Shown here one piece after another: positions 1 to 64,000 of a stretch of 64,000 bases of DNA (positions are counted from its first letter, which is position 1; every line of letters begins with the position of its first letter). The translations under genes were made by a program, and so were the position numbers. Under the pieces are notes generated by a model. The model did not search any database. It was not told where the DNA came from and worked only from the letters and a program-made list of their open reading frames with translations. Origin of the DNA: Corallochytrium limacisporum Hawaii (lineage: Eukaryota > Protista > Pluriformea); the NCBI GenBank assembly GCA_002811645.1, contig PDIP01000067.1:180829-244828 (forward strand). The letters run 5' to 3'.

Positions 1-1
1 T

Positions 2-1204
2 GCCCTTGCCCTTGCCAGTTTGGCTACTGCTGACTGCCCCAATGAGCTGTTGGAGCTGGCCCAGAATGACGGAGATATCCTTGACGTCAGGGACATCAAT
101 GGCCTTCCCACCTCTGTTGCGGTCAACAGCACCATCTGCCCTTCCATCACGGACGCATGCATCGCCGAGGAAGACTTCAAAGTCCTCGAGGAGAATATGA
201 ACAGCTCTCTGAATGAGATCCGGAGTGGTATTGATGAAGCTAAAAAAGCCTCAGAGGAATTCTCCTCCCAGCTTGACGAGATCCTTGGGCCCCTGGACGG
301 CTTCGGAATCCCCGAAGAACAAGTCAACGACTTAAGAGAATATTTCACTTCTCTTGCTGATGCCATCGGCATCATAGCCACCAAAGGTGGCAATTGCTTC
401 ACTGCTCTCTTTGAATACTACGTGGGCACCGTTTGCCTGGCCGTACGTGCGGACTGGAACATCTTTACCAACATCGGAGATGACGATGATGTCACCATCA
501 CCTACAGCACCAGTACCTGCGATGACCTGCAGGAGGGCTGCACTGACTTGCTTGAGGACCTCGGAGATACCTTCAAAAGCCTCCAAGAGCAACTGCCTGC
601 TTTGCTTGCAAGCCTGGGGCTGAGCGAGGAAGATATCGGCGAGTTCCTTCCCGACGAACTCACTGACCCTTGTGATGGCCAGGATTGTAACGACTATGTT
701 TGCAATGGCTTTGTCGGGGGTGATGATTTGGGCCTTGACGACTTGAACGACGACGTTGACATCGATCTGGGAGACCTGCTCAAGAGGCGCCGTGACACCG
801 AAGTCAGCAAAGAGGAGGTGGGGCAGGCCCTTTTGCAACTTACCCGGAATGCTGTCAAGATTATGCTGGGTTCTCAGCAGCCTACAGACAACCTGCGGCG
901 CAGCATCAGGGAGCGGCGGGACCTTGAGAACGCGTACGCACCGAATGGGTATTACGCCACAGGGGAGGGTGCGAGCTCCTCCATCGACACTTCCGCAGCA
1001 GGCGACGGCTCAGGCGCAGGAGATGGAACCGACTCCGGCAATGACAATGACGCTGACCCCCCTGCTACTGAAACTGACTCCGGCAGCACCAATCCTGCAC
1101 CCACCGGCGATGATACTGCCACCGAATCTCCCGGTGCGGCCTCTGGCATTGTGCCATCAATGACTGCCCTGACAGTGGGTCTGCTCGCCATTGTCCTTGC
1201 CTAG
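2..1204 (+). CDS. 5'-truncated secreted, acidic, Cys-containing protein with probable GPI anchor
   Basis: Frame +2 is open from the window edge (ALALASLATA-DCP, tail of a signal peptide). Contains spaced Cys, two polybasic sites (KRRR, RERR), a D/G/T/S linker and a hydrophobic C-terminus (GAASGIVPSMTALTVGLLAIVLA*). Confidence 0.8.
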   Translation, partial: ALALASLATADCPNELLELAQNDGDILDVRDINGLPTSVAVNSTICPSITDACIAEEDFKVLEENMNSSLNEIRSGIDEAKKASEEFSSQLDEILGPLDGFGIPEEQVNDLREYFTSLADAIGIIATKGGNCFTALFEYYVGTVCLAVRADWNIFTNIGDDDDVTITYSTSTCDDLQEGCTDLLEDLGDTFKSLQEQLPALLASLGLSEEDIGEFLPDELTDPCDGQDCNDYVCNGFVGGDDLGLDDLNDDVDIDLGDLLKRRRDTEVSKEEVGQALLQLTRNAVKIMLGSQQPTDNLRRSIRERRDLENAYAPNGYYATGEGASSSIDTSAAGDGSGAGDGTDSGNDNDADPPATETDSGSTNPAPTGDDTATESPGAASGIVPSMTALTVGLLAIVLA

Positions 1205-1939
1205 AGACACGGGAGTTATGAAAAAAGAACCAAAGAAAAGAAGGAACAAAACACTATTTGTAACCAACAGCTAGTGACGAACTGTGATGCCCGGTTCTAC
1301 TGGCTGGCTGCTCCAAAGTTCACGCGAGCCTTGATACTGTCAAGACCATACTTTTACTTTCACCCAGCGTTAACATATCACCATAAAGCAGTCACCATTA
1401 TTGCACTCATCTTACCACCGCCATCGTACCGCTTTTCATCACACATCGCAGCACACTCTTGAATCCATGCGCTCCCGCAACCGTTTCCCCCCCCCCTTCT
1501 CACCAAACCGGCCCCCGTTTTGGTTTTCCGTGGCTACAACCGTTTGGAGGCAGGGCCGCCATGTGACACCGACTCCCCCCCGAAGGTGACAGCTTTCCTT
1601 TTTTTTTTTGTTGTTATTGGACCTTGGGGCAGCAGCAGCAGCAGCAGCACCCAAAGAAATCGAAAATGTAAAAAGGCACCCTTCGCCGACCACCCCGCTC
1701 TGGACGCGCGGCGCTATTTACAGGCTTCGGTGCGCGGCCACCGTTTCTTTCCTTCGTGCTTTTTCACAGCTCGCCTGGGCCGGCAGTTCTGGCCTAGCTT
1801 TGTGGCCTCTCTCGGTCCGGGGTTTCCTTTTCTCTCCTGGCCCCCCCCTCCCCCTCTCTCTCTCTCTCAGAGTCAGCCAGGCGCCCTGAGTTCTGGAGAA
1901 ATTGGGCCTTGGTACCTGGGAAGGTCGAGATTGACTCAC

Positions 1940-1953
1940 AGAGAGAAAGAGAA

Positions 1954-1993
<40 letters not shown>
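1940..1993. repeat. (GA)n microsatellite
   Basis: Read directly from the sequence. Confidence 0.95.
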
Positions 1994-1998
<5 letters not shown>

Positions 1999-3049
1999 CC
2001 CACTCACACAACTCTGAGAGACAGAGAGGTGGCTGTGGATCCTTTACCCCTGGCCCCCCCTCCCCGGTCCTCCTCCTATGCCAGGGGAGGAGAGGAAGGA
2101 AAGGCCCAGTCTTCGCGGAACTAAAAGTACTGAGGCTGGGATCGATTAAAGAATTCACGGGGAAACAGAGACGCATGAAAGCCGAGACTGAGCAGAAAAA
2201 CACAAACGGGCCAGGAAAAAAAGCGGGGACAGTGCAAGCAAATAATATACAGGATACGTACCTTACCTATTATGCCACCTTATTTTCTATTGTATGAATA
2301 TCAAAAGTGCAATATCTACTAATCATGTACAGAATTGACGTATTGCTGATGTGTATGTGCTGCTGGTGAGTCCGTCAACCGCGTGTTTTTATCGCCCGGT
2401 GTCATCGCGCGGGAGTAAGAAAAGTGGCAGTTCGTTAATGCCGAAGACAAGAAAACCAAAGAAAATGCAGGTGAACGAGTATAGAACAAGGTCCGGAGAC
2501 CACAACACGCACGGGGCAAAGAGGGAGGGGCGGGGGGCCGGGGTGGTGGGATGAGTTTTGTTTTCAAGTTCAAAGGGCCCCCGGGGCAGAGGGGAGGGTT
2601 TGCTTTAAACTTTGGCTAGAGGGGTCTCAGGGTCAGTTGTTCTAAAATACAACAGACACGGCTCGGGGAGAAAGAGGGGGGGGTTTGGTGCTGACCGCCA
2701 GGGTTAAGGTAAGAAAAGAGAGAGAGAGGAAGGAAGGAAGGAAGGAAGCAAAAAAAAAAATGATGGGAGTGGAGAGGAGGTGGCCAATAGAGCCCACAGC
2801 CCAAGTTTCCCCCCCCCCCCTAAAACCCAGAGAGAGAGAGAGGGAAGAGTAAGGGAAAAGTTTTTAGCGCAGTGGAGAGGTGGTGGTGGTGAGGGGCCGG
2901 TGCGGGTAACACCGGACGGGTGTGTGTGTGTTGAGACCGGCGCCTTTTTTAGTTGAAAAAGTTGGTTGGTGGGTGGTGTCACAGGGTTTCCCTGGTGGAG
3001 AACGACGGGGGGGGGGGGGGGGACGGGTCGGGGGGGGGGGTTGGGGGGG

Positions 3050-3189
3050 NNNNNNNNNNNNNNNNNNNNNNNNNNNNNNNNNNNNNNNNNNNNNNNNNNN
3101 NNNNNNNNNNNNNNNNNNNNNNNNNNNNNNNNNNNNNNNNNNNNNNNNNNNNNNNNNNNNNNNNNNNNNNNNNNNNNNNNNNNNNNNNN
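3050..3189. other. Assembly gap flanked by poly-G
   Basis: N run. Confidence 0.99.
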
Positions 3190-3547
3190 GGGGGGGAGGA
3201 CGTGTCGGGGAGGGAGGTTGGGGGTGGAAGCTTCGGTAAGGGCCCCGCGGGGGTAGGGGGAGGTGGCGGCGTGTTCGTGGTGCAGTGGCGCTTGCAGAGT
3301 GGCTATTTCGGTGACAGAGGAAGCAAAGGTGGCGTCACGGGTGATCCTGAAGAGTAATTAGTCAAAGGAACTTGACAGCATTCGTGCTTGAGTGAATATA
3401 TGTAAAATAATCTTAAAGAATAGTTGTGTGAACAGTATTCTCGCAATAGAAACATCACAGAACACAGGGAGCTAGAGATAGTGGGTGTGGGAGATGCAAA
3501 GATAGGTCAACCTCTCCCATCCATTAGACAGACGATTTATCATAGAC

Positions 3548-5500
3548 ATGGCACCTTTTCCAGGAAAATCTACCACCACAACAACCATGGCGACCAATCA
3601 ACAGGGAACTGCGGACGAAAAGGGAGAGTATCGGCGGTCAGGTGAGCGAAAGTACCGAGCACCAGTGGTTAAGGCGCTTGGTTCTGCGATCCCAGAACAT
3701 CCGCACTCTGTGAGTGTGTGCATGCCAAGCTGGGAAGATAATGTAGACTATGAGGAGGGCAAAGATCGAGTGCACTCAAAGCTGCAGTCGGGATATCCGC
3801 GCTTTGCATTCAGTCCGGTCGTTAAGGATCTCTTTGCGCACGCTGCCGAACGGTTTTGTGACCCGACCAAGGAACAGTCTGTGTTAGTGTTGCCAAATGA
3901 GACGGCCTGTCGTCTCTGTGCAGCATTTATGGTGCGCTTGAGTGAACGATCCAGAGCCGAGGATCAGGCCTTGAAGGCAGGAACGGAAGAGGCCGATGAC
4001 ATGAAGGCCTCCGTTCTTGACCTGCCCACTGCAGAATTCAGCGATTTCAAGTGGCATCCTCTGATCGAGAGCACGGATATCGGGGATAGCAATGAAACTG
4101 ACTGCAATGGATGTAATCTTTCCGAGTTGGCAGAACTGCATGCATTTGTCTTGCCTGCGAAGCTGTTTGGCATGGCCAAGTCGTTCTGGCAGCACACAGG
4201 CTACGTGGTGACCTCTCGTCAAGCGGTCTCCTATCTCAAGTATGTTAACAGACAGCCTTGTGGAAGTGAAGCCAGTCCCCGGGTCATGACACCAAAGAGC
4301 ACCAGCGGATCATCGGTAGAGGATGAGGACGATGACGGAGAGGAGGACCTGGATCATCACATTGAAGAGCATTTTGGACGACGATTGAAGGTCACAGAGA
4401 GTCAGCGGGCACAGGACCTCATCTGCAAGCGCATCGGCAAACTCACAGCACAGAGATCTGACCATGTCCATTTGTATCCTTGCGGCATGAACGCCTTTTT
4501 CCACGCGTACGCGACAGTGCGGGACCTCGCCGGCGGGCACGACCTCGAGCAGCATGAAATTGTGGAAAAGAGCGACGGAACATGCGTGATGTTTGGATTT
4601 CCCTACCTGGACTCGCTCAAAACGCTGCAGAAGTTTGCACCCATCACTACCGGCATGGTAAGCCTGCAGGAATCTGTGGACTCCACCGTTAAGTTTCTGG
4701 GCCATGGTGGTGCGGACGACTACGACGAACTGGAACGCTTCGCAGAGGACAACAAGATTGTTGCGCTCTTCTGCGAGTTCCCCACCAATCCTCTTCTGCG
4801 GTGCCCGGATCTGGAACGCATCAGTGCGGTGGCCAAGCGCCACAACTTCCCCGTGGTTGTGGACGACACGATCGGTAACTTCCACAATCTGCAGATAACC
4901 AAGTCCTGTGACATGATTGTCACTTCGTTAACGAAGCTGTTCTCCGGGGACTCAGATGTAATGGGAGGTAGTATTGTGGTAAATGGCAACTCTGCCTTCG
5001 CGTCCGCTATTCAGGAGCGTCTGAAAAAGCGCTTCAGTGCCACCCGGCCTTACAGCCAGGACATCATCGCCCTCGAGCGTAACTCCCGCGACTTCGAACG
5101 GCGCAGTGTAAAGATTAACCAAACGGCCAGCCGTCTGGCTGAGTACCTGCACAATCACGACCTCGTGGATTACGTCTGCTACCCGTCCCTCACCGAACCG
5201 GAGATCTACGGTAAGTTCAAGAAACCGGACGGTGGCTACGGTGGTCTCATGAGCGTGATCCTCAAGGATGCTGTCCGGGCACCTAAGTTCTACGACGCCC
5301 TGAACGTCAGCAAGGGCCCCAGTCTCGGCACGAACTTTACCCTCTGCTGTCCGTACACTATCCTCGCCCACTACACGGAGCTTGATTTTGCGGCCGGTTA
5401 CGGCGTGCCTGCCCACCTCGTCCGGATCAGCATTGGCCTGGAGAGCTACGATGATCTCAAGGAGGCCTTTGACAACGCTTTGAAGGCCGCTGCCCAGTGA
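3548..5500 (+). CDS. Cystathionine gamma-synthase, fungal STR2/Met-7 type (PLP-dependent)
   Basis: HSVSVCMPSWEDNVDYEEG...GYPRF N-terminus; FGFPYLDSLK; CEFPTNPLL; VVDDTIGNF; PLP lysine in SLTKLFSGDSDVMGG; KGPSLGTNFTL. Confidence 0.92.
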   Translation: MAPFPGKSTTTTTMATNQQGTADEKGEYRRSGERKYRAPVVKALGSAIPEHPHSVSVCMPSWEDNVDYEEGKDRVHSKLQSGYPRFAFSPVVKDLFAHAAERFCDPTKEQSVLVLPNETACRLCAAFMVRLSERSRAEDQALKAGTEEADDMKASVLDLPTAEFSDFKWHPLIESTDIGDSNETDCNGCNLSELAELHAFVLPAKLFGMAKSFWQHTGYVVTSRQAVSYLKYVNRQPCGSEASPRVMTPKSTSGSSVEDEDDDGEEDLDHHIEEHFGRRLKVTESQRAQDLICKRIGKLTAQRSDHVHLYPCGMNAFFHAYATVRDLAGGHDLEQHEIVEKSDGTCVMFGFPYLDSLKTLQKFAPITTGMVSLQESVDSTVKFLGHGGADDYDELERFAEDNKIVALFCEFPTNPLLRCPDLERISAVAKRHNFPVVVDDTIGNFHNLQITKSCDMIVTSLTKLFSGDSDVMGGSIVVNGNSAFASAIQERLKKRFSATRPYSQDIIALERNSRDFERRSVKINQTASRLAEYLHNHDLVDYVCYPSLTEPEIYGKFKKPDGGYGGLMSVILKDAVRAPKFYDALNVSKGPSLGTNFTLCCPYTILAHYTELDFAAGYGVPAHLVRISIGLESYDDLKEAFDNALKAAAQ

Positions 5501-5581
5501 GAACAGGTGAAGTAAGACTGTGTTTCCGTGTTTGTTTTTGTCGCGTTGGAGAATATACATGTATCTTATGAATCACTACTG

Positions 5582-7396
5582 TTACATTTTCGTTTTCAGA
5601 AGTTCGAGTACGAGGTCCACTTTACCCTCTAGGTGAGCTATGCGTTCCCGCAGTGCCCGATTTTCTTCACTGAGGCGCTCTACGGTGTCCCGAAGCTTGG
5701 TGGTCTCCGACGCGGAGGCAAACGTAGTACCTGGCGAAGGAGGTGCAGGACGGTTGGCTGCATCCTTTGTTGTATCGGGGGCCCGGTCTGTGTCCCTATT
5801 CGGCAGGGCCGGGGCCATGGAGCGCTTGATCAACACTGCGTCAACATCATGCAGAGTTGGCTTCGACGATGGGAATGCCTGCTGCACTGCGTGCTGCACT
5901 GCGTGGGCAATGCGCGCCTCACTGTCCTCGTCCGCCTCATCGCATGGGTCTTTCTTGTTCGTGGTGCGAGTGTCTCTCAATATCACCGCGCCCAATGTAT
6001 CGCCAGCACAGGTCAGGTCCAGAATATGACGAAAATGTCCCTGCACAATATGGCGCTGTGTAATTTCACAGATCGGTGATGGGCCCAAAGATTCCAACGG
6101 TTTCACACGATACTCCCTGATCTTTTCTTCTTGGCTTCCCGCAAAGGCAACACACAAGCGCAATTGTGGCGGACCAACGTCGTCGAATCTGCCGGCCATA
6201 AAATTTTGCCCAGCCTTCTGCGCTTCGCTAAGGTTCATTGGGACTGTACCAATCCGCTCTGGTCGATACTCCAGCTCTATCCTTCCGAGATCAGTGCCAC
6301 CGTGAACGTCAACCTCACCAGTGGCAGTGTCGTGCCTGACGGCGTACCTGAAGAAATGTAATGCACCGGGAGTAGCAATCTCTTTCGTGCTTGTGTCCGT
6401 GCCCCTGATGTCAAAGAGGTGCGCTCTGACTGAGGTGGCTACAGGACGGATCGAGTCATCCTCTTTGAGCGAAACAACCGGCTTCGCACCCAGGCCGACG
6501 ACCAAATACTCAATGCGATCGTGGTGAGTTACACGTCCCGGGTTCCCCGACGCTTCCAGTCGATCAGTGCCAAAGCACGCAATACAGGTTATTTCCATGC
6601 CATCCCATGAGTCCAGCAAAGTTTTAGTTTTCATTGGTGAACTGGTCCCATGACTGCTAAGCAGACTACAGACACTATTTTGGTGGACTTTGAAGATCAC
6701 GGAGTCAGATTGTGCGGCCATATGCGGAGGCACCGGCGTCCGCCAAGGAAGCGATTCCTGACCAAGAACACTTGCAAATTTGTGTGACCCGTATTGTCCA
6801 TTTTTATCCTCCAGATACAAATTCTCTTTAGTTGCTGAACCCGGAAATATCGCCACAGAAAGCCTAGCAGCGCCGTATTGCATGACGAATGCGGCGTCTT
6901 CTAACCCGCTTCGGATCATATTCTTCGCAACCATTGCATCGCCCACATGCTTGGACACATCAGCCAGTAACTTGCTCCCATTTCCCATAATATCCGCATC
7001 GTCTGACACCCGGGCTACTTGGAACATACCGTCATTCAAGAGTTTGAGCTGGAATGTTCTATGACCGTCCCGTCTGACCAGAGCACAGGCTCCCGTGGAA
7101 AGACGATCCAGCGCTTTGACAGTGGACTCAGAGCACAGAGTCTGCGTAGCATAGTTTGCGGTCACCAAGATGACATCCTCTTTGCTCTGTTTCAGTGTCC
7201 CATCTTTCTCCCACAGTCGTAGTCTGGAGTCAATCTGCCCTGTCCAGAAAGTTCTCGTCACCTCCGGATCGGACATCGCGCCAGTCTTGGCCGGCAGACG
7301 GTGACATGGTATCGCTCGTGTCTCGGCGAGCATCATATTTGCCGAACGCAAGCCCTTTTCAAGCTTATCCAAAACAATTGGGTTGCCCAATTCCAC
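5582..7396 (-). CDS. Unknown ~600-aa protein, beta-rich body with C-terminal coiled coil
   Basis: 1.8-kb open frame ending in a heptad pattern (LRDTVERLSEENRALRERIAHLEGKVDLVLELL). The ORF begins at GTG directly after a TAG, so the start is either ATG 7336 or an ATG-only exon at 7626-7624. Confidence 0.75.
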   Translation of the reverse strand: MELGNPIVLDKLEKGLRSANMMLAETRAIPCHRLPAKTGAMSDPEVTRTFWTGQIDSRLRLWEKDGTLKQSKEDVILVTANYATQTLCSESTVKALDRLSTGACALVRRDGHRTFQLKLLNDGMFQVARVSDDADIMGNGSKLLADVSKHVGDAMVAKNMIRSGLEDAAFVMQYGAARLSVAIFPGSATKENLYLEDKNGQYGSHKFASVLGQESLPWRTPVPPHMAAQSDSVIFKVHQNSVCSLLSSHGTSSPMKTKTLLDSWDGMEITCIACFGTDRLEASGNPGRVTHHDRIEYLVVGLGAKPVVSLKEDDSIRPVATSVRAHLFDIRGTDTSTKEIATPGALHFFRYAVRHDTATGEVDVHGGTDLGRIELEYRPERIGTVPMNLSEAQKAGQNFMAGRFDDVGPPQLRLCVAFAGSQEEKIREYRVKPLESLGPSPICEITQRHIVQGHFRHILDLTCAGDTLGAVILRDTRTTNKKDPCDEADEDSEARIAHAVQHAVQQAFPSSKPTLHDVDAVLIKRSMAPALPNRDTDRAPDTTKDAANRPAPPSPGTTFASASETTKLRDTVERLSEENRALRERIAHLEGKVDLVLELLKTKM

Positions 7397-7979
7397 CTAC
7401 TCCACACCGTCATTGTGGTTGGAATTGCCTGAGTATAGTTACGACGACGGGCTGGGCCAACTCACGGATCAGAGTATGAGACCCGCTCTCCCCCCGGGGG
7501 GGGGGACCGGCGGGGCGGCCGAGGCGAAGGGGTCTATCCATCCCCGGATGGAGGCGCCGCCCTCCCCTCTATGGGGGCTTTTCTCAGAGGAAAACACAGT
7601 ATTTGAGAAATATTTGTCCATACCATGACTGTACCCTTTCCGGACTGAAATATATAGTTTTGAATCAAATCGGCGGACATGTGGGGGTAGAGGAACTTCT
7701 TGTCTTGGGCCATCGTTTGGGTACTGGGTCACGGGGTGACGCTTTGGTGTCTCCGTGGGCGTGCGTAAGGCTGTGGACGGCCGAACGCAGGGTCTGCGAT
7801 GGGCTAAGATTGAACAAAAGTGAATTGTTCAGCGATAGTTCAATGAAGATGCTTGGTGTTGGGTCAGTCCATGTATTTCAAACGCGAGATTGGTTTGAGG
7901 ACACGCGATCATAGGGATGCAGTAGCCATACGGTTCCGGGTTTATTTCTTCTGGAATAAGTAAAACAAATCTATTAGTC

Positions 7980-9176
7980 ATGCCGCCTAAGAAGGGAAAG
8001 AAGGGAGCAGAGCCCGAAGAGAAGCCCATTCTGGGTCGCTTCGGCACCTCACTTAAGATGGGTGTGGTTGGTCTGCCGAACGTGGGTAAGTCCACCTTCT
8101 TCAACGTCCTGACAAAGTCAGAAATCGCCGCTGAGAACTACCCCTTCTGCACTATCGACGCCAACGAGTCTCGTGCCCCGGTTCCTGACGAGCGGTTTAA
8201 TTGGCTATGCGAGCACTGGAAGCCTCCGAGCAAGATCCCAGCGTTCCTGTTCGTCACGGATATCGCCGGTCTGGTAAAGGGTGCTGCCGAAGGGCAGGGT
8301 CTGGGCAATAACTTCCTGAGCCACATCAAGGCTGTTGATGGCATCTTCCACATGGTACGTGCCTTCGATGACCCTGATGTTACTCATGTTGAGGGTGAGG
8401 TAGATCCCATCCGTGACATGACCATTATTCACGAAGAATTGCGCCTGAAGGACGCTGAGTTCCTGACCAACGAAGTGGGACGACAGGAGAAGACTGTCGC
8501 CCGCAGCAGTGACAAGCAAGCCAAGGCCAACTTTGAGATTCTGCAGAAGATTCACAAGTTCGTCGTCGAAGACGAGAAGGATGCCCGTTCCGGAGATTGG
8601 AACGGTAAAGAAATAGAAGTACTGAACGAACTACAGCTGCTGACGGCGAAGCCCATGGTTTACCTCGTCAACTTGACCCAGAAGGACTACCTGCGCCAGA
8701 AGAACAAGTGGCTCCCCAAGATCAAAGAGTTCGTAGATAGCCGCATGAATCCTCCGGACGTTATCATCCCCTTCTCCGCACAGTTCGAGCTCAACCTCTT
8801 TGACATGCCTGACGACGAACGTGCAAAGTATCTGGACGAGGTCAAGGTGCCCACACTTCTTCCCAAGATTATCGTCCAGGGTTTCAAGACCTTGAACTTG
8901 CAGTATTTCTTTACAGCCGGTCCTGATGAAGTCCGGGCTTGGACCATCCGCAAGGGATCTAAGTCACCAGAGGCCGCTGGTAAGATCCACAGTGACATGG
9001 AGAAGGGATTCATCATGGCCGAAGTCATGCACTACGAGGACTACAAGACTGCCGGCAGTGAAGCTGCAGTTAAAGCTGCTGGCAAGTACATGCAGAAGGG
9101 CAAGGACTATATTGTGCAAGACGGAGATATCATTGTCTACAAGTTCAACGTCACTACTCAGCCCAAGAAGAAGTAA
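7980..9176 (+). CDS. OLA1: Obg-like ATPase 1 (YchF family)
   Basis: [72 protein letters not shown]. Confidence 0.97.
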
Positions 9177-10645
9177 ACGTTTCATTTCCATGTTTTAGTC
9201 ATTGCATCGCCCCCCTTCAAACCACATCATTCCTGTAAATACACGACGAAAGTACTCACGAATCTCCAGTACCACCGGTGCCGGTCAGTGGATCTTAATC
9301 TGAAATGCACTTAATTGATTGGTTAGGACTGTGTCGAAATTGTGTGCGTAGAGTGCTCTTTGCGAGGATGTAGCTCCGTGTTAATGACGCAGGATGTTGA
9401 TGATGATGATGATCATCATTCGCTACAAACTTTGACGTCTGGTCAAGTCAACCTAATTCTGTTCTAGCGTTTGCCTCTTTTGTCCTGAACGTGGCTCCTG
9501 ATCTTTCACAAACGATACGTCTGGCATCCACGATGATATGTGCTTTCAGCCCCATACCCTCCGCTTATTAGAGTGAGCTTAGACCTGTTGGCCCAATTCT
9601 TCCGTTAAGAGCGTAAGTGACCTAACCTTTCCGTCCGCAGCCAATAGACATTCTCTTTAATCGCCAACTTGGGACATTACTATCAACCAGAACGCGACAT
9701 CATCGTCACCACAGTTATCGTCATCAGAACACATCTATCCATCTACTATGCATTCTGGCTGCTTGGTAGTTGTTCACAATGTGTGACGCATGCCAGACAG
9801 ACCATGTTTGACTCGTGCGTCAATGGCTCTCTGCAATGCAGATCAACAAATCCATTATTATCACATGGACGATGGTAGCCAATCGCATCAGTGACAAAGG
9901 GGGCAGGGACAAGGTTGGGGGCCCGTGTCCACTTTCATTGCCTACGCGGCACAACTGTGCCAAGTCGAGCGTTGTGCCGCCGCGACAACAAACTTTCAGT
10001 TCCCTTACGCCCAGCCCCCATGTATTCTGCTTGTCCTTTTGCCTCCCCCCTCTCCCCCAACCCTTCCATCTGATTTTCTGGTGCGCTATCTTCGGCCGGG
10101 GGGGGGGCATCTCGTTTGTGCTCCACGCTCTCCTCCTCCTCCTCCTCGTCTCTCGGCTCTCGTCCCCTGGGGACCAACTCTCCCCTTCCCCCTCTCCCCC
10201 CCGGGGCGGAATCAGTTGCGCGTGAGGGATAAAAATGTTCGGCCGTGCTTGGTAACACCCCCCCCCCCCGGGGGGGAGCGATAAAAGGCTCTTTGTTCTC
10301 AAGCATTTATCGCGAGTGAATTTGAAAAAAACTCTTTGGCACGCGCGCGCGCGAGGCATTCAAGTAAAGAAAGTAATACAAAAAATGGTACCAAAATTTC
10401 TGTGCCGTGCGTGTGGTTTGCATCAGTAACACGAAATTGCCATGGTCGGAGACTCGTCCATTTTCAAGGGAAAATGTATTACATTTTTTTGACGGGAAGG
10501 ACATCTCCCGCCAAATGGGGGTGTGTGGTTCGGTGGGTGGTCAGCGGGAAAACCCGTGACCCTTGTCCCGTCAGGTGTCCGTTCAGATTACCACATCTCT
10601 ATAATAAGTAAACTGGAAGTTTTTGAACTGGAGCAAAAGTTTTTG

Positions 10646-11122
10646 GGGGGGGGGCAATCTGGCAGGGCCAGCCAGTCAGTGACCCAGTTCGGAAGTCAAT
10701 CACACTCGTTCGAAATGAATGTTCTGCAACAAACGCGCGACAAATTGAGCCACGAGAGGAAGTTGCGTGGGTCACCACTTCCAATCTGCATGGCTGATGA
10801 CCAATCGCTTGACAATGTGACCATATTAAAACACAGTACCAGATCGAGGCCAAATAGCTCCTAAGGGGTTGAGGGGTTGAGGGGTACGGTACAGACCCGA
10901 CCCGTACAAGAAGGGCAATAAGTACTATCGGTTATAAAAAAAAATTCCAATTGTTTGAAGGGGTGTTTAATTGTTCTTGGTGTGCGGTGCCTGGTTAATT
11001 GCGCTGACGAAACCACCGAATTGTGGCCCCCCCCCCCCCCCCCAACTTTTCGAAACTCTCCTAGCTAGTGAACTTCCGAACTGGGTCACTGACTGGCTGG
11101 CCCTGCCAGATTGCCCCCCCCC
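10646..11122. repeat. 51-bp perfect inverted repeat (arms 10646-10696 and 11072-11122)
   Basis: G9-caatctggcagggccagccagtcagtgacccagttcggaagt and its exact reverse complement, about 375 bp apart. Confidence 0.9.
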
Positions 11123-14100
11123 GCCAATTTTTCGAAACTCTACTAGCTAGTGAATATTATCCAATTTCCCCCTTTTGTTTTTTTTGTGTACGTACACAAC
11201 GAATCGTTTGCGTTAGTTCCGGACCTAGAATGCTTAGACAATTTGGTCGGGGACGATCTTTGGAGAGGTAGTTCTGCTAATGGTCATTTTGAGATCTTTC
11301 AACGGAATTCCTCCCGTACTATACTAACTGTATTGAAGAATAATAGGCCTGCCAATCTATTCATCTACGTGTCCCCCCAAAGAGCCAACGGGTCACAAAG
11401 AAGGAAACTCGCGCAGCGCAGAGCGTGACAAAAGCGGGGCGGGAGGGAAGACAGAATCGGGAATTGGCGAGGCGTCACCTCAGCGCCCGCCATCGTCATC
11501 TCTTCCTTCGCCATCCGCTGAGAAATACCGTCGTCGGTACCATCATTTATCATTCAGTGCGATCCACCATGATTTTGTACTGGGAATCGGTCCCCGTGCA
11601 TTTAGTACTGGGAACGGAGCCCTTAAATATACGCGGGGCTGCGGTATGGCTCCATGATAACAACCTCCCGTGCTCCTGCTTCCTTCCACTTTGCCCGTAG
11701 GGTCGTGTGTCTTCAATCATCTCCTTTTTTGGTTAACAGTCTGAGGCCCTCGCCAGGAGGCACGGTTCACCGGTTTCTATACGCATCCGCCCCCCTTTTT
11801 GGCGGCGGTTGGCTTCCTTCTAACATCCAATTTCTCGTTCCCTTTGGGTGTGTGTGTGCGTGCGTGAGTGGTTGCGTGAGTGTGACGGGTGTAAACGTAC
11901 GTGTCTCTGTGTGTCTCTGTGTGTCTGTGTGTGTGTGTGTGTTGGAGGGGCGCTCCGGGAGAGCCGGCCCTTTGTAATTTGTCACCTTCTCCGGTGCGCT
12001 TCCTCCAACGCCCACCGCCCGTGTCGGTATCAATTCGTTCGGTTTCGTTTCGTCCCTTCCACTACCAAAAAGGCCTCAACCCTACCTTCCGCCCCTATCT
12101 ACCCAAAGCGGTATCGCAATTCCTTCTTTCATCTCTCGATGTGTTTTTTTCATGCTATCTCGCTATTCTTTTTCTCTAGTCCACTTTTTACCCCTTTGCC
12201 TCTATTTTTTCTCTTTCTCTTATCTAATGTTCGACTGTTGAACGTCCCAATCCCCTTGTCCTCATCCCTCGCTCACTTTCGAGCTTTTCCTCTCGGGCTC
12301 AAGTTCCCTTTTTGTTTTTCTTTTTCCTTTTTGATCCACTTCCTCCCCTCCCCTCAACCCATGCTCTCCCACTCCCGTTCTTCCTTCGTTCCCTAATTTC
12401 TTTTATTTGGTGTTCTTTCGTTTCTTGGCGGAAGGGGTGCTACTGTACTTGCTCAGCTCTAAGCAATTCTATGGTGCCCCCCCCCCCGCGGGAAGTGGCG
12501 GTGGTGGTCTCGTCCACTGCGTTCTTGCCTCCCCACCACACAAGAAGTAAAATATCCTTTCTTTCTTTCATTTTTTCATTTGTTTCGGGTTTTCTTCCCC
12601 TAATTCCTTCTTCATCCCCCAAACCCGGCGTATTAAAGACAGCTACGAACAAAAAGTGCCGTGGGAGGGTGCGCAAGGTATGACGGCAACTGTCCACGTC
12701 CCATGTCCAAGTTAGGTCACAACGATGCATCTGTAGCTTTGTGACCAGCGGACCTGTTCCATGGGGTACTGGACCCCGGGTATGGGGTGGAGGATGGCAC
12801 ACAAAAACGCCGTTCTGGGCACACTCAGTGAATAGGTGGGTAGTCGGTGTGCATATACCAATACCCCCATTCAGTATGGGCCATGTACTGATGGTCAGGA
12901 AGGTTACTGTGCTACCCAAAAAGAAGTTGAAACGTTATCGTTTTTTTCGCTACCCCTCCTCTGTCAATGTTTTCATGTGACCCCTCCTCCGTGATTTTGC
13001 TCCCGTACTTGCCTCTGTGGACTCTCTTAGATAGGGACGATAAATATTGGATTATTGAGAACGGAGGGGGAGGGGGGGTGTTGGGTACTTGGAGACGGTA
13101 AAGTTCAATTCCAACCTCAGAAGTTAGACGAGGGCCGCAAAAGGTCACGGGTATAATAACAACTGCGAAAGGTGGTGGGCACCTGGGGCACCTGGGAACA
13201 CCCCTCCCCCTTTTTTTCCTGTCGGTGCGGCACACGGGCAAAAGAGGGGCAGAGCGTGCCTAAATGGCAGCGCGCCTTGCCCACTCCGCACGGGGCTGAC
13301 TTCGCTATTGATAAGGCTCGGAGAGACACGGAGAGAGACACGGAGAGAGATGAGAGAGAGAGAGAGACCTTCAAGTGTTTCAGAAAAAAAGGAAAAAAAT
13401 AAGGAGAGAGATGATAGAAAAATATTTGTCCCGGTTGGCCCCAGTCTTTTTAGGGACAAATGTCAGCAGGTGCTACCGCGCGCATAAAGAAACAAAGGTG
13501 TCCCTCCCGTGCTACCCGACCTGGGGCCATCGAGCCGGCGCAAGAAAACAATGAACCCTTCCCAATGACTACGGAGAGAAAGGGGGACAAAGGGAAAAAA
13601 AAAGTCTACACCAGGAGACCAAAAGTGGCCAAGGCGGTCCTTTAACCAGTAAAACAAATTGCTGCATTGTGCACAGTTGCCGAAGAGCTAGAAACAAAGA
13701 AAGATAGGGAATCGTTATCAATGAGGGACAAGCGAATCCAAGTTAGTCAGAGACATATTTAACTATTCGGTGAAGGGCAAATTCTATCCCGCGGAGAGGG
13801 CCTCCTGCCTTTTTGCTACCGAGGATCATTCCTTTTTTTTTGCCTTTCGTTCCACACGTTGATTTCACCGACGTCTAGTTGTGTGTTATCTCGAGTACAT
13901 TCAGTACTGCGTGCCCACCAGTACCCGTTCGGGACTTGTCTTGAAGCATTCTGGTTGCAAACGAAAAAAAAACGAAAATCTTCTTAACGAACCCACTCCG
14001 CTTATCCCTCTTCCATCACCACCTGTTTGCTGCCATGGTACACTTCATGCTCACATCTGGAGGCATATCATACGTACATTTATCATATAATATGGACACG

Positions 14101-14224
14101 TTTACCCACGTCCCTATGGAGAGGAGGAGGTTTTCCAAGGCACACGGGGCTGATTTGCGCCTCTCTAACCCCTCGGTCTTCCCCTCCCCCCTTTTATTTT
14201 TGCCGGGTCATATCACACCCCCCC

Positions 14225-14467
14225 NNNNNNNNNNNNNNNNNNNNNNNNNNNNNNNNNNNNNNNNNNNNNNNNNNNNNNNNNNNNNNNNNNNNNNNNNNNN
14301 NNNNNNNNNNNNNNNNNNNNNNNNNNNNNNNNNNNNNNNNNNNNNNNNNNNNNNNNNNNNNNNNNNNNNNNNNNNNNNNNNNNNNNNNNNNNNNNNNNNN
14401 NNNNNNNNNNNNNNNNNNNNNNNNNNNNNNNNNNNNNNNNNNNNNNNNNNNNNNNNNNNNNNNNNNN
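14225..14467. other. Assembly gap
   Basis: N run. Confidence 0.99.
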
Positions 14468-15736
14468 CCAAAAAAAATATTCTTCAGAAGAAGAATCGAT
14501 CTAATTCCGAGCTTGCTACTTCCCTTCTCCACTGTTCTACTATCGTACATTCCCCCACTCTTTCTCTCTACCATTTTCGGACACCGGTGGTCCCGTTGCA
14601 GACTGCTTGTTCTTTGCCGAACGGCGGACCCGTACCAAATTGTAGTTCGTATGGGCACCTGGGCTAGTGGTTTGAAGGCGGAAAAAGACTCTAGTACTAA
14701 TAATATGGTCTTTACCTTTACGTGCCGTGGTTTCGCACTATCTTTTACGTTTACATTTTTTTGTGGGGGAGCTTCACGCGGACACAGAGAGAGAGAGAGA
14801 GAGAGTGTGTGTGTGTCTGTAAGGGTGTCGTTCCTTCAATTTTTTTCTTGCTCCCTCTCTTTTGCTTGAGTTTTTTCGGTGCCTTTTTCTTTTTTATGGG
14901 TGTGTGCTTGGCCAACCGTGGCCTTAGGCTCCCACCAACCTCCCCCCCTCCCCCCGGGGAGCTGGCCTTCTTGCCCCTCCCGGCAGAGGAATATTAAAAA
15001 TTTTATGGCGTAGGCTATGAACATAAAATTAAAAAAAACGCGGTATGTTTAATATAACTAATTGAAGCGTGCAAACCCCTCCTTCCCCCTTTTTTCCCGT
15101 TGGTTTGCCGCATGGGTAGGCGTGTAGAGTGGGGTGGAGGGGGGGGGAGGGGAATAGCCAAGGAAGGGTGTGTGTGTGTGTGTGTGCAGGTCCCCTCTCC
15201 CCTCCTGATCCCTGCCTTCCCGGTCCCCCAACAACAAAACTTAACCCATCGACCAAAGCGGCAAGGGAAGACCGTTCGGTGGAGTGGGTTTTTTGGATCG
15301 TGCAAGGAAAGAGGGTGGTGGTGGGGAGGGGAAGAAGAAGAACCCTCGGGGTGGGAGAAGGGGGGAAAAGGGGGGGGGCACCCGTAAGCGGCGATGAATG
15401 AATACAAATTAGTTAATGACTGAATGAAGCTTGGACAACAATTAGATTGGACATTCTTTTATTCTGTGGCCGACAGTGCATTGCTCTCTTGAACGTGAAT
15501 GTAAGGTTCTGTGTGTGCGTGTTTGGTTGAGTGTCACCTCCGTGCGAGGAGCAGAACTCCCGTGGTTTGACGAGCACGGCACGGTGGCCAAGAGCAGAAG
15601 CAAATGTCTGCCACAACCTATTTGACGGATCGGACACGCATAACAAAAAAGGTAAGTGGCTCGTTATTACCAGATACCGTCTCCCCGGTCATATTACATA
15701 TAGCGTACACGATACGTTCGCCAAACTAGACAAATC

Positions 15737-17575
15737 ATGAAACTCATGGAGACAATAACTGCCGTGGCACTGAGTGCAGCTGTGTGCCTGGCAAACCCAT
15801 TCGCGGAGTCTGGAGGTGGGTATGATGACGATCTACCTGACGACAACGATGAAATTGACCGTGACGTCCGGTTCCGCGTGGACAATCGCTGCATTGTGAT
15901 GAAGGGATGGAATCAAAGTGCCACCCGTTACCTTCATGAGCCCATTAGCGAAGCTTACATGTTCCAGCTAGGCTGGCTCGGTATACCCCATGAAGTCTAC
16001 TCCTACGCGGGGGGCGGCAGATATCTGCAGCGTCCAGACCCCTTTGCATACCACCACAATACCTTCGGTAATGACGACGGCTCCGAAAACCCACTCCCGG
16101 TGTGGTGGAGAGACCCGAGCTTTTCTCTGCTCACCGGTCTCGAGCACGAGGAAGGCTGGGGACGTTACAGCTGCATCATCCTCCTCCCGGATTGTGTCAT
16201 TCAGGCTGCAGAGTACGAAATCATCTTTGACTACGCCGAGAAGTATGGCGCTCGCATTGTCTCCTTCAAGACCGAAGTCTCAACATACGTCACCGGGGCT
16301 GCCGCCACCAATACGGGTGTGCCTATGGCGGACGCTGCACAATTGAAGTTCACTGACTTCGGAAAGGAGATTTCAGGCGCATTCGACATATTCCATGACG
16401 GAACGGAGTATGAATTTGACATTAGCACACCGGACGGGCAGTACAGATCCCCCGTCAGGGTCACGGACGATCTTCCAGAGGAGGGTGAGCGGCTTCAGGA
16501 CAAGCCCCGCTCCATTTCCGTTCTTGAGACACCTGACGGCGTTTCTCTCATGACTTACCACGTCTTGCGCAAGAACGTCGAGATTCTGGGAGTCTGGACT
16601 AACCTGCCTTATTACCAGCAGGATGCCTGGCCTCTCTTCTTCACCATCATGGATTGGATGCTGCGGGGACACTGGACCGGTTTTCGTCGCATGTACCTCC
16701 ACGATTCCATAACCAACTACTTCGAATTCCCTGACGTACGGTCGCCACTCTGTGTAAGGCTCGCCGGCTTCTGCGGCAACGGTGGCGGTCGCTTCAACAT
16801 TGAAATTGGTGACTTTGACCCGTACCTGCAGTTCCCAGACACTAACTATCAATGTCGCTGTGCCCAGTGCTTCTGCGACACAGACCCTGATTTGGGTGTG
16901 GACTACACGTATGACGATAGTGAAAAACAGAACCAGTGCGAGCCTGTCGCCACCTTTGAGTTCAACTCTAGCTACGATCTGATTGGCATCGACCTGTCCA
17001 TGTTGGACAGTGACGCTTGCACAAAGTTCTACTTCTCCGTTACCGGTGACCTGACCGAGCTGACCTTCACCGACGACTCCAACGGCGGAGCCACCGTCGA
17101 CGGCATCGAGTACGGTATCGACAGGAACTACGAATTCCCTGTATCTGCCGGTTCTGGCCACATCTCCTTCGCCGAGGACGGCCCCGTATTCAACTACCGC
17201 AACAACACCCTCCGCCGCCCTGTGATTCCCAGGACTTGCAACATGCACTTCGATGAGGATGGCGATTGCCCGGATGGATATGAGCGCGATACCGACAAGG
17301 ATGAAACAGTTTGCTCAGATACTTGCCCGGATGTATGTTGCAAGGAGGTCACGACAACTACTACCACAACCTCCACCAACACCCAACCTGACCCGACATC
17401 CACTTCCACTTCCACTGGAACCGACTCTGGCACTGATGATGAACCTGCGGACGACGAAGAGGACGGCGACTCCGATGGATCCACAGGGGACGGAGGCGGT
17501 GCTGCCGGCGTCTCTGCAAGCCAGAGCTTGATCCTCGCCACCGTGCTGGCCGCAGTGGTTGCCCTTGTGGCTTGA
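15737..17575 (+). CDS. Secreted, probably GPI-anchored protein: Agd3/CBM87-like N-terminal domain, Cys-rich region, Thr/Ser/acidic stalk
   Basis: Signal peptide; motifs LGIPHEVY, GRYSCIIL, IFDYAEKYGARIV and DWMLRGHWTGFRRMYL resemble the Agd3 N-terminal domain; poly-T stalk; hydrophobic C-terminal tail. Confidence 0.75.
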   Translation: MKLMETITAVALSAAVCLANPFAESGGGYDDDLPDDNDEIDRDVRFRVDNRCIVMKGWNQSATRYLHEPISEAYMFQLGWLGIPHEVYSYAGGGRYLQRPDPFAYHHNTFGNDDGSENPLPVWWRDPSFSLLTGLEHEEGWGRYSCIILLPDCVIQAAEYEIIFDYAEKYGARIVSFKTEVSTYVTGAAATNTGVPMADAAQLKFTDFGKEISGAFDIFHDGTEYEFDISTPDGQYRSPVRVTDDLPEEGERLQDKPRSISVLETPDGVSLMTYHVLRKNVEILGVWTNLPYYQQDAWPLFFTIMDWMLRGHWTGFRRMYLHDSITNYFEFPDVRSPLCVRLAGFCGNGGGRFNIEIGDFDPYLQFPDTNYQCRCAQCFCDTDPDLGVDYTYDDSEKQNQCEPVATFEFNSSYDLIGIDLSMLDSDACTKFYFSVTGDLTELTFTDDSNGGATVDGIEYGIDRNYEFPVSAGSGHISFAEDGPVFNYRNNTLRRPVIPRTCNMHFDEDGDCPDGYERDTDKDETVCSDTCPDVCCKEVTTTTTTTSTNTQPDPTSTSTSTGTDSGTDDEPADDEEDGDSDGSTGDGGGAAGVSASQSLILATVLAAVVALVA

Positions 17576-18030
17576 GACCTCTAGGACAGAAATATAAAAA
17601 CATCATCTCATCAGCATTCCACGCATATTCAATACAGTACAGCCATCCTTTCAAACCCATTACTGGTTTTGATTCCCCAAACTCGTGTTTTGTCACAAAA
17701 CGAGGACGCAGCATGACTTGCAACATGGCACACGATATGTCCATGGCGGCCATCCGTCCTTTGGCATATCCGAAAGTCTTTTCTCACAAAAGGTTTCTCT
17801 TTATTCGTTTGAAACTTGGTTTTTGGCCGGGCCTCGGAAAGAACCCCTTTTTTTTTGAAATTTTGGGGAAGAAAAAAGAAAATACTGGGGAAAACGGGTT
17901 GTTGTGTTTGCAAAGGAAAGAAAGAAAGAAGTTAAACGTGAGGAACAGAATACGTCGCCCTGGACGTTTGGCATCATGGATGAATGACAAAAATTGGTTC
18001 TGTTTCTCTTCCGCCAATGTACTCTCCACC

Positions 18031-19962
18031 TCAGTACGTGGTACCCAGGTTGAGATGGCCGTTCATGCCGGCAAACTTGCGATCAAAGTCATTGCCGAGC
18101 TTGGACTGGAACCAGCGTGTTTGCAGAGGTTCGTGCACATGCTCCGACTTGCTGCGCATATACAGGACCATAATCTCAAGGTTCAGGAAGTCTGGTCCGC
18201 TGATCACTGGCCTTTCGCTGTCACCACGGGTTTCCATTTCCACGGTCTGGGGCCAGAAGAATGTCGACGAGTCACTGATGTCTTCGTGGCGGAATCCATT
18301 GGGGCCAATGAAACTGATCACGTACCGTCCTGTCGGTCCCGTGTTCTCTGCAAAGTGTACCAAAAAGGTTCCCTTCTTGTGTCCCAGCAGCTTGTACTCT
18401 GCGGCTTTGTTGGAGGTCACAGTCGGATCGAACCAGCTGTTCTCATGCATGAAACTGCGCATGCGATTCAAGCAGCTCTCCAAGGGGCTGAACCAGCGGC
18501 ACAGCTGGTCAAAGCGCACACGGTGGACCACGGGGTTCTGTGCCGTCGGATCCGTGCTCACCAGGTATCTCAAGAAGGTCCGGTCAATGTCCTTGAGCTC
18601 CATCATCTGATTCAGCTTCGTGCACATGTGGTCCTCAAAGCGGCGGTAAAACTCTTGCAGGCTCATTTCCTGATTCTGGCCAAAGAGTAGATATGCCTCG
18701 CTGTTAAACATGTCATTGAGAAGGTGCGAATTGTCGCCCATGAATCCGCCCATGTTTACATCCTGACCACTATGTTCTGCATCTTCTGTTCCAAACATAA
18801 TGTCATTGAAGTTGAAGTTCATGTCAACGTCAAGATTCGCGTTGCCAAACATGTCGCTGTTGCCGCCGGCGTGTCCATTGCCGTTCATACCGCCGTTGTT
18901 AAAACGCTGACGGTTCGGGGAACCACCTACGGGCGCTCCGTTGCCACTGCTCTGGTTGGCATTACCGTTGCCTTCGTTCTTGAGGAAGTCATCCAGACCG
19001 CTCGCACTCTGGCGAGCAGCCACGAGCGCGTTCCACAAACTGGAGCCTTCGTTGAAGGAATGGGCACCCATGGCATGCGGGTTGGCCATGCCAACTCCGC
19101 CAACGGGTGCTCCACCCTGGCCGAAGGGATTGCCGCCAGGGCCTCCACCCATCATGCCACCGGGGCCTCCCATGCCACCGGCGCCACCAAAACCTCCCTG
19201 TGCACCGCCGAAGCCACCACCGAACCCTCCGTGGCGGTTCACGGGCATGCTTCGGGATGCCATTCCATCACCGAGGAAGAGACCAGCCATGCCGGTGGAA
19301 GGTGAGAATGAAGTGCGGTCCTGCCAGCTTGAAGTCTGCAGAGCGCTCACCGATGGTGCAGCAATGGAGCCTTCGATGTCGGCACAAACACCGAATAGGG
19401 CATTGTCCAATTTGTTGCAAAACAAAAACACATCATGCGTTGGATGGGTTGACTTTGTGGGGAAGCAGCGGTTACGTTCCTCATCGCTTCCAAACGCTTC
19501 CGTGAGAATCTGACGTGAAATGTGTTTCTTGTAGCAATGGTCATCCAGTTTTTCCTTAATGGCCTTGGCAATGTTCTTCGGAGAGCGGTTCCTCACACCA
19601 TGCTCCGGCTGGTCGTCACTCCACTTCACCGTGTCGGGATCCAGTCCGAGCAGGAAAGCGGCCACTTTGAGGCAGTCGTGCCAAGTCACAAAACCACTGC
19701 CATACAGTTCTGGTGGGATCATTTGCATGTCACTGCACTTGTTGTCCTTGCACCGTTTGCATTGTTTGTTTTCTTTCCTATGGTCCTCCACAAAAGATGC
19801 TTTCAGCAAGCTCAGATACAGATGCTTGCCTCCCGTATGTTGGTATTGAATGATCTTTCGGGGAGATTCATTGCTCCAAGGGTAGGAGTACGTAATGTGC
19901 TCAACTTGCAAACCGTTTGCAAGAGCCAACGGCTGGCTGTTCATCGGCACAAAGTCTCCCAT
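18031..19962 (-). CDS. Linker-SH2 (STAT/Shk-type) protein with G/M/N-rich low-complexity middle and globular N-terminal domain; putative transcription factor
   Basis: 643-aa ORF. C-terminal RFDQLCRWFSPL...SWF...AEYKLLGHKKGTFLVHFAE..GRYVISF fits a linker plus SH2 domain. Confidence 0.8.
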   Translation of the reverse strand: MGDFVPMNSQPLALANGLQVEHITYSYPWSNESPRKIIQYQHTGGKHLYLSLLKASFVEDHRKENKQCKRCKDNKCSDMQMIPPELYGSGFVTWHDCLKVAAFLLGLDPDTVKWSDDQPEHGVRNRSPKNIAKAIKEKLDDHCYKKHISRQILTEAFGSDEERNRCFPTKSTHPTHDVFLFCNKLDNALFGVCADIEGSIAAPSVSALQTSSWQDRTSFSPSTGMAGLFLGDGMASRSMPVNRHGGFGGGFGGAQGGFGGAGGMGGPGGMMGGGPGGNPFGQGGAPVGGVGMANPHAMGAHSFNEGSSLWNALVAARQSASGLDDFLKNEGNGNANQSSGNGAPVGGSPNRQRFNNGGMNGNGHAGGNSDMFGNANLDVDMNFNFNDIMFGTEDAEHSGQDVNMGGFMGDNSHLLNDMFNSEAYLLFGQNQEMSLQEFYRRFEDHMCTKLNQMMELKDIDRTFLRYLVSTDPTAQNPVVHRVRFDQLCRWFSPLESCLNRMRSFMHENSWFDPTVTSNKAAEYKLLGHKKGTFLVHFAENTGPTGRYVISFIGPNGFRHEDISDSSTFFWPQTVEMETRGDSERPVISGPDFLNLEIMVLYMRSKSEHVHEPLQTRWFQSKLGNDFDRKFAGMNGHLNLGTTY

Positions 19963-20647
19963 CGTTGCTGTTCCTTTTGTGTAAAGCGCCCAGCTGTCAG
20001 CGCGTATCTAGAGGCTTGTGTTTCTGTTGTGTCTCTTACGAGTATTAAACGATCCAAACAAATATCTCTTTGTCTTGTAGAAAGAAGTATTCAATCGACC
20101 TCTTCCTTGCGCGAGGAAATATACTTGTTTACATCACTAACGAAACGCCAATGAAAATTACACCATCTTGTTCTTTGCGTCAGTGCACTTCTTATCGCCT
20201 GTTCGTCTCTTCTCCCGCTTTTGGTTTTCGCTTTAACGATTGGAGTCAATCTCCTTGTCACAGGGTAAATCCAAATATGGACTAGTGAATCTCTCAGCTG
20301 CGGGGAAAAAAGTCTCCTTGTCTCTCCCACTTACGTCGATCAAAAGACTTCCTTGTTCCGTTTTCAGTCGCTTGCCCAAAATTCACTGCAAAGCAAAGTT
20401 TCAGCGTTTACTTATACGCAGACCGTATTGGTTTGTATTCCTCAATACCGCCAACAATTGTCGTGAGTAGATGAGAACGTTCAATGTGCGTAGCATTGGG
20501 TGCTACATTTAAAGTAGCTCGATGTGCAGAACCAGAGCCGCACAATAGTTTGTTATCTATCCGGGCCTAACATGGATATCCACAAAACACACACTCATTG
20601 TCTTCAAACATTTGGCAACTGCACATGACTCAAAAGGAAAGCCACCA

Positions 20648-20649
<2 letters not shown>

Positions 20650-20710
<61 letters not shown>
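20650..20710. repeat. (AC)n microsatellite, about 30 units
   Basis: Read directly from the sequence. Confidence 0.97.
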
Positions 20711-20716
<6 letters not shown>

Positions 20717-23700
20717 AGGAACAATGCAAACACACCGAACGCAGCACTCCCCCCTCCCCGGGCGGGCTTTCACAAAAAGGCCAAAGAAATGTACAGCAAA
20801 ACACAAGGGAAAGCGACTAATAAAGGCCGGCCGCGTTCCTTTTTCTTTCCTTCCCCTTTTTTCCCTTTTTTTTTCTCTCCTTTTCCTCTTCCTCGGCGGG
20901 GGCGTACACCGTCATACACATCCTCCCCTTCTCTCACCCGCTGCGCAGAATCCCTTCCCCCATATATTTTAAACTGTCTTCTTTTCACACACATTCCTTT
21001 TCCCGACTATTCCTGAGTACAACCATGTAGGAGGACAAAAAGGTACGAAAAAAAGTAGGGTCTCGCTCTCTTGTGTGAGTGAGTGAGTGAGTATGTGAGA
21101 CGGCGTGAGGTGTGGCGCATCGGTGTGGTCGACGGGAGAGTGTCAATCCGATTCGTCATGATCAGTACTTAATATACTAACAGTTTTTGCAAGAATTCCC
21201 GCACACCTTCAACTTCCGGCTTCTCCCTTCGCCGCCACATTTCACACTTCTGTCACGTCCCATTTTTCCTTTTTCTTTTTTGGGCACCGTGTGCTCGTGA
21301 TGGTCCAATAGTAAATGTACTACAAACACCGTACACAACTCAAATACACATCCCCCCAGCCAGAACACAAACATTTTCCTGCGCAGAATAATCTCGACGA
21401 CACTTGGGCCCTCTGGTATTACCCAATCTGTGCCTAACTGCACACCCCCTCCCCTCCTCCTTGCCTCGGCCCCAAACGGGTGATCTGTGGTTTTCCTAGA
21501 TAATGTATTGGATGCGCTCGGCCAACGTTGTGGACTTTGCAAGCCCCCCTTCGCAAAAAAAAGGATTGATTATTGATTCCTCCCTCCCTCTCCTCTCCCC
21601 CGTCCGCCACCTCCCCCCCCAAAAAAATCCCAAACGAGCATTTTGTGCGTTGGCAAAAAAATTTGATCAGCAGACCCTTGCTGCCCCCCCCCCCTCTCCT
21701 CTCCTTTACCATTGCCCATTCGTCCCCCGTCGTTTCAACCTTTCGTTTCTTCGTTGTCTTCTCTCCCTCCCCACCCACCCCCTCCCCTTCTTCGCTCTCT
21801 CCCCGTTTGCCCAAACTGAGCAGGAGTGGGGGACGGCAGAGGGAGGGGATCGCGAAAAGAGGAGCGAGCACGAAAGATCCGACATAAAGGCAAGCGTCAG
21901 GAGATGGTATGACGGACAAGAGAAGTCATATCTATCGGGCTCTGACATCCATATATTGAGTACTTAAAGAGAGCAGACGCTGTTGCGTTGGAGTTGTTGG
22001 GCCCATCTTTTTGGTGGTTATGGATTTTCAACTCTGCCTCAGTTTTCTCCTGAATCTGTTCGTGCCCCGTTCGGGCCCCTCCAATGCTTCTATCCAACAC
22101 GAACTGGGAAAGTCCCACCAAGGTGGCAATATGTTGCAGTTTTCCCAGTTAGCTGGACATTTGGTAGGTGAAAGTATTACGCAAGAGTACGTGCCAGACC
22201 TATCATACCTACTGAACACGGTTGGGGATGTCCCGCTTGGGTGGGTAGCGTGTGAGAGGAGATATTAAAAAGAAAGAAAATTGGTGGTGGTGGTTTCCCA
22301 TAGGATACCGTTTACCTACATTTTATTCTGCATCCGGCTGGGAAAAATAGCAAGTTGATTAGCATTGCGGATCGTTACACCGATTCCTTCCTTCAGGGGC
22401 GCCGTGCGTTCGGACTTCACCGGTCTGTACATTTCCTATACTGAGAGAAAGGGCTTAGATTCGCGAACGAATGGACAGTGGAACCTTGCCCCGTTTGTTC
22501 CCGAGTCCATTACCTGCTGTCCTTTCGATTCAACAGCAGACCACCGATTTTCCAGAAAATGTGCGGGCGTCAAGTACTGAAAGCATAGAGAATTACACCA
22601 ACCGCACAGGAAAGGTTCGGGAATGAAATAGAAATAGAGAGTTGAAGTGAGGGATCCTTCGACATTGTTTCCGCTTCGCGTCACGAGACAGGAAATATTT
22701 GGTATTCCGCAATGGTGACATAGGCTCGTATGGTGTCATCTCCATATATTTTGTACTGGAATAAAAAAGGATGGGGGCCTAAATGATACCCGCTAATGAG
22801 ACCGGATCCCGAGGCGAGTGTGTGAGGGGCGGGGGTGCCGTTTAAACTCTCCTCCCCCGTGGGTCCGGGTGGGAGCCGAGCTTGGCGAGAAAGAATTGGT
22901 GCGCCAGCTACTACTGCACTCCCCACCCTGTCCTGTGTCCCCGAAATCGGAGCTAAATCTACCTCAGATAGGTTCACCACTTTCCATTTTGATAACAGTG
23001 CGATGGTTGAAATACACGGTACTTTTCGTTCTGATCCGTCCCGCTGTTGATGATTATCGATGGGCCAAGTCATCGACGAACCAGACCCTTTTGTTTCTTT
23101 CGAGGTCCTTGGCTATGGCTCGAGTGTGTGGATAGCCGTCTCCCTCGGCGACTGCAATTCTTGTTTCTGTCCTTGTCTCGGTTTCCTTATCTTGTTCTTT
23201 TCCTTTGCGGTTGAATACAAATTTCCAGAAATAGGGTGTGAATATACAGCGGAAAATCTGTGGAGAAAAAAATTAGCATAGAAATCGGGAACGCAACACA
23301 GAGACTGCTCCCGGTTGAAAACAGCGAGGGAACACAGACAGAACCGTAGAATTGTCCCGAGAAGGCCTACCCACTAAAATTTTTGCTATTATTTACTATA
23401 GGAGACGATTTTTAGCAGCGTCACCCAATTTTTTATCTTCTGCTCGGAGCAGGATTGCACGAAACTGTGATCAGTACAGTCACACCAGTGACCGATCGAA
23501 GGGGGAGACACGCCGTTCATAAAATTTGAATGGCATAGTATTATTATCGAAGGCAACATTGAACTGTGTAGAGGGAGGGTCAGGAACGTCTTTGGTCCAA
23601 GGATCATAGAAATTTAAGGGTGGAAAAAAGGAGAGTCCCTGAGTGCGTAATACTTAATGTACTTAGATCTCTTAGCTAGTTTGAATCATCACCACAGTAG

Positions 23701-24990
23701 GGTTCAGATGATATAATTTCCATCGCGGGATGTATGTTGATCAATTTGACGGGGACGGCAAAAACGTTAGTGCATTCACTATAAATTCTTCTGGTCCATT
23801 GCGACTTTCAATTTTTTGAAGCGAGCAGAAACTTTTCGTTCCGTTATTGCATATTCTTTCTTTATTTTATTTTTTCGTGTTGGACAAACCACAACAAATG
23901 CAACTGTAGAAGTTTCAATATCTTCGTTTTCAATAATGAATGTGTGCATAAAGCTATACGGGTCTGCCAAAAGCTATGCAAGCCCCACTGCGTTCTCCAT
24001 CTCCCCCTTCTCTCCTGACCCAAGGGAGACGATAGGGACCGTACACAATTTTTCTTGGGAGTCATTTTTGTACTGAACCAGAAAGCAAAGATTTCTTCGC
24101 AGGAGAGTGGGGGAGGGCACACTCCGTTTGTGTACGTACATTACATACTGCGCACCGCCCTCTCTTCTTTCCCCGGCCGGCGAAAACGGGACGTGGTTGG
24201 CTGCATTTGCATGACGAAAGCAGTTTTTCCTTTCTCTGGTTTGCTGCTCCTTCTCTTTGGCTTTTTGTTGGAGAGTGGTCCCTGTTTCCCCCTTCCCTCC
24301 GCACACACAACAACAAAGCCTTCTTTGGCTCTGTTGTGCAAAATAGCCCGCATTCTTGGAGGCTGCGCCTCACGAAAAGAAAAACCAACCTTCCCCTTTT
24401 TAGCGCCTCGCCTCCATCGCCTCCCCCGCTCCTTATTTGGATTTGATTCTTCAATCAGAGATACTAAAGTATGCCGATGTACCTAACGTAGCAAGTTTTG
24501 CTGACAATTAATCAACACCTATTGATTTGATTCCCCTTTCTCAGCCTTTCTCTCAGCTCTCTCGCTCTCTCTCTGTGCGCCCAGTGTCTGCCCTTTTGCC
24601 TGCGCCTCTTCGCTCCGATTTGCTCTTCTCATTTCTCCCTTCTTCTCCCCTTGCGCACCAAACACACCCCAACCACTTCGCAAAAGAGTTGGTTGGTGTT
24701 TCGTCTTTGTAAACGCGGAAAAAAAAAGAGTTGAACAGGCGCGCGGCGGGCGTGTGGGTCCCCCTCCCCCCCTTCCGGGGGCCCTCCTTCGCGGCCAAAG
24801 AAAAGAGTGGGTCCTCTCTCCTTGCCGCTTCATCTCTTGCGCGCGCGGGAGGGGTGGGAATTCTTGGTATTTTCGTGTTGGTTGTGTATGTTTGGGACCC
24901 ACTTTGGCGTTTTGGGTTGCTCCCAAATTCCAACAACTCTCGCACACCGTCTTATTACGCGCAATGGGCACCTTTCTCTCTCTTCCCCCC

Positions 24991-25142
24991 NNNNNNNNNN
25001 NNNNNNNNNNNNNNNNNNNNNNNNNNNNNNNNNNNNNNNNNNNNNNNNNNNNNNNNNNNNNNNNNNNNNNNNNNNNNNNNNNNNNNNNNNNNNNNNNNNN
25101 NNNNNNNNNNNNNNNNNNNNNNNNNNNNNNNNNNNNNNNNNN
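24991..25142. other. Assembly gap
   Basis: N run. Confidence 0.99.
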
Positions 25143-25497
25143 CCTGTCTCTCTCTCTCTCTCTCCACCACCCCAAGGAAGCGGCGGCGGTGAGAGTGTGT
25201 GCGTGTGTGCCAAGAAATCAAAAGCAATTAAATATTTGTGGCGCTAAATGTGCCGATTCTAAATTTTCATAATGAATGTTAGGGAGCGGCTGCAAAGTCT
25301 GAAACGGGAATAAAATTTACCAACTGGGTAGGCGCAAACACCGCCTCGACGGGATGGCTTTGGGGCCAAGAAGAAAAACTTTTCTTGAACCCCACTCTCC
25401 GTCCGGACAGTCAGACTCTACACCGAAGGAAAGGGGGAAAGAAAAGGAAGGAAAAGAGAGAGAAGCAAGAGAAAACGAACAAAATGACTTAGGCGAG

Positions 25498-25564
25498 AAG
25501 TGAGGGAGAAGCACACACGGGGGAGTTGGGTGGCCCGCTTGCTCCGAAGACAAATTCCCAAGCA

Positions 25565-25627
<63 letters not shown>

Positions 25628-25760
25628 NNNNNNNNNNNNNNNNNNNNNNNNNNNNNNNNNNNNNNNNNNNNNNNNNNNNNNNNNNNNNNNNNNNNAAGTG
25701 AGGGAGAAGCACACACGGGGGAGTTGGGTGGCCCGCTTGCTCCGAAGACAAATTCCCAAG

Positions 25761-25811
<51 letters not shown>

Positions 25812-25828
25812 GAGAGAGAGAGAGAGAG
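25498..25828. repeat. Duplicated ~65-bp unique segment plus (GA)n on both sides of gap 25628-25695
   Basis: aagtgagggagaagcacac...ttcccaagcaa(ga)n occurs at both 25498 and 25696. Confidence 0.9.
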
Positions 25829-27469
25829 GCAAAACGCCTCAATTGTTGCCTCTAAGACCTGCTGCTGCTGCTCCTCAAAGGGAGGGAGGGGAGGTTTAGA
25901 GTTGGGTTTTCCGGCAGTGACGCGGCGCCTAGAACACTGTGAGGAAATCGAGGGAGAGTTGTGTGATGGTGCGCGCACGAAGCGAGGTTTGTATAACGCG
26001 GTCCCCACAAAGGACGGAGCAACCCACCATGGTGAACGAGATACAGAAGCCCGTCGTAAAACGTGCCAAAGGTGTGCGAGAGAAGGCCTTGGGACCCCCC
26101 CCCTCCCCTCTCCTCCAACTTCCATCCCTTCCCTCTCCCCGCACTCCGGAGTCAGTCCCAGCTTGCTCGGGCATTTTCCTTTGAGTGTGTGCTGTGCAGC
26201 TTCTTCGTGTGGTTCTTGCGGGTATATACTCAATCTCTCTGTCTCTCTGTCTCTCGCTCTCTGTGTGTCTGTGTGCATGTATGTGTGCTACGATTAGTAC
26301 ACACTTTCTCGTGACCTAAGAAAGTCAAAAAGGAGATCTGTTGTTCTGTCCAATCTGCCTGCCGGAGAACAGTCGTCTGCTGCCCCGCCCTTCCCCTTCC
26401 GTGCCAGGCATTTGGAAGGATGGAATGGTGTCTGTGTTTCTGTGCACTGTTTGGATGCCAACATGCAGCAAGCGGCATGAGCCGCAAAAAGGAACCGTTG
26501 GCCACGCACCACACACACCGCGACCCAAAGCAAACACACTCGGTAGAGAGCGACTGGTTTGTTTGTGACAGGGCGAGCAGGGATCACCGGAGCTTGTGCC
26601 CACATGCGCGCTTATGTGCATTTGGCTGCCTAAAAAGTTTCTCCACTCCGTGCGCTTCTTTGCTCTTCTTCCTACAGGGGTCCGCGCAGCATCGCATCCC
26701 CGGACCGTCTGCTCTCGTCGGGTTCATGGTACAGTGCATGTGCCAAGACTCCTGCATTCCGGTAATATGTCAGCTTTTGCGACAATCAGTGACCCTAATC
26801 CATGGAAAGGGCACCCCTTTACGTGTTCTTCCCCAAATCTATGTCTACGTAATGTTTTCCGAGTACACACTCCCGCTGCGCAGTCTAGGGACGAAAGCAT
26901 CGGGCAAGGATGCGGAATTTTTTCTCCTTCGCTGGGTCAGAAACCCGCGCTAGCGACCAATACGCGCAGTCCGTGTTCAGGCAACCCCCCAGCCCCTCCT
27001 CCCCCGCCTCGCCCCGGGGGAGGGGAGGGGATGTGGGCCAGTTCCAGCAGCAAAAAATTAGTTGTCTACGAGTGGCATCCTGGATGCCGAGTGGCATGAC
27101 GGTACGGGTACGGGTACAGGTAACGTACAGATGTAAGTACGTGTCCCGCTGCAGCAGCTTTGCGTATTCCGCAAAACAATCCCCCTAATGTGATGCCTCG
27201 CATTGGCTGGAAGTGCTCGGGACAATTGTTGCGGTGGGGATCATTGCGGATGGACACGGGCAACGACGCGAGTTTGAAACCATCAGGTTAAATGAAGATG
27301 TAGCGGACATGTGTGTAGGATATCAGAGCCGACGACGACGACGGGGTTGTGACACAGTGTGTCTACAAAGAAAGTGTAAAATGTATTTCGGCATGTGATG
27401 GATGTTTAGTTTTCCCTCAGTGCCATCCTACCTCAACAGGTGACATCATCCAACGTCTCACAGACTGCC

Positions 27470-30400
27470 TCATGCAGCCGTATTGATGTAGTTGTCAAAG
27501 TCAAATTCTTGATAGGACGGTATGTAATCACCGTTGAAGATGCAGTGTAGAGCCATGTCCTCAATTCCAGGAGTGTCATGGTTTCTGTCAGTGATCAAAT
27601 TAGGTAGAAGCTTAGGGGTTATGACAAAAGTCTGCGACCTACTCTCGGCACTCGAGCTCACCTCCATGACCTTCTGGAAGACCGCTCGCTCATTGTCAGG
27701 GTCCATGCCCTGGTTGATCTCATCCACGAGACGGAATGGGCAGGAAATCTGACGCTGTAATGCGAGCAGATACAGCATTGTGGACACGGTACGCTCACCA
27801 CCGGAGTGGGTGCCTGCGTTGAGTGCCTGTTCGGGCTCACTGTTTCGGAAGCGAACCATGATTTCAATGCCCCACATCATGACGTCCCTGTTGCTCATGT
27901 TGAGACGGACCGAACCGTTACAATTAATGGAGATGAAGAAACGACGAAAGTCCTCGTTGATACCGTCTATGTGGGCCTGCATGGGCTCCAGCCACTCGCG
28001 TTTGGCCGCCTCGAATTCCGCTTCTGAGTTCTCGTTGCTGGCGCGGGCCTCTTCCAGTTGCTGCCTCACTGCGGCGAGATCAGTTTCCACCTGCTGGTGC
28101 TCCCGAATACGCTCTTGGTTGGGTTGTTGGATGTGCTCCAATTCGTTAGATACACGGCGATACTGGCGATTGGCTTCTTCAACATCGGGTCGAAATTTGA
28201 CGGGATCCTCGTCTGGCAGACCAGCAATTCTTTCCTCCGACACCTCGTGTTCACGCAGGAGCTCCCGCAACGACCGCTTCTGCGATCGGAACACTCTCTT
28301 CGCTTCTTCCATATTGCTCCTAAAACTCTCACGAACCTGGGCAGTCGTGCCATGCTCCGCCTCCATTTCTCGTAGTCTATTGCTCAGGACCACACGTCGT
28401 GAATTTAACTGCTCCATCTCCAGGGCAGTCATGGCAGCCGATTCAATGGCAGTCACCTCAGCTTCGTGGGCCTTGACGGCTGCGTCGACAGCCTCTAGTT
28501 TGTTGGGAAGCGCCTCAACAAGTTTACGGCGCAGGCTCTGTTCTTGGCGATCTGCGTCTGCGAAACTGTTCTTGTGGGAGGCCAAAGTATCTTGAAGACG
28601 CTGCAGATCCTGCTGCAAAGTCCTGCGTTGGTTTATAGTTTTCGTCATGGAACGCAGATCCGCGTTCAACGGCTCAAGCTTCGCGTCAATCTCCCTCTCC
28701 TGCTCCAAACACATTGTATGCTCGGTCTCCTTGGCTTGTATGCCTTCTAATGACCTATCCAGAGCTCCCTTGCAGCGCTTCAGCTGCTCTCGGTCCACGC
28801 TCTGATGGAGGAACTGTGCCCTCCGGGTATAAGCAAACGTGTGCTGGATGGCATCATCAACAACCGACTTCTTCATCTTGACGGAAATTCCTGGGGCGTA
28901 GAAATGCTTACATCCGTTTTCGATTAGCCTCGGAGCCAGTCGATCCACCGTTGCCATGTCAATGTCCGTCTTCTTGATCAGAATATTGGATATGTTGCAG
29001 CGCACGATGAGTGTCTTGATCACATCCCCTGCTGCCGTCATGGAGCGTGCGAGCGTGGTGTCGAAACCCAGCGCCTCTATTTCCTCCTGCGAAAGCTCCT
29101 TCCTGTTTTTGCTCTGCCAATCGTTCCATTCAGCCGTGTTGGGAGCCATGAGAATGTTAATGGGGATTTGGCTTCGTTCACGGATTTCAGTCAGCAACAA
29201 GTCACGATCACGAGTATCAGTGCACACAAAAGACTGCAGGTGCCTGATCGCGACGGCACTTTCTACCATGGCAGCCATGGGGCCATCTACATTGAGTTCG
29301 ACAGCCAGCGGCAAGAAAACCTTGCCGCGGAGACGCGATCCATCTGCAAACCGCTCACGGTACATGTCAATCGCTCGGGTGGTCTGTTCAAAGGCTCTAA
29401 TGCTGCGCAAGAGCCTGATGCGCTGTTCTTGAGCGTTATCCGCATCCTTGTAGTCCCTGGCAAGTCGCTGGTGCCGGTTTCTCAGGTTGGCAAGCTCATT
29501 ACTGATCTGGGCACCTTGGGTCTTAATTTCGTTGCGCTCGCTTTGATACTGGGTCACTTCCTGCTTTTTTGCCTGGTATTCCGGCATCATGGGTTCCGGA
29601 TCAGGGGCGTTGGCTAGCTTGTCTTCGATCTGGGATATGTTCTTTTCCGTCTGATCAATATTGGATTTCAGTTTACGCTTTCGCAGCTCGCTTGTCTCCA
29701 GATCGGATCTAATTATCTGCGTTTCCGACTCGACTTGCTCCACCTTGTTTGCTTTAGCCCGGGCGTCGGCACCTGCCTTTTGGCGCCTCCTGTTGGCCTC
29801 CCGCCATGTCTCATGAATCGTATGATACTCCTGCTCAGCCAGGGCCACGGCCTCCCGTAATGGGGCCAGTTGCTCTTCAATATCCTTATAGTTTTGTTCA
29901 AAGTGCTGATACTCCTCCACAGCCTGATCATATCTATCCTTGGACTGCGACAGCGTCAAGTAGGTGGCATGTAGGTGCAGCCACTTCACCTGCTCCCGTA
30001 AATCATCGAGGCGCTCAGCCCTCTGTACGTGTACAGCTAGGGACTCGAGTCGTCTCTCCAGAGCTCGGATCCGCTCCTCCATACCCTTCAGACTCCCAGC
30101 GTTGGCATTATTTTGTGCAGCAACGTCTGCAAGATGCCTTTGTTTATCAAGCAAATCTGGCTCCAGCGCAGTCTGAGTGCTCCGAAGCAATTCATGGGGT
30201 TTCTGACGCGTGAACTCCGAAACCTTCTCTTGTGGTAGGCACTGGCACAAATTGTCCATATCAATGTTCAAGCGATATCTTGCTTCCTTCACAGCACGCT
30301 TGGTGCACTGGCTCCCATTCATTGTGTACACCATCTTGTTGCTCTGATCAATGGTGCAAGTAATTGCTAGGATTCCCTTCCTTTGGGAAGAATCACGGAT

Positions 30401-30685
30401 ATCAAACTCGATGACAGCCTTTCGTTCTCCACTGCGAACGAAGTCCTTGGCCTGCATATTGATGGATTTTCGCTTGATCACGTCAATGCTGTATCCGAGG
30501 GCCAAAACCATTGCGGAAACTACAGATGACTTGCCTGCACCGTTGGGTCCAATCACCAGATTCAGTTTGGGCTGCGGATAGAATTGTGCTTCCCGATACA
30601 CTGTAATATTCTTTAACTTGATCCGCACAATCTGTCCATCCCTAAAGTCACCCAAAGGGGTGGGATTTCCGCATCGTCCCACCAT
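27470..30685 (-). CDS. SMC5: Structural maintenance of chromosomes protein 5
   Basis: Walker A GPNGAGKS, NLCQCLPQEKVSEF, long coiled coils, HSGGERTVSTMLYL, FRLVDEINQGMDPDNER. Start uncertain (in-frame ATGs up to 30808). Confidence 0.95.
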   Translation of the reverse strand: MVGRCGNPTPLGDFRDGQIVRIKLKNITVYREAQFYPQPKLNLVIGPNGAGKSSVVSAMVLALGYSIDVIKRKSINMQAKDFVRSGERKAVIEFDIRDSSQRKGILAITCTIDQSNKMVYTMNGSQCTKRAVKEARYRLNIDMDNLCQCLPQEKVSEFTRQKPHELLRSTQTALEPDLLDKQRHLADVAAQNNANAGSLKGMEERIRALERRLESLAVHVQRAERLDDLREQVKWLHLHATYLTLSQSKDRYDQAVEEYQHFEQNYKDIEEQLAPLREAVALAEQEYHTIHETWREANRRRQKAGADARAKANKVEQVESETQIIRSDLETSELRKRKLKSNIDQTEKNISQIEDKLANAPDPEPMMPEYQAKKQEVTQYQSERNEIKTQGAQISNELANLRNRHQRLARDYKDADNAQEQRIRLLRSIRAFEQTTRAIDMYRERFADGSRLRGKVFLPLAVELNVDGPMAAMVESAVAIRHLQSFVCTDTRDRDLLLTEIRERSQIPINILMAPNTAEWNDWQSKNRKELSQEEIEALGFDTTLARSMTAAGDVIKTLIVRCNISNILIKKTDIDMATVDRLAPRLIENGCKHFYAPGISVKMKKSVVDDAIQHTFAYTRRAQFLHQSVDREQLKRCKGALDRSLEGIQAKETEHTMCLEQEREIDAKLEPLNADLRSMTKTINQRRTLQQDLQRLQDTLASHKNSFADADRQEQSLRRKLVEALPNKLEAVDAAVKAHEAEVTAIESAAMTALEMEQLNSRRVVLSNRLREMEAEHGTTAQVRESFRSNMEEAKRVFRSQKRSLRELLREHEVSEERIAGLPDEDPVKFRPDVEEANRQYRRVSNELEHIQQPNQERIREHQQVETDLAAVRQQLEEARASNENSEAEFEAAKREWLEPMQAHIDGINEDFRRFFISINCNGSVRLNMSNRDVMMWGIEIMVRFRNSEPEQALNAGTHSGGERTVSTMLYLLALQRQISCPFRLVDEINQGMDPDNERAVFQKVMEVSSSAESRSQTFVITPKLLPNLITDRNHDTPGIEDMALHCIFNGDYIPSYQEFDFDNYINTAA

Positions 30686-31543
30686 GAGGTGTTGTTGCCG
30701 ATAATCGCACAGTGATATTGACCTTCGTGACTTGAAACGAATGTACATTGACGTGTCACTTTCGATCCCGACTCTTGTATACCGCACCGGCATTCCACAT
30801 CTCGCCATGGTATCCACCGTACTGTACACAAGAGCATACCAACATGCTAGTGCAATAATCCTGCCTCACAAAACCACTAAGAAAGAAAACCCCTCGAAAT
30901 TGTGAGGCAGTATGTCTGAACTCAAGAACCGGATCATTTGCCTGTGCTCAGCTCGAGCGGGCTCTCCCTGGCGCCCATTTTTCGCGCCCACAGCCGGCAG
31001 GCTAATTTATATCCGGACTTTCAATACTTTCAGTTTTCGGGAGTCCTGAGGAGGAGGCGAACTGTGGCCCTCCATTGTTTCATTCTCTGCCACTCTCCAC
31101 CACCTCTCTACCCCTCACGTGGCCCAGAGGGTCAACACCGACCAGTCCGCGTTTTTGTGTGCTGCACAGTTGGCAGGCATTCCCACTCACGTTGCAAGTG
31201 TAATCTTTCCAAGAGTACTCAACTGCAGCCTTGAGATCGGAAATACCACCCTTCCGCTTGGGCATTTGGGCGCAGAACGAGCCTGTGCGACGGTTCCTGC
31301 TACGATTAGTCGACTTTGTTACTTTTGGCAATACCATTTTGTCGGGGTAAAACTAAAAGCTATTTTGGGTCAGTAGAAAGTAAGATCGCGTTTTGTAGTG
31401 GATACGATTTGAAAAGTGGTATCACATCATTGGAGAAGGATTTTGTAAAGAGACACAGCTGAGAGATATCGGCTTTGGGGCTTCGTATGCAAATCAACGG
31501 GAAGTTACTGACCAACACAGAATAGACATAAGTTACGACAACG

Positions 31544-32182
31544 ATGCCAGACGCAACCATTGGATCCATCGACCGGTACAACCCGGAAAACATTGACCTC
31601 CTGGAGGAGCACGTGAACACTCTTGCAGAGTCTCAGAGCTTTGATATTGAGGCATGCATGGCTGTATTGAAATTGTACCAGTTCAATGTTGACCGCTTTA
31701 ACGTTAAAGTCGTGGTGAAGATCCTTCTAATGGCTATCATGCAGCTTCCGGACCCGGCCTTCATGCTCTGTCTGTATCTCCTGCCGGAGGATCAGCTCGC
31801 CAACGAACACATTGGTAAGGCCATCTACTTACAGCAGCTTCTTGAGACTTGCAATTTTGACCAGTTTTGGGAGGAGGTCAAGTCCTGCGAGAACGAGCTA
31901 CTGGATGGCGTCAAGGGATTCGACGACCATGTTCGCATCTTCATTGAGGGTGTCGTAACTCGCAGCCATCAATCTATCGAGGCAACCAACCTGCGGACGT
32001 ACCTGCACATGGAGGAGGCCCATTTCCAGGGCTATGTGAAGGATCACCCGGAGTGGATCATGAAGGACGGTGTCCTGCACTTCGGTAAAGATATGGAAGC
32101 TGAAGTCAAGCCCAAGAATATTGTTGAGCGTATCGATTTCAACGACCTCACAAACATGATGGCATCGTCCATGCGCCGCTGA
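31544..32182 (+). CDS. EIF3K: Translation initiation factor 3 subunit K
   Basis: IDRYNPENI..LEEHV, AVLKLYQFN, LLETCNFDQFW, KPKNIVERIDF. Confidence 0.95.
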   Translation: MPDATIGSIDRYNPENIDLLEEHVNTLAESQSFDIEACMAVLKLYQFNVDRFNVKVVVKILLMAIMQLPDPAFMLCLYLLPEDQLANEHIGKAIYLQQLLETCNFDQFWEEVKSCENELLDGVKGFDDHVRIFIEGVVTRSHQSIEATNLRTYLHMEEAHFQGYVKDHPEWIMKDGVLHFGKDMEAEVKPKNIVERIDFNDLTNMMASSMRR

Positions 32183-32336
32183 CCCAGGCAAAGGCGCTCT
32201 TCATTTACAGTTCCAATTCCATGTGACATAGTAATCATATACAGCAATGAATAATCAAGAGTTTAGGCATCAATGGATTGGTGAGATTGCACATGTGACC
32301 AACAGTTTCTCGTTTATAGCTTCTGCAGCTGTGTTC

Positions 32337-35300
32337 TTATGCAACGGCAGATGTTGTTTGGATAGCTGCCTTCTGCATCCTGGCCGCGGCCGCTGATGTG
32401 GAGGCGTACTGGAAAGTCTCATAGCCAACAAAGCGGAAGCGGTTCCATTTCAGGATCTGGTCGACCTTCTGATGGCAGTATGTCAGAACATCGCGTAGAC
32501 CGGTCTTTTTGGCCATGATCTCGGCTTGGATGCGATGTCTGGGGTCGCCAAGCTCAGACAGGCTCGCCTCGATATCTGTGAGATACAAAAAGTAGCGCAG
32601 CTGGTTGTACAAGCGGAAGCTGGAGTATTCCCAGGAGATCGTACCGAAGCATCCGGGAACTATACAGGTTCCCGGCTTAATGCTGACCTGGCGCGTGCGG
32701 TGGCTGCAACTTGGTTCGTCACAGACCATCCATCCCTCTCCGTAGGCCTTGTAGTGGCGACGAATCTCACTGTTGAGCACGTTGATCACGTAGGTGTCCT
32801 CAAAGGTGGTGTCACACTGGTCATTGTTGCATGTCAGACCGTGCTGCAGCGCACCGGTGGTTTGGGATGTGCGGAAAGCACCCTTGAACTCAGTGATTTC
32901 CTGGCAAGTGTTGCAACGCAGGAAGACTTTGTCGACATCCTTGAAACGCTCCGCAGCGCTGAGGACGGCGCGTGCTTCGCTGCCCTCCTCACGCTGGTAT
33001 GCATGCAGAAACTGCTTGGAATCCAGACCGAGACATTCAGCCACCTGACCGGCGTCCGTGCCCGCAATGGGTTCAACCAAACGGGACACCACAGCATGCA
33101 GTTGCTGCTTGAGATAGTATTGTTGATCGATGTGGAGGCCAAGCTTCTTGACCTCAGAGGGATGGTAGGCCCGCAGGGCGGCGCTCTGCTTCGTCTGCTC
33201 CGCGGTGTCTGCCGCATTCGGGTCCTCTCCCACGGCGGTTGTGCAGATAATGTACTCAATAGCATCACCCGCACGCTTGTGCTCACCGCGGCTCTTCATG
33301 CGCAAAGCAACCTGCACATGGGGCATCGACCGAGCATCTGGGTACATATCTGGAGATTTAGTCAACGACTTAGTGATGACATACCGGTCGAGCGGAATGC
33401 GGTCCTCGGCGACATCGTTTCCGACCTTGCGCAGGTAGGCATGAATCTCGTCGACTAGGGACTCCCTGTCCTGCGCGGTCAAAATCTGATCCAAAACATT
33501 GCCACCTACATTGACAGCAATACCGGACCAATCACGACGCACGATATCAATACCCTTGACCTCACGTTCTGTAGTAAGACGGTGTTCCTTGGTTTCAGGA
33601 TCCACACCCTTATCCACAAGCTTCAAGGCGGCGTACTTCTTCTTCTTCAGCAAAAGCATGGTTTTGAAGACACCATCTATATCAATCTCCAGTTTCTTAT
33701 GGCGCTTGTTGATCAGCTTCTTCAGCTCCTGTCCCATACTCATGGTTTTTGCATAGTCGGTGATCTGAGTGTTGATCATAATTGAGTCAGTATCCCCATA
33801 GATGACCGACAGATTGAGCTCGCTCTCTGCCACGTTTACAGTTTGCTGCAGCAGCTCACGACCCATTTGAGTAATGACCTCCGCCAGAGGCTTGGCATAG
33901 AAACGGGCATGACCGAAACCAAGACAGCCATACATGGAGTTGCACATAATCTTCAAGGCATATTGACGAACATCGAGCTGACTAAGCTTCAGAGGGTCAT
34001 TCTCTCCCTTCATCATCCTCTTGACCTCCCGACGACGAGAGACAAGATACTCCAGCACACTAGGCAGGACACCGACATCCACATTAGAAGCAGGTAGCTT
34101 TACTTTAAGCGCGTCGGGGTCGCCATCAGCTGCTTCCTCCGCAAGACGCACAGCCTCCTCTCCTTTGGGACGCTCTACGGTGGTGAAGCAAATGTTGAAC
34201 TCTTGGATAATGGACGGGTATAGCGAGTTGAAATCGAGCAGCAGGATGAACGTGTTATAGAAACCTTTCTTTGGCTCCAAGACCAACCCACCAGAGTACT
34301 GAGGCTTCTTTCTTCCAGCGCTTTGGCCCTTTGCCTTGGCACGAGATCCACCATCATCCTTTTTGTCATCCTTCTTGCCAAAAAATTTGTCGGGCACAAT
34401 ATAGTTACGACGATGGAACTCGTGCAGCAACATCCACTCGTTACGCTCGGCACGACCACCGGTGAGGGTTCTGGACCAAATGTTACCGGCCAGAGTGGTG
34501 AGCTGGCGCGACAGAGGAATTATCTGCAACTTGTTTGCCAGTAGGAAATTGATCGTCGCGTCTTGATCAGCGTACCTAGCGAGATTAATCACGGCTTGCG
34601 CTGAAGCATATAAGTTACCTATGTTATCCAACGGAATCGACTGGCGGCGTACGCCAAGCTCTACGGAAGCCAATTCCATCATGCTGTAGGTTTTCAAACG
34701 AGTTGAGACCTCCCTCGAGAACTCGTATGTGTCCACCAAGAGGCGACCGGCCATGACCTGCTTGGCTCCCCATTTGGCCTCACCACCACCGGTGGTGGAA
34801 AGGTGAGGCATCTTGGACACCTGAAGACGACCCAGCCTGCTCCAGAAGGACACGTTGTGATGCTTCATTCTATGGAGGAGAACATCCAAAGTGAAGCCAA
34901 AGAAATTGTGAGCAATGATCACATCAGGGTCAACACATTGAATATTTGCCACCAGATGGGACAGCAGGGCGGACTCCCTATTGCAGACTTGAACGGTAGA
35001 GCCCATTCGCTGACGTTCCAGCTGCTCCTTGAGATCCGATGGGAATTGCTGGCCAGCAGGACGGGATACTAAGGCAAACCTACTGAATCCATTGGTCAAA
35101 TTCTGCATGGTACCGTCTATGCTTACTTCGTCATGAACAACCCCCGCAACGGCGAGGACCTCGTGAGCATGGCTTTTGGGATCATGACGACTCACAACAT
35201 TCAAGCTCACCACATTCAGTGGAGGCGGGGGAGGGCACGCATCCGGGTCGATCTTTGAAATGGTACCGTTACTATAAGTCGGTATGGTGCATTCGAATTT

Positions 35301-36893
35301 GCTGTAGCCAAACTTCGATGGCACTGGAGTGGGATTCTTAATCTCGAGGTAGCACGGGCCCATCAAGTCCAGGTCCATGACCAATCGCTCTGTCAAGGCC
35401 GTGTTGGTACCGAATACATGGCTAAAGGTCTCGAAGGTACGATTGGGATCAATTGTATAGCTGTCTCCACTAACTTGAACCTCGAGGTACTCGCCCTCGG
35501 CCGGTACACCAGGAAGTTCGAATGCATACTTCTTGGACACAGCCTTGAATCGGATTTTCGTTTGCTGTCTGGACAAAATGCCTTCGATTTCTTCCTTCAC
35601 ATCTTCGATGGTGACAGGGTCATCTGTACTACTGTTCTTGCGCACATCAAAGCGATGCTTACGGGGCAGGAGGTAGAGCCGTCTACCAGGATCTTCCACC
35701 CGCACACAGCAGCTTGACCAACCATCCTTGCTCTCATCAAAGACTTTACCGAACAGGTAAACGTAACCCATGTTTTCATGGGCATCAAGCCAAAACATGC
35801 ACAACGTCTTTGATCCATCCTCGTTGGGGAGCAAAAGGTCTTTGAAGGCACTATTTGCTTTAGTCCTTTTTGGATCACCATCATCCATGGACAGTGTCTT
35901 ACGGATTTCCTGTGTTCCTTCACCCGCACCCACCGCATTCAGCTGACGCTCAACGTTGCTGAAAGCATCGGACTGTTCAACGGGTCGTCCATCATACATT
36001 GCGGGCTTCTTTTCTACGGTGCCAGCACCGGCAAGAGCAAATGTAGCCTTACTTACAGCCTGTTTCGGAGGCACAGTTTCATCACGGACCTTAAACGCGG
36101 TCTTCTGCTTCTCTACAGGTGCCTTGCGCACTGTGATAGTCGAGCTAGACTCTGCGACTGCGGGCTTCGTGTCCGCGATATCCATGGTGTCCCCAGTTTC
36201 AGTCAATTGCTGGCGTGCAGCAGCCGACTTCTCTCCTTCAACATCAACAGCCATAGCGATTTCCGCAGATACCGCGGTTACCGCGGTAGTCTGTTGCTGA
36301 GGAATTGTCTCCGTTGGCATAAGAATATGCTCAACTGCTTCATTGGTGACCTCTGCTACCGGAGCCGCCTCGTCCGCGACGTCACCGTCGGCCTCAGCCT
36401 CTAGGTTGCTCAGAAAATTACTCAGCACTTCAGTGCCTGTAGCAACAGGAGCAGGTCCTCGGGAAGAATCATTGCCTATGTCAGGTGCTGCAGTGGAAGC
36501 GAGCCTGTTGGAGGCGTTCATGAAGGCAGTCGAGATTCGCTGACTCAAAGGTGCCTTCTCGTCCTGTAATTTAGCCTTGGGACCCCTTGGTTTCTTCATC
36601 CCGTCGTTTTTCTTGCGACGAGGGCCGCGTTCTTCTTCAGCTTCTTCGTAGTCAGCGTACTGATGTTCTTCGTCAAACCATTCTTTGTTGCCATCGTGGC
36701 GATACCCATACTCCCCGTCCTCGTCAACCACAAAGTCATTAGCCTCTTCCACATACTGAGCGTATTGATCCTCGTCAACATATTCGTAAGCATCCTCATC
36801 GTCCTTTTCAATTTCAGCGAGGCGGCGTTTTGCCTCAGAATCTCCTGCTTTGGCCTGCCGGAGAAGCTCCAGCTTCTCCTTCGCCGAAACCAT
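32337..36893 (-). CDS. POLA1: DNA polymerase alpha catalytic subunit
   Basis: FVVDEDG.YGY..DG N-terminus, FWLDAHE, LLDFNSLYPSIIQEFNICFTT, KIMCNSMYGCLG, YGDTDS, C-terminal Cys metal-binding motifs. Confidence 0.97.
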   Translation of the reverse strand: MVSAKEKLELLRQAKAGDSEAKRRLAEIEKDDEDAYEYVDEDQYAQYVEEANDFVVDEDGEYGYRHDGNKEWFDEEHQYADYEEAEEERGPRRKKNDGMKKPRGPKAKLQDEKAPLSQRISTAFMNASNRLASTAAPDIGNDSSRGPAPVATGTEVLSNFLSNLEAEADGDVADEAAPVAEVTNEAVEHILMPTETIPQQQTTAVTAVSAEIAMAVDVEGEKSAAARQQLTETGDTMDIADTKPAVAESSSTITVRKAPVEKQKTAFKVRDETVPPKQAVSKATFALAGAGTVEKKPAMYDGRPVEQSDAFSNVERQLNAVGAGEGTQEIRKTLSMDDGDPKRTKANSAFKDLLLPNEDGSKTLCMFWLDAHENMGYVYLFGKVFDESKDGWSSCCVRVEDPGRRLYLLPRKHRFDVRKNSSTDDPVTIEDVKEEIEGILSRQQTKIRFKAVSKKYAFELPGVPAEGEYLEVQVSGDSYTIDPNRTFETFSHVFGTNTALTERLVMDLDLMGPCYLEIKNPTPVPSKFGYSKFECTIPTYSNGTISKIDPDACPPPPPLNVVSLNVVSRHDPKSHAHEVLAVAGVVHDEVSIDGTMQNLTNGFSRFALVSRPAGQQFPSDLKEQLERQRMGSTVQVCNRESALLSHLVANIQCVDPDVIIAHNFFGFTLDVLLHRMKHHNVSFWSRLGRLQVSKMPHLSTTGGGEAKWGAKQVMAGRLLVDTYEFSREVSTRLKTYSMMELASVELGVRRQSIPLDNIGNLYASAQAVINLARYADQDATINFLLANKLQIIPLSRQLTTLAGNIWSRTLTGGRAERNEWMLLHEFHRRNYIVPDKFFGKKDDKKDDGGSRAKAKGQSAGRKKPQYSGGLVLEPKKGFYNTFILLLDFNSLYPSIIQEFNICFTTVERPKGEEAVRLAEEAADGDPDALKVKLPASNVDVGVLPSVLEYLVSRRREVKRMMKGENDPLKLSQLDVRQYALKIMCNSMYGCLGFGHARFYAKPLAEVITQMGRELLQQTVNVAESELNLSVIYGDTDSIMINTQITDYAKTMSMGQELKKLINKRHKKLEIDIDGVFKTMLLLKKKKYAALKLVDKGVDPETKEHRLTTEREVKGIDIVRRDWSGIAVNVGGNVLDQILTAQDRESLVDEIHAYLRKVGNDVAEDRIPLDRYVITKSLTKSPDMYPDARSMPHVQVALRMKSRGEHKRAGDAIEYIICTTAVGEDPNAADTAEQTKQSAALRAYHPSEVKKLGLHIDQQYYLKQQLHAVVSRLVEPIAGTDAGQVAECLGLDSKQFLHAYQREEGSEARAVLSAAERFKDVDKVFLRCNTCQEITEFKGAFRTSQTTGALQHGLTCNNDQCDTTFEDTYVINVLNSEIRRHYKAYGEGWMVCDEPSCSHRTRQVSIKPGTCIVPGCFGTISWEYSSFRLYNQLRYFLYLTDIEASLSELGDPRHRIQAEIMAKKTGLRDVLTYCHQKVDQILKWNRFRFVGYETFQYASTSAAAARMQKAAIQTTSAVA

Positions 36894-37900
36894 AGCGTTC
36901 TCTATATATTCCTCGGTCTGTACAGGTCCGCCTATATCCTTTAGGATTGCGCTTACATGTCACTGACCCTAGTGGAGAAGTTCCTATATAGTATTTTCTT
37001 ATGTACCCTTTAGTTGCCGCCCATGCTAACGCGACAAAAACAAGTCTTGACGAAGACATCACGGGAACTACACCTTTTGTGCTCACCCGCCCAAACTTGC
37101 AAGTTTGCAGCTCCAAGGGGACTCTCGCGGATCCTTAGCTTTGGATTTTTCGCGCTCGAAAGTTTTGCACCGCCGTCGACTGGGAGGGTATTGATTCCCA
37201 GTTTCAGACCGCCTCACATTTTGCGGTTCATTGTCTATTGAACACTGGCAAATCGCATTGATTTTTGGCTTGTGAAAATTGAATCAGCTGGCCTATTATG
37301 AACGCACGAGAAAGAGTGTGGACGAGTTTGATTTAGGTAGTTGCAATCGAATCAACTGTGATGCGAAAGGCAATCTGCTCTACGGTGTAGTCTTGGTGCC
37401 CCGAGTCTCTCAGCACGGGGGGAGAATGAAGGTGCAAACCTCCGATCGCCCCGCGGGGAGGGGGAGAGGTGCGAGGCTCACGGTCTATCTTTGTCAGACG
37501 TAGAGCTACTTTAACGCCGTTGGATATGTGAACAAAGAATCAGATGCCATAAGACAGGCAGCGGATGCATGTCGAATCATTCAACGAGTTCAGCCTGCAA
37601 ACGCTGGTCTACATCCTGGACGATGTAACGAGAAAACTGATCCGTCATACTTAGAAACAGATCAAACCAACGCGTCATGGCATTGGAATTCTGCAAGGGA
37701 CTGGGCACGACTCTGAACGCTGATATCCTTATTGATGAGACATTTCAAGAGCACCATAATGAGGATTCGAAGTCCTGGATCAGCGTCAAGGCCGGGGTCC
37801 AGGGGGGCCAGGACTACTACGAGGTCGCCGTTCAGGAGATGCTCGCGACCTGAAGAGGTCTCTGACTGGTCGGGTTTCCTCAAGGCTATATACACTGTCC

Positions 37901-38635
37901 ATGAAGGACGTAATTGACAAGAGAGGCGAGCAAATTTATGTAGCCGAAGTCAACAGACTCTCACGGACAGAATTCAAGGTGACGAGGAAAGGTACGGAAG
38001 ATCAAATTATGAAAGATGGCGAAGGTATCATTGCGCAAGAGGAGCCTGTGACTCCTCTCATCACAGCCGTGGGTGATGTGATACTACAACGACTGTTGAT
38101 CAAACAGATTTTCACCAAAGACGAAGAAATCTTTAATTTCAAGGCGTGGAATGTGCGGCCAGTGACTCTGGGTCCATAATTCGTCGTGAGAAGAGGAGCG
38201 ATGATGCCCACAATATGGTCTCTACCAAATTGTGGGGTATTGCTGGAAGTGACAGATGCTGAAGACGCTGTGTATGGCAAGTCTGCTCTAAGCCGGAACA
38301 CTGTTGTCCAAGAGAACGGCGAGGTAAGTTCTGTTGCCACGAAGGTGGCTGAGGTCAGCGTCAATGATTCCACAGCTGTGCCTGCAGCAACGTCCAAGAA
38401 GACCGATCTCGTTTCCCTGAGCGAAGTTCCTGATGCCTGGGTCGAAGATCTGGAACTGCTGAGTCGTTTCGTAGACAAACGCACTGCTTTAAAGCTTGAC
38501 CATTTGGGCTATCTTCAAGGGCATCCCGAAGTCAACCAAATGCTCGCCGACTTCACTGAACTAGTCTTATTGAAGAGGCCGCAAAATGTCATAATGTTTG
38601 CAGCGGACTACTTCAGCAGGCTGTCATCTACATGA
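37901..38635 (+). pseudogene. CATIP: CATIP-like locus (ciliogenesis-associated TTC17-interacting protein) interrupted by in-frame TAA at 38177-38179; may instead be spliced
   Basis: WVEDLELLSRFVDKRTALKLDHLGYLQGHPEVNQMLADFTELVLLKRPQNVIMFAADYF matches the CATIP C-terminus. The upstream same-frame ORF (FKVTRK...LITAVGDVILQRLL) resembles its middle part. Confidence 0.6.
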
Positions 38636-38823
38636 TCTAGTATCGACTCCGATCACAAACCTATTACCTTTACCCTCCGATTCCACTCTGTGTTTTAATT
38701 GCTTGATTGCATGTTGCATGTATTACTGTTTATGTTTGTGTGTGTTTGGATACAGAAGCTGCAACCAGTGACGTATTGCAAGTGGAAGACTAGATGTTTG
38801 AAAAGGTTACGAAGCTAAGGGAC

Positions 38824-39534
38824 TTACTTCATGTTCTCCAGCTGCTTAATGCACAGCTCAAGGTTCTCTTCTTCAATCTTGGGGGTCATTCCCTTGCGGA
38901 CAGCATCCTCTACGTAGGCGACAAGCTCATCTTGCTCCTTTCGTGCCTCACTCTTCTCGGTTTCGATAAGGAAATCGAGGTACTTGACGGCCTGGTTACG
39001 GTACTCGTGCTTGCTAAGGCGCACAGCCAATTCAGCAGCCATCTCATTGGCGTCCTGAGCAATCTGGTACGAGTCCTTGGTCAGCTCCTCGGCGGCGACG
39101 TTGTACTGGAGAGATTCGATCTGCTCCTTGATACCGTCAACAGCAGCAAAGCGAGCCTGGGACAGCTCGTTCTCGATGTCGGCAGCACGAGTGGTAAAGA
39201 ACTCCCGAATACCGTCTCCCGCCTTGCTGTACACAAGGTAAACGAAAGCACCGAAGCAACCCAGTACCACGGTCTCAGAGTGGAGAATCAGAATCTCCTT
39301 GGAGAAGAGGTACACACCCAGAGCGCCACTGAAGAGAATACCGCCGGTCTGACCAGTCTTCTGTGACATAACATTGTTGATAGATCCGAAAAGACCACTG
39401 CTCTGGTTACGCTGAGGCACCTGAGTACGGAAGTTGCGAGCCGCCAAGATGGCCGTGGGTTTGATTGCCTGATTCGCCACCGCGAAGCGAGGGGCCATTA
39501 CGGCTGTCCGAGTAAACAAGTTGCGAGCCAGCAT
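38824..39534 (-). CDS. ATP5PB: Mitochondrial ATP synthase peripheral stalk subunit b
   Basis: Arg-rich presequence; KTGQTGGILFSGALGVYLFSKEILILHSET; C-terminal EEENLELCIKQLE. Confidence 0.92.
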   Translation of the reverse strand: MLARNLFTRTAVMAPRFAVANQAIKPTAILAARNFRTQVPQRNQSSGLFGSINNVMSQKTGQTGGILFSGALGVYLFSKEILILHSETVVLGCFGAFVYLVYSKAGDGIREFFTTRAADIENELSQARFAAVDGIKEQIESLQYNVAAEELTKDSYQIAQDANEMAAELAVRLSKHEYRNQAVKYLDFLIETEKSEARKEQDELVAYVEDAVRKGMTPKIEEENLELCIKQLENMK

Positions 39535-40457
39535 GTTTCCTCAAGTGTTAAACTAGTTGGGTATCCCTATGATCCCGCAAAACAACTAAAACCAGACTGT
39601 AAGTATTCCCGGAACCCGGTTGAATGCACTCCAGTCAATGCTGTATCTTTTATTGCTGGTTGAACTCAATCATAGTACACTTGTTCACTTGATGTACCTC
39701 CATATTGACACTTGACAGACGGCATCTTGCCATAATCTTCATCCATAATCCATCCTGTTCATAAGTGTTCGACAGTTTTTGTAATCAAAGTTACGGCGGG
39801 AAAAGCTAACCCAGAAAGTGGGAAGAGAAGCGCAAATGACACGTCCAGTTGGAGCCATTAGTCCTCGATCTCTCCCTTGGGAACCCCGTGAACCTGCTAC
39901 CCCGTGAGCGGACTCACTCACACACAGCCAGTCCCCCTGTTTTTTCCACGCGGCCGAGAAGCGGTTGCGTGAGTACTGGAACTGTTTTGCCGGAATCGGG
40001 ACTTGGCAAACCGGGACCACCTGTAAGTACTGAAACTACCGCGAAAGGGGAGACCCGCTGGGTGTGAATTCCGTTTCAGGGCTCAATAATGAATGAACCC
40101 GAAATAGAGGTGGTCTCGAGACCAATCCCTCTTGGCTTTGGGCAGCGGGTGGCTTGATACGTACACGCAAAGTTCTGCGGTTGGTTTTGGTAGTGATTAT
40201 ATGGAGAATTGGAACGGAGCGCTATAGGCGTGCGGAGCTCAGCAAAGGTTGTTACCAGTTGGCCCGCAATTTTTTGTTTTTGTTTTGTTTATGTATTGGT
40301 ATTCGACAAATAAAATGCGAATCAGATTTATCGATATTTTCATCGCGGAAATGGGACTCCTGGTAGGCCCGCGACTAGAGACCGGTATACGGGCGGCTTT
40401 CACCAAGCGCGATGGGGAAGAGACAATGCAAATACACATGTTAAATGATACGATATT

Positions 40458-42164
40458 CTATTCTGTATAGTAATCGGCGAGATACTGTGTCACGTCAACA
40501 CGGAGCTCACAGCCGATGGCTTTGACAAGGTCAAGCGAAGCAAGGCACTTGAACTTGGGGTTGTCGATATCATCAAAGCGCCCAACTTTGGCAAGGAAAC
40601 GCAGACTGATCAAAGTCTGGACCTGGATTAGCACATCAGACGGATTTGTAGTCTGGTCCTGAGGTGCAAGAGAGTGGAAAATCGCCATGAGTCGATTGGC
40701 AGGGAACATCTTGGGACCCAACAGCGTTTGTCGAGTGCGTTCCTTGGCCTTCATGGTCGCCTTTGTCTGTCGCTTCTTGCGTTCGGCTGGGTTACTGCGG
40801 GCGACGAAGAAACGTCTGTCCATTTTGGCAGGGTTGAAACTGCATATGAATGAAGCGAGTAAGAGGTACTTTGCCATGAGGGGCAGCTCCAGCTCCCTTG
40901 CCATTTCCCGCGAGCTGCCACGTGTGGTCATGGCCTGTTTACCACTGTTGGTCATGAGGGAGCGCAGTGCTTGTGATTTTTGCTCATCAAGCTGTCCCAA
41001 AGTATCTCCGAAGTGTGCCAAGTTCTCTTCAGCGTCAATGTCTTCAGTCTCCATTCTCTTCTCGAGCTCTGTTAAGCGCTCTTCTTCCTGCCTGATGCGC
41101 CTGTTAATGGATGACATGGTCCTCTGGTACTGTCCGTAAAGCGCGTTCCATTCTACGGTGCTTAATTCACGAAGATGAAGTCGATGCAAGACCTCACGAA
41201 TAAAGGGCGAGATGTACTGGTAAAGTTTTGATGCATCCGACTGATCCACTTCCCCACGTCGCACTGGTCCGATGAATACGGGCCAAAGCTGCCTCGCCGC
41301 ATGCCTCCATTCACGTAGATCACCGCAAAAGATGTGAAGGGAGTTCCGCAAAATATTGACAAAGATGCGCCACGGTAGCTGATATTCTGCATCAGGGCAC
41401 TCGGACACGAGGATCTCTGCTTTGGTCGAGTGTGCAAGACCACGGAAGAAAAAGATGTATGGCTCGACGAAAGTGTTCCGCCGACCTGACAAATGAATTC
41501 CACGCACTAAATCCCAAGCCCAACTGCTGATGGCAACTACGCTCACTTTCACAGGAACACCCTGTAAGTCATGTTCTATAGTGCTCTGTGATGCTGTCAC
41601 TTCACTAACACAGACCAGCCGGTCAGCGTAGTACGTTCCTACCATTTCTGAAAGACGGCTAAGGTATGTAAGCGCCTGCTGTGCGCTACTATTGTGCTGA
41701 GCGCACTGCTCTGCGGATCGAAGCACAATGAACACACGTGGAGTCGGTAAGCAGCAACCACAAGTGCTGAGAATCTCCAGAATTTTGAACTTCTGTTGAC
41801 CATTCTGGCAGCTGTTTGAGAAAATATCACGGTGGTGATTTGCTCTAGGGCAGTGTTCCCGAATGTTCTCCTTCAGTAGAGCACCCAGTTGTCTTGCCAT
41901 CGATCCCCATGCATAGCTAGTACGACTGACCAAAGAAAAGTCCAGGCAATCTAGGGTGATCACAGTGTTCTGTAACTCGTTATCCGGTCCCTTTACGACT
42001 CGGTTCAACGTCTCGAAGCGAAGGGAAGAATCCGGGCCCTGCAACCACAAGAAAGGTGCCCCTGCAAAATGTGGGTCACATGGCCGTAGCAAACAGTTCA
42101 AAGCCTCCGTCTCCTTCTGTCTGTATAAGTCAACCAGCTTGGCTGACGTTGTGCTGGTGATCAT
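40458..42164 (-). CDS. ORC5: Origin recognition complex subunit 5
   Basis: CGDLREWRH...LWPVFIGPV, LELPLMAKYLLLASFICSFNPAKMDRRFF, LLGPKMFPANRLMAIF, DNPKFKC. Confidence 0.9.
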   Translation of the reverse strand: MITSTTSAKLVDLYRQKETEALNCLLRPCDPHFAGAPFLWLQGPDSSLRFETLNRVVKGPDNELQNTVITLDCLDFSLVSRTSYAWGSMARQLGALLKENIREHCPRANHHRDIFSNSCQNGQQKFKILEILSTCGCCLPTPRVFIVLRSAEQCAQHNSSAQQALTYLSRLSEMVGTYYADRLVCVSEVTASQSTIEHDLQGVPVKVSVVAISSWAWDLVRGIHLSGRRNTFVEPYIFFFRGLAHSTKAEILVSECPDAEYQLPWRIFVNILRNSLHIFCGDLREWRHAARQLWPVFIGPVRRGEVDQSDASKLYQYISPFIREVLHRLHLRELSTVEWNALYGQYQRTMSSINRRIRQEEERLTELEKRMETEDIDAEENLAHFGDTLGQLDEQKSQALRSLMTNSGKQAMTTRGSSREMARELELPLMAKYLLLASFICSFNPAKMDRRFFVARSNPAERKKRQTKATMKAKERTRQTLLGPKMFPANRLMAIFHSLAPQDQTTNPSDVLIQVQTLISLRFLAKVGRFDDIDNPKFKCLASLDLVKAIGCELRVDVTQYLADYYTE

Positions 42165-42911
42165 GATTCTGCCTTCTCGAGTATCTTACAGACAGCCGCA
42201 GCATCCGGATCTGTACGGGTTCAATCCAACTAGCATCTCAGCAAATCTCAAGTATGTGGTAGGTGCATAAATCTGTACACCCCTCTGGGCGTCTTTAAGG
42301 AAAGGATCTTACGTTTGCTTTGTAATTGAAGGTAGCGAAAGAGTCCTCGAGTGGCAGGAGCTCACCTTGGCTCCTTGAGACCCCCTTTAGCTTATCCGTG
42401 CTGAGAGCTACTCCCGAAGTTTTCGCGCGCGAAGAGGAAGCAATTGGGGGCCGATTTTCCAAAGGGTTCAGGGACAAAGGTGAGGGGCACGTGTCGGTTG
42501 CCGGCAGAGACCGGTGCGAGTCTCGCAAAATCCATTGAGCCGGCGGAGTCAAATTTCTTCGGCCCCCCCATCACAGCGGACCCCACGAGCACCAAGGGCC
42601 GTTTTAGTGCGCTAAGTGGGTCTCCACCCGCCCTTGGCCTCTCATAAGGACCCAAGCGCGTGTGCATGTGAGCATACTTTGAGGCCTCTCCGTAAGATGG
42701 GTGAACCAGCTAGCTATTTGAAAGGGAACACTGGATTGAGATCTTGGCAGATGAGTAAATAAGAATGGTGCGAAGGTACATGATTGTAATTGAGGTGAAG
42801 ATCAATACGGATGTCAGGAACGTTGCTGATGGCATAGGAAACTTAGGGAAGGGCACGGCCCTGTAACACATCAAATTAAAGAATCTTTGTAACACATACA
42901 CTACTTTGGAA

Positions 42912-44834
42912 ATGTTCCGGCAGGTTTCGTCTGTGGTGTCTCACCGTGGAGCGATCCGAATAGCATCACGTCACCCGACCGCTGGCCTCATTAACAGATC
43001 CAGATGTGTAACCCCTGTACTCTTGCACTGCTGGAATGAGTCTTTGTTTGCCGGCAGCAAACGATCCAATCACCAATATGCGCCCTTTCGCGGTGTAAAG
43101 AAAGGACGAAGAGTTTCTGTTACACTTCGTAAGGCTATTTATGATATCCAGCAGGGAACGAAAACTGGTGACTTTGACATGGTTGAAAGCCTCGTCCGCG
43201 GACTAAAACTCGGTGAAGAAGACGGAGATACCATGGTGAGGGAGACATGGCAGCCGTGGCTATACATGACGAGTCACTATGCGCCACAAAAGCTCATTGA
43301 CACAGAATGGAACGAGTATCTTGCCTGGTGCTCTGAGAAAGGTCTGGAACCGCTTAATTCAGATCATATGCTGTACGTAAAGGCACTCAGTCGGCTGGGC
43401 CGATTGAACGATGCTTTTGAATATCTGGAAAATTATGAAAAAGCTCTGGAAACGGATGGAAAGCGGACTGATGGCAAACACAAACTCCAAGCACGTCATT
43501 TTGGTGCAATTCTGGAGAGTGTTTGCGATCGGGGAGAGTGGGATCTTATTGTGGAGGCATACGAGCGCATCCACTCATACAATTTGGAGCCACTAGAGAA
43601 GCATTTCATGGTTATGTTCGACGCTGCGATGCAGCCCAACGCTCCAAAGACGTACAAACAACAGATTCTGCACCTTATTTTGCAAGACCTTCGTCAAACA
43701 TACGTTTACGGGCTTACCAAGCCTCTGTACCACCAAGTCGCTGATTTCTTGCTTGATGCCGCGATTCCACCAGCGGTTGTGTTCGGGGAAGACAACGTCG
43801 TACAACCTGACAAGTATAGTGTACGGCACACAACCATAACTAATCAGGGAATCTGCCGCAATTGCAACCAACCCCTAGAACGTGCATACATGAGCACTGA
43901 TGAGAAGGCCAAGCTTCTGAACGAAATTGAGACCATGATGCAGCTGGATGACGTTCACCAGACGCATATGGCGCATCTGAGGGTGTTTCATGAACACCTT
44001 CGAGACTATGGACCATTCAACGCAATAGTAGATGGCATGAACGTTGGCTATGAAACTATGCGTGCAAACCATCAACGGCCCAACTCGAGTAAAATTTTCC
44101 GTCAAATTGACTGGTCATGGGATCGCATTGCAGACTGCGCGGATGCCTTGCTGAGGAGAAAGTTGTTTCCTCTCATCCTGGTCAAGAATCACACCATTCA
44201 ACCATTTCGCAAACTGCTGCCGCAACAGTATTGTGATCAAATGGATCGCTATCTGGACTCGGATCGCAAGAGACGTATACCCAATATCTACTCCTCGGAC
44301 CGTGATTATGAACGCGCTGCAGAAATTGTAACGGAACTGATGAACAGGCACATGCTCTTCCCCATCCCGGACCAGGCTAGTGACGACTTTTGGATTCTGT
44401 TTGCTGCCGTTCAGGAGAGCAGCGATGTTGTTTTCGTAAGCAACGATCAAATGCGCGACCATCGGCAGATGCTCAGTCCGCAGGGGGTTTCGGCATTGCG
44501 GAAGTGGCAACGAATTCATCAGTGCTTCCACAAAGCACTCATACCCAGCGGGGTACAGCTCTACCCTCCATTTGATTATGATACTCAAATTCAGTCCGAC
44601 AAATACGGTACCATCCACATACCACCAGCTCTGATTAGCGCTGATGATTTCCACGCAGATATGGTGAACGCACCCAGTCGTACCGTAGGTGACAGAAACC
44701 TGCCTCAAAATAAGCGAACTTCATGGTTGTGCGTTGAGCCGCGAACTCGGGATGGAACGGCTGTTCTGGATCTCAAGCCTCTTGATGCACTTGATGTTCA
44801 CAACGAGAAGGTTAAAGGGGAAGATACAAATTAG
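42912..44834 (+). CDS. PRORP: Protein-only RNase P (PPR-like repeats + NYN metallonuclease), probably mitochondrial
   Basis: Basic presequence, helical repeats, GICRNC, IVDGMNVG, DDFWILFAA, VSNDQMRDH, HIP...WLC. Confidence 0.92.
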   Translation: MFRQVSSVVSHRGAIRIASRHPTAGLINRSRCVTPVLLHCWNESLFAGSKRSNHQYAPFRGVKKGRRVSVTLRKAIYDIQQGTKTGDFDMVESLVRGLKLGEEDGDTMVRETWQPWLYMTSHYAPQKLIDTEWNEYLAWCSEKGLEPLNSDHMLYVKALSRLGRLNDAFEYLENYEKALETDGKRTDGKHKLQARHFGAILESVCDRGEWDLIVEAYERIHSYNLEPLEKHFMVMFDAAMQPNAPKTYKQQILHLILQDLRQTYVYGLTKPLYHQVADFLLDAAIPPAVVFGEDNVVQPDKYSVRHTTITNQGICRNCNQPLERAYMSTDEKAKLLNEIETMMQLDDVHQTHMAHLRVFHEHLRDYGPFNAIVDGMNVGYETMRANHQRPNSSKIFRQIDWSWDRIADCADALLRRKLFPLILVKNHTIQPFRKLLPQQYCDQMDRYLDSDRKRRIPNIYSSDRDYERAAEIVTELMNRHMLFPIPDQASDDFWILFAAVQESSDVVFVSNDQMRDHRQMLSPQGVSALRKWQRIHQCFHKALIPSGVQLYPPFDYDTQIQSDKYGTIHIPPALISADDFHADMVNAPSRTVGDRNLPQNKRTSWLCVEPRTRDGTAVLDLKPLDALDVHNEKVKGEDTN

Positions 44835-44918
44835 TCATCACCATCTGCTTTGCAAGCTGTATTTTAACATGATTACAAAAGCTCATTGTACATAGCGCAT
44901 TCAGCGCCATCCAAGACT

Positions 44919-47783
44919 CTAGGCTGTCACTATGGCTTTTTCTGCCATGTTTCGAACCTGCCTCTCGAACTTGGCAATTTCTTCGTCCTTGGCGTACAAG
45001 TCGGCCCCAGTGGTCGGTACCGCGTCTTCGTCCTGGAGACATATTCTTTCAGCAGAATGGAAAGCGTCACCTTCTAGGAGCGCCTGGGCGGAGTGGAGGT
45101 GCTTCTTTCGTGCACGTTTGTTGGCCGTTTTCACGATAGCACCATTGCGCATGAGGAACCACTGAGCTTTTAGAACGTCCCCGAGGTCGTCTAAAGCGTC
45201 ATCCAGTTTGCTTCTGCGGAGGGTGACCTCGTAAGCCTGGTTCATGGACCTCAACAACATGCCTGAGCGAATGTGTCTATTCACATCCGAAATATCCAGC
45301 GCCTTTAGAAGTGGCTTCATTAGTCTGACAGGGTATAGTGAGACGAAAACAATTTGCACTGGACAATTGTACTCAATCAACCTGGCGATGGTGTTAATGT
45401 CACCCTGCACGATCGGCTGTCTACCACGTTCTATATGGGCCGTGAGCTCCCTTGCCCAGTTGGCCAAAGTCTTTTTGCGGTCCTTTCGGTTCAAGACGCC
45501 AACCTGGACCACTGGCACATTCTCCTCGCCCAGCAATTCCTGCAGCGATTTGACAATAGGCCGCTGCATCATTCGGGCGAACGGATATTTTGCTTCTACC
45601 GGACCCACAAGAGCAATGGGTCTCACAAGCGGGTGCACTTCGTGATCTTTTCCTCGAAGACCCGCACGTGTGTTCTTCTCTGTGCCCATCCTGAGTCTCA
45701 TGCGGTTCCAAAGAGCTCTCGCCTTAGACTCAGTGCTGGAATTTGCAGCATTGATCATCTTAGGAAGGACATTCTGGAGCAGTTCCACGGCTGCTTGGTG
45801 CTTTAGTCGGCGCCTTGTTGCCGGCTGAAGGCTCGTCAGTCCAGCAAAACCGAAAGGATTGGCAAGTGCAGTAGTGCTGACCGTTGCGAGGGAAGAGAGA
45901 GACTCCACAGATGATCTCGTTGATCCAGTATCGTTCACGCTGGCCGTGTCACGGAGTTCATTGGCAGAGCCTGTGCCGTCCAGGGAGACTTTGGTAGTCC
46001 TCGCTCGTGAAGCGTCCGTATCGTTGTTATCTCTAGAGTCAGTTCGTTCCTCGACACCCTCCGTCAGCAGAACTTCCTCGTTGAAGCGAACCAGGGACCT
46101 CCTGGTGCCATCCCGAGTCATTGCAAGAGAGTTAGAGCGAATCATTCCTTCTTTCTCCTCTGTGAGCATAGACAAGGAAGTTCGATGGCTCGCAGTCGAT
46201 AAGGATTCCTGTTGGGTATGAGCGGCTGACAATGAATGCTGCTCAAACATGTCCTCCATTTTCGATTGCACTTCCTTCCTATTTCCGATGGGCTTAAGGA
46301 AATGTTTGCGGTGTCCCTTCTTCTCAGGATTCCGCAGAAGGTGACTTGATGAGCTGGGCAGAGAGTGAGCGGACTGGCGCTCTGAAAGTGACCGTGGTAC
46401 AGGAACAGACTGTGTGGATGAGTTAGGGGTCAACTTACGTCCACGTTCAACCTTTCCAGCAGTGTCAAAACCACCCACATTGGACGGGTCGGACGAACCA
46501 AGATTAGATTTGGCCTGAATGTCGCTGATCCCTATCTCTGTTAACGACCCGTTTTCTGGACTCTTCCCCTTCTTATTCTTCCTTTCTTTCAGCTGATGTT
46601 TGTCCTCTTTGTATTTATACCTCGCTGACTTGATGAGATTATGATGGTTCATGAGCTCATCCGCTACATCGAACTCATCATCGTCATCATATTCGTGATT
46701 TGAGACACTTCCTCGACTATCACGACCACTAGAAATGCTTACACGAACATGTGTGGTCCCATTTGCTGTAGCAATTATTGGATCGTTCGGATCCGTTGAT
46801 GTCAAATACTCTACCTCTGACGACTCAGTTGTGAGTTGACTTGCGGGCTTTTGCCGCTTGAGTCTCCTTTGCCTCCTTTCTTCGGCTCTCGATCTATCGA
46901 TGGCATCTTCCATCGCTTGCAGCTGAACGCGACCACAGGTGGCGATATGCTCCGCAGTGGGAAGTAGACCGATGTTCATGCCGTATGAAAGACTGACCTT
47001 TGTGCATACTGGGCTACAAATAAGCCAATGAGCATCAATAGCTGCTATAACGACGAAAGTATCACCTGGACTGCAAGCAAGACCCACCGATTGCAGATTC
47101 AGAACACGAAGCACAGGATCTTTTGTGGCTTGCCAATGTTGACGAACTCGGATGATGAAGCGGGCCTTGCCCTCATTTTGTAAGTAGTATTTGGTGGTCT
47201 CAGCAAATCTTTGTCTAAAGTCGCCCTGCCAGCAGGTGCAAGTACCAAAAACTGAGGTTGCAAGGCCCAAAACTGGGGAGGTTTGATCGATATCATTGAA
47301 TACAAGTTTCCGAAACTTCAAAGGAATCTCTGCATCTGTAACGTTTTGGATCGAATTGGCCATCCAATCTACAAACTGACCAAACCTCGTCTGCTGAAGA
47401 CTGTGATAGTCTGCTATACCGTATAATGAGTCCAACTCATCCCCTGATCTGTTGGTCTGAGGAGGAGAAAGGCTTGTGTTTGACGGGACTGGAATGACTA
47501 TGTCCTCTGTGTCCGGCAACGGATTTGAAGTGGGTTTCACACTCGTGGGACCATTCATTGCTGTCTCATTCCCCTGCTCCTCTTGTTCCCAACCGTTCAT
47601 AGACATGAAGCTCCCTAAAGCACGAGACATCACGTCTTGTACAATCCCAGCAGCTATGTCCTGGTGTGAATCACCAGGTTGATCTGCCATGTATTCGACA
47701 TGATGGGCCACGGCGTTGCGCACAGCTTTACTGACAACTATATGTGCACAACCGTGCACATCTGACAGACCTGCTAATTCCAT
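44919..47783 (-). CDS. Voltage-gated calcium channel beta-subunit-like MAGUK (split SH3 - long HOOK - GK)
   Basis: FIIRVR...GDTFVV..IDAHWLI...IGLLPT (SH3); HEVHPLVRPIALVGP..KY.FARMMQ (cf. [27 protein letters not shown]); YEVTLRRSKLDDALDDLGDVLKAQW (cf. [25 protein letters not shown]). Confidence 0.8.
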   Translation of the reverse strand: MELAGLSDVHGCAHIVVSKAVRNAVAHHVEYMADQPGDSHQDIAAGIVQDVMSRALGSFMSMNGWEQEEQGNETAMNGPTSVKPTSNPLPDTEDIVIPVPSNTSLSPPQTNRSGDELDSLYGIADYHSLQQTRFGQFVDWMANSIQNVTDAEIPLKFRKLVFNDIDQTSPVLGLATSVFGTCTCWQGDFRQRFAETTKYYLQNEGKARFIIRVRQHWQATKDPVLRVLNLQSVGLACSPGDTFVVIAAIDAHWLICSPVCTKVSLSYGMNIGLLPTAEHIATCGRVQLQAMEDAIDRSRAEERRQRRLKRQKPASQLTTESSEVEYLTSTDPNDPIIATANGTTHVRVSISSGRDSRGSVSNHEYDDDDEFDVADELMNHHNLIKSARYKYKEDKHQLKERKNKKGKSPENGSLTEIGISDIQAKSNLGSSDPSNVGGFDTAGKVERGRKLTPNSSTQSVPVPRSLSERQSAHSLPSSSSHLLRNPEKKGHRKHFLKPIGNRKEVQSKMEDMFEQHSLSAAHTQQESLSTASHRTSLSMLTEEKEGMIRSNSLAMTRDGTRRSLVRFNEEVLLTEGVEERTDSRDNNDTDASRARTTKVSLDGTGSANELRDTASVNDTGSTRSSVESLSSLATVSTTALANPFGFAGLTSLQPATRRRLKHQAAVELLQNVLPKMINAANSSTESKARALWNRMRLRMGTEKNTRAGLRGKDHEVHPLVRPIALVGPVEAKYPFARMMQRPIVKSLQELLGEENVPVVQVGVLNRKDRKKTLANWARELTAHIERGRQPIVQGDINTIARLIEYNCPVQIVFVSLYPVRLMKPLLKALDISDVNRHIRSGMLLRSMNQAYEVTLRRSKLDDALDDLGDVLKAQWFLMRNGAIVKTANKRARKKHLHSAQALLEGDAFHSAERICLQDEDAVPTTGADLYAKDEEIAKFERQVRNMAEKAIVTA

Positions 47784-48380
47784 GGTGTGTCAGAAAGGAG
47801 CCAGACACTATTCATAACGGCTAAAATGGCCACTCCTCATCCTATGCGTAACCTCATTCTTGTGTCCTGGATGTCAATCTGGCCTATAAATCCAAGGCAC
47901 AAGTCTATCATATTCTCACGGATACAAAATCAATGATGATCTCCCAAACCGACAGCCAACTTAACCATCACGTTTTGGAAATACCCTGACCGGGACCATT
48001 GATAGCACCTTATCTAGTTAACTGTGCTCCACGTCGGTCATTCTTCTCTCCCCTCCCCCCATCCCCCGGGGGGGGGCTGCTGGGGGCTGGATTCCTTCCT
48101 TTGCAAGGTTTTCGTTTCCTGTCCGGAAATTAAGACCGGCTCACAATGACTCCAACACGAAGATCTCGTACGACCTGTACTACCCGCTTGGGTTTGAACG
48201 GTCGCGCCGTCGGACGCGCCCCGTATCTGGAGGGGGTGGGCTGGACAAGGGTCCAAAGAAAGAAGGAAAATTAAAGAGTAAAAAACCAAATGGACGAAAA
48301 CAAAAGAGATGCCTAGAGCGGACGGACGGCTCCGCACTGCCAGCCACTCTCGTCCTCGGCCCCCCCCCCCTTTGCCCCCC

Positions 48381-48620
48381 NNNNNNNNNNNNNNNNNNNN
48401 NNNNNNNNNNNNNNNNNNNNNNNNNNNNNNNNNNNNNNNNNNNNNNNNNNNNNNNNNNNNNNNNNNNNNNNNNNNNNNNNNNNNNNNNNNNNNNNNNNNN
48501 NNNNNNNNNNNNNNNNNNNNNNNNNNNNNNNNNNNNNNNNNNNNNNNNNNNNNNNNNNNNNNNNNNNNNNNNNNNNNNNNNNNNNNNNNNNNNNNNNNNN
48601 NNNNNNNNNNNNNNNNNNNN
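48381..48620. other. Assembly gap flanked by C/G runs
   Basis: N run. Confidence 0.99.
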
Positions 48621-49219
48621 CCCGCGGGGGGTCCCCCGTTGCGGCCTATCGTTTTTATGGGGGCCTATTTTTCGCATCCCCAGCAGACTCCCCGCTCTCC
48701 GCTCGACCGAAGCATTCGCCGCGATGACACTGGCTACCCGCGCAAGTACGGGCCTCCACACTTTCCCCTCCCCGTTGGAGCCGTCCCAGAATACCAAAGG
48801 GGCCTTAGTGGCCCGCAGGGCCCTACTGCATATTCTTGCTGCAACCGAGCGCGCACCCCCCGACTGCGCAGAGACCTAAGAAATTTGCGACCAGTGTCGG
48901 TGTACCACAGTAGCGGGAGCCAAATCCGCCATTACCAGGGGTGCGCGCCACCGGTGGGGAGGCGAAGTAGTCGCGTCATTTTGGAAACCGGTTGTCCCAT
49001 TGACAACCATCGCAAACACGGGGCGGGGATTATGGGATAAAGCGATGCAGGGGTTTGTGGCTGATGGGACGAGGTCGAAAAGCGACAGGCACTATACAGA
49101 TTCAATTTTCTTTGTTACGGTATGTGGTATACAGGTATATCGAGGTAAGAATCCATGTAGGTATCGAAGGGAATACTGATTGCTTCATGTATGGATGAGG
49201 AACCACAAACTCTACCACC

Positions 49220-49951
49220 ATGGCGGATTCTGGACTAGAACGCTATGTGCTTAATTCCGTGACCCTCTTCATCGAGGGTTTCAACTGGCTTATCTTTACT
49301 CAGGGATGTACTTACCTGTACTTTATTTTCATGATCACAGATCTTAGACAACTACAGGGCGGTCGGCAGTTCACTCTGAAACATCCTCTGACGTCTTACA
49401 TCACCGCTGTCCTCGTATGCCTCGGCAGCACAGTTGTTACTGGGCTACTGACTGGAACACCAGCAATACCCCTAGACAGTTCAACCAACTACATAGCCAT
49501 CTTCGTAATTTGGTACGTCATTTTCTTTATTCCAAAAGGATTCGCTATCTCACGGTACACACCCCTCTATCAGACTGGTGAGTTCTTTACTCGCATTCGA
49601 CGAGTGGCGCAAATCTGCCGAGGCATTAACATGGCGACTGGCATTATTCCCAAAATTATTGTGGGGACCTTCAAGGCTCAGGGATCCATCTTCATGAGTC
49701 GAATGGTCCTGCACCTCATCAAGCGCAATGACACGGCCAAAGAGGCAAAGTATCATGTGTTTCCAGCCACATTCAAATGGTGCCTTTACGCATCAATGTT
49801 GTTAGTCCTCTGGGAGGAGCAGTTGCTTCCGTTTTCCGCCACCTACGATATTAAGTACTTACGCTTTGGCCTCATCATGTTTATGGCAAACATGCACTAC
49901 GACGCCCTCAATGGCCTCGAAGCTGCTGCCTCGGCAATTTTCCTCCGGTAG
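49220..49951 (+). CDS. TMEM38: Trimeric intracellular cation channel (TRIC)
   Basis: Multi-pass hydrophobic protein; HPLTSYITAVLVCLGS...LLTGTP, WYVIFF.P, RRVAQICRGI, VGTFKAQG, FKWCLYAS. Confidence 0.85.
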   Translation: MADSGLERYVLNSVTLFIEGFNWLIFTQGCTYLYFIFMITDLRQLQGGRQFTLKHPLTSYITAVLVCLGSTVVTGLLTGTPAIPLDSSTNYIAIFVIWYVIFFIPKGFAISRYTPLYQTGEFFTRIRRVAQICRGINMATGIIPKIIVGTFKAQGSIFMSRMVLHLIKRNDTAKEAKYHVFPATFKWCLYASMLLVLWEEQLLPFSATYDIKYLRFGLIMFMANMHYDALNGLEAAASAIFLR

Positions 49952-50048
49952 TATGAACATTCTAATGTCGATTCAAAATAAGAATAAAACATACCACATG
50001 AAACTGCTACTTTCCCATTAGTGCGAGCAATCGGATAACTCTTCAAAT

Positions 50049-50408
50049 CTACTTTTTAGCAGGCTGCTGCGGGTTCAGGACCTGGCGCTGCTGGTTCATA
50101 ATCTGCTTCTGCTCCTGCTCCCACATGATGAGCTGTTGTTCCTTTTCAACCTCGAAGATGAGAGGTACCAACAGGACGACAGCAGAGGTGCTGAGGATCC
50201 ATGCTGCAGACCCACTGACGCTGTAGGCCTTCTTTGCACCGGCACTCAGAACCTCATAGGAATTAGCCAGGAAGGTCCGAGGTCCCTCAGGAATCATTTC
50301 GGTGAGACCAACTAGACGCTCATAGAGGGTCTCGTCTCCGTCAAAAACGCTGTCATCGATCTCCTCGATCTTAGCCTGCTTCTTGCTTCCTTTCTTTCCC
50401 TTAGCCAT
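50049..50408 (-). CDS. TOMM22: Mitochondrial import receptor Tom22
   Basis: DETLYERLVGLTEMIPE, AWILSTSAVVLLVPLIFEVEK; start taken at MAKGKK. Confidence 0.93.
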   Translation of the reverse strand: MAKGKKGSKKQAKIEEIDDSVFDGDETLYERLVGLTEMIPEGPRTFLANSYEVLSAGAKKAYSVSGSAAWILSTSAVVLLVPLIFEVEKEQQLIMWEQEQKQIMNQQRQVLNPQQPAKK

Positions 50409-51915
50409 TTTGAATTGTCTGATATGGATGAACCTTGGGACAATATAATATAATCTTGTTCCAAGCGTGCAACGGCTCCTTGAGGGTTCAAGATGAAAAA
50501 GTTTTAAGTACGTAGTCGCAATTGCTATTATTGAGTGCAGACAACAACAAGCAACACGTCCAGCGCATTCACTAGAGGTTCTGTTTTTTTCACGGCACAT
50601 AGGTCCCAGGTTATCCACGCCAACCAGGGGGCGAATTTCCCGTCATTGCCGACATACCGTCCTGGGAACTACACACCTCTACACCGACCCAAGACCCGAC
50701 AAGACCACAGCCATACTCCAATACAGAACGCTCTGACGTTTGTCCCCAGTTTCTTCTCCCACCTTCCCAGCGATGGGCCTGCCACCGCACAAACACACGT
50801 GGATTGCCTGAACCCTCTTGACCACCTTCCTAAGTAAATGTACTATACCTGTGCCCATCCGTATATCATGAATGCAACTAGCCTCGGAAATGGTCCCAAT
50901 TCTTTTTTCAAAAAGGCGATGTAAAGTATATCAAATATAGTTTTTGGATCAGCGTGTTCGAAAACTGCTCACTAGGTGGTATCACTTGACTCCTTGGCTC
51001 AACATGATTCAGCTAGGTTCTCGACCTTAGGATACATTTCTCATGAGATGCAAGATGCCGGTCATCAGGAGTGTCCAAAACCCAGGCGAAGATAATCTTG
51101 TCTCCGGCCATCTGCTTATGGCGTGCCCAAGGGAGTGGAAGGTCTTGAAAGCCACCTTGAGCTGCACGCACGCACCGCGACCCCATTTGCGGCCGAAGTG
51201 ACGTGCTCGGAACTTGGTGGTATTGCCCTGCAGGTTGGGAAGCCGGGGAGAGTAGCGCCTGCAGCTCGGGCTTTCGCCCCCTCCCTTTTGAACCGTGTTC
51301 CTCGCCTTCCCCGACATCGATTTCGCAAGTGAAAGTATGGGGTACGGTGCGCTAGTGAAGTTGCAATTTCTATGCGAAATATTTCCTCTCTCTTTTCTTG
51401 GGGACCCAACCACCCCCCCCCCCCTCCCGAAGGGGGCTGGCGGGATGGGCTCCTCACCTCATCGCCCTTCGAAACTGACTCAGGAGATCCAAAAATGGCG
51501 TGCCGCGCGCTTGCCGATTTTAATTTTCAATTTTCAAAACCCGATATGAAGGGCGTGTCGGCAACGTTTCCTTCGGGAACGCTGGGGAGAGGGACGGCCC
51601 TCCTTTGCAACCACGGGGAATCCGGACGGGCGAGTGCGTCCTGCGACACCGTGAACGCGGGGATGGTCCAGGAGGAGCTGTATAGGTCGTGACATCTATA
51701 TATTTGTCATCAAGGTTGAAAGAATAGCCTATTTCTGTGCAAAGTCCAATTCGTTTGAATGATGCTGACTTGCGAGGGCGAAAGAAAGGGAGAAGGCCAC
51801 AGAAACGCGTGAGATTCCGATGTTTCTGCAGAAGGACGATGTGACACTTGTGCCACACATAGCATGAACATGTGATTAGGACATCTGTGTAGATATCTGA
51901 TGAACTAAATTAGCT

Positions 51916-54900
51916 ATGGCTGATCCAGAGGGAGAATTTAGCTCTCCAGAAAGCCAACCCCTAGTCGCAGGGCAAAGCTGTGGCGATTGTAGGGACAGCA
52001 TATTCAATGCCGCACTGGAGGGACATTTACCATGTCTAAAGTTTATTGTTGAAGACCTTGGTACAGATCCAGATGTACAGGATGAAGATGGTGAGAGTCC
52101 TGTACAGCTTGCTGCCAGTGGTGGTCACTTGGAATGCCTTGAATACTTGGTTCGCGACCGGAACGCTGACGTAGACGTAAAAGACGTGGAGGGATCTACT
52201 CCCTGCCACTGGGCTGCCAGAAACGGATATTTGCATTGCTTACGATTCCTCCATGAGTCAGGTGCAAATTTCAATTTGAGGGATAATGACGGTGATACCC
52301 CAGCAGCACTTGCTGCATTTGATGGGCATTTGAATTGTCTGCAGTTTCTCACATCGGAATTGAAGGTTGACATTGACACACGGAATAGTTATGGTAGCAC
52401 AATGGTTCATGCAGCGGCCCGTAATGGACATATTCGGTGCCTTACGTATTTGATTAACATCTTGCAATGCGACAAGGACGTGGTGAATGAAAACGGAAAG
52501 ACTCCATTGCACTTAGCCTGCGCTGGTGGTCATCTCAGCTGCGTCCGTTTCTTGATAGAAGAATGCGGTGCCAATGTTAAAGCAGAAGACAAAGAAGGTA
52601 ACACACCATTGCATTGGGCTGCACAAGGGGGACATATTAGCAGTGTCCGGTTCCTTATGGAAGAATGTGGCGCAGACTGCAACAAACTAAATGCAGAGAA
52701 GGAGACACCCATTTACTGGGCTGCATCCAACGGGTCGGTAAATTGCCTGCGCTATATGATAAATGAATGCCGAGGCGATGCCAGCATTAAGGAATCTTCA
52801 GGATTGACGCCAGCTCATATCGCTGCTCAAGAGGGTCACGTAGGATGCTTGAGATTTTTATTGGAAGAGGGACACAGTGACCTAGACACGAGGGACCACA
52901 CAGGACAGACTGTAATGCACTATGCGGTTCGATCAGGGGAATTGAAGATAGTCAAATATCTTGTAGAAGATGCCCAGGCAGATGTGCATGTTAAGGACAA
53001 CCAGGGCAACACCTGCATTCATATAGCCGCCACCGAAGATGACTTTGCGATTCTCCGCTATCTGGTGGTTGAATTGGGTGCTGAGACCGGGATTGCAAAC
53101 GATGAGGGAAATCTGCCATTCCAATTGGCAACTGATCCCAAGTGCAAAGCTGTTCTACAAAGCGCCTTGAAGCTGCGCAATGACCACTTGCTTACTCAGC
53201 TATCAAAGGCAGAAGAAGAAATCAACAGTATGAGGCAGCAGCTGAATGACCGGGCGGCATCCGGACTAGATAGAGCTTCTGCGACTGATCAAGCCTCCGG
53301 TGATCGTGCTACCACCATCCTCAAGAGTGACGTGCCTGGTCATTTGTGGGATGTGTTCACACATATCCGGCAAACCTACGCAACCATCGGTGATGCAAGC
53401 AGGACGGCAAGTTTCACCAGAGACAGCATGGATTCTTCCGGTGACATTGAAGAACCCATTCGGAAGAAAGTGAAGCTTACAGACGTGAAAAGTGGCGACG
53501 TTTCCGTAGTCAAACAGGAAATGGATGTAGACGACAAAACGGAAACCAGGGGTCGACGGAAGATTCCTGAAAATCGACCACGCCTTAATTTGGACCAGAT
53601 GTCTGACCATGTCCGGTCACTGCTGGATGTCCGTCGAGGATTCCATTTACCCCCCGATTTGGCGTGGCTTATTGGTCGTACAAGGGAAATCATCAATACC
53701 ATGATATACCAGCCGGGATCTCAGCAGGGCAGTGCACCTGTTGATGATGCTCTTCTGCACAAGGAACAAAGGATCAGCAGACATGCAAACAAGGTTCGGC
53801 ATATTGTGAAACACATCATTCAGGATGAGAATGCCAAGGCCCGAGGGGATAAAGACCTGATCGGTGATAGCAGTAGTGAACAGACGACGGGGTCCGCAAG
53901 CCCTCAGAAGAATGTCAAAGAAGGTGAAAAAGTGAACACGGATGGTGCAGCTGGCGACAACAAGGTTCCCACTCTGACCGAGCTCGAATCCGAGCGTGCC
54001 AAGCGTGACATGGCACGAAATGACTTCTTGGCGTCGTTGCAAGAAGAATACCACAAAACCTCTAGAATCTGTGAGGACATGGAGCGCTTCATCAAAGAGC
54101 TGCCTATGATGCGCAAGCTGTACGGTGAGCTCATGGAAGGTATCGGAACCGAACAGGTGAACATGCCCGAAGAGTTGGCTGTTGTGCGGTCCAAGGATGC
54201 TGGTCGCATTCGTCTGGAAGGTGAAATTCGCACAGTAGAAGAATGGTTGAGTAGTCATGGCAAGGACCTGGAGTCGGCTATGGCCTATACCGATTTTATT
54301 CTGTACATTCTTGAAGACGCCATCACCAAAGAAACTAAGCTTTTGGAAAAGGCCATGACCGCCGCAACACCCATCCGTCGGTTTGCTAGTGTTGCTCGGT
54401 ATTGCCTCCACCAAACGGAATCTCATGCAACGAACAATGCAATGATCACGTGGTGGAAGAGCCGTCAGGCAGAACTGGAAGTTAAGCTGCGGCACGCCAA
54501 CGAGGTCAAGTCTAAGGAAGAATCGTCGCGAGCGCTGCTGAATGAAATGGAAAAGATCAAAGGCAATATTTTGGAATCAAAGGCCAAGGTCTTTGAGCTG
54601 CAGGCGCAAGAAGCACGAGCCACTGCCAGAGGTGCAAGTATGGAGAAGCTGGAGGAAATCAGGTGCATGCGGGAGGAGATGGAAGCCAGCATCAACACGG
54701 ACAATGAGAAGTTACTCGAGTGGCAGACCTTGCGTGCTGACTTGGGACAATCGTTCTTCCCGGAGCTGCAGCTGCAGGATGACACACGGCTGATGAATGT
54801 TGGTGTGCTAGGTACTTCAAGGTCGGGAGGCAATCTCGCAAGCACATCTTCCAACAACGCGCTTCCTCGGGCACTTATTCAGAGTGGTCGCTATATTGAA

Positions 54901-57066
54901 GGTCGTCGCTTTAGCGATTTTGAGGAAGTCTCTTCGTTGGGTCGTCGCGTTCGTCATGTCCGTGCAGCTGGCAAGGACTGGATTCTGAAACGATACGATT
55001 CGACATGTCGGACAGCGCTCATCAAGGAACTCGGTGCTCTTTGTCGCATCAAGCACCCGTCTGTCGTACGCATGCATGCGTTCTTTCGGGATGGACCTGA
55101 CTGGTACGTGCAGATGCCTTTCTTCCCTGGTGGAAATCTAAAGGACCTGCTATCTCGACGCACTGACATGCGGCTGGACGAGAAGCGAAGCATTTTTCAC
55201 CGTTTGGCCTGTGCCCTTGCATATCTGCATGATTCACACATTACTCACGCAGACTTGAAGCTGGAGAATGTGGTTATGGATTCCGAGAGCAAGCCCGTGC
55301 TGGTTGATTTCGACGTCTGCAGCGACCGTGCAAATGCACTCACGGTTACCAAATACCACGGACCCCGTGGTACGCTTGGTTATATGGCCCCCGAAATTGT
55401 CGACGGCAAGTGTCAACCGAACCCAGTGAGTGATGTGTGGGCTTTTGCTGTTATGCTGTATCGTGGAATGGTATCTATTGACGGCGATGTCCTGGTAGAG
55501 GGACAGCATGTCATGTGGAATCGTAATGTGGCTCGCGAGAAGGATCTGAATCTCGAAAACATGCTTGCGCGCATGTTCACGCTGGATCCCGAGCAACGTC
55601 TGAGCATGGCGCATGCCTGTGTGCATCCCTTCTTCAGCGACAGTTCTCTGACTGGTCTGTTGGACGAGAGTCGCATGAAAAAGGATGGCCAGCAGCTGGC
55701 TATTGTGTACCGTCGTTTAGACGAACTCCGCCGAGCCTATATGCAGAGCGTGTGGCGCATTCATGTGAGCCGACCCACTCTAGTACGTGATGTTATGTTG
55801 CACTTTCGGGCCAAGCCAGAGATCATACGCAAGCGCTTGTTGAGCCGCATGAGCGTTGTATACACACACGAAGCCGGTGTAGACGAAGGAGGTCTTAGTA
55901 CGGATCTGATCACTCAATTTTTCCGTCGCATCATTGCCAACAAGAAGCTATTTGAGACTCCAGGCAGCAACCACCTGGCCCTTCCAGCGAAGGCACCCCC
56001 TGCAGTAGTGGCTGCCAAGAAGGCGGCGAAGGAGAACCCAGGGGCTAAGGCGAACCTTGCCGGAAAGGAGGTAAAGAAACTGGAAGAACTGTTGAAGGTC
56101 GAAGCAGAAGCGGAAGAAGCGTACAAAGCCATGGGTGCAGTAATGGCGAAGTGTGTCGTGGATGGTTTGCATATTGAGACACTTTTCGCTCCAACACTGA
56201 CAAAGTTCTTCTTGTCCGCCATCCAGGGCACGGAGGCAAGTGGGAGCATCAGTATGCATGATTTGAAGGCATTTGATCCCGATCTGGCTACGCATTTGAG
56301 TTGGTTGCTGAGCAATCACGTTGATGATCTCGGTCTCACCTTTGACGACCTGGGCGGCATTTACCACGGGCGGGATATTCCGGAGGATACGCTACTAACC
56401 GAGGAGAACAAAGGTGAGTACATCAGCCGTAAATTGTACGACGTGCTACTGAAAGACCGGGAGCATCGTCTCGAGTCCATGGCCAGTGGCTTCTGGACCA
56501 ATATTCAGCACCTTGTCGGCGCTGAAATGGCCTTGCTCAGTCATGCCGAGTTTCGTCTCCTTCTCTTTGGTGCTGGCAGTGTTGCGGCAGCGGATGTCAT
56601 TGCCCTGCTTTGCTCGGAAGGCGATGATCATGGAACCGCCGAACCCTCCGAGAACAACGCTGCCATGGAGCGTTTGAAAAATGTTCTCGAAGGCTGGAGT
56701 CGCAGTAATCCTATCAAACTGCGACATTTCTTGGAGTATGTAACGGGCTCGCCTGCTATGCCGCGAGAGGAAAGTGACCAAATATTCATCCTCTGGATCC
56801 CCGCCAATACCGATGATGAGTTGGCAACTCAGGGTCGACCACAAGAACTCTCTCGCAATCCTTCGATGTCATCGTTTGGCTCTGGTGTGGCTCTGGATGA
56901 GGGCGATGTGCGCAACAACGGCAAAGTAAGTGTGCCCATGCTCCCGATTGCACACACGTGCACCCGCGTCCTGGAAATGGCCCCGTACTCATCTGAAAGG
57001 GAAATGGATGAGGCGTTAAGCAAGGCCTTTGAACTCGGCCTCAACGCAGGCTTCCACATTGCCTAA
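51916..57066 (+). CDS. Ankyrin-repeat / coiled-coil / protein kinase / HECT E3 ubiquitin ligase fusion
   Basis: 11 full ANK repeats plus one partial (~51990-53160); coiled coils; kinase ~54910-55635 (ILK, KE, HADLKLEN, DFD, GT.GYMAPE, DVWAF); HECT ~55750-57063 (EAGVDEGGL, FLEYVTGS, LPIAHTC, terminal GFHIA). Confidence 0.92.
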   Translation: MADPEGEFSSPESQPLVAGQSCGDCRDSIFNAALEGHLPCLKFIVEDLGTDPDVQDEDGESPVQLAASGGHLECLEYLVRDRNADVDVKDVEGSTPCHWAARNGYLHCLRFLHESGANFNLRDNDGDTPAALAAFDGHLNCLQFLTSELKVDIDTRNSYGSTMVHAAARNGHIRCLTYLINILQCDKDVVNENGKTPLHLACAGGHLSCVRFLIEECGANVKAEDKEGNTPLHWAAQGGHISSVRFLMEECGADCNKLNAEKETPIYWAASNGSVNCLRYMINECRGDASIKESSGLTPAHIAAQEGHVGCLRFLLEEGHSDLDTRDHTGQTVMHYAVRSGELKIVKYLVEDAQADVHVKDNQGNTCIHIAATEDDFAILRYLVVELGAETGIANDEGNLPFQLATDPKCKAVLQSALKLRNDHLLTQLSKAEEEINSMRQQLNDRAASGLDRASATDQASGDRATTILKSDVPGHLWDVFTHIRQTYATIGDASRTASFTRDSMDSSGDIEEPIRKKVKLTDVKSGDVSVVKQEMDVDDKTETRGRRKIPENRPRLNLDQMSDHVRSLLDVRRGFHLPPDLAWLIGRTREIINTMIYQPGSQQGSAPVDDALLHKEQRISRHANKVRHIVKHIIQDENAKARGDKDLIGDSSSEQTTGSASPQKNVKEGEKVNTDGAAGDNKVPTLTELESERAKRDMARNDFLASLQEEYHKTSRICEDMERFIKELPMMRKLYGELMEGIGTEQVNMPEELAVVRSKDAGRIRLEGEIRTVEEWLSSHGKDLESAMAYTDFILYILEDAITKETKLLEKAMTAATPIRRFASVARYCLHQTESHATNNAMITWWKSRQAELEVKLRHANEVKSKEESSRALLNEMEKIKGNILESKAKVFELQAQEARATARGASMEKLEEIRCMREEMEASINTDNEKLLEWQTLRADLGQSFFPELQLQDDTRLMNVGVLGTSRSGGNLASTSSNNALPRALIQSGRYIEGRRFSDFEEVSSLGRRVRHVRAAGKDWILKRYDSTCRTALIKELGALCRIKHPSVVRMHAFFRDGPDWYVQMPFFPGGNLKDLLSRRTDMRLDEKRSIFHRLACALAYLHDSHITHADLKLENVVMDSESKPVLVDFDVCSDRANALTVTKYHGPRGTLGYMAPEIVDGKCQPNPVSDVWAFAVMLYRGMVSIDGDVLVEGQHVMWNRNVAREKDLNLENMLARMFTLDPEQRLSMAHACVHPFFSDSSLTGLLDESRMKKDGQQLAIVYRRLDELRRAYMQSVWRIHVSRPTLVRDVMLHFRAKPEIIRKRLLSRMSVVYTHEAGVDEGGLSTDLITQFFRRIIANKKLFETPGSNHLALPAKAPPAVVAAKKAAKENPGAKANLAGKEVKKLEELLKVEAEAEEAYKAMGAVMAKCVVDGLHIETLFAPTLTKFFLSAIQGTEASGSISMHDLKAFDPDLATHLSWLLSNHVDDLGLTFDDLGGIYHGRDIPEDTLLTEENKGEYISRKLYDVLLKDREHRLESMASGFWTNIQHLVGAEMALLSHAEFRLLLFGAGSVAAADVIALLCSEGDDHGTAEPSENNAAMERLKNVLEGWSRSNPIKLRHFLEYVTGSPAMPREESDQIFILWIPANTDDELATQGRPQELSRNPSMSSFGSGVALDEGDVRNNGKVSVPMLPIAHTCTRVLEMAPYSSEREMDEALSKAFELGLNAGFHIA

Positions 57067-57146
57067 CTGTGTACTACACAGCCTGTTAAAATAGAACTAC
57101 TACAAACTTTACATATGAACTTGACGTACATGTATCATGACTAGAG

Positions 57147-58691
57147 TTACAGAACATCGATACCGATGCCAAGGTGCCATCCAGTACGGAATTGATCTGA
57201 TGGAAGCACTTGGACCGGCATGCAATAGCTCAGCTCCACGCGCGCTATCGCAGTCCTCAGTACCAAGCCAGCTCCCATGCTCGCTCGCACATTGTCACCA
57301 GACATTTCCATTAACATAGTGCGCATTCTATGCCCTGCACTCAAGCCGCCTGCAGTTACAAATCCGTGAGTAAAGATACTATCCCCGAGTCCGGTGCTGC
57401 CCAGACCCGGAATCTTCGTGTAAACGTGCATTCCAGTGCTCCACATAGCATTGCCTCCAAGAGAGTACCCTTCCGAAGTGCCGGGGTTCACACCGCGCAT
57501 CGCAAAACCGCGTAGGGAGTCCGGACCGCCGAGGTAGAAGCGGTCACACAGGTGCGATGAAGAAATTGGAGCCAAGGGCGCGTCCGTGCCGGCCACATCA
57601 CTCGAACCAGCGTCACCACCTATTGATGTAGCCGAGAACGTCGGACCTAGGGAGCTGGTGGATCCGCTGCTGGTGGCCCTAGTGCCACCACTGCTGCCTG
57701 ATGTCATGGCTGTGGTCTGGAAATTCGCATTCACAGCACTCAGACCACTCAGAAATCCCGTCTTGAAGTGCAGACTCACCGTCAAGCCAAGTCGACGGAT
57801 TGAACGGATGACCTCAAGGTCTAGTGTTGTCTTCAAGAACCGCACATTGCCTCCCAGGACCCCAGCTAATTCATTGGAGAGGATGAATTTTGTACCCGTT
57901 GACGCTAAAATCGGATGGTCCCTACTGTCTGCTGTCATAGTGTGAGTGATGCTGGTCTTGAATGAATGTCCCGCCTCGTCGTGCACACGAACAGATGCAG
58001 CCGGTGGGATGTTGCCAATTTCACGCCAGGAGTCCTCAACCGAAAGACGGTGCTGTCCGTAGAGAGTGGCAAAGAGATAACTAAACTCTCCACCACGAAT
58101 AATCTCATCATGTCCAGATAGCTGTTGAAGATCCCGGAACGTCTGCCATCCCTTGATCTGCCACCGGTACCGCGGATCACCACTCATAGACGTGGGCCGG
58201 GAGAACGTTGCTGTCATTGCCCGTTTCGTTTGTGTTCCGACGGAATAGTCGAAGCTCGCCTGCTCACCTCTACCAAAAACGTTGCGAAACTTTGCACTTA
58301 CATTAGCACTGGTATCGCTGGAACCGATCTCTGTTCCTGTTTTGGCCTGCAGAAGCCCGCATTCCTCAACGATATAGGTAACTTCAAGCGGTTCTGGCCC
58401 CGCTATTCCTTTCTTATTCTCGCTGACCTCAGCCTTTCTAATCTGGACTCCGACGCCTTTGAATGCTTCAAGATTCTGTAATTTGCGTGACGTGTAACGT
58501 ATTTCAAACAGGAGCTCACTGACAGTGCGGGCCTCCAACAGTCGCGCCACATCGTCGTAAACGACGTCGTTCTTGGTCCGATTGAAGCCGATAAAGTTAA
58601 CTTTGGTTACATTGATGGAGTTTCCCGTGTCCCAATCGTCTGTATGTACAAATGAAGGCCCCGCAGGAGCCGACTCGTCCTCGGAGGCCAT
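57147..58691 (-). CDS. SAMM50: Sorting and assembly machinery component 50 (Omp85 family)
   Basis: POTRA-like N-terminus (GFNRTKND), RNVFGRGE, DSRDHPIL, DRFYLGGPDSLRGF, RVELSYCMP, terminal GIGIDVL. Confidence 0.94.
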   Translation of the reverse strand: MASEDESAPAGPSFVHTDDWDTGNSINVTKVNFIGFNRTKNDVVYDDVARLLEARTVSELLFEIRYTSRKLQNLEAFKGVGVQIRKAEVSENKKGIAGPEPLEVTYIVEECGLLQAKTGTEIGSSDTSANVSAKFRNVFGRGEQASFDYSVGTQTKRAMTATFSRPTSMSGDPRYRWQIKGWQTFRDLQQLSGHDEIIRGGEFSYLFATLYGQHRLSVEDSWREIGNIPPAASVRVHDEAGHSFKTSITHTMTADSRDHPILASTGTKFILSNELAGVLGGNVRFLKTTLDLEVIRSIRRLGLTVSLHFKTGFLSGLSAVNANFQTTAMTSGSSGGTRATSSGSTSSLGPTFSATSIGGDAGSSDVAGTDAPLAPISSSHLCDRFYLGGPDSLRGFAMRGVNPGTSEGYSLGGNAMWSTGMHVYTKIPGLGSTGLGDSIFTHGFVTAGGLSAGHRMRTMLMEMSGDNVRASMGAGLVLRTAIARVELSYCMPVQVLPSDQFRTGWHLGIGIDVL

Positions 58692-59600
58692 GTTGTCTAC
58701 TAGAATTGCTACAGAATGTCACAGTGTCGTGAGGTCATCCTCATCCGATTCCTCGACCGTTTGTTTGTTTGGGGCATGACAATGTTTTTTCTGTCATCGG
58801 CCCCTTTCCATGCTGCCAACTTCTCTCACGTACCTCCATTGCTACAATACTTGCTTGACTCAGGTCCTTCTGTGCCACCGATGCTGCCGGTCAAGCTACC
58901 GATGCATGTTATTTTGGTCCGCAATTGGTCAGTCCCCTCACACCTCTGCCACTGGGGGGGTTTGGGGGGAGTGTCAATCCCCTCCCCTTCCACTACACGC
59001 GATTCGTTTTGCCGGGCACTCCCGATTTTGGTGGATCCCTTTCGTAGGTATACACAATAAAGGGACCAGACCACTCTCCAGCAAGACAAAGCCACAATCA
59101 CCTGCCCTCCCCACCCCCCACCCCTTTCTCACTCTCCCCTCCCCTTCCTTTTTCCTATTCACCGCCGAAGGGCACCCTCCTCCTCTTCCTTTCGCCCGGT
59201 GGGCCGGCGGTCTCCAAGGGAAAAGGAGAGACGAACCGACCCCCGGCACCCTGCCGCTCCGTAACCCAAAGTTCAACTTGGCCGGTGAGAGGGGGGCTTT
59301 CGCCCATTTCTCTGCCCTGGGGAGGGGGTACTGGGACCAGCAGGAATGGATTCCATTCTGACCGGTGTTACTTGCAAGTGCTGCAGCTTTAGGGTCTCCG
59401 CGAAACAATGTTGTTTGTCACAATCTCTTCTTTTTATTTCCGCGGGTTATAGTATGGTATTCGAAACCATACCGGAACACGTCGGCATCAGCCACTGTAG
59501 GCAACAGCGAAGGAGGAGGCGTTTCAAATAGTTAACAAGTACCCGAGAGTGTCATGTGTGGAACATAGGATAGTGCCTTCCAGGAGAATCAAATACAACC

Positions 59601-61100
59601 ATGGACTCCGCGATCAGGACGAGACGGAATGCCGGAGAAATGAAGGAGTCCATGAGAGAGCTCCATGAGCGGACTCAGAGCATGAAGCAGGAAAAGAAAA
59701 GCGACATGAAGGCGGCGACACTCATAGACACAGCAAACGAACGTGACCTGCCCCAAATCCGTGGATCAGAGAGCGCGACACAAATAGAACAGGAGCAGCA
59801 GGAACAGAGAAAGTTAGACCGGAGTGACTATGATGAATGGCGGAAGTTTGATGTCGACCGCGAGCTGCAGGAGATCGACCGGCGGGAGGCAGAAAGGCGC
59901 CATAGTGAGAAGAACGACTCTCGGGAAAAAGAACGACAAATGGTCCAGCGTCTCCAGTACGCAAACACTTTGAAACAGCGAGGGAATGAGTGTTTCAAGC
60001 GTGGAATGTTTGATGAGGCCGAACGTCTCTATACTGAAGCCCTAGATCAGACCCAGGACTCTCCGCTCAAGAGCGCGGTAGCCGTGTTCTACGCCAATCG
60101 AGCCATGGCACGGCTGCGCATGGAGAAGTTCACAGTAGCAGCATCGGACTGTGCAGAGGCACTCCGGCTGGATCCGAAGTACATCAAAGCATGGCAGCGC
60201 CATGCCACTGCTAAGGAAAAACTTGGAGACATTCCTGCGGCGGTGCAGAGTTGGCGCAAAGTTCTTGTCCTCGAGCCTGCGAACATCAACGCTAAGAGGG
60301 CGGTGGAGCGCCTCAGGGGAGGCTCCAGCAAAGGCACTGAGAATGAAGTCATAAGTGAAGAGGAGGTGGAGCGTATTTTATTTGGTGGCGTGAAAAAGAA
60401 ACCGCCTGCGTCCTGCGGCCAAGCCAATGAGATGCATCAGGTATCCGATGACCAGGGTTCACCACCAGAGACCCTACTGCACAGGCCGCGTCCGGGCGAG
60501 ACCACATACACTGCTGAACATGGTACGACGTTTCACAGTGTCCCTGTGTCGGTGATCTCGTTCAAGGATAATCAACAGCCGCAGTCAACTCAGGAACTGG
60601 CCAAACCGTCGGCGCCAGTAACCAAAAGCAAAGAATCTACATCCTCGTCAGCGCCAGTAACCAAAAGAAAAGAATCTACATCCTCGTCAGCGCCAGTGTC
60701 AGAAACAGTACCAGATCAAATATTAATCACAAAGCGTCTGCCGGCCCCCCCAAAGACTGCCGTCGAATTCGAACGGGACTGGAGAGTTGTAGCTGGAGAT
60801 ACAAACCTGCGCAGGAGTTATCTGCAGAGCATCAACCCACCGGCTCTGCCAAACCTGCTGCGAGAATTCCTTACCGCGGAACTCCTCGAGGACATTGGAA
60901 CCACCGTCGAGGAAAATGTCGAAATCTTTGGGGCAGAGCGTAGTCTGCAGTATCTCCAGGGCCTGAGCCAGTGCAAGCGCTTTAAAACAGTCTACCTTTT
61001 CCTGTCTAAGGACGCCAAACGCGTGTTCAAGCTGATCCTGGAGAAATCTGCCACTTTCAGCCCCCTTGCCACAGAGGTAAAGCAGGCCTTCAAGCTATAG
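59601..61100 (+). CDS. RPAP3: RNA polymerase II-associated protein 3 (R2TP co-chaperone), single TPR domain
   Basis: DYDEWRKFDVD; carboxylate-clamp TPR (KQRGNECFK, NRAMA, YIKA); RPAP3_C (PPKTAVEFERDWR, RFKTVYLFLS). Confidence 0.88.
   Translation: MDSAIRTRRNAGEMKESMRELHERTQSMKQEKKSDMKAATLIDTANERDLPQIRGSESATQIEQEQQEQRKLDRSDYDEWRKFDVDRELQEIDRREAERRHSEKNDSREKERQMVQRLQYANTLKQRGNECFKRGMFDEAERLYTEALDQTQDSPLKSAVAVFYANRAMARLRMEKFTVAASDCAEALRLDPKYIKAWQRHATAKEKLGDIPAAVQSWRKVLVLEPANINAKRAVERLRGGSSKGTENEVISEEEVERILFGGVKKKPPASCGQANEMHQVSDDQGSPPETLLHRPRPGETTYTAEHGTTFHSVPVSVISFKDNQQPQSTQELAKPSAPVTKSKESTSSSAPVTKRKESTSSSAPVSETVPDQILITKRLPAPPKTAVEFERDWRVVAGDTNLRRSYLQSINPPALPNLLREFLTAELLEDIGTTVEENVEIFGAERSLQYLQGLSQCKRFKTVYLFLSKDAKRVFKLILEKSATFSPLATEVKQAFKL
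60607..60697 (+). repeat. 39-bp in-frame tandem repeat (2.3 copies) within RPAP3
   Basis: cgtc(g/a)gcgccagtaaccaaaag(c/a)aaagaatctacatcct twice plus a partial copy; encodes SAPVTK(S/R)KESTSS. Confidence 0.93.
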
Positions 61101-63895
61101 TCGAATACCAATTAAAATCAAAGAATATAAGGATTTTGAACATAATATATTGATTTTTATGACAATCAAGGGGAGGGAGGGAACTGTAACTTGGGCAAGC
61201 TGTAAGTAAACAGTGTACAACCACGTACACATCCTGGTTTTCCATAAACACCGATAGTATCCCAGGGCAAGGGTCTCCTGTAATGAAACGACTGGGGACG
61301 ATACCAAAGCTCAGATTTTAAACTTCAATCATTCAGACCTGCTAGGAACATGTTCGCGGCTAGCTGTTGTGTGGTTGAAACTGATGTTGTCACCATACTG
61401 TTGGTAGTGCTGCTTTCATCTCTGCGGTAATGTGCAAGAAGAACATCCATAAACCGCCGCACACAAGGGTATTTGGGATCATCTCATCATGCTTTATGAG
61501 GCAAAAGGGGGGACGAATTGGGTCCTGGTCACACTGACGAATACTGAGGGTTGCCCACTCACAGTAATGATGTCGTTGTTCCAGTCCCTAGCAGAGTTGC
61601 CATCCAGCGATCCTTTGGGACCAATCCCAGTGCAGGATTCTTCACGATGTCTTCTCCGCTGTCGCCATATATCAATATCATTCAAGCGCAGCTACGTCTC
61701 CGACGGTAAGGAGAACTCTCAATAGCGGACATCTGTCATTTTCTCGTTTCATCGTTCATACTAGCCAACCTGAACATGAAAGTGGCAAGGTCCACTTGTC
61801 CTAAACAACTTGCATGGAATGCACTCTCAGTGTATAATGTGCTCTCGTTGACGGGTAGAAGGACAAAGTACCGGCCAAAGTTATATGTCATATCTTGACT
61901 TCGTCGCCGTAAGCGATGGACACAAAGCACGTTGCCCCCACCCCCCCATCGGAAGGTGGAGTTTCTAGCTGTCGGAGAGTTCATAAAATTTACAATTAAG
62001 CGAAGAACCATGGAACAATGAAGAAGTGAGACCTGGAACGCAAAATCTTGTGATCGTGTTGCTCCAAGATTGAGGACCCACATGCGGCATCGTTGCGGAA
62101 CTGTAAGCAAGGAGAGTTTAGATGGGGCCTCCCTCTACGGCCCCACGGTCTAATCCAGTGGCAACGTAGGATGGGCTGTCGCATGGCAAACAGAAATGAA
62201 TTTGAGTGAAATGGAATTCGGATTGGGAACGGAGAATCAGCTTCCCGAGTCTTTCCATGCTCGCCCATAGGACGTGGAAGCCAGTGGTGCCGTGCTTCGT
62301 CCACATCTTCACATGCAGATGAGGCTTCCATCGAACCAGATGTGTCCAACAACTGGCGGGAAAAGTTTACAGAACTGTTTTGGACCTGTCGTTCTGTGGA
62401 TGCGGTCTGTCGCTCCCAGGTGGTGACACCTTTGGCTCGCCCGGAAGAACGTACGTGGCTAAAGATCGCCTCAAATCCCGTGGTACCACGCACGAAAAGA
62501 CGAGTGCATCATTTCCTACTGTTCTTTGATGGCGTTGTTTAGGATTTTCCTTCAACGTATAGTGATGAATGGCAAAAAGCAACACAATTTTCTAGATTTC
62601 TAATCAGTTTCCTCAAACGTGGAGCGTGGAAAGCGTGTTTCTGACACTATGAACCACCGTCCGTACGAGGGACGCTGAAAACACAGAGAGATTCCGATGT
62701 ATCACGTATGTAGCACTTGTGAATCCAGGTACGATTTGTGTTAGAAATCTTCCGCGCCCTACCGACAAGCACAGCAATCATCGTCTTGCCTGTACCCTTA
62801 CCAAACATCACAGTGCGCTGTTACATCATCTTGAATTCCACACCACCATTTCGTATTACATGCATGGATCCATTTTTAAGGTCCTAAGCTTTACACCAAA
62901 CAAAATGCGGGAGAATGTCGGCGGATGTTTACGGAGCTGGATGTCACATAGAAACGCGACGTGCACGACCTACAGGGACACTGCATCCCTGGTGCTGAGA
63001 CGATTCATCCACCGCCCACGGATGTAAGCCGGGTGTCCAAAACTACCCACCCCGGGGGTAGTAACACTTATCTATGGCCACAACTCTGTACACAGCATCA
63101 CGAGAACTCACGAGGTCTTAGCAGGACAAACACTGAGCCTACTGATTCACAGTATGAAACATGGCACATCTGATCCATAAGCCAGTGAACATCTTTGCCA
63201 TGCGGGAGGTTATAAGACTCCTCTGTTTCTGGTCCAATGATGGACAATGAATTTTGGCCGACATCGTGTAAATTGAAGATACCGCTCTGTCGGTCGCTGA
63301 TACCAAAAGTTGATGAGAAACATCCAATCCATCACCACGATGCCACAGGATACTAAGTTTAGATAGCTTATACAGAACGTATCAGGGAGCAATACAAATT
63401 GAGATTAGGAAGTGTGTGTATTCATGTGACGTTGTTGTCCTCCGCAGATGATTAGTCTTCTGGCTCATGCTCTTTTCTGCTCCTACGACATGGATAGAGA
63501 GCGCGAACGTTGGCGGTAGTATGTAGGCGCACCAGCCCACAGAATTGGTATAAGTTCACCGAAACCCTCCACTCACAAGCGAGAACGTTGGCAATATTGG
63601 TGGTATATTGTGCACAAGAGAATGTCAAAAGGACCTGAGTCACAGCGTTACGTCAAATTCCCGCTAGTATCCAATAGCTGTGATCATGGAAGGCCCACAA
63701 GCTTGGCAGTGCAGTTACGTTCTGGCAGGAAAATGCTCCACCACTGATGTCGCGATTACAATCGTCTTGCATCACCACTATTGAAGCTGTGGCTGGCTGC
63801 ATATGACACATGCTGAGGATAACAGTGTTTCTGTGGCTAGAGCCTCTCTTCGCGGAAGTCTTTAACAACGTCCGTATTGGTTCAACCACCCACAC

Positions 63896-64000
63896 TCATT
63901 CGGCGAAGACGTCCCACATACTATCCTCTGCGTCGAAATATTGCTCCAAATCATATTTAATCAACCGGAATAAGGAGGGAGGGAGAAATTCGCGCCAACC
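63896..64000 (-). CDS. Possible 3' end of a gene entering from the right window edge
   Basis: Open frame GWREFLPPSLFRLIKYDLEQYFDAEDSMWDVFAE*; too short to identify. Confidence 0.3.
   Translation of the reverse strand, partial: GWREFLPPSLFRLIKYDLEQYFDAEDSMWDVFAE

What the first reader, a model, noticed from the sequence alone, without database searches (positions are those of the whole stretch)
51916..57066. Single-chain ankyrin - non-RD kinase - HECT ligase: sensor, phosphorylation and ubiquitination in one protein
Seen: one uninterrupted 1716-aa ORF with ~12 ANK repeats, a ~570-aa coiled-coil region containing an NLS-like PIRKKVK, a kinase domain and a HECT domain retaining its catalytic Cys (AHTC, 56959-56961) and the -4 Phe. 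Known: ANK+HECT is the HACE1 architecture; human and yeast HECT ligases do not carry a kinase domain. Inference: a self-contained switch in which ANK binds a target, the coiled coil oligomerises, and the kinase gates or primes the E3; possibly a cell-autonomous defence or quality-control module.
Basis: partly seen in the sequence, partly recalled or inferred. Interest (0 to 1): 0.8.

Follow-up and report, generated by a model that had tools for sequence, protein, structure and literature searches.

The report
Ankyrin–kinase–HECT ubiquitin ligase, known family
The gene is real and is expressed as one message, but it belongs to an already described and widespread family of ubiquitin ligases with a built-in regulatory kinase (characterised in Leishmania as TKUL), so it is a new member, not a new kind of protein.

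Summary
Window 51916-57066 (+) is one intronless 1716-aa gene. It encodes 12 ankyrin repeats, a helix-rich and partly disordered middle region, a protein kinase, and a C-terminal HECT domain with Cys1682 (nt 56959-56961) and Phe at -4. Transcript-like contigs from two isolates span the whole gene without gaps, so a misassembled fusion is ruled out.

The architecture is not new. 45 of the 150 best cluster representatives carry kinase followed by HECT. Named members come from Leishmania, Naegleria, dictyostelids and other amoebae, a malawimonad, a metamonad, a glaucophyte, a green alga and a chrysophyte. A 2013 HECT survey noted kinase-HECT proteins. The Leishmania member (TKUL/HECT12) is cited as a ligase switched on by its own kinase. 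The "odd" motifs (no Gly-rich loop, HAD, DFD) are family traits. The HECT domain groups with other kinase-HECT proteins, not with HACE1-like ones.

New here: apparently a member in an animal relative (probably Corallochytrium), and four paralogs in that genome, of which only this one keeps all catalytic residues.

The scan noted this stretch twice (s1-584434, s1-558438) and one paralog on other DNA (s1-578696).

The parts
51763..57086 (+). Footprint of the transcript-like contigs, taken as one mRNA of about 5.3 kb
   Evidence: run X4 has one 5322-nt contig covering 51763-57083 with no gaps. Run X3 has three overlapping contigs tiling 51763-57086. The flanks 51450-51762 and 57087-57344 are uncovered in both, although the DNA run X1 covers them. 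Contigs cannot prove the exact ends.
51763..51915 (+). 5' leader holding five upstream ATGs that open short uORFs
   Evidence: ATGs at 51820, 51839, 51864, 51870 and 51900; the in-frame one at 51820 ends at a stop after 15 codons.
51916..57066 (+). Coding sequence, 1716 aa plus stop, with no intron
   Evidence: no joints and no indels in the transcript contigs.
52000..53190 (+). Ankyrin-repeat domain, 12 units including caps (about residues 29-425); presumed binding module
   Evidence: Ank_2 1.8e-77, Ank 4e-69; repeat count read.
53191..54867 (+). Middle region (residues 426-984): long helices alternating with disordered stretches; it has no paralog in the genome
53455..53475 (+). PIRKKVK, a basic motif that matches a monopartite nuclear-localisation consensus (unverified)
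   Evidence: motif match only.
54922..55638 (+). Protein kinase domain (about residues 1003-1241). It keeps K1025, E1038, H-A-D1113, N1118, D1131-F-D and APE, and has no Gly-rich loop.
   Evidence: AlphaFold pLDDT is mostly above 90.
55639..55815 (+). Kinase-HECT linker (residues 1242-1300): a short low-confidence stretch, then a conserved helix and strand leading into the HECT N-lobe
   Evidence: low pLDDT at residues 1243-1257; helix at model positions 275-295.
55816..57063 (+). HECT domain (about residues 1301-1716), N-lobe and C-lobe
   Evidence: model pLDDT 85; best fold match is the HUWE1 HECT-ubiquitin conjugate 6xz1_A, E 3.4e-19, TM 0.74 by target.
55978..56100 (+). Lineage-specific Ala/Lys/Glu-rich insert in the HECT N-lobe (about residues 1355-1395)
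   Evidence: Alignment A2.
56818..56928 (+). Lineage-specific disordered insert in the C-lobe (residues 1635-1671), just before the catalytic loop
   Evidence: (gap in the nearest relative P0182), and (pLDDT below 50).
56959..56961 (+). Catalytic cysteine Cys1682 (TGC) in LPIAHTC
   Evidence: The Cys is conserved in 36 of 37 aligned family members.

Best explanation
This is a genuine, expressed, intronless gene for a member of the kinase-HECT family of E3 ubiquitin ligases. The characterised member of that family is Leishmania TKUL/HECT12.

Proposed working:
1. The N-terminal ankyrin domain recruits the target or a partner (inferred).
2. The kinase domain, which keeps every catalytic residue, autophosphorylates or adopts an active, nucleotide-bound conformation, and through the conserved linker switches the adjoining HECT domain on. 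This is inferred by homology to TKUL.
3. The HECT domain takes ubiquitin from an E2 onto Cys1682 and passes it to the bound target or to itself. This is the standard HECT mechanism, and the residues are present.

Family membership is shown (about 0.9). The kinase-gated mechanism is inferred (about 0.5-0.6).
For: - One gene, one message: transcript-like contigs from two isolates span 51763-57086 without gaps. Of the 14 coding differences between isolates, 8 are synonymous and 6 are not. The differences in the ankyrin (3) and kinase (1) domains are synonymous. One non-synonymous difference (A1575T) lies in the HECT domain; the other five lie between domains.
- Domains.
- Family: 45 of the 150 best 50%-identity cluster representatives carry kinase then HECT. 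Pfam confirms HECT in 42 of 42 and Pkinase in 40 of 42.
- Homology runs through the kinase, the linker and the HECT domain (alignment A2).
- The best solved-structure match of the kinase is 9gmp_A, the kinase domain of Leishmania mexicana HECT12 (6e-23; identity of the entry).
- HECT tree: the genome's 13 other HECT domains form one side of a branch (SH-aLRT 99) and all kinase-HECT proteins lie on the other side.
- Kinase tree: the HECT label needs only 3 changes, against a shuffled mean of 33.
- Catalytic K, E, D, N, D and APE and the HECT Cys and -4 Phe are all present; HAD and DFD are common family states.
- The kinase-HECT part gives a confident AlphaFold model (pLDDT 85.1) with a HECT fold.
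- Mechanism in the homologue: which cite Fokkens et al. 2025, Mol Cell 85:3711.
Against: - There is no biochemistry for this protein.
- I could not read the primary TKUL paper, so the switch residues could not be mapped.
- Identity to TKUL is only about 28%.
- The Gly-rich ATP loop is absent, as it is across the family.
- The nearest relative (P0182) and all three paralogs in the same genome have degenerate kinases. Catalysis by the kinase is therefore dispensable in close kin.
- A 37-residue disordered insert sits right before the catalytic loop.
- The runs taken as RNA are only guessed to be RNA, and contigs cannot fix transcript ends.
Confidence: 0.65

Rival explanations
1. The kinase domain is a non-catalytic regulatory or scaffolding module. 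It may bind nucleotide but does not phosphorylate, and the ligase is controlled by conformation or by partners alone.
For: - The domain has no Gly-rich loop.
- The nearest relative P0182 lacks the HxD and DFG motifs.
- Paralogs C247, C285 and C110 all have dead kinases, yet the kinase fold is kept.
- The TKUL switch is described as allosteric.
Against: - This copy retains K1025, E1038, D1113, N1118, D1131 and APE. About 30-33 of 37 family members do the same.
- TKUL has the same loop-less N-lobe and is reported to autophosphorylate.
- The single difference between isolates inside the kinase domain is synonymous.
Confidence: 0.2
2. Substrate-priming relay: the kinase phosphorylates the target bound by the ankyrin domain, creating a mark that the HECT domain of the same chain then ubiquitinates. 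In this reading the kinase does not control the ligase itself.
For: - Both active sites are intact.
- The variable N-terminal repeat modules across the family (TPR, ANK, LRR, Kelch, filamin, FYVE) look like substrate-recruiting modules shared by both enzymes.
Against: - The only characterised member is described as regulated by autophosphorylation and an allosteric kinase switch.
- No substrate is known.
- Paralogs keep a live HECT with a dead kinase, so the ligase does not need priming in cis.
Confidence: 0.12
3. Artefact: two neighbouring genes (ANK-kinase and HECT) joined by misassembly or by a read-through ORF.
For: The DNA run's contigs break at 54357-54390, inside the gene.
Against: - The two DNA contigs overlap there with no mismatch.
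- A single 5322-nt contig from another isolate spans the entire ORF.
- Homology to other kinase-HECT proteins runs continuously across the junction.
- Three paralogs in the same genome share the layout.
Confidence: 0.01
4. A recent, lineage-specific invention: a HACE1-type ANK-HECT ligase that captured a kinase domain.
For: ANK plus HECT is the HACE1 layout, and the genome holds a HACE1-like ANK-HECT gene (C110, L020).
Against: - The HECT domain lies with those of other eukaryotes' kinase-HECT proteins.
- The AU test rejects a clade with the HACE1-like gene (p 0.012, lnL difference 41).
- HACE1 is a weaker PDB match than NEDD4 or HUWE1.
- ANK-kinase-HECT also occurs in other members that are not its sisters (P0130, P0138).
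Confidence: 0.02

Closest known systems
Leishmania mexicana TKUL (HECT12, LmxM.34.4000; L. major LmjF.35.4000); its kinase domain is solved as PDB 9gmp
   Same: - The kinase sits directly before a C-terminal HECT domain, with homology through the kinase, the linker and the HECT domain.
- Its kinase is the best solved-structure match of this kinase.
- Both lack the Gly-rich loop and are non-RD (HGD there, HAD here).
- Both keep the HECT Cys and a GFH-type tail.
   Different: - Identity is only about 28%.
- TKUL has DFG, this protein DFD.
- My scan of the TKUL cluster did not report ankyrin repeats for it.
- This protein has 12 ankyrin repeats, a 560-residue helical and disordered spacer, and two HECT inserts.
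- The organism is a free-living marine protist, so there is no virulence context.
Kinase-bearing HECT proteins of Naegleria gruberi and Ectocarpus siliculosus (the 'GL-Bikonta' family of Grau-Bove et al. 2013, PMC3673628)
   Same: [quoted passage not shown] Naegleria, Willaertia and Pharyngomonas members are among the hits here.
   Different: That survey named only bikont taxa for the family. I did not test the proposed kinship with G2E3.
P0182, an unnamed 1117-aa protein from ENA metagenome assemblies (nearest relative found)
   Same: It is sister in the HECT tree (SH-aLRT 98), and each is the other's best match in the window's genome. The tail around the catalytic Cys is very similar.
   Different: - It has no ankyrin repeats.
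- Its kinase is degenerate, with no HxD or DFG.
- It lacks the C-lobe insert.
- Its source organism is unknown and is not a close relative of the window's.
HACE1 (animal ANK-HECT ligase)
   Same: Ankyrin repeats at the N-terminus and a HECT domain at the C-terminus.
   Different: - HACE1 has no kinase.
- This HECT domain is not HACE1-like.
- The genome has a separate gene whose HECT domain best matches HACE1.

Membership tests
Kinase-HECT (TKUL-type) E3 ligases | A protein kinase domain directly N-terminal to a C-terminal HECT domain in one polypeptide | tested here: met
   Pfam finds Pkinase at 1011-1240 and HECT at 1391-1715. The transcript contig is continuous.
Kinase-HECT (TKUL-type) E3 ligases | The HECT domain groups with those of other kinase-HECT proteins, apart from other HECT classes | tested here: met
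   In the quick IQ-TREE tree of 51 rows, the genome's 13 other HECT domains form one side of a branch with SH-aLRT 99. The tree is unrooted and its backbone is weak.
Kinase-HECT (TKUL-type) E3 ligases | The kinase domain is related to the family's kinases | tested here: met
   The best PDB match is 9gmp_A, the TKUL kinase (6e-23). In the FastTree kinase tree the HECT label needs 3 changes, against a shuffled mean of 33.
Kinase-HECT (TKUL-type) E3 ligases | A conserved linker between the kinase and HECT domains | tested here: met
   Alignment A2 aligns from the HPxF end of the kinase through a Lys/Arg-bearing helix to the GExGxDxGGL motif.
Kinase-HECT (TKUL-type) E3 ligases | Catalytic residues of both enzymes are present | tested here: met
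   K1025, E1038, D1113, N1118, D1131, APE, Cys1682 and Phe1713 are all present. The Gly-rich loop is absent, as it is across the family.
Kinase-HECT (TKUL-type) E3 ligases | Ligase activity depends on the kinase or on autophosphorylation | not testable with these tools
   Known only for Leishmania TKUL, through citations. The primary paper is not held.
HACE1 | The HECT domain is orthologous to that of HACE1 | tested here: not met
   HACE1 is a weak match (1.5e-3) behind NEDD4 and HUWE1. The domain is separate from the genome's HACE1-like gene in the tree. The AU test gives p 0.012.
HACE1 | Ankyrin repeats followed by HECT with no other catalytic domain | tested here: not met
   A kinase domain and a spacer of about 560 residues lie between the two.
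G2E3-like HECT class IV ('GL-Bikonta', Grau-Bove 2013) | The HECT domain falls in the G2E3-like clade | not tested
The link is from the literature only.
Pseudokinases | Loss of one or more of the beta3 Lys, the catalytic Asp or the DFG Asp | tested here: not met
   All three are present here. Paralogs C247, C285 and C110 and relative P0182 do meet this criterion.

The most novel reading that the evidence does not exclude
The kinase-HECT family dates back to early eukaryotes and was lost in animals and fungi. This animal relative would then be a rare or the only opisthokont keeping it. Its four paralogs form a natural decay series: live kinase with live HECT; dead kinase with live HECT; and two copies with both dead. 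In that series the dead copies would act as regulators or decoys of the live enzyme. That would offer a tractable free-living model for how a kinase switch controls a HECT ligase.
Probability: 0.2. Interest if true: 0.5.

Novelty: new member of a known kind. Interest (0 to 1): 0.3.

Why it matters
The protein shows that the kinase-switched HECT ligase recently dissected in Leishmania belongs to a broad eukaryotic family with interchangeable N-terminal binding modules. The family apparently reaches into the unicellular relatives of animals.

For the scan, the main value is negative. The architecture that looked unprecedented from a human and yeast viewpoint is already described.

There is a modest positive value. 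This genome offers four paralogs with different combinations of live and dead active sites, in an intron-free organism. They could serve as comparative material for the allosteric switch.

Tried and rejected
1. Word-indexed homology searches gave little.
   - Region 1000-1716 found only one two-domain relative, P0002.
   - Region 1236-1716 found only P0132.
   - The family alignment A2 as query was swamped by plain kinases and returned no HECT-bearing hit.
   - The range of the family within opisthokonts therefore stays unresolved.
2. Fold search in the ESM Atlas returned generic HECT and kinase clusters. It was no help on taxonomy.
3. The primary TKUL paper is not held. A full-text search for a preprint found only citing papers.
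4. Searching the genome with the protein's kinase-HECT part or HECT part did not find the fourth, fully degenerate paralog. The family profile missed it as well. The ankyrin part did find it.
5. The middle region has no paralog in the genome.
6. The neighbour genes of the nearest relative P0182 are not close to anything in this genome, so its organism could not be placed.
7. The misassembly and HACE1-origin readings were considered and rejected.
8. I found no evidence bearing on a defence role.

Full report
**Observation**

The window holds an uninterrupted ORF at 51916-57066 (+), 1716 aa. In-frame stop codons lie just upstream of its ATG.

Pfam finds strong ankyrin matches, a protein kinase domain (residues 1011-1240, 2.4e-34) and a HECT domain (1391-1715, 5.6e-30). 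Reading the repeats gives 12 ankyrin units including the caps.

The catalytic cysteine is Cys1682, codon TGC at 56959-56961. Phe1713 sits at -4 from the C-terminus. The kinase has HAD and DFD and no glycine-rich loop. It keeps the beta3 Lys (K1025), the alphaC Glu, the catalytic Asp and Asn, the metal-binding Asp and APE.

The "570-aa coiled coil" is only partly borne out. A single-sequence AlphaFold model of residues 415-1000 has low confidence (pLDDT 48.5). It shows long helices, confident only around residues 854-944, broken by unstructured stretches that are richer in Pro, Gly, Ser and Thr. PIRKKVK (514-520) is a motif match only.

**Is it one gene?**

The neighbouring genes are eukaryotic and intronless: DNA polymerase alpha, ORC5, PRORP, TRIC, an Omp85/Sam50-type protein and RPAP3.

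Public runs hold the stretch. Laid on 51450-57400, run X4 gives a single 5322-nt contig covering 51763-57083 without gaps. Run X3 gives three overlapping contigs covering 51763-57086. Both leave the intergenic flanks uncovered, while the DNA run covers them. That is the behaviour of transcript assemblies, although these runs are only guessed to be RNA and contigs cannot fix ends.

X4 differs at 16 positions: 2 in the leader, 8 synonymous and 6 non-synonymous. The differences inside the ankyrin and kinase domains are synonymous. One non-synonymous change (A1575T) lies in the HECT domain and the other five lie between domains. A misassembled fusion is therefore excluded as far as these data go.

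**Organism**

Earlier notes of this scan name Corallochytrium limacisporum. The assembly has 24,109,830 bases, and long genes here lack introns. The published genome is 24.1 Mb with 0.0 introns per kb of CDS, and its RNA-seq came from a 2015 study (PMC5560861). This agrees with the notes but is not proof.

**What it is**

An exhaustive HMMER search with residues 980-1716 found 72 cluster representatives below 1e-30. My domain tally shows that 45 of the best 150 carry a kinase followed by a HECT domain. Pfam confirms HECT in 42 of 42 and Pkinase in 40 of 42.

The N-terminal modules differ from member to member: TPR, ankyrin, LRR, Kelch, filamin and FYVE/TIG.

Named members come from:
- Leishmania, Naegleria, Tieghemostelium, Soliformovum and Gloeochaete;
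- Pharyngomonas, Willaertia, Paraphysomonas and Cymbomonas;
- Echinamoeba, Gefionella and Anaeramoeba.

An ESM Atlas cluster of 71 Pkinase+HECT proteins is mostly streptophyte.

Homology runs continuously through the kinase, a conserved linker and the HECT domain (alignment A2). The best solved-structure match of the kinase is 9gmp_A, which is the kinase domain of the Leishmania mexicana member.

In a HECT-domain tree, the genome's 13 other HECT domains form one side of a branch (SH-aLRT 99) and every kinase-HECT protein lies on the other side. The window protein is sister to the metagenomic protein P0182 (SH-aLRT 98). In a kinase tree the "has HECT" label needs 3 changes against 33 for shuffled labels, so a single origin of the fusion is not excluded.

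The residue between His and Asp is Arg in only 13 of 37 members. DFD and DFG are equally common, at 16 each.

AlphaFold with the family alignment gives a confident model of the kinase-HECT part (pLDDT 85.1, pTM 0.61). Only the start of the linker and a 37-residue C-lobe insert are disordered. The HECT part matches solved HECT domains, best the HUWE1-ubiquitin conjugate.

**What is known**

The Leishmania member was knocked out as HECT12 and showed fitness defects (PMC7647121). It is now called TKUL. [quoted passage not shown] 2025. A 2026 preprint states that both activities matter in amastigotes and that autophosphorylation is required for ligase activity. I could not read the primary paper.

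**How it most likely works**

- Shown: family membership, intact catalytic residues of both enzymes, one message.
- Inferred by homology: the kinase domain acts as a switch on the adjoining HECT domain.
- Inferred from the variable N-terminal modules: the ankyrin domain recruits the target.

Rivals are a non-catalytic kinase module and a substrate-priming relay. The first is suggested because P0182 and all paralogs have dead kinases.

The HACE1 comparison fails. HACE1 is a weaker match than NEDD4 or HUWE1. The genome has its own HACE1-like ANK-HECT gene. An AU test rejects joining the two (p 0.012), with the caveat that I named the group after seeing the tree.

**Paralogs**

The genome holds four family members:
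- the window gene;
- C247 (1508 aa), with a dead kinase and the HECT Cys kept;
- C285 (1503 aa), with LRR repeats, a dead kinase, the HECT Cys replaced by Ala, and a C-terminal extension;
- C110:75084-80849 (1921 aa), with ankyrin repeats, a dead kinase and a HECT-like domain without the Cys.

Only the window gene keeps every catalytic residue.

**Verdict**

It is a new member of a known kind.

The possibly new points are its presence in an animal relative and the four-paralog decay series. None of the roughly two dozen named members is an opisthokont, but my searches could not settle the family's range.

Noticed in passing
G000:C247 (L017:5369-9892, minus strand): A paralog of 1508 aa with no recognised N-terminal domain. 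Its kinase has lost the beta3 Lys, the catalytic Asp and the DFG Asp. Its HECT domain keeps the catalytic Cys.
   Followed up: partly
G000:C285 (L018:4381-8889, minus strand): A paralog of 1503 aa with LRR repeats and a dead kinase. The HECT catalytic Cys is replaced by Ala, and the protein has a C-terminal extension of about 100 residues.
   Followed up: partly
G000:C110:75084-80849 (L039:2085-7850, plus strand): A fourth paralog of 1921 aa. It has ankyrin repeats and a kinase-like domain reading HGS, with no DFG. A HECT-like domain, recognisable only by profile comparison (99.6%), lacks the catalytic Cys.
   Followed up: yes
window 51763-51915: The 153-nt leader covered by the transcript contigs holds five upstream ATGs opening very short uORFs, one of them in frame with the main ORF. 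This could mean translational control, or the contigs may reach beyond the true start of the message.
   Followed up: partly
window 57067-57146: The gene converges on the Omp85/Sam50-type gene (57147-58691, minus strand), with only 80 bases between the two stop codons. The transcript contigs end about 17-20 bases after the stop.
   Followed up: no
G000:C110:31034-32212 (L020:4032-8726, minus strand): A separate ANK-HECT gene of 1565 aa without a kinase. Its HECT domain best matches HACE1 among solved HECT structures. Its ankyrin repeats lie mid-protein (residues 822-950), not at the N-terminus.
   Followed up: partly
ESM Atlas fold search, row 9: A cluster of 73 proteins in which about half the members combine a protein kinase with a UCH deubiquitinase domain. 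It is another kinase fused to a ubiquitin-system enzyme.
   Followed up: no
window 48309-49040 and 49220-49951: Two adjacent 243-aa ORFs of equal length. The second is a TRIC-channel protein by Pfam; the first had no Pfam match. They may be a tandem pair.
   Followed up: no
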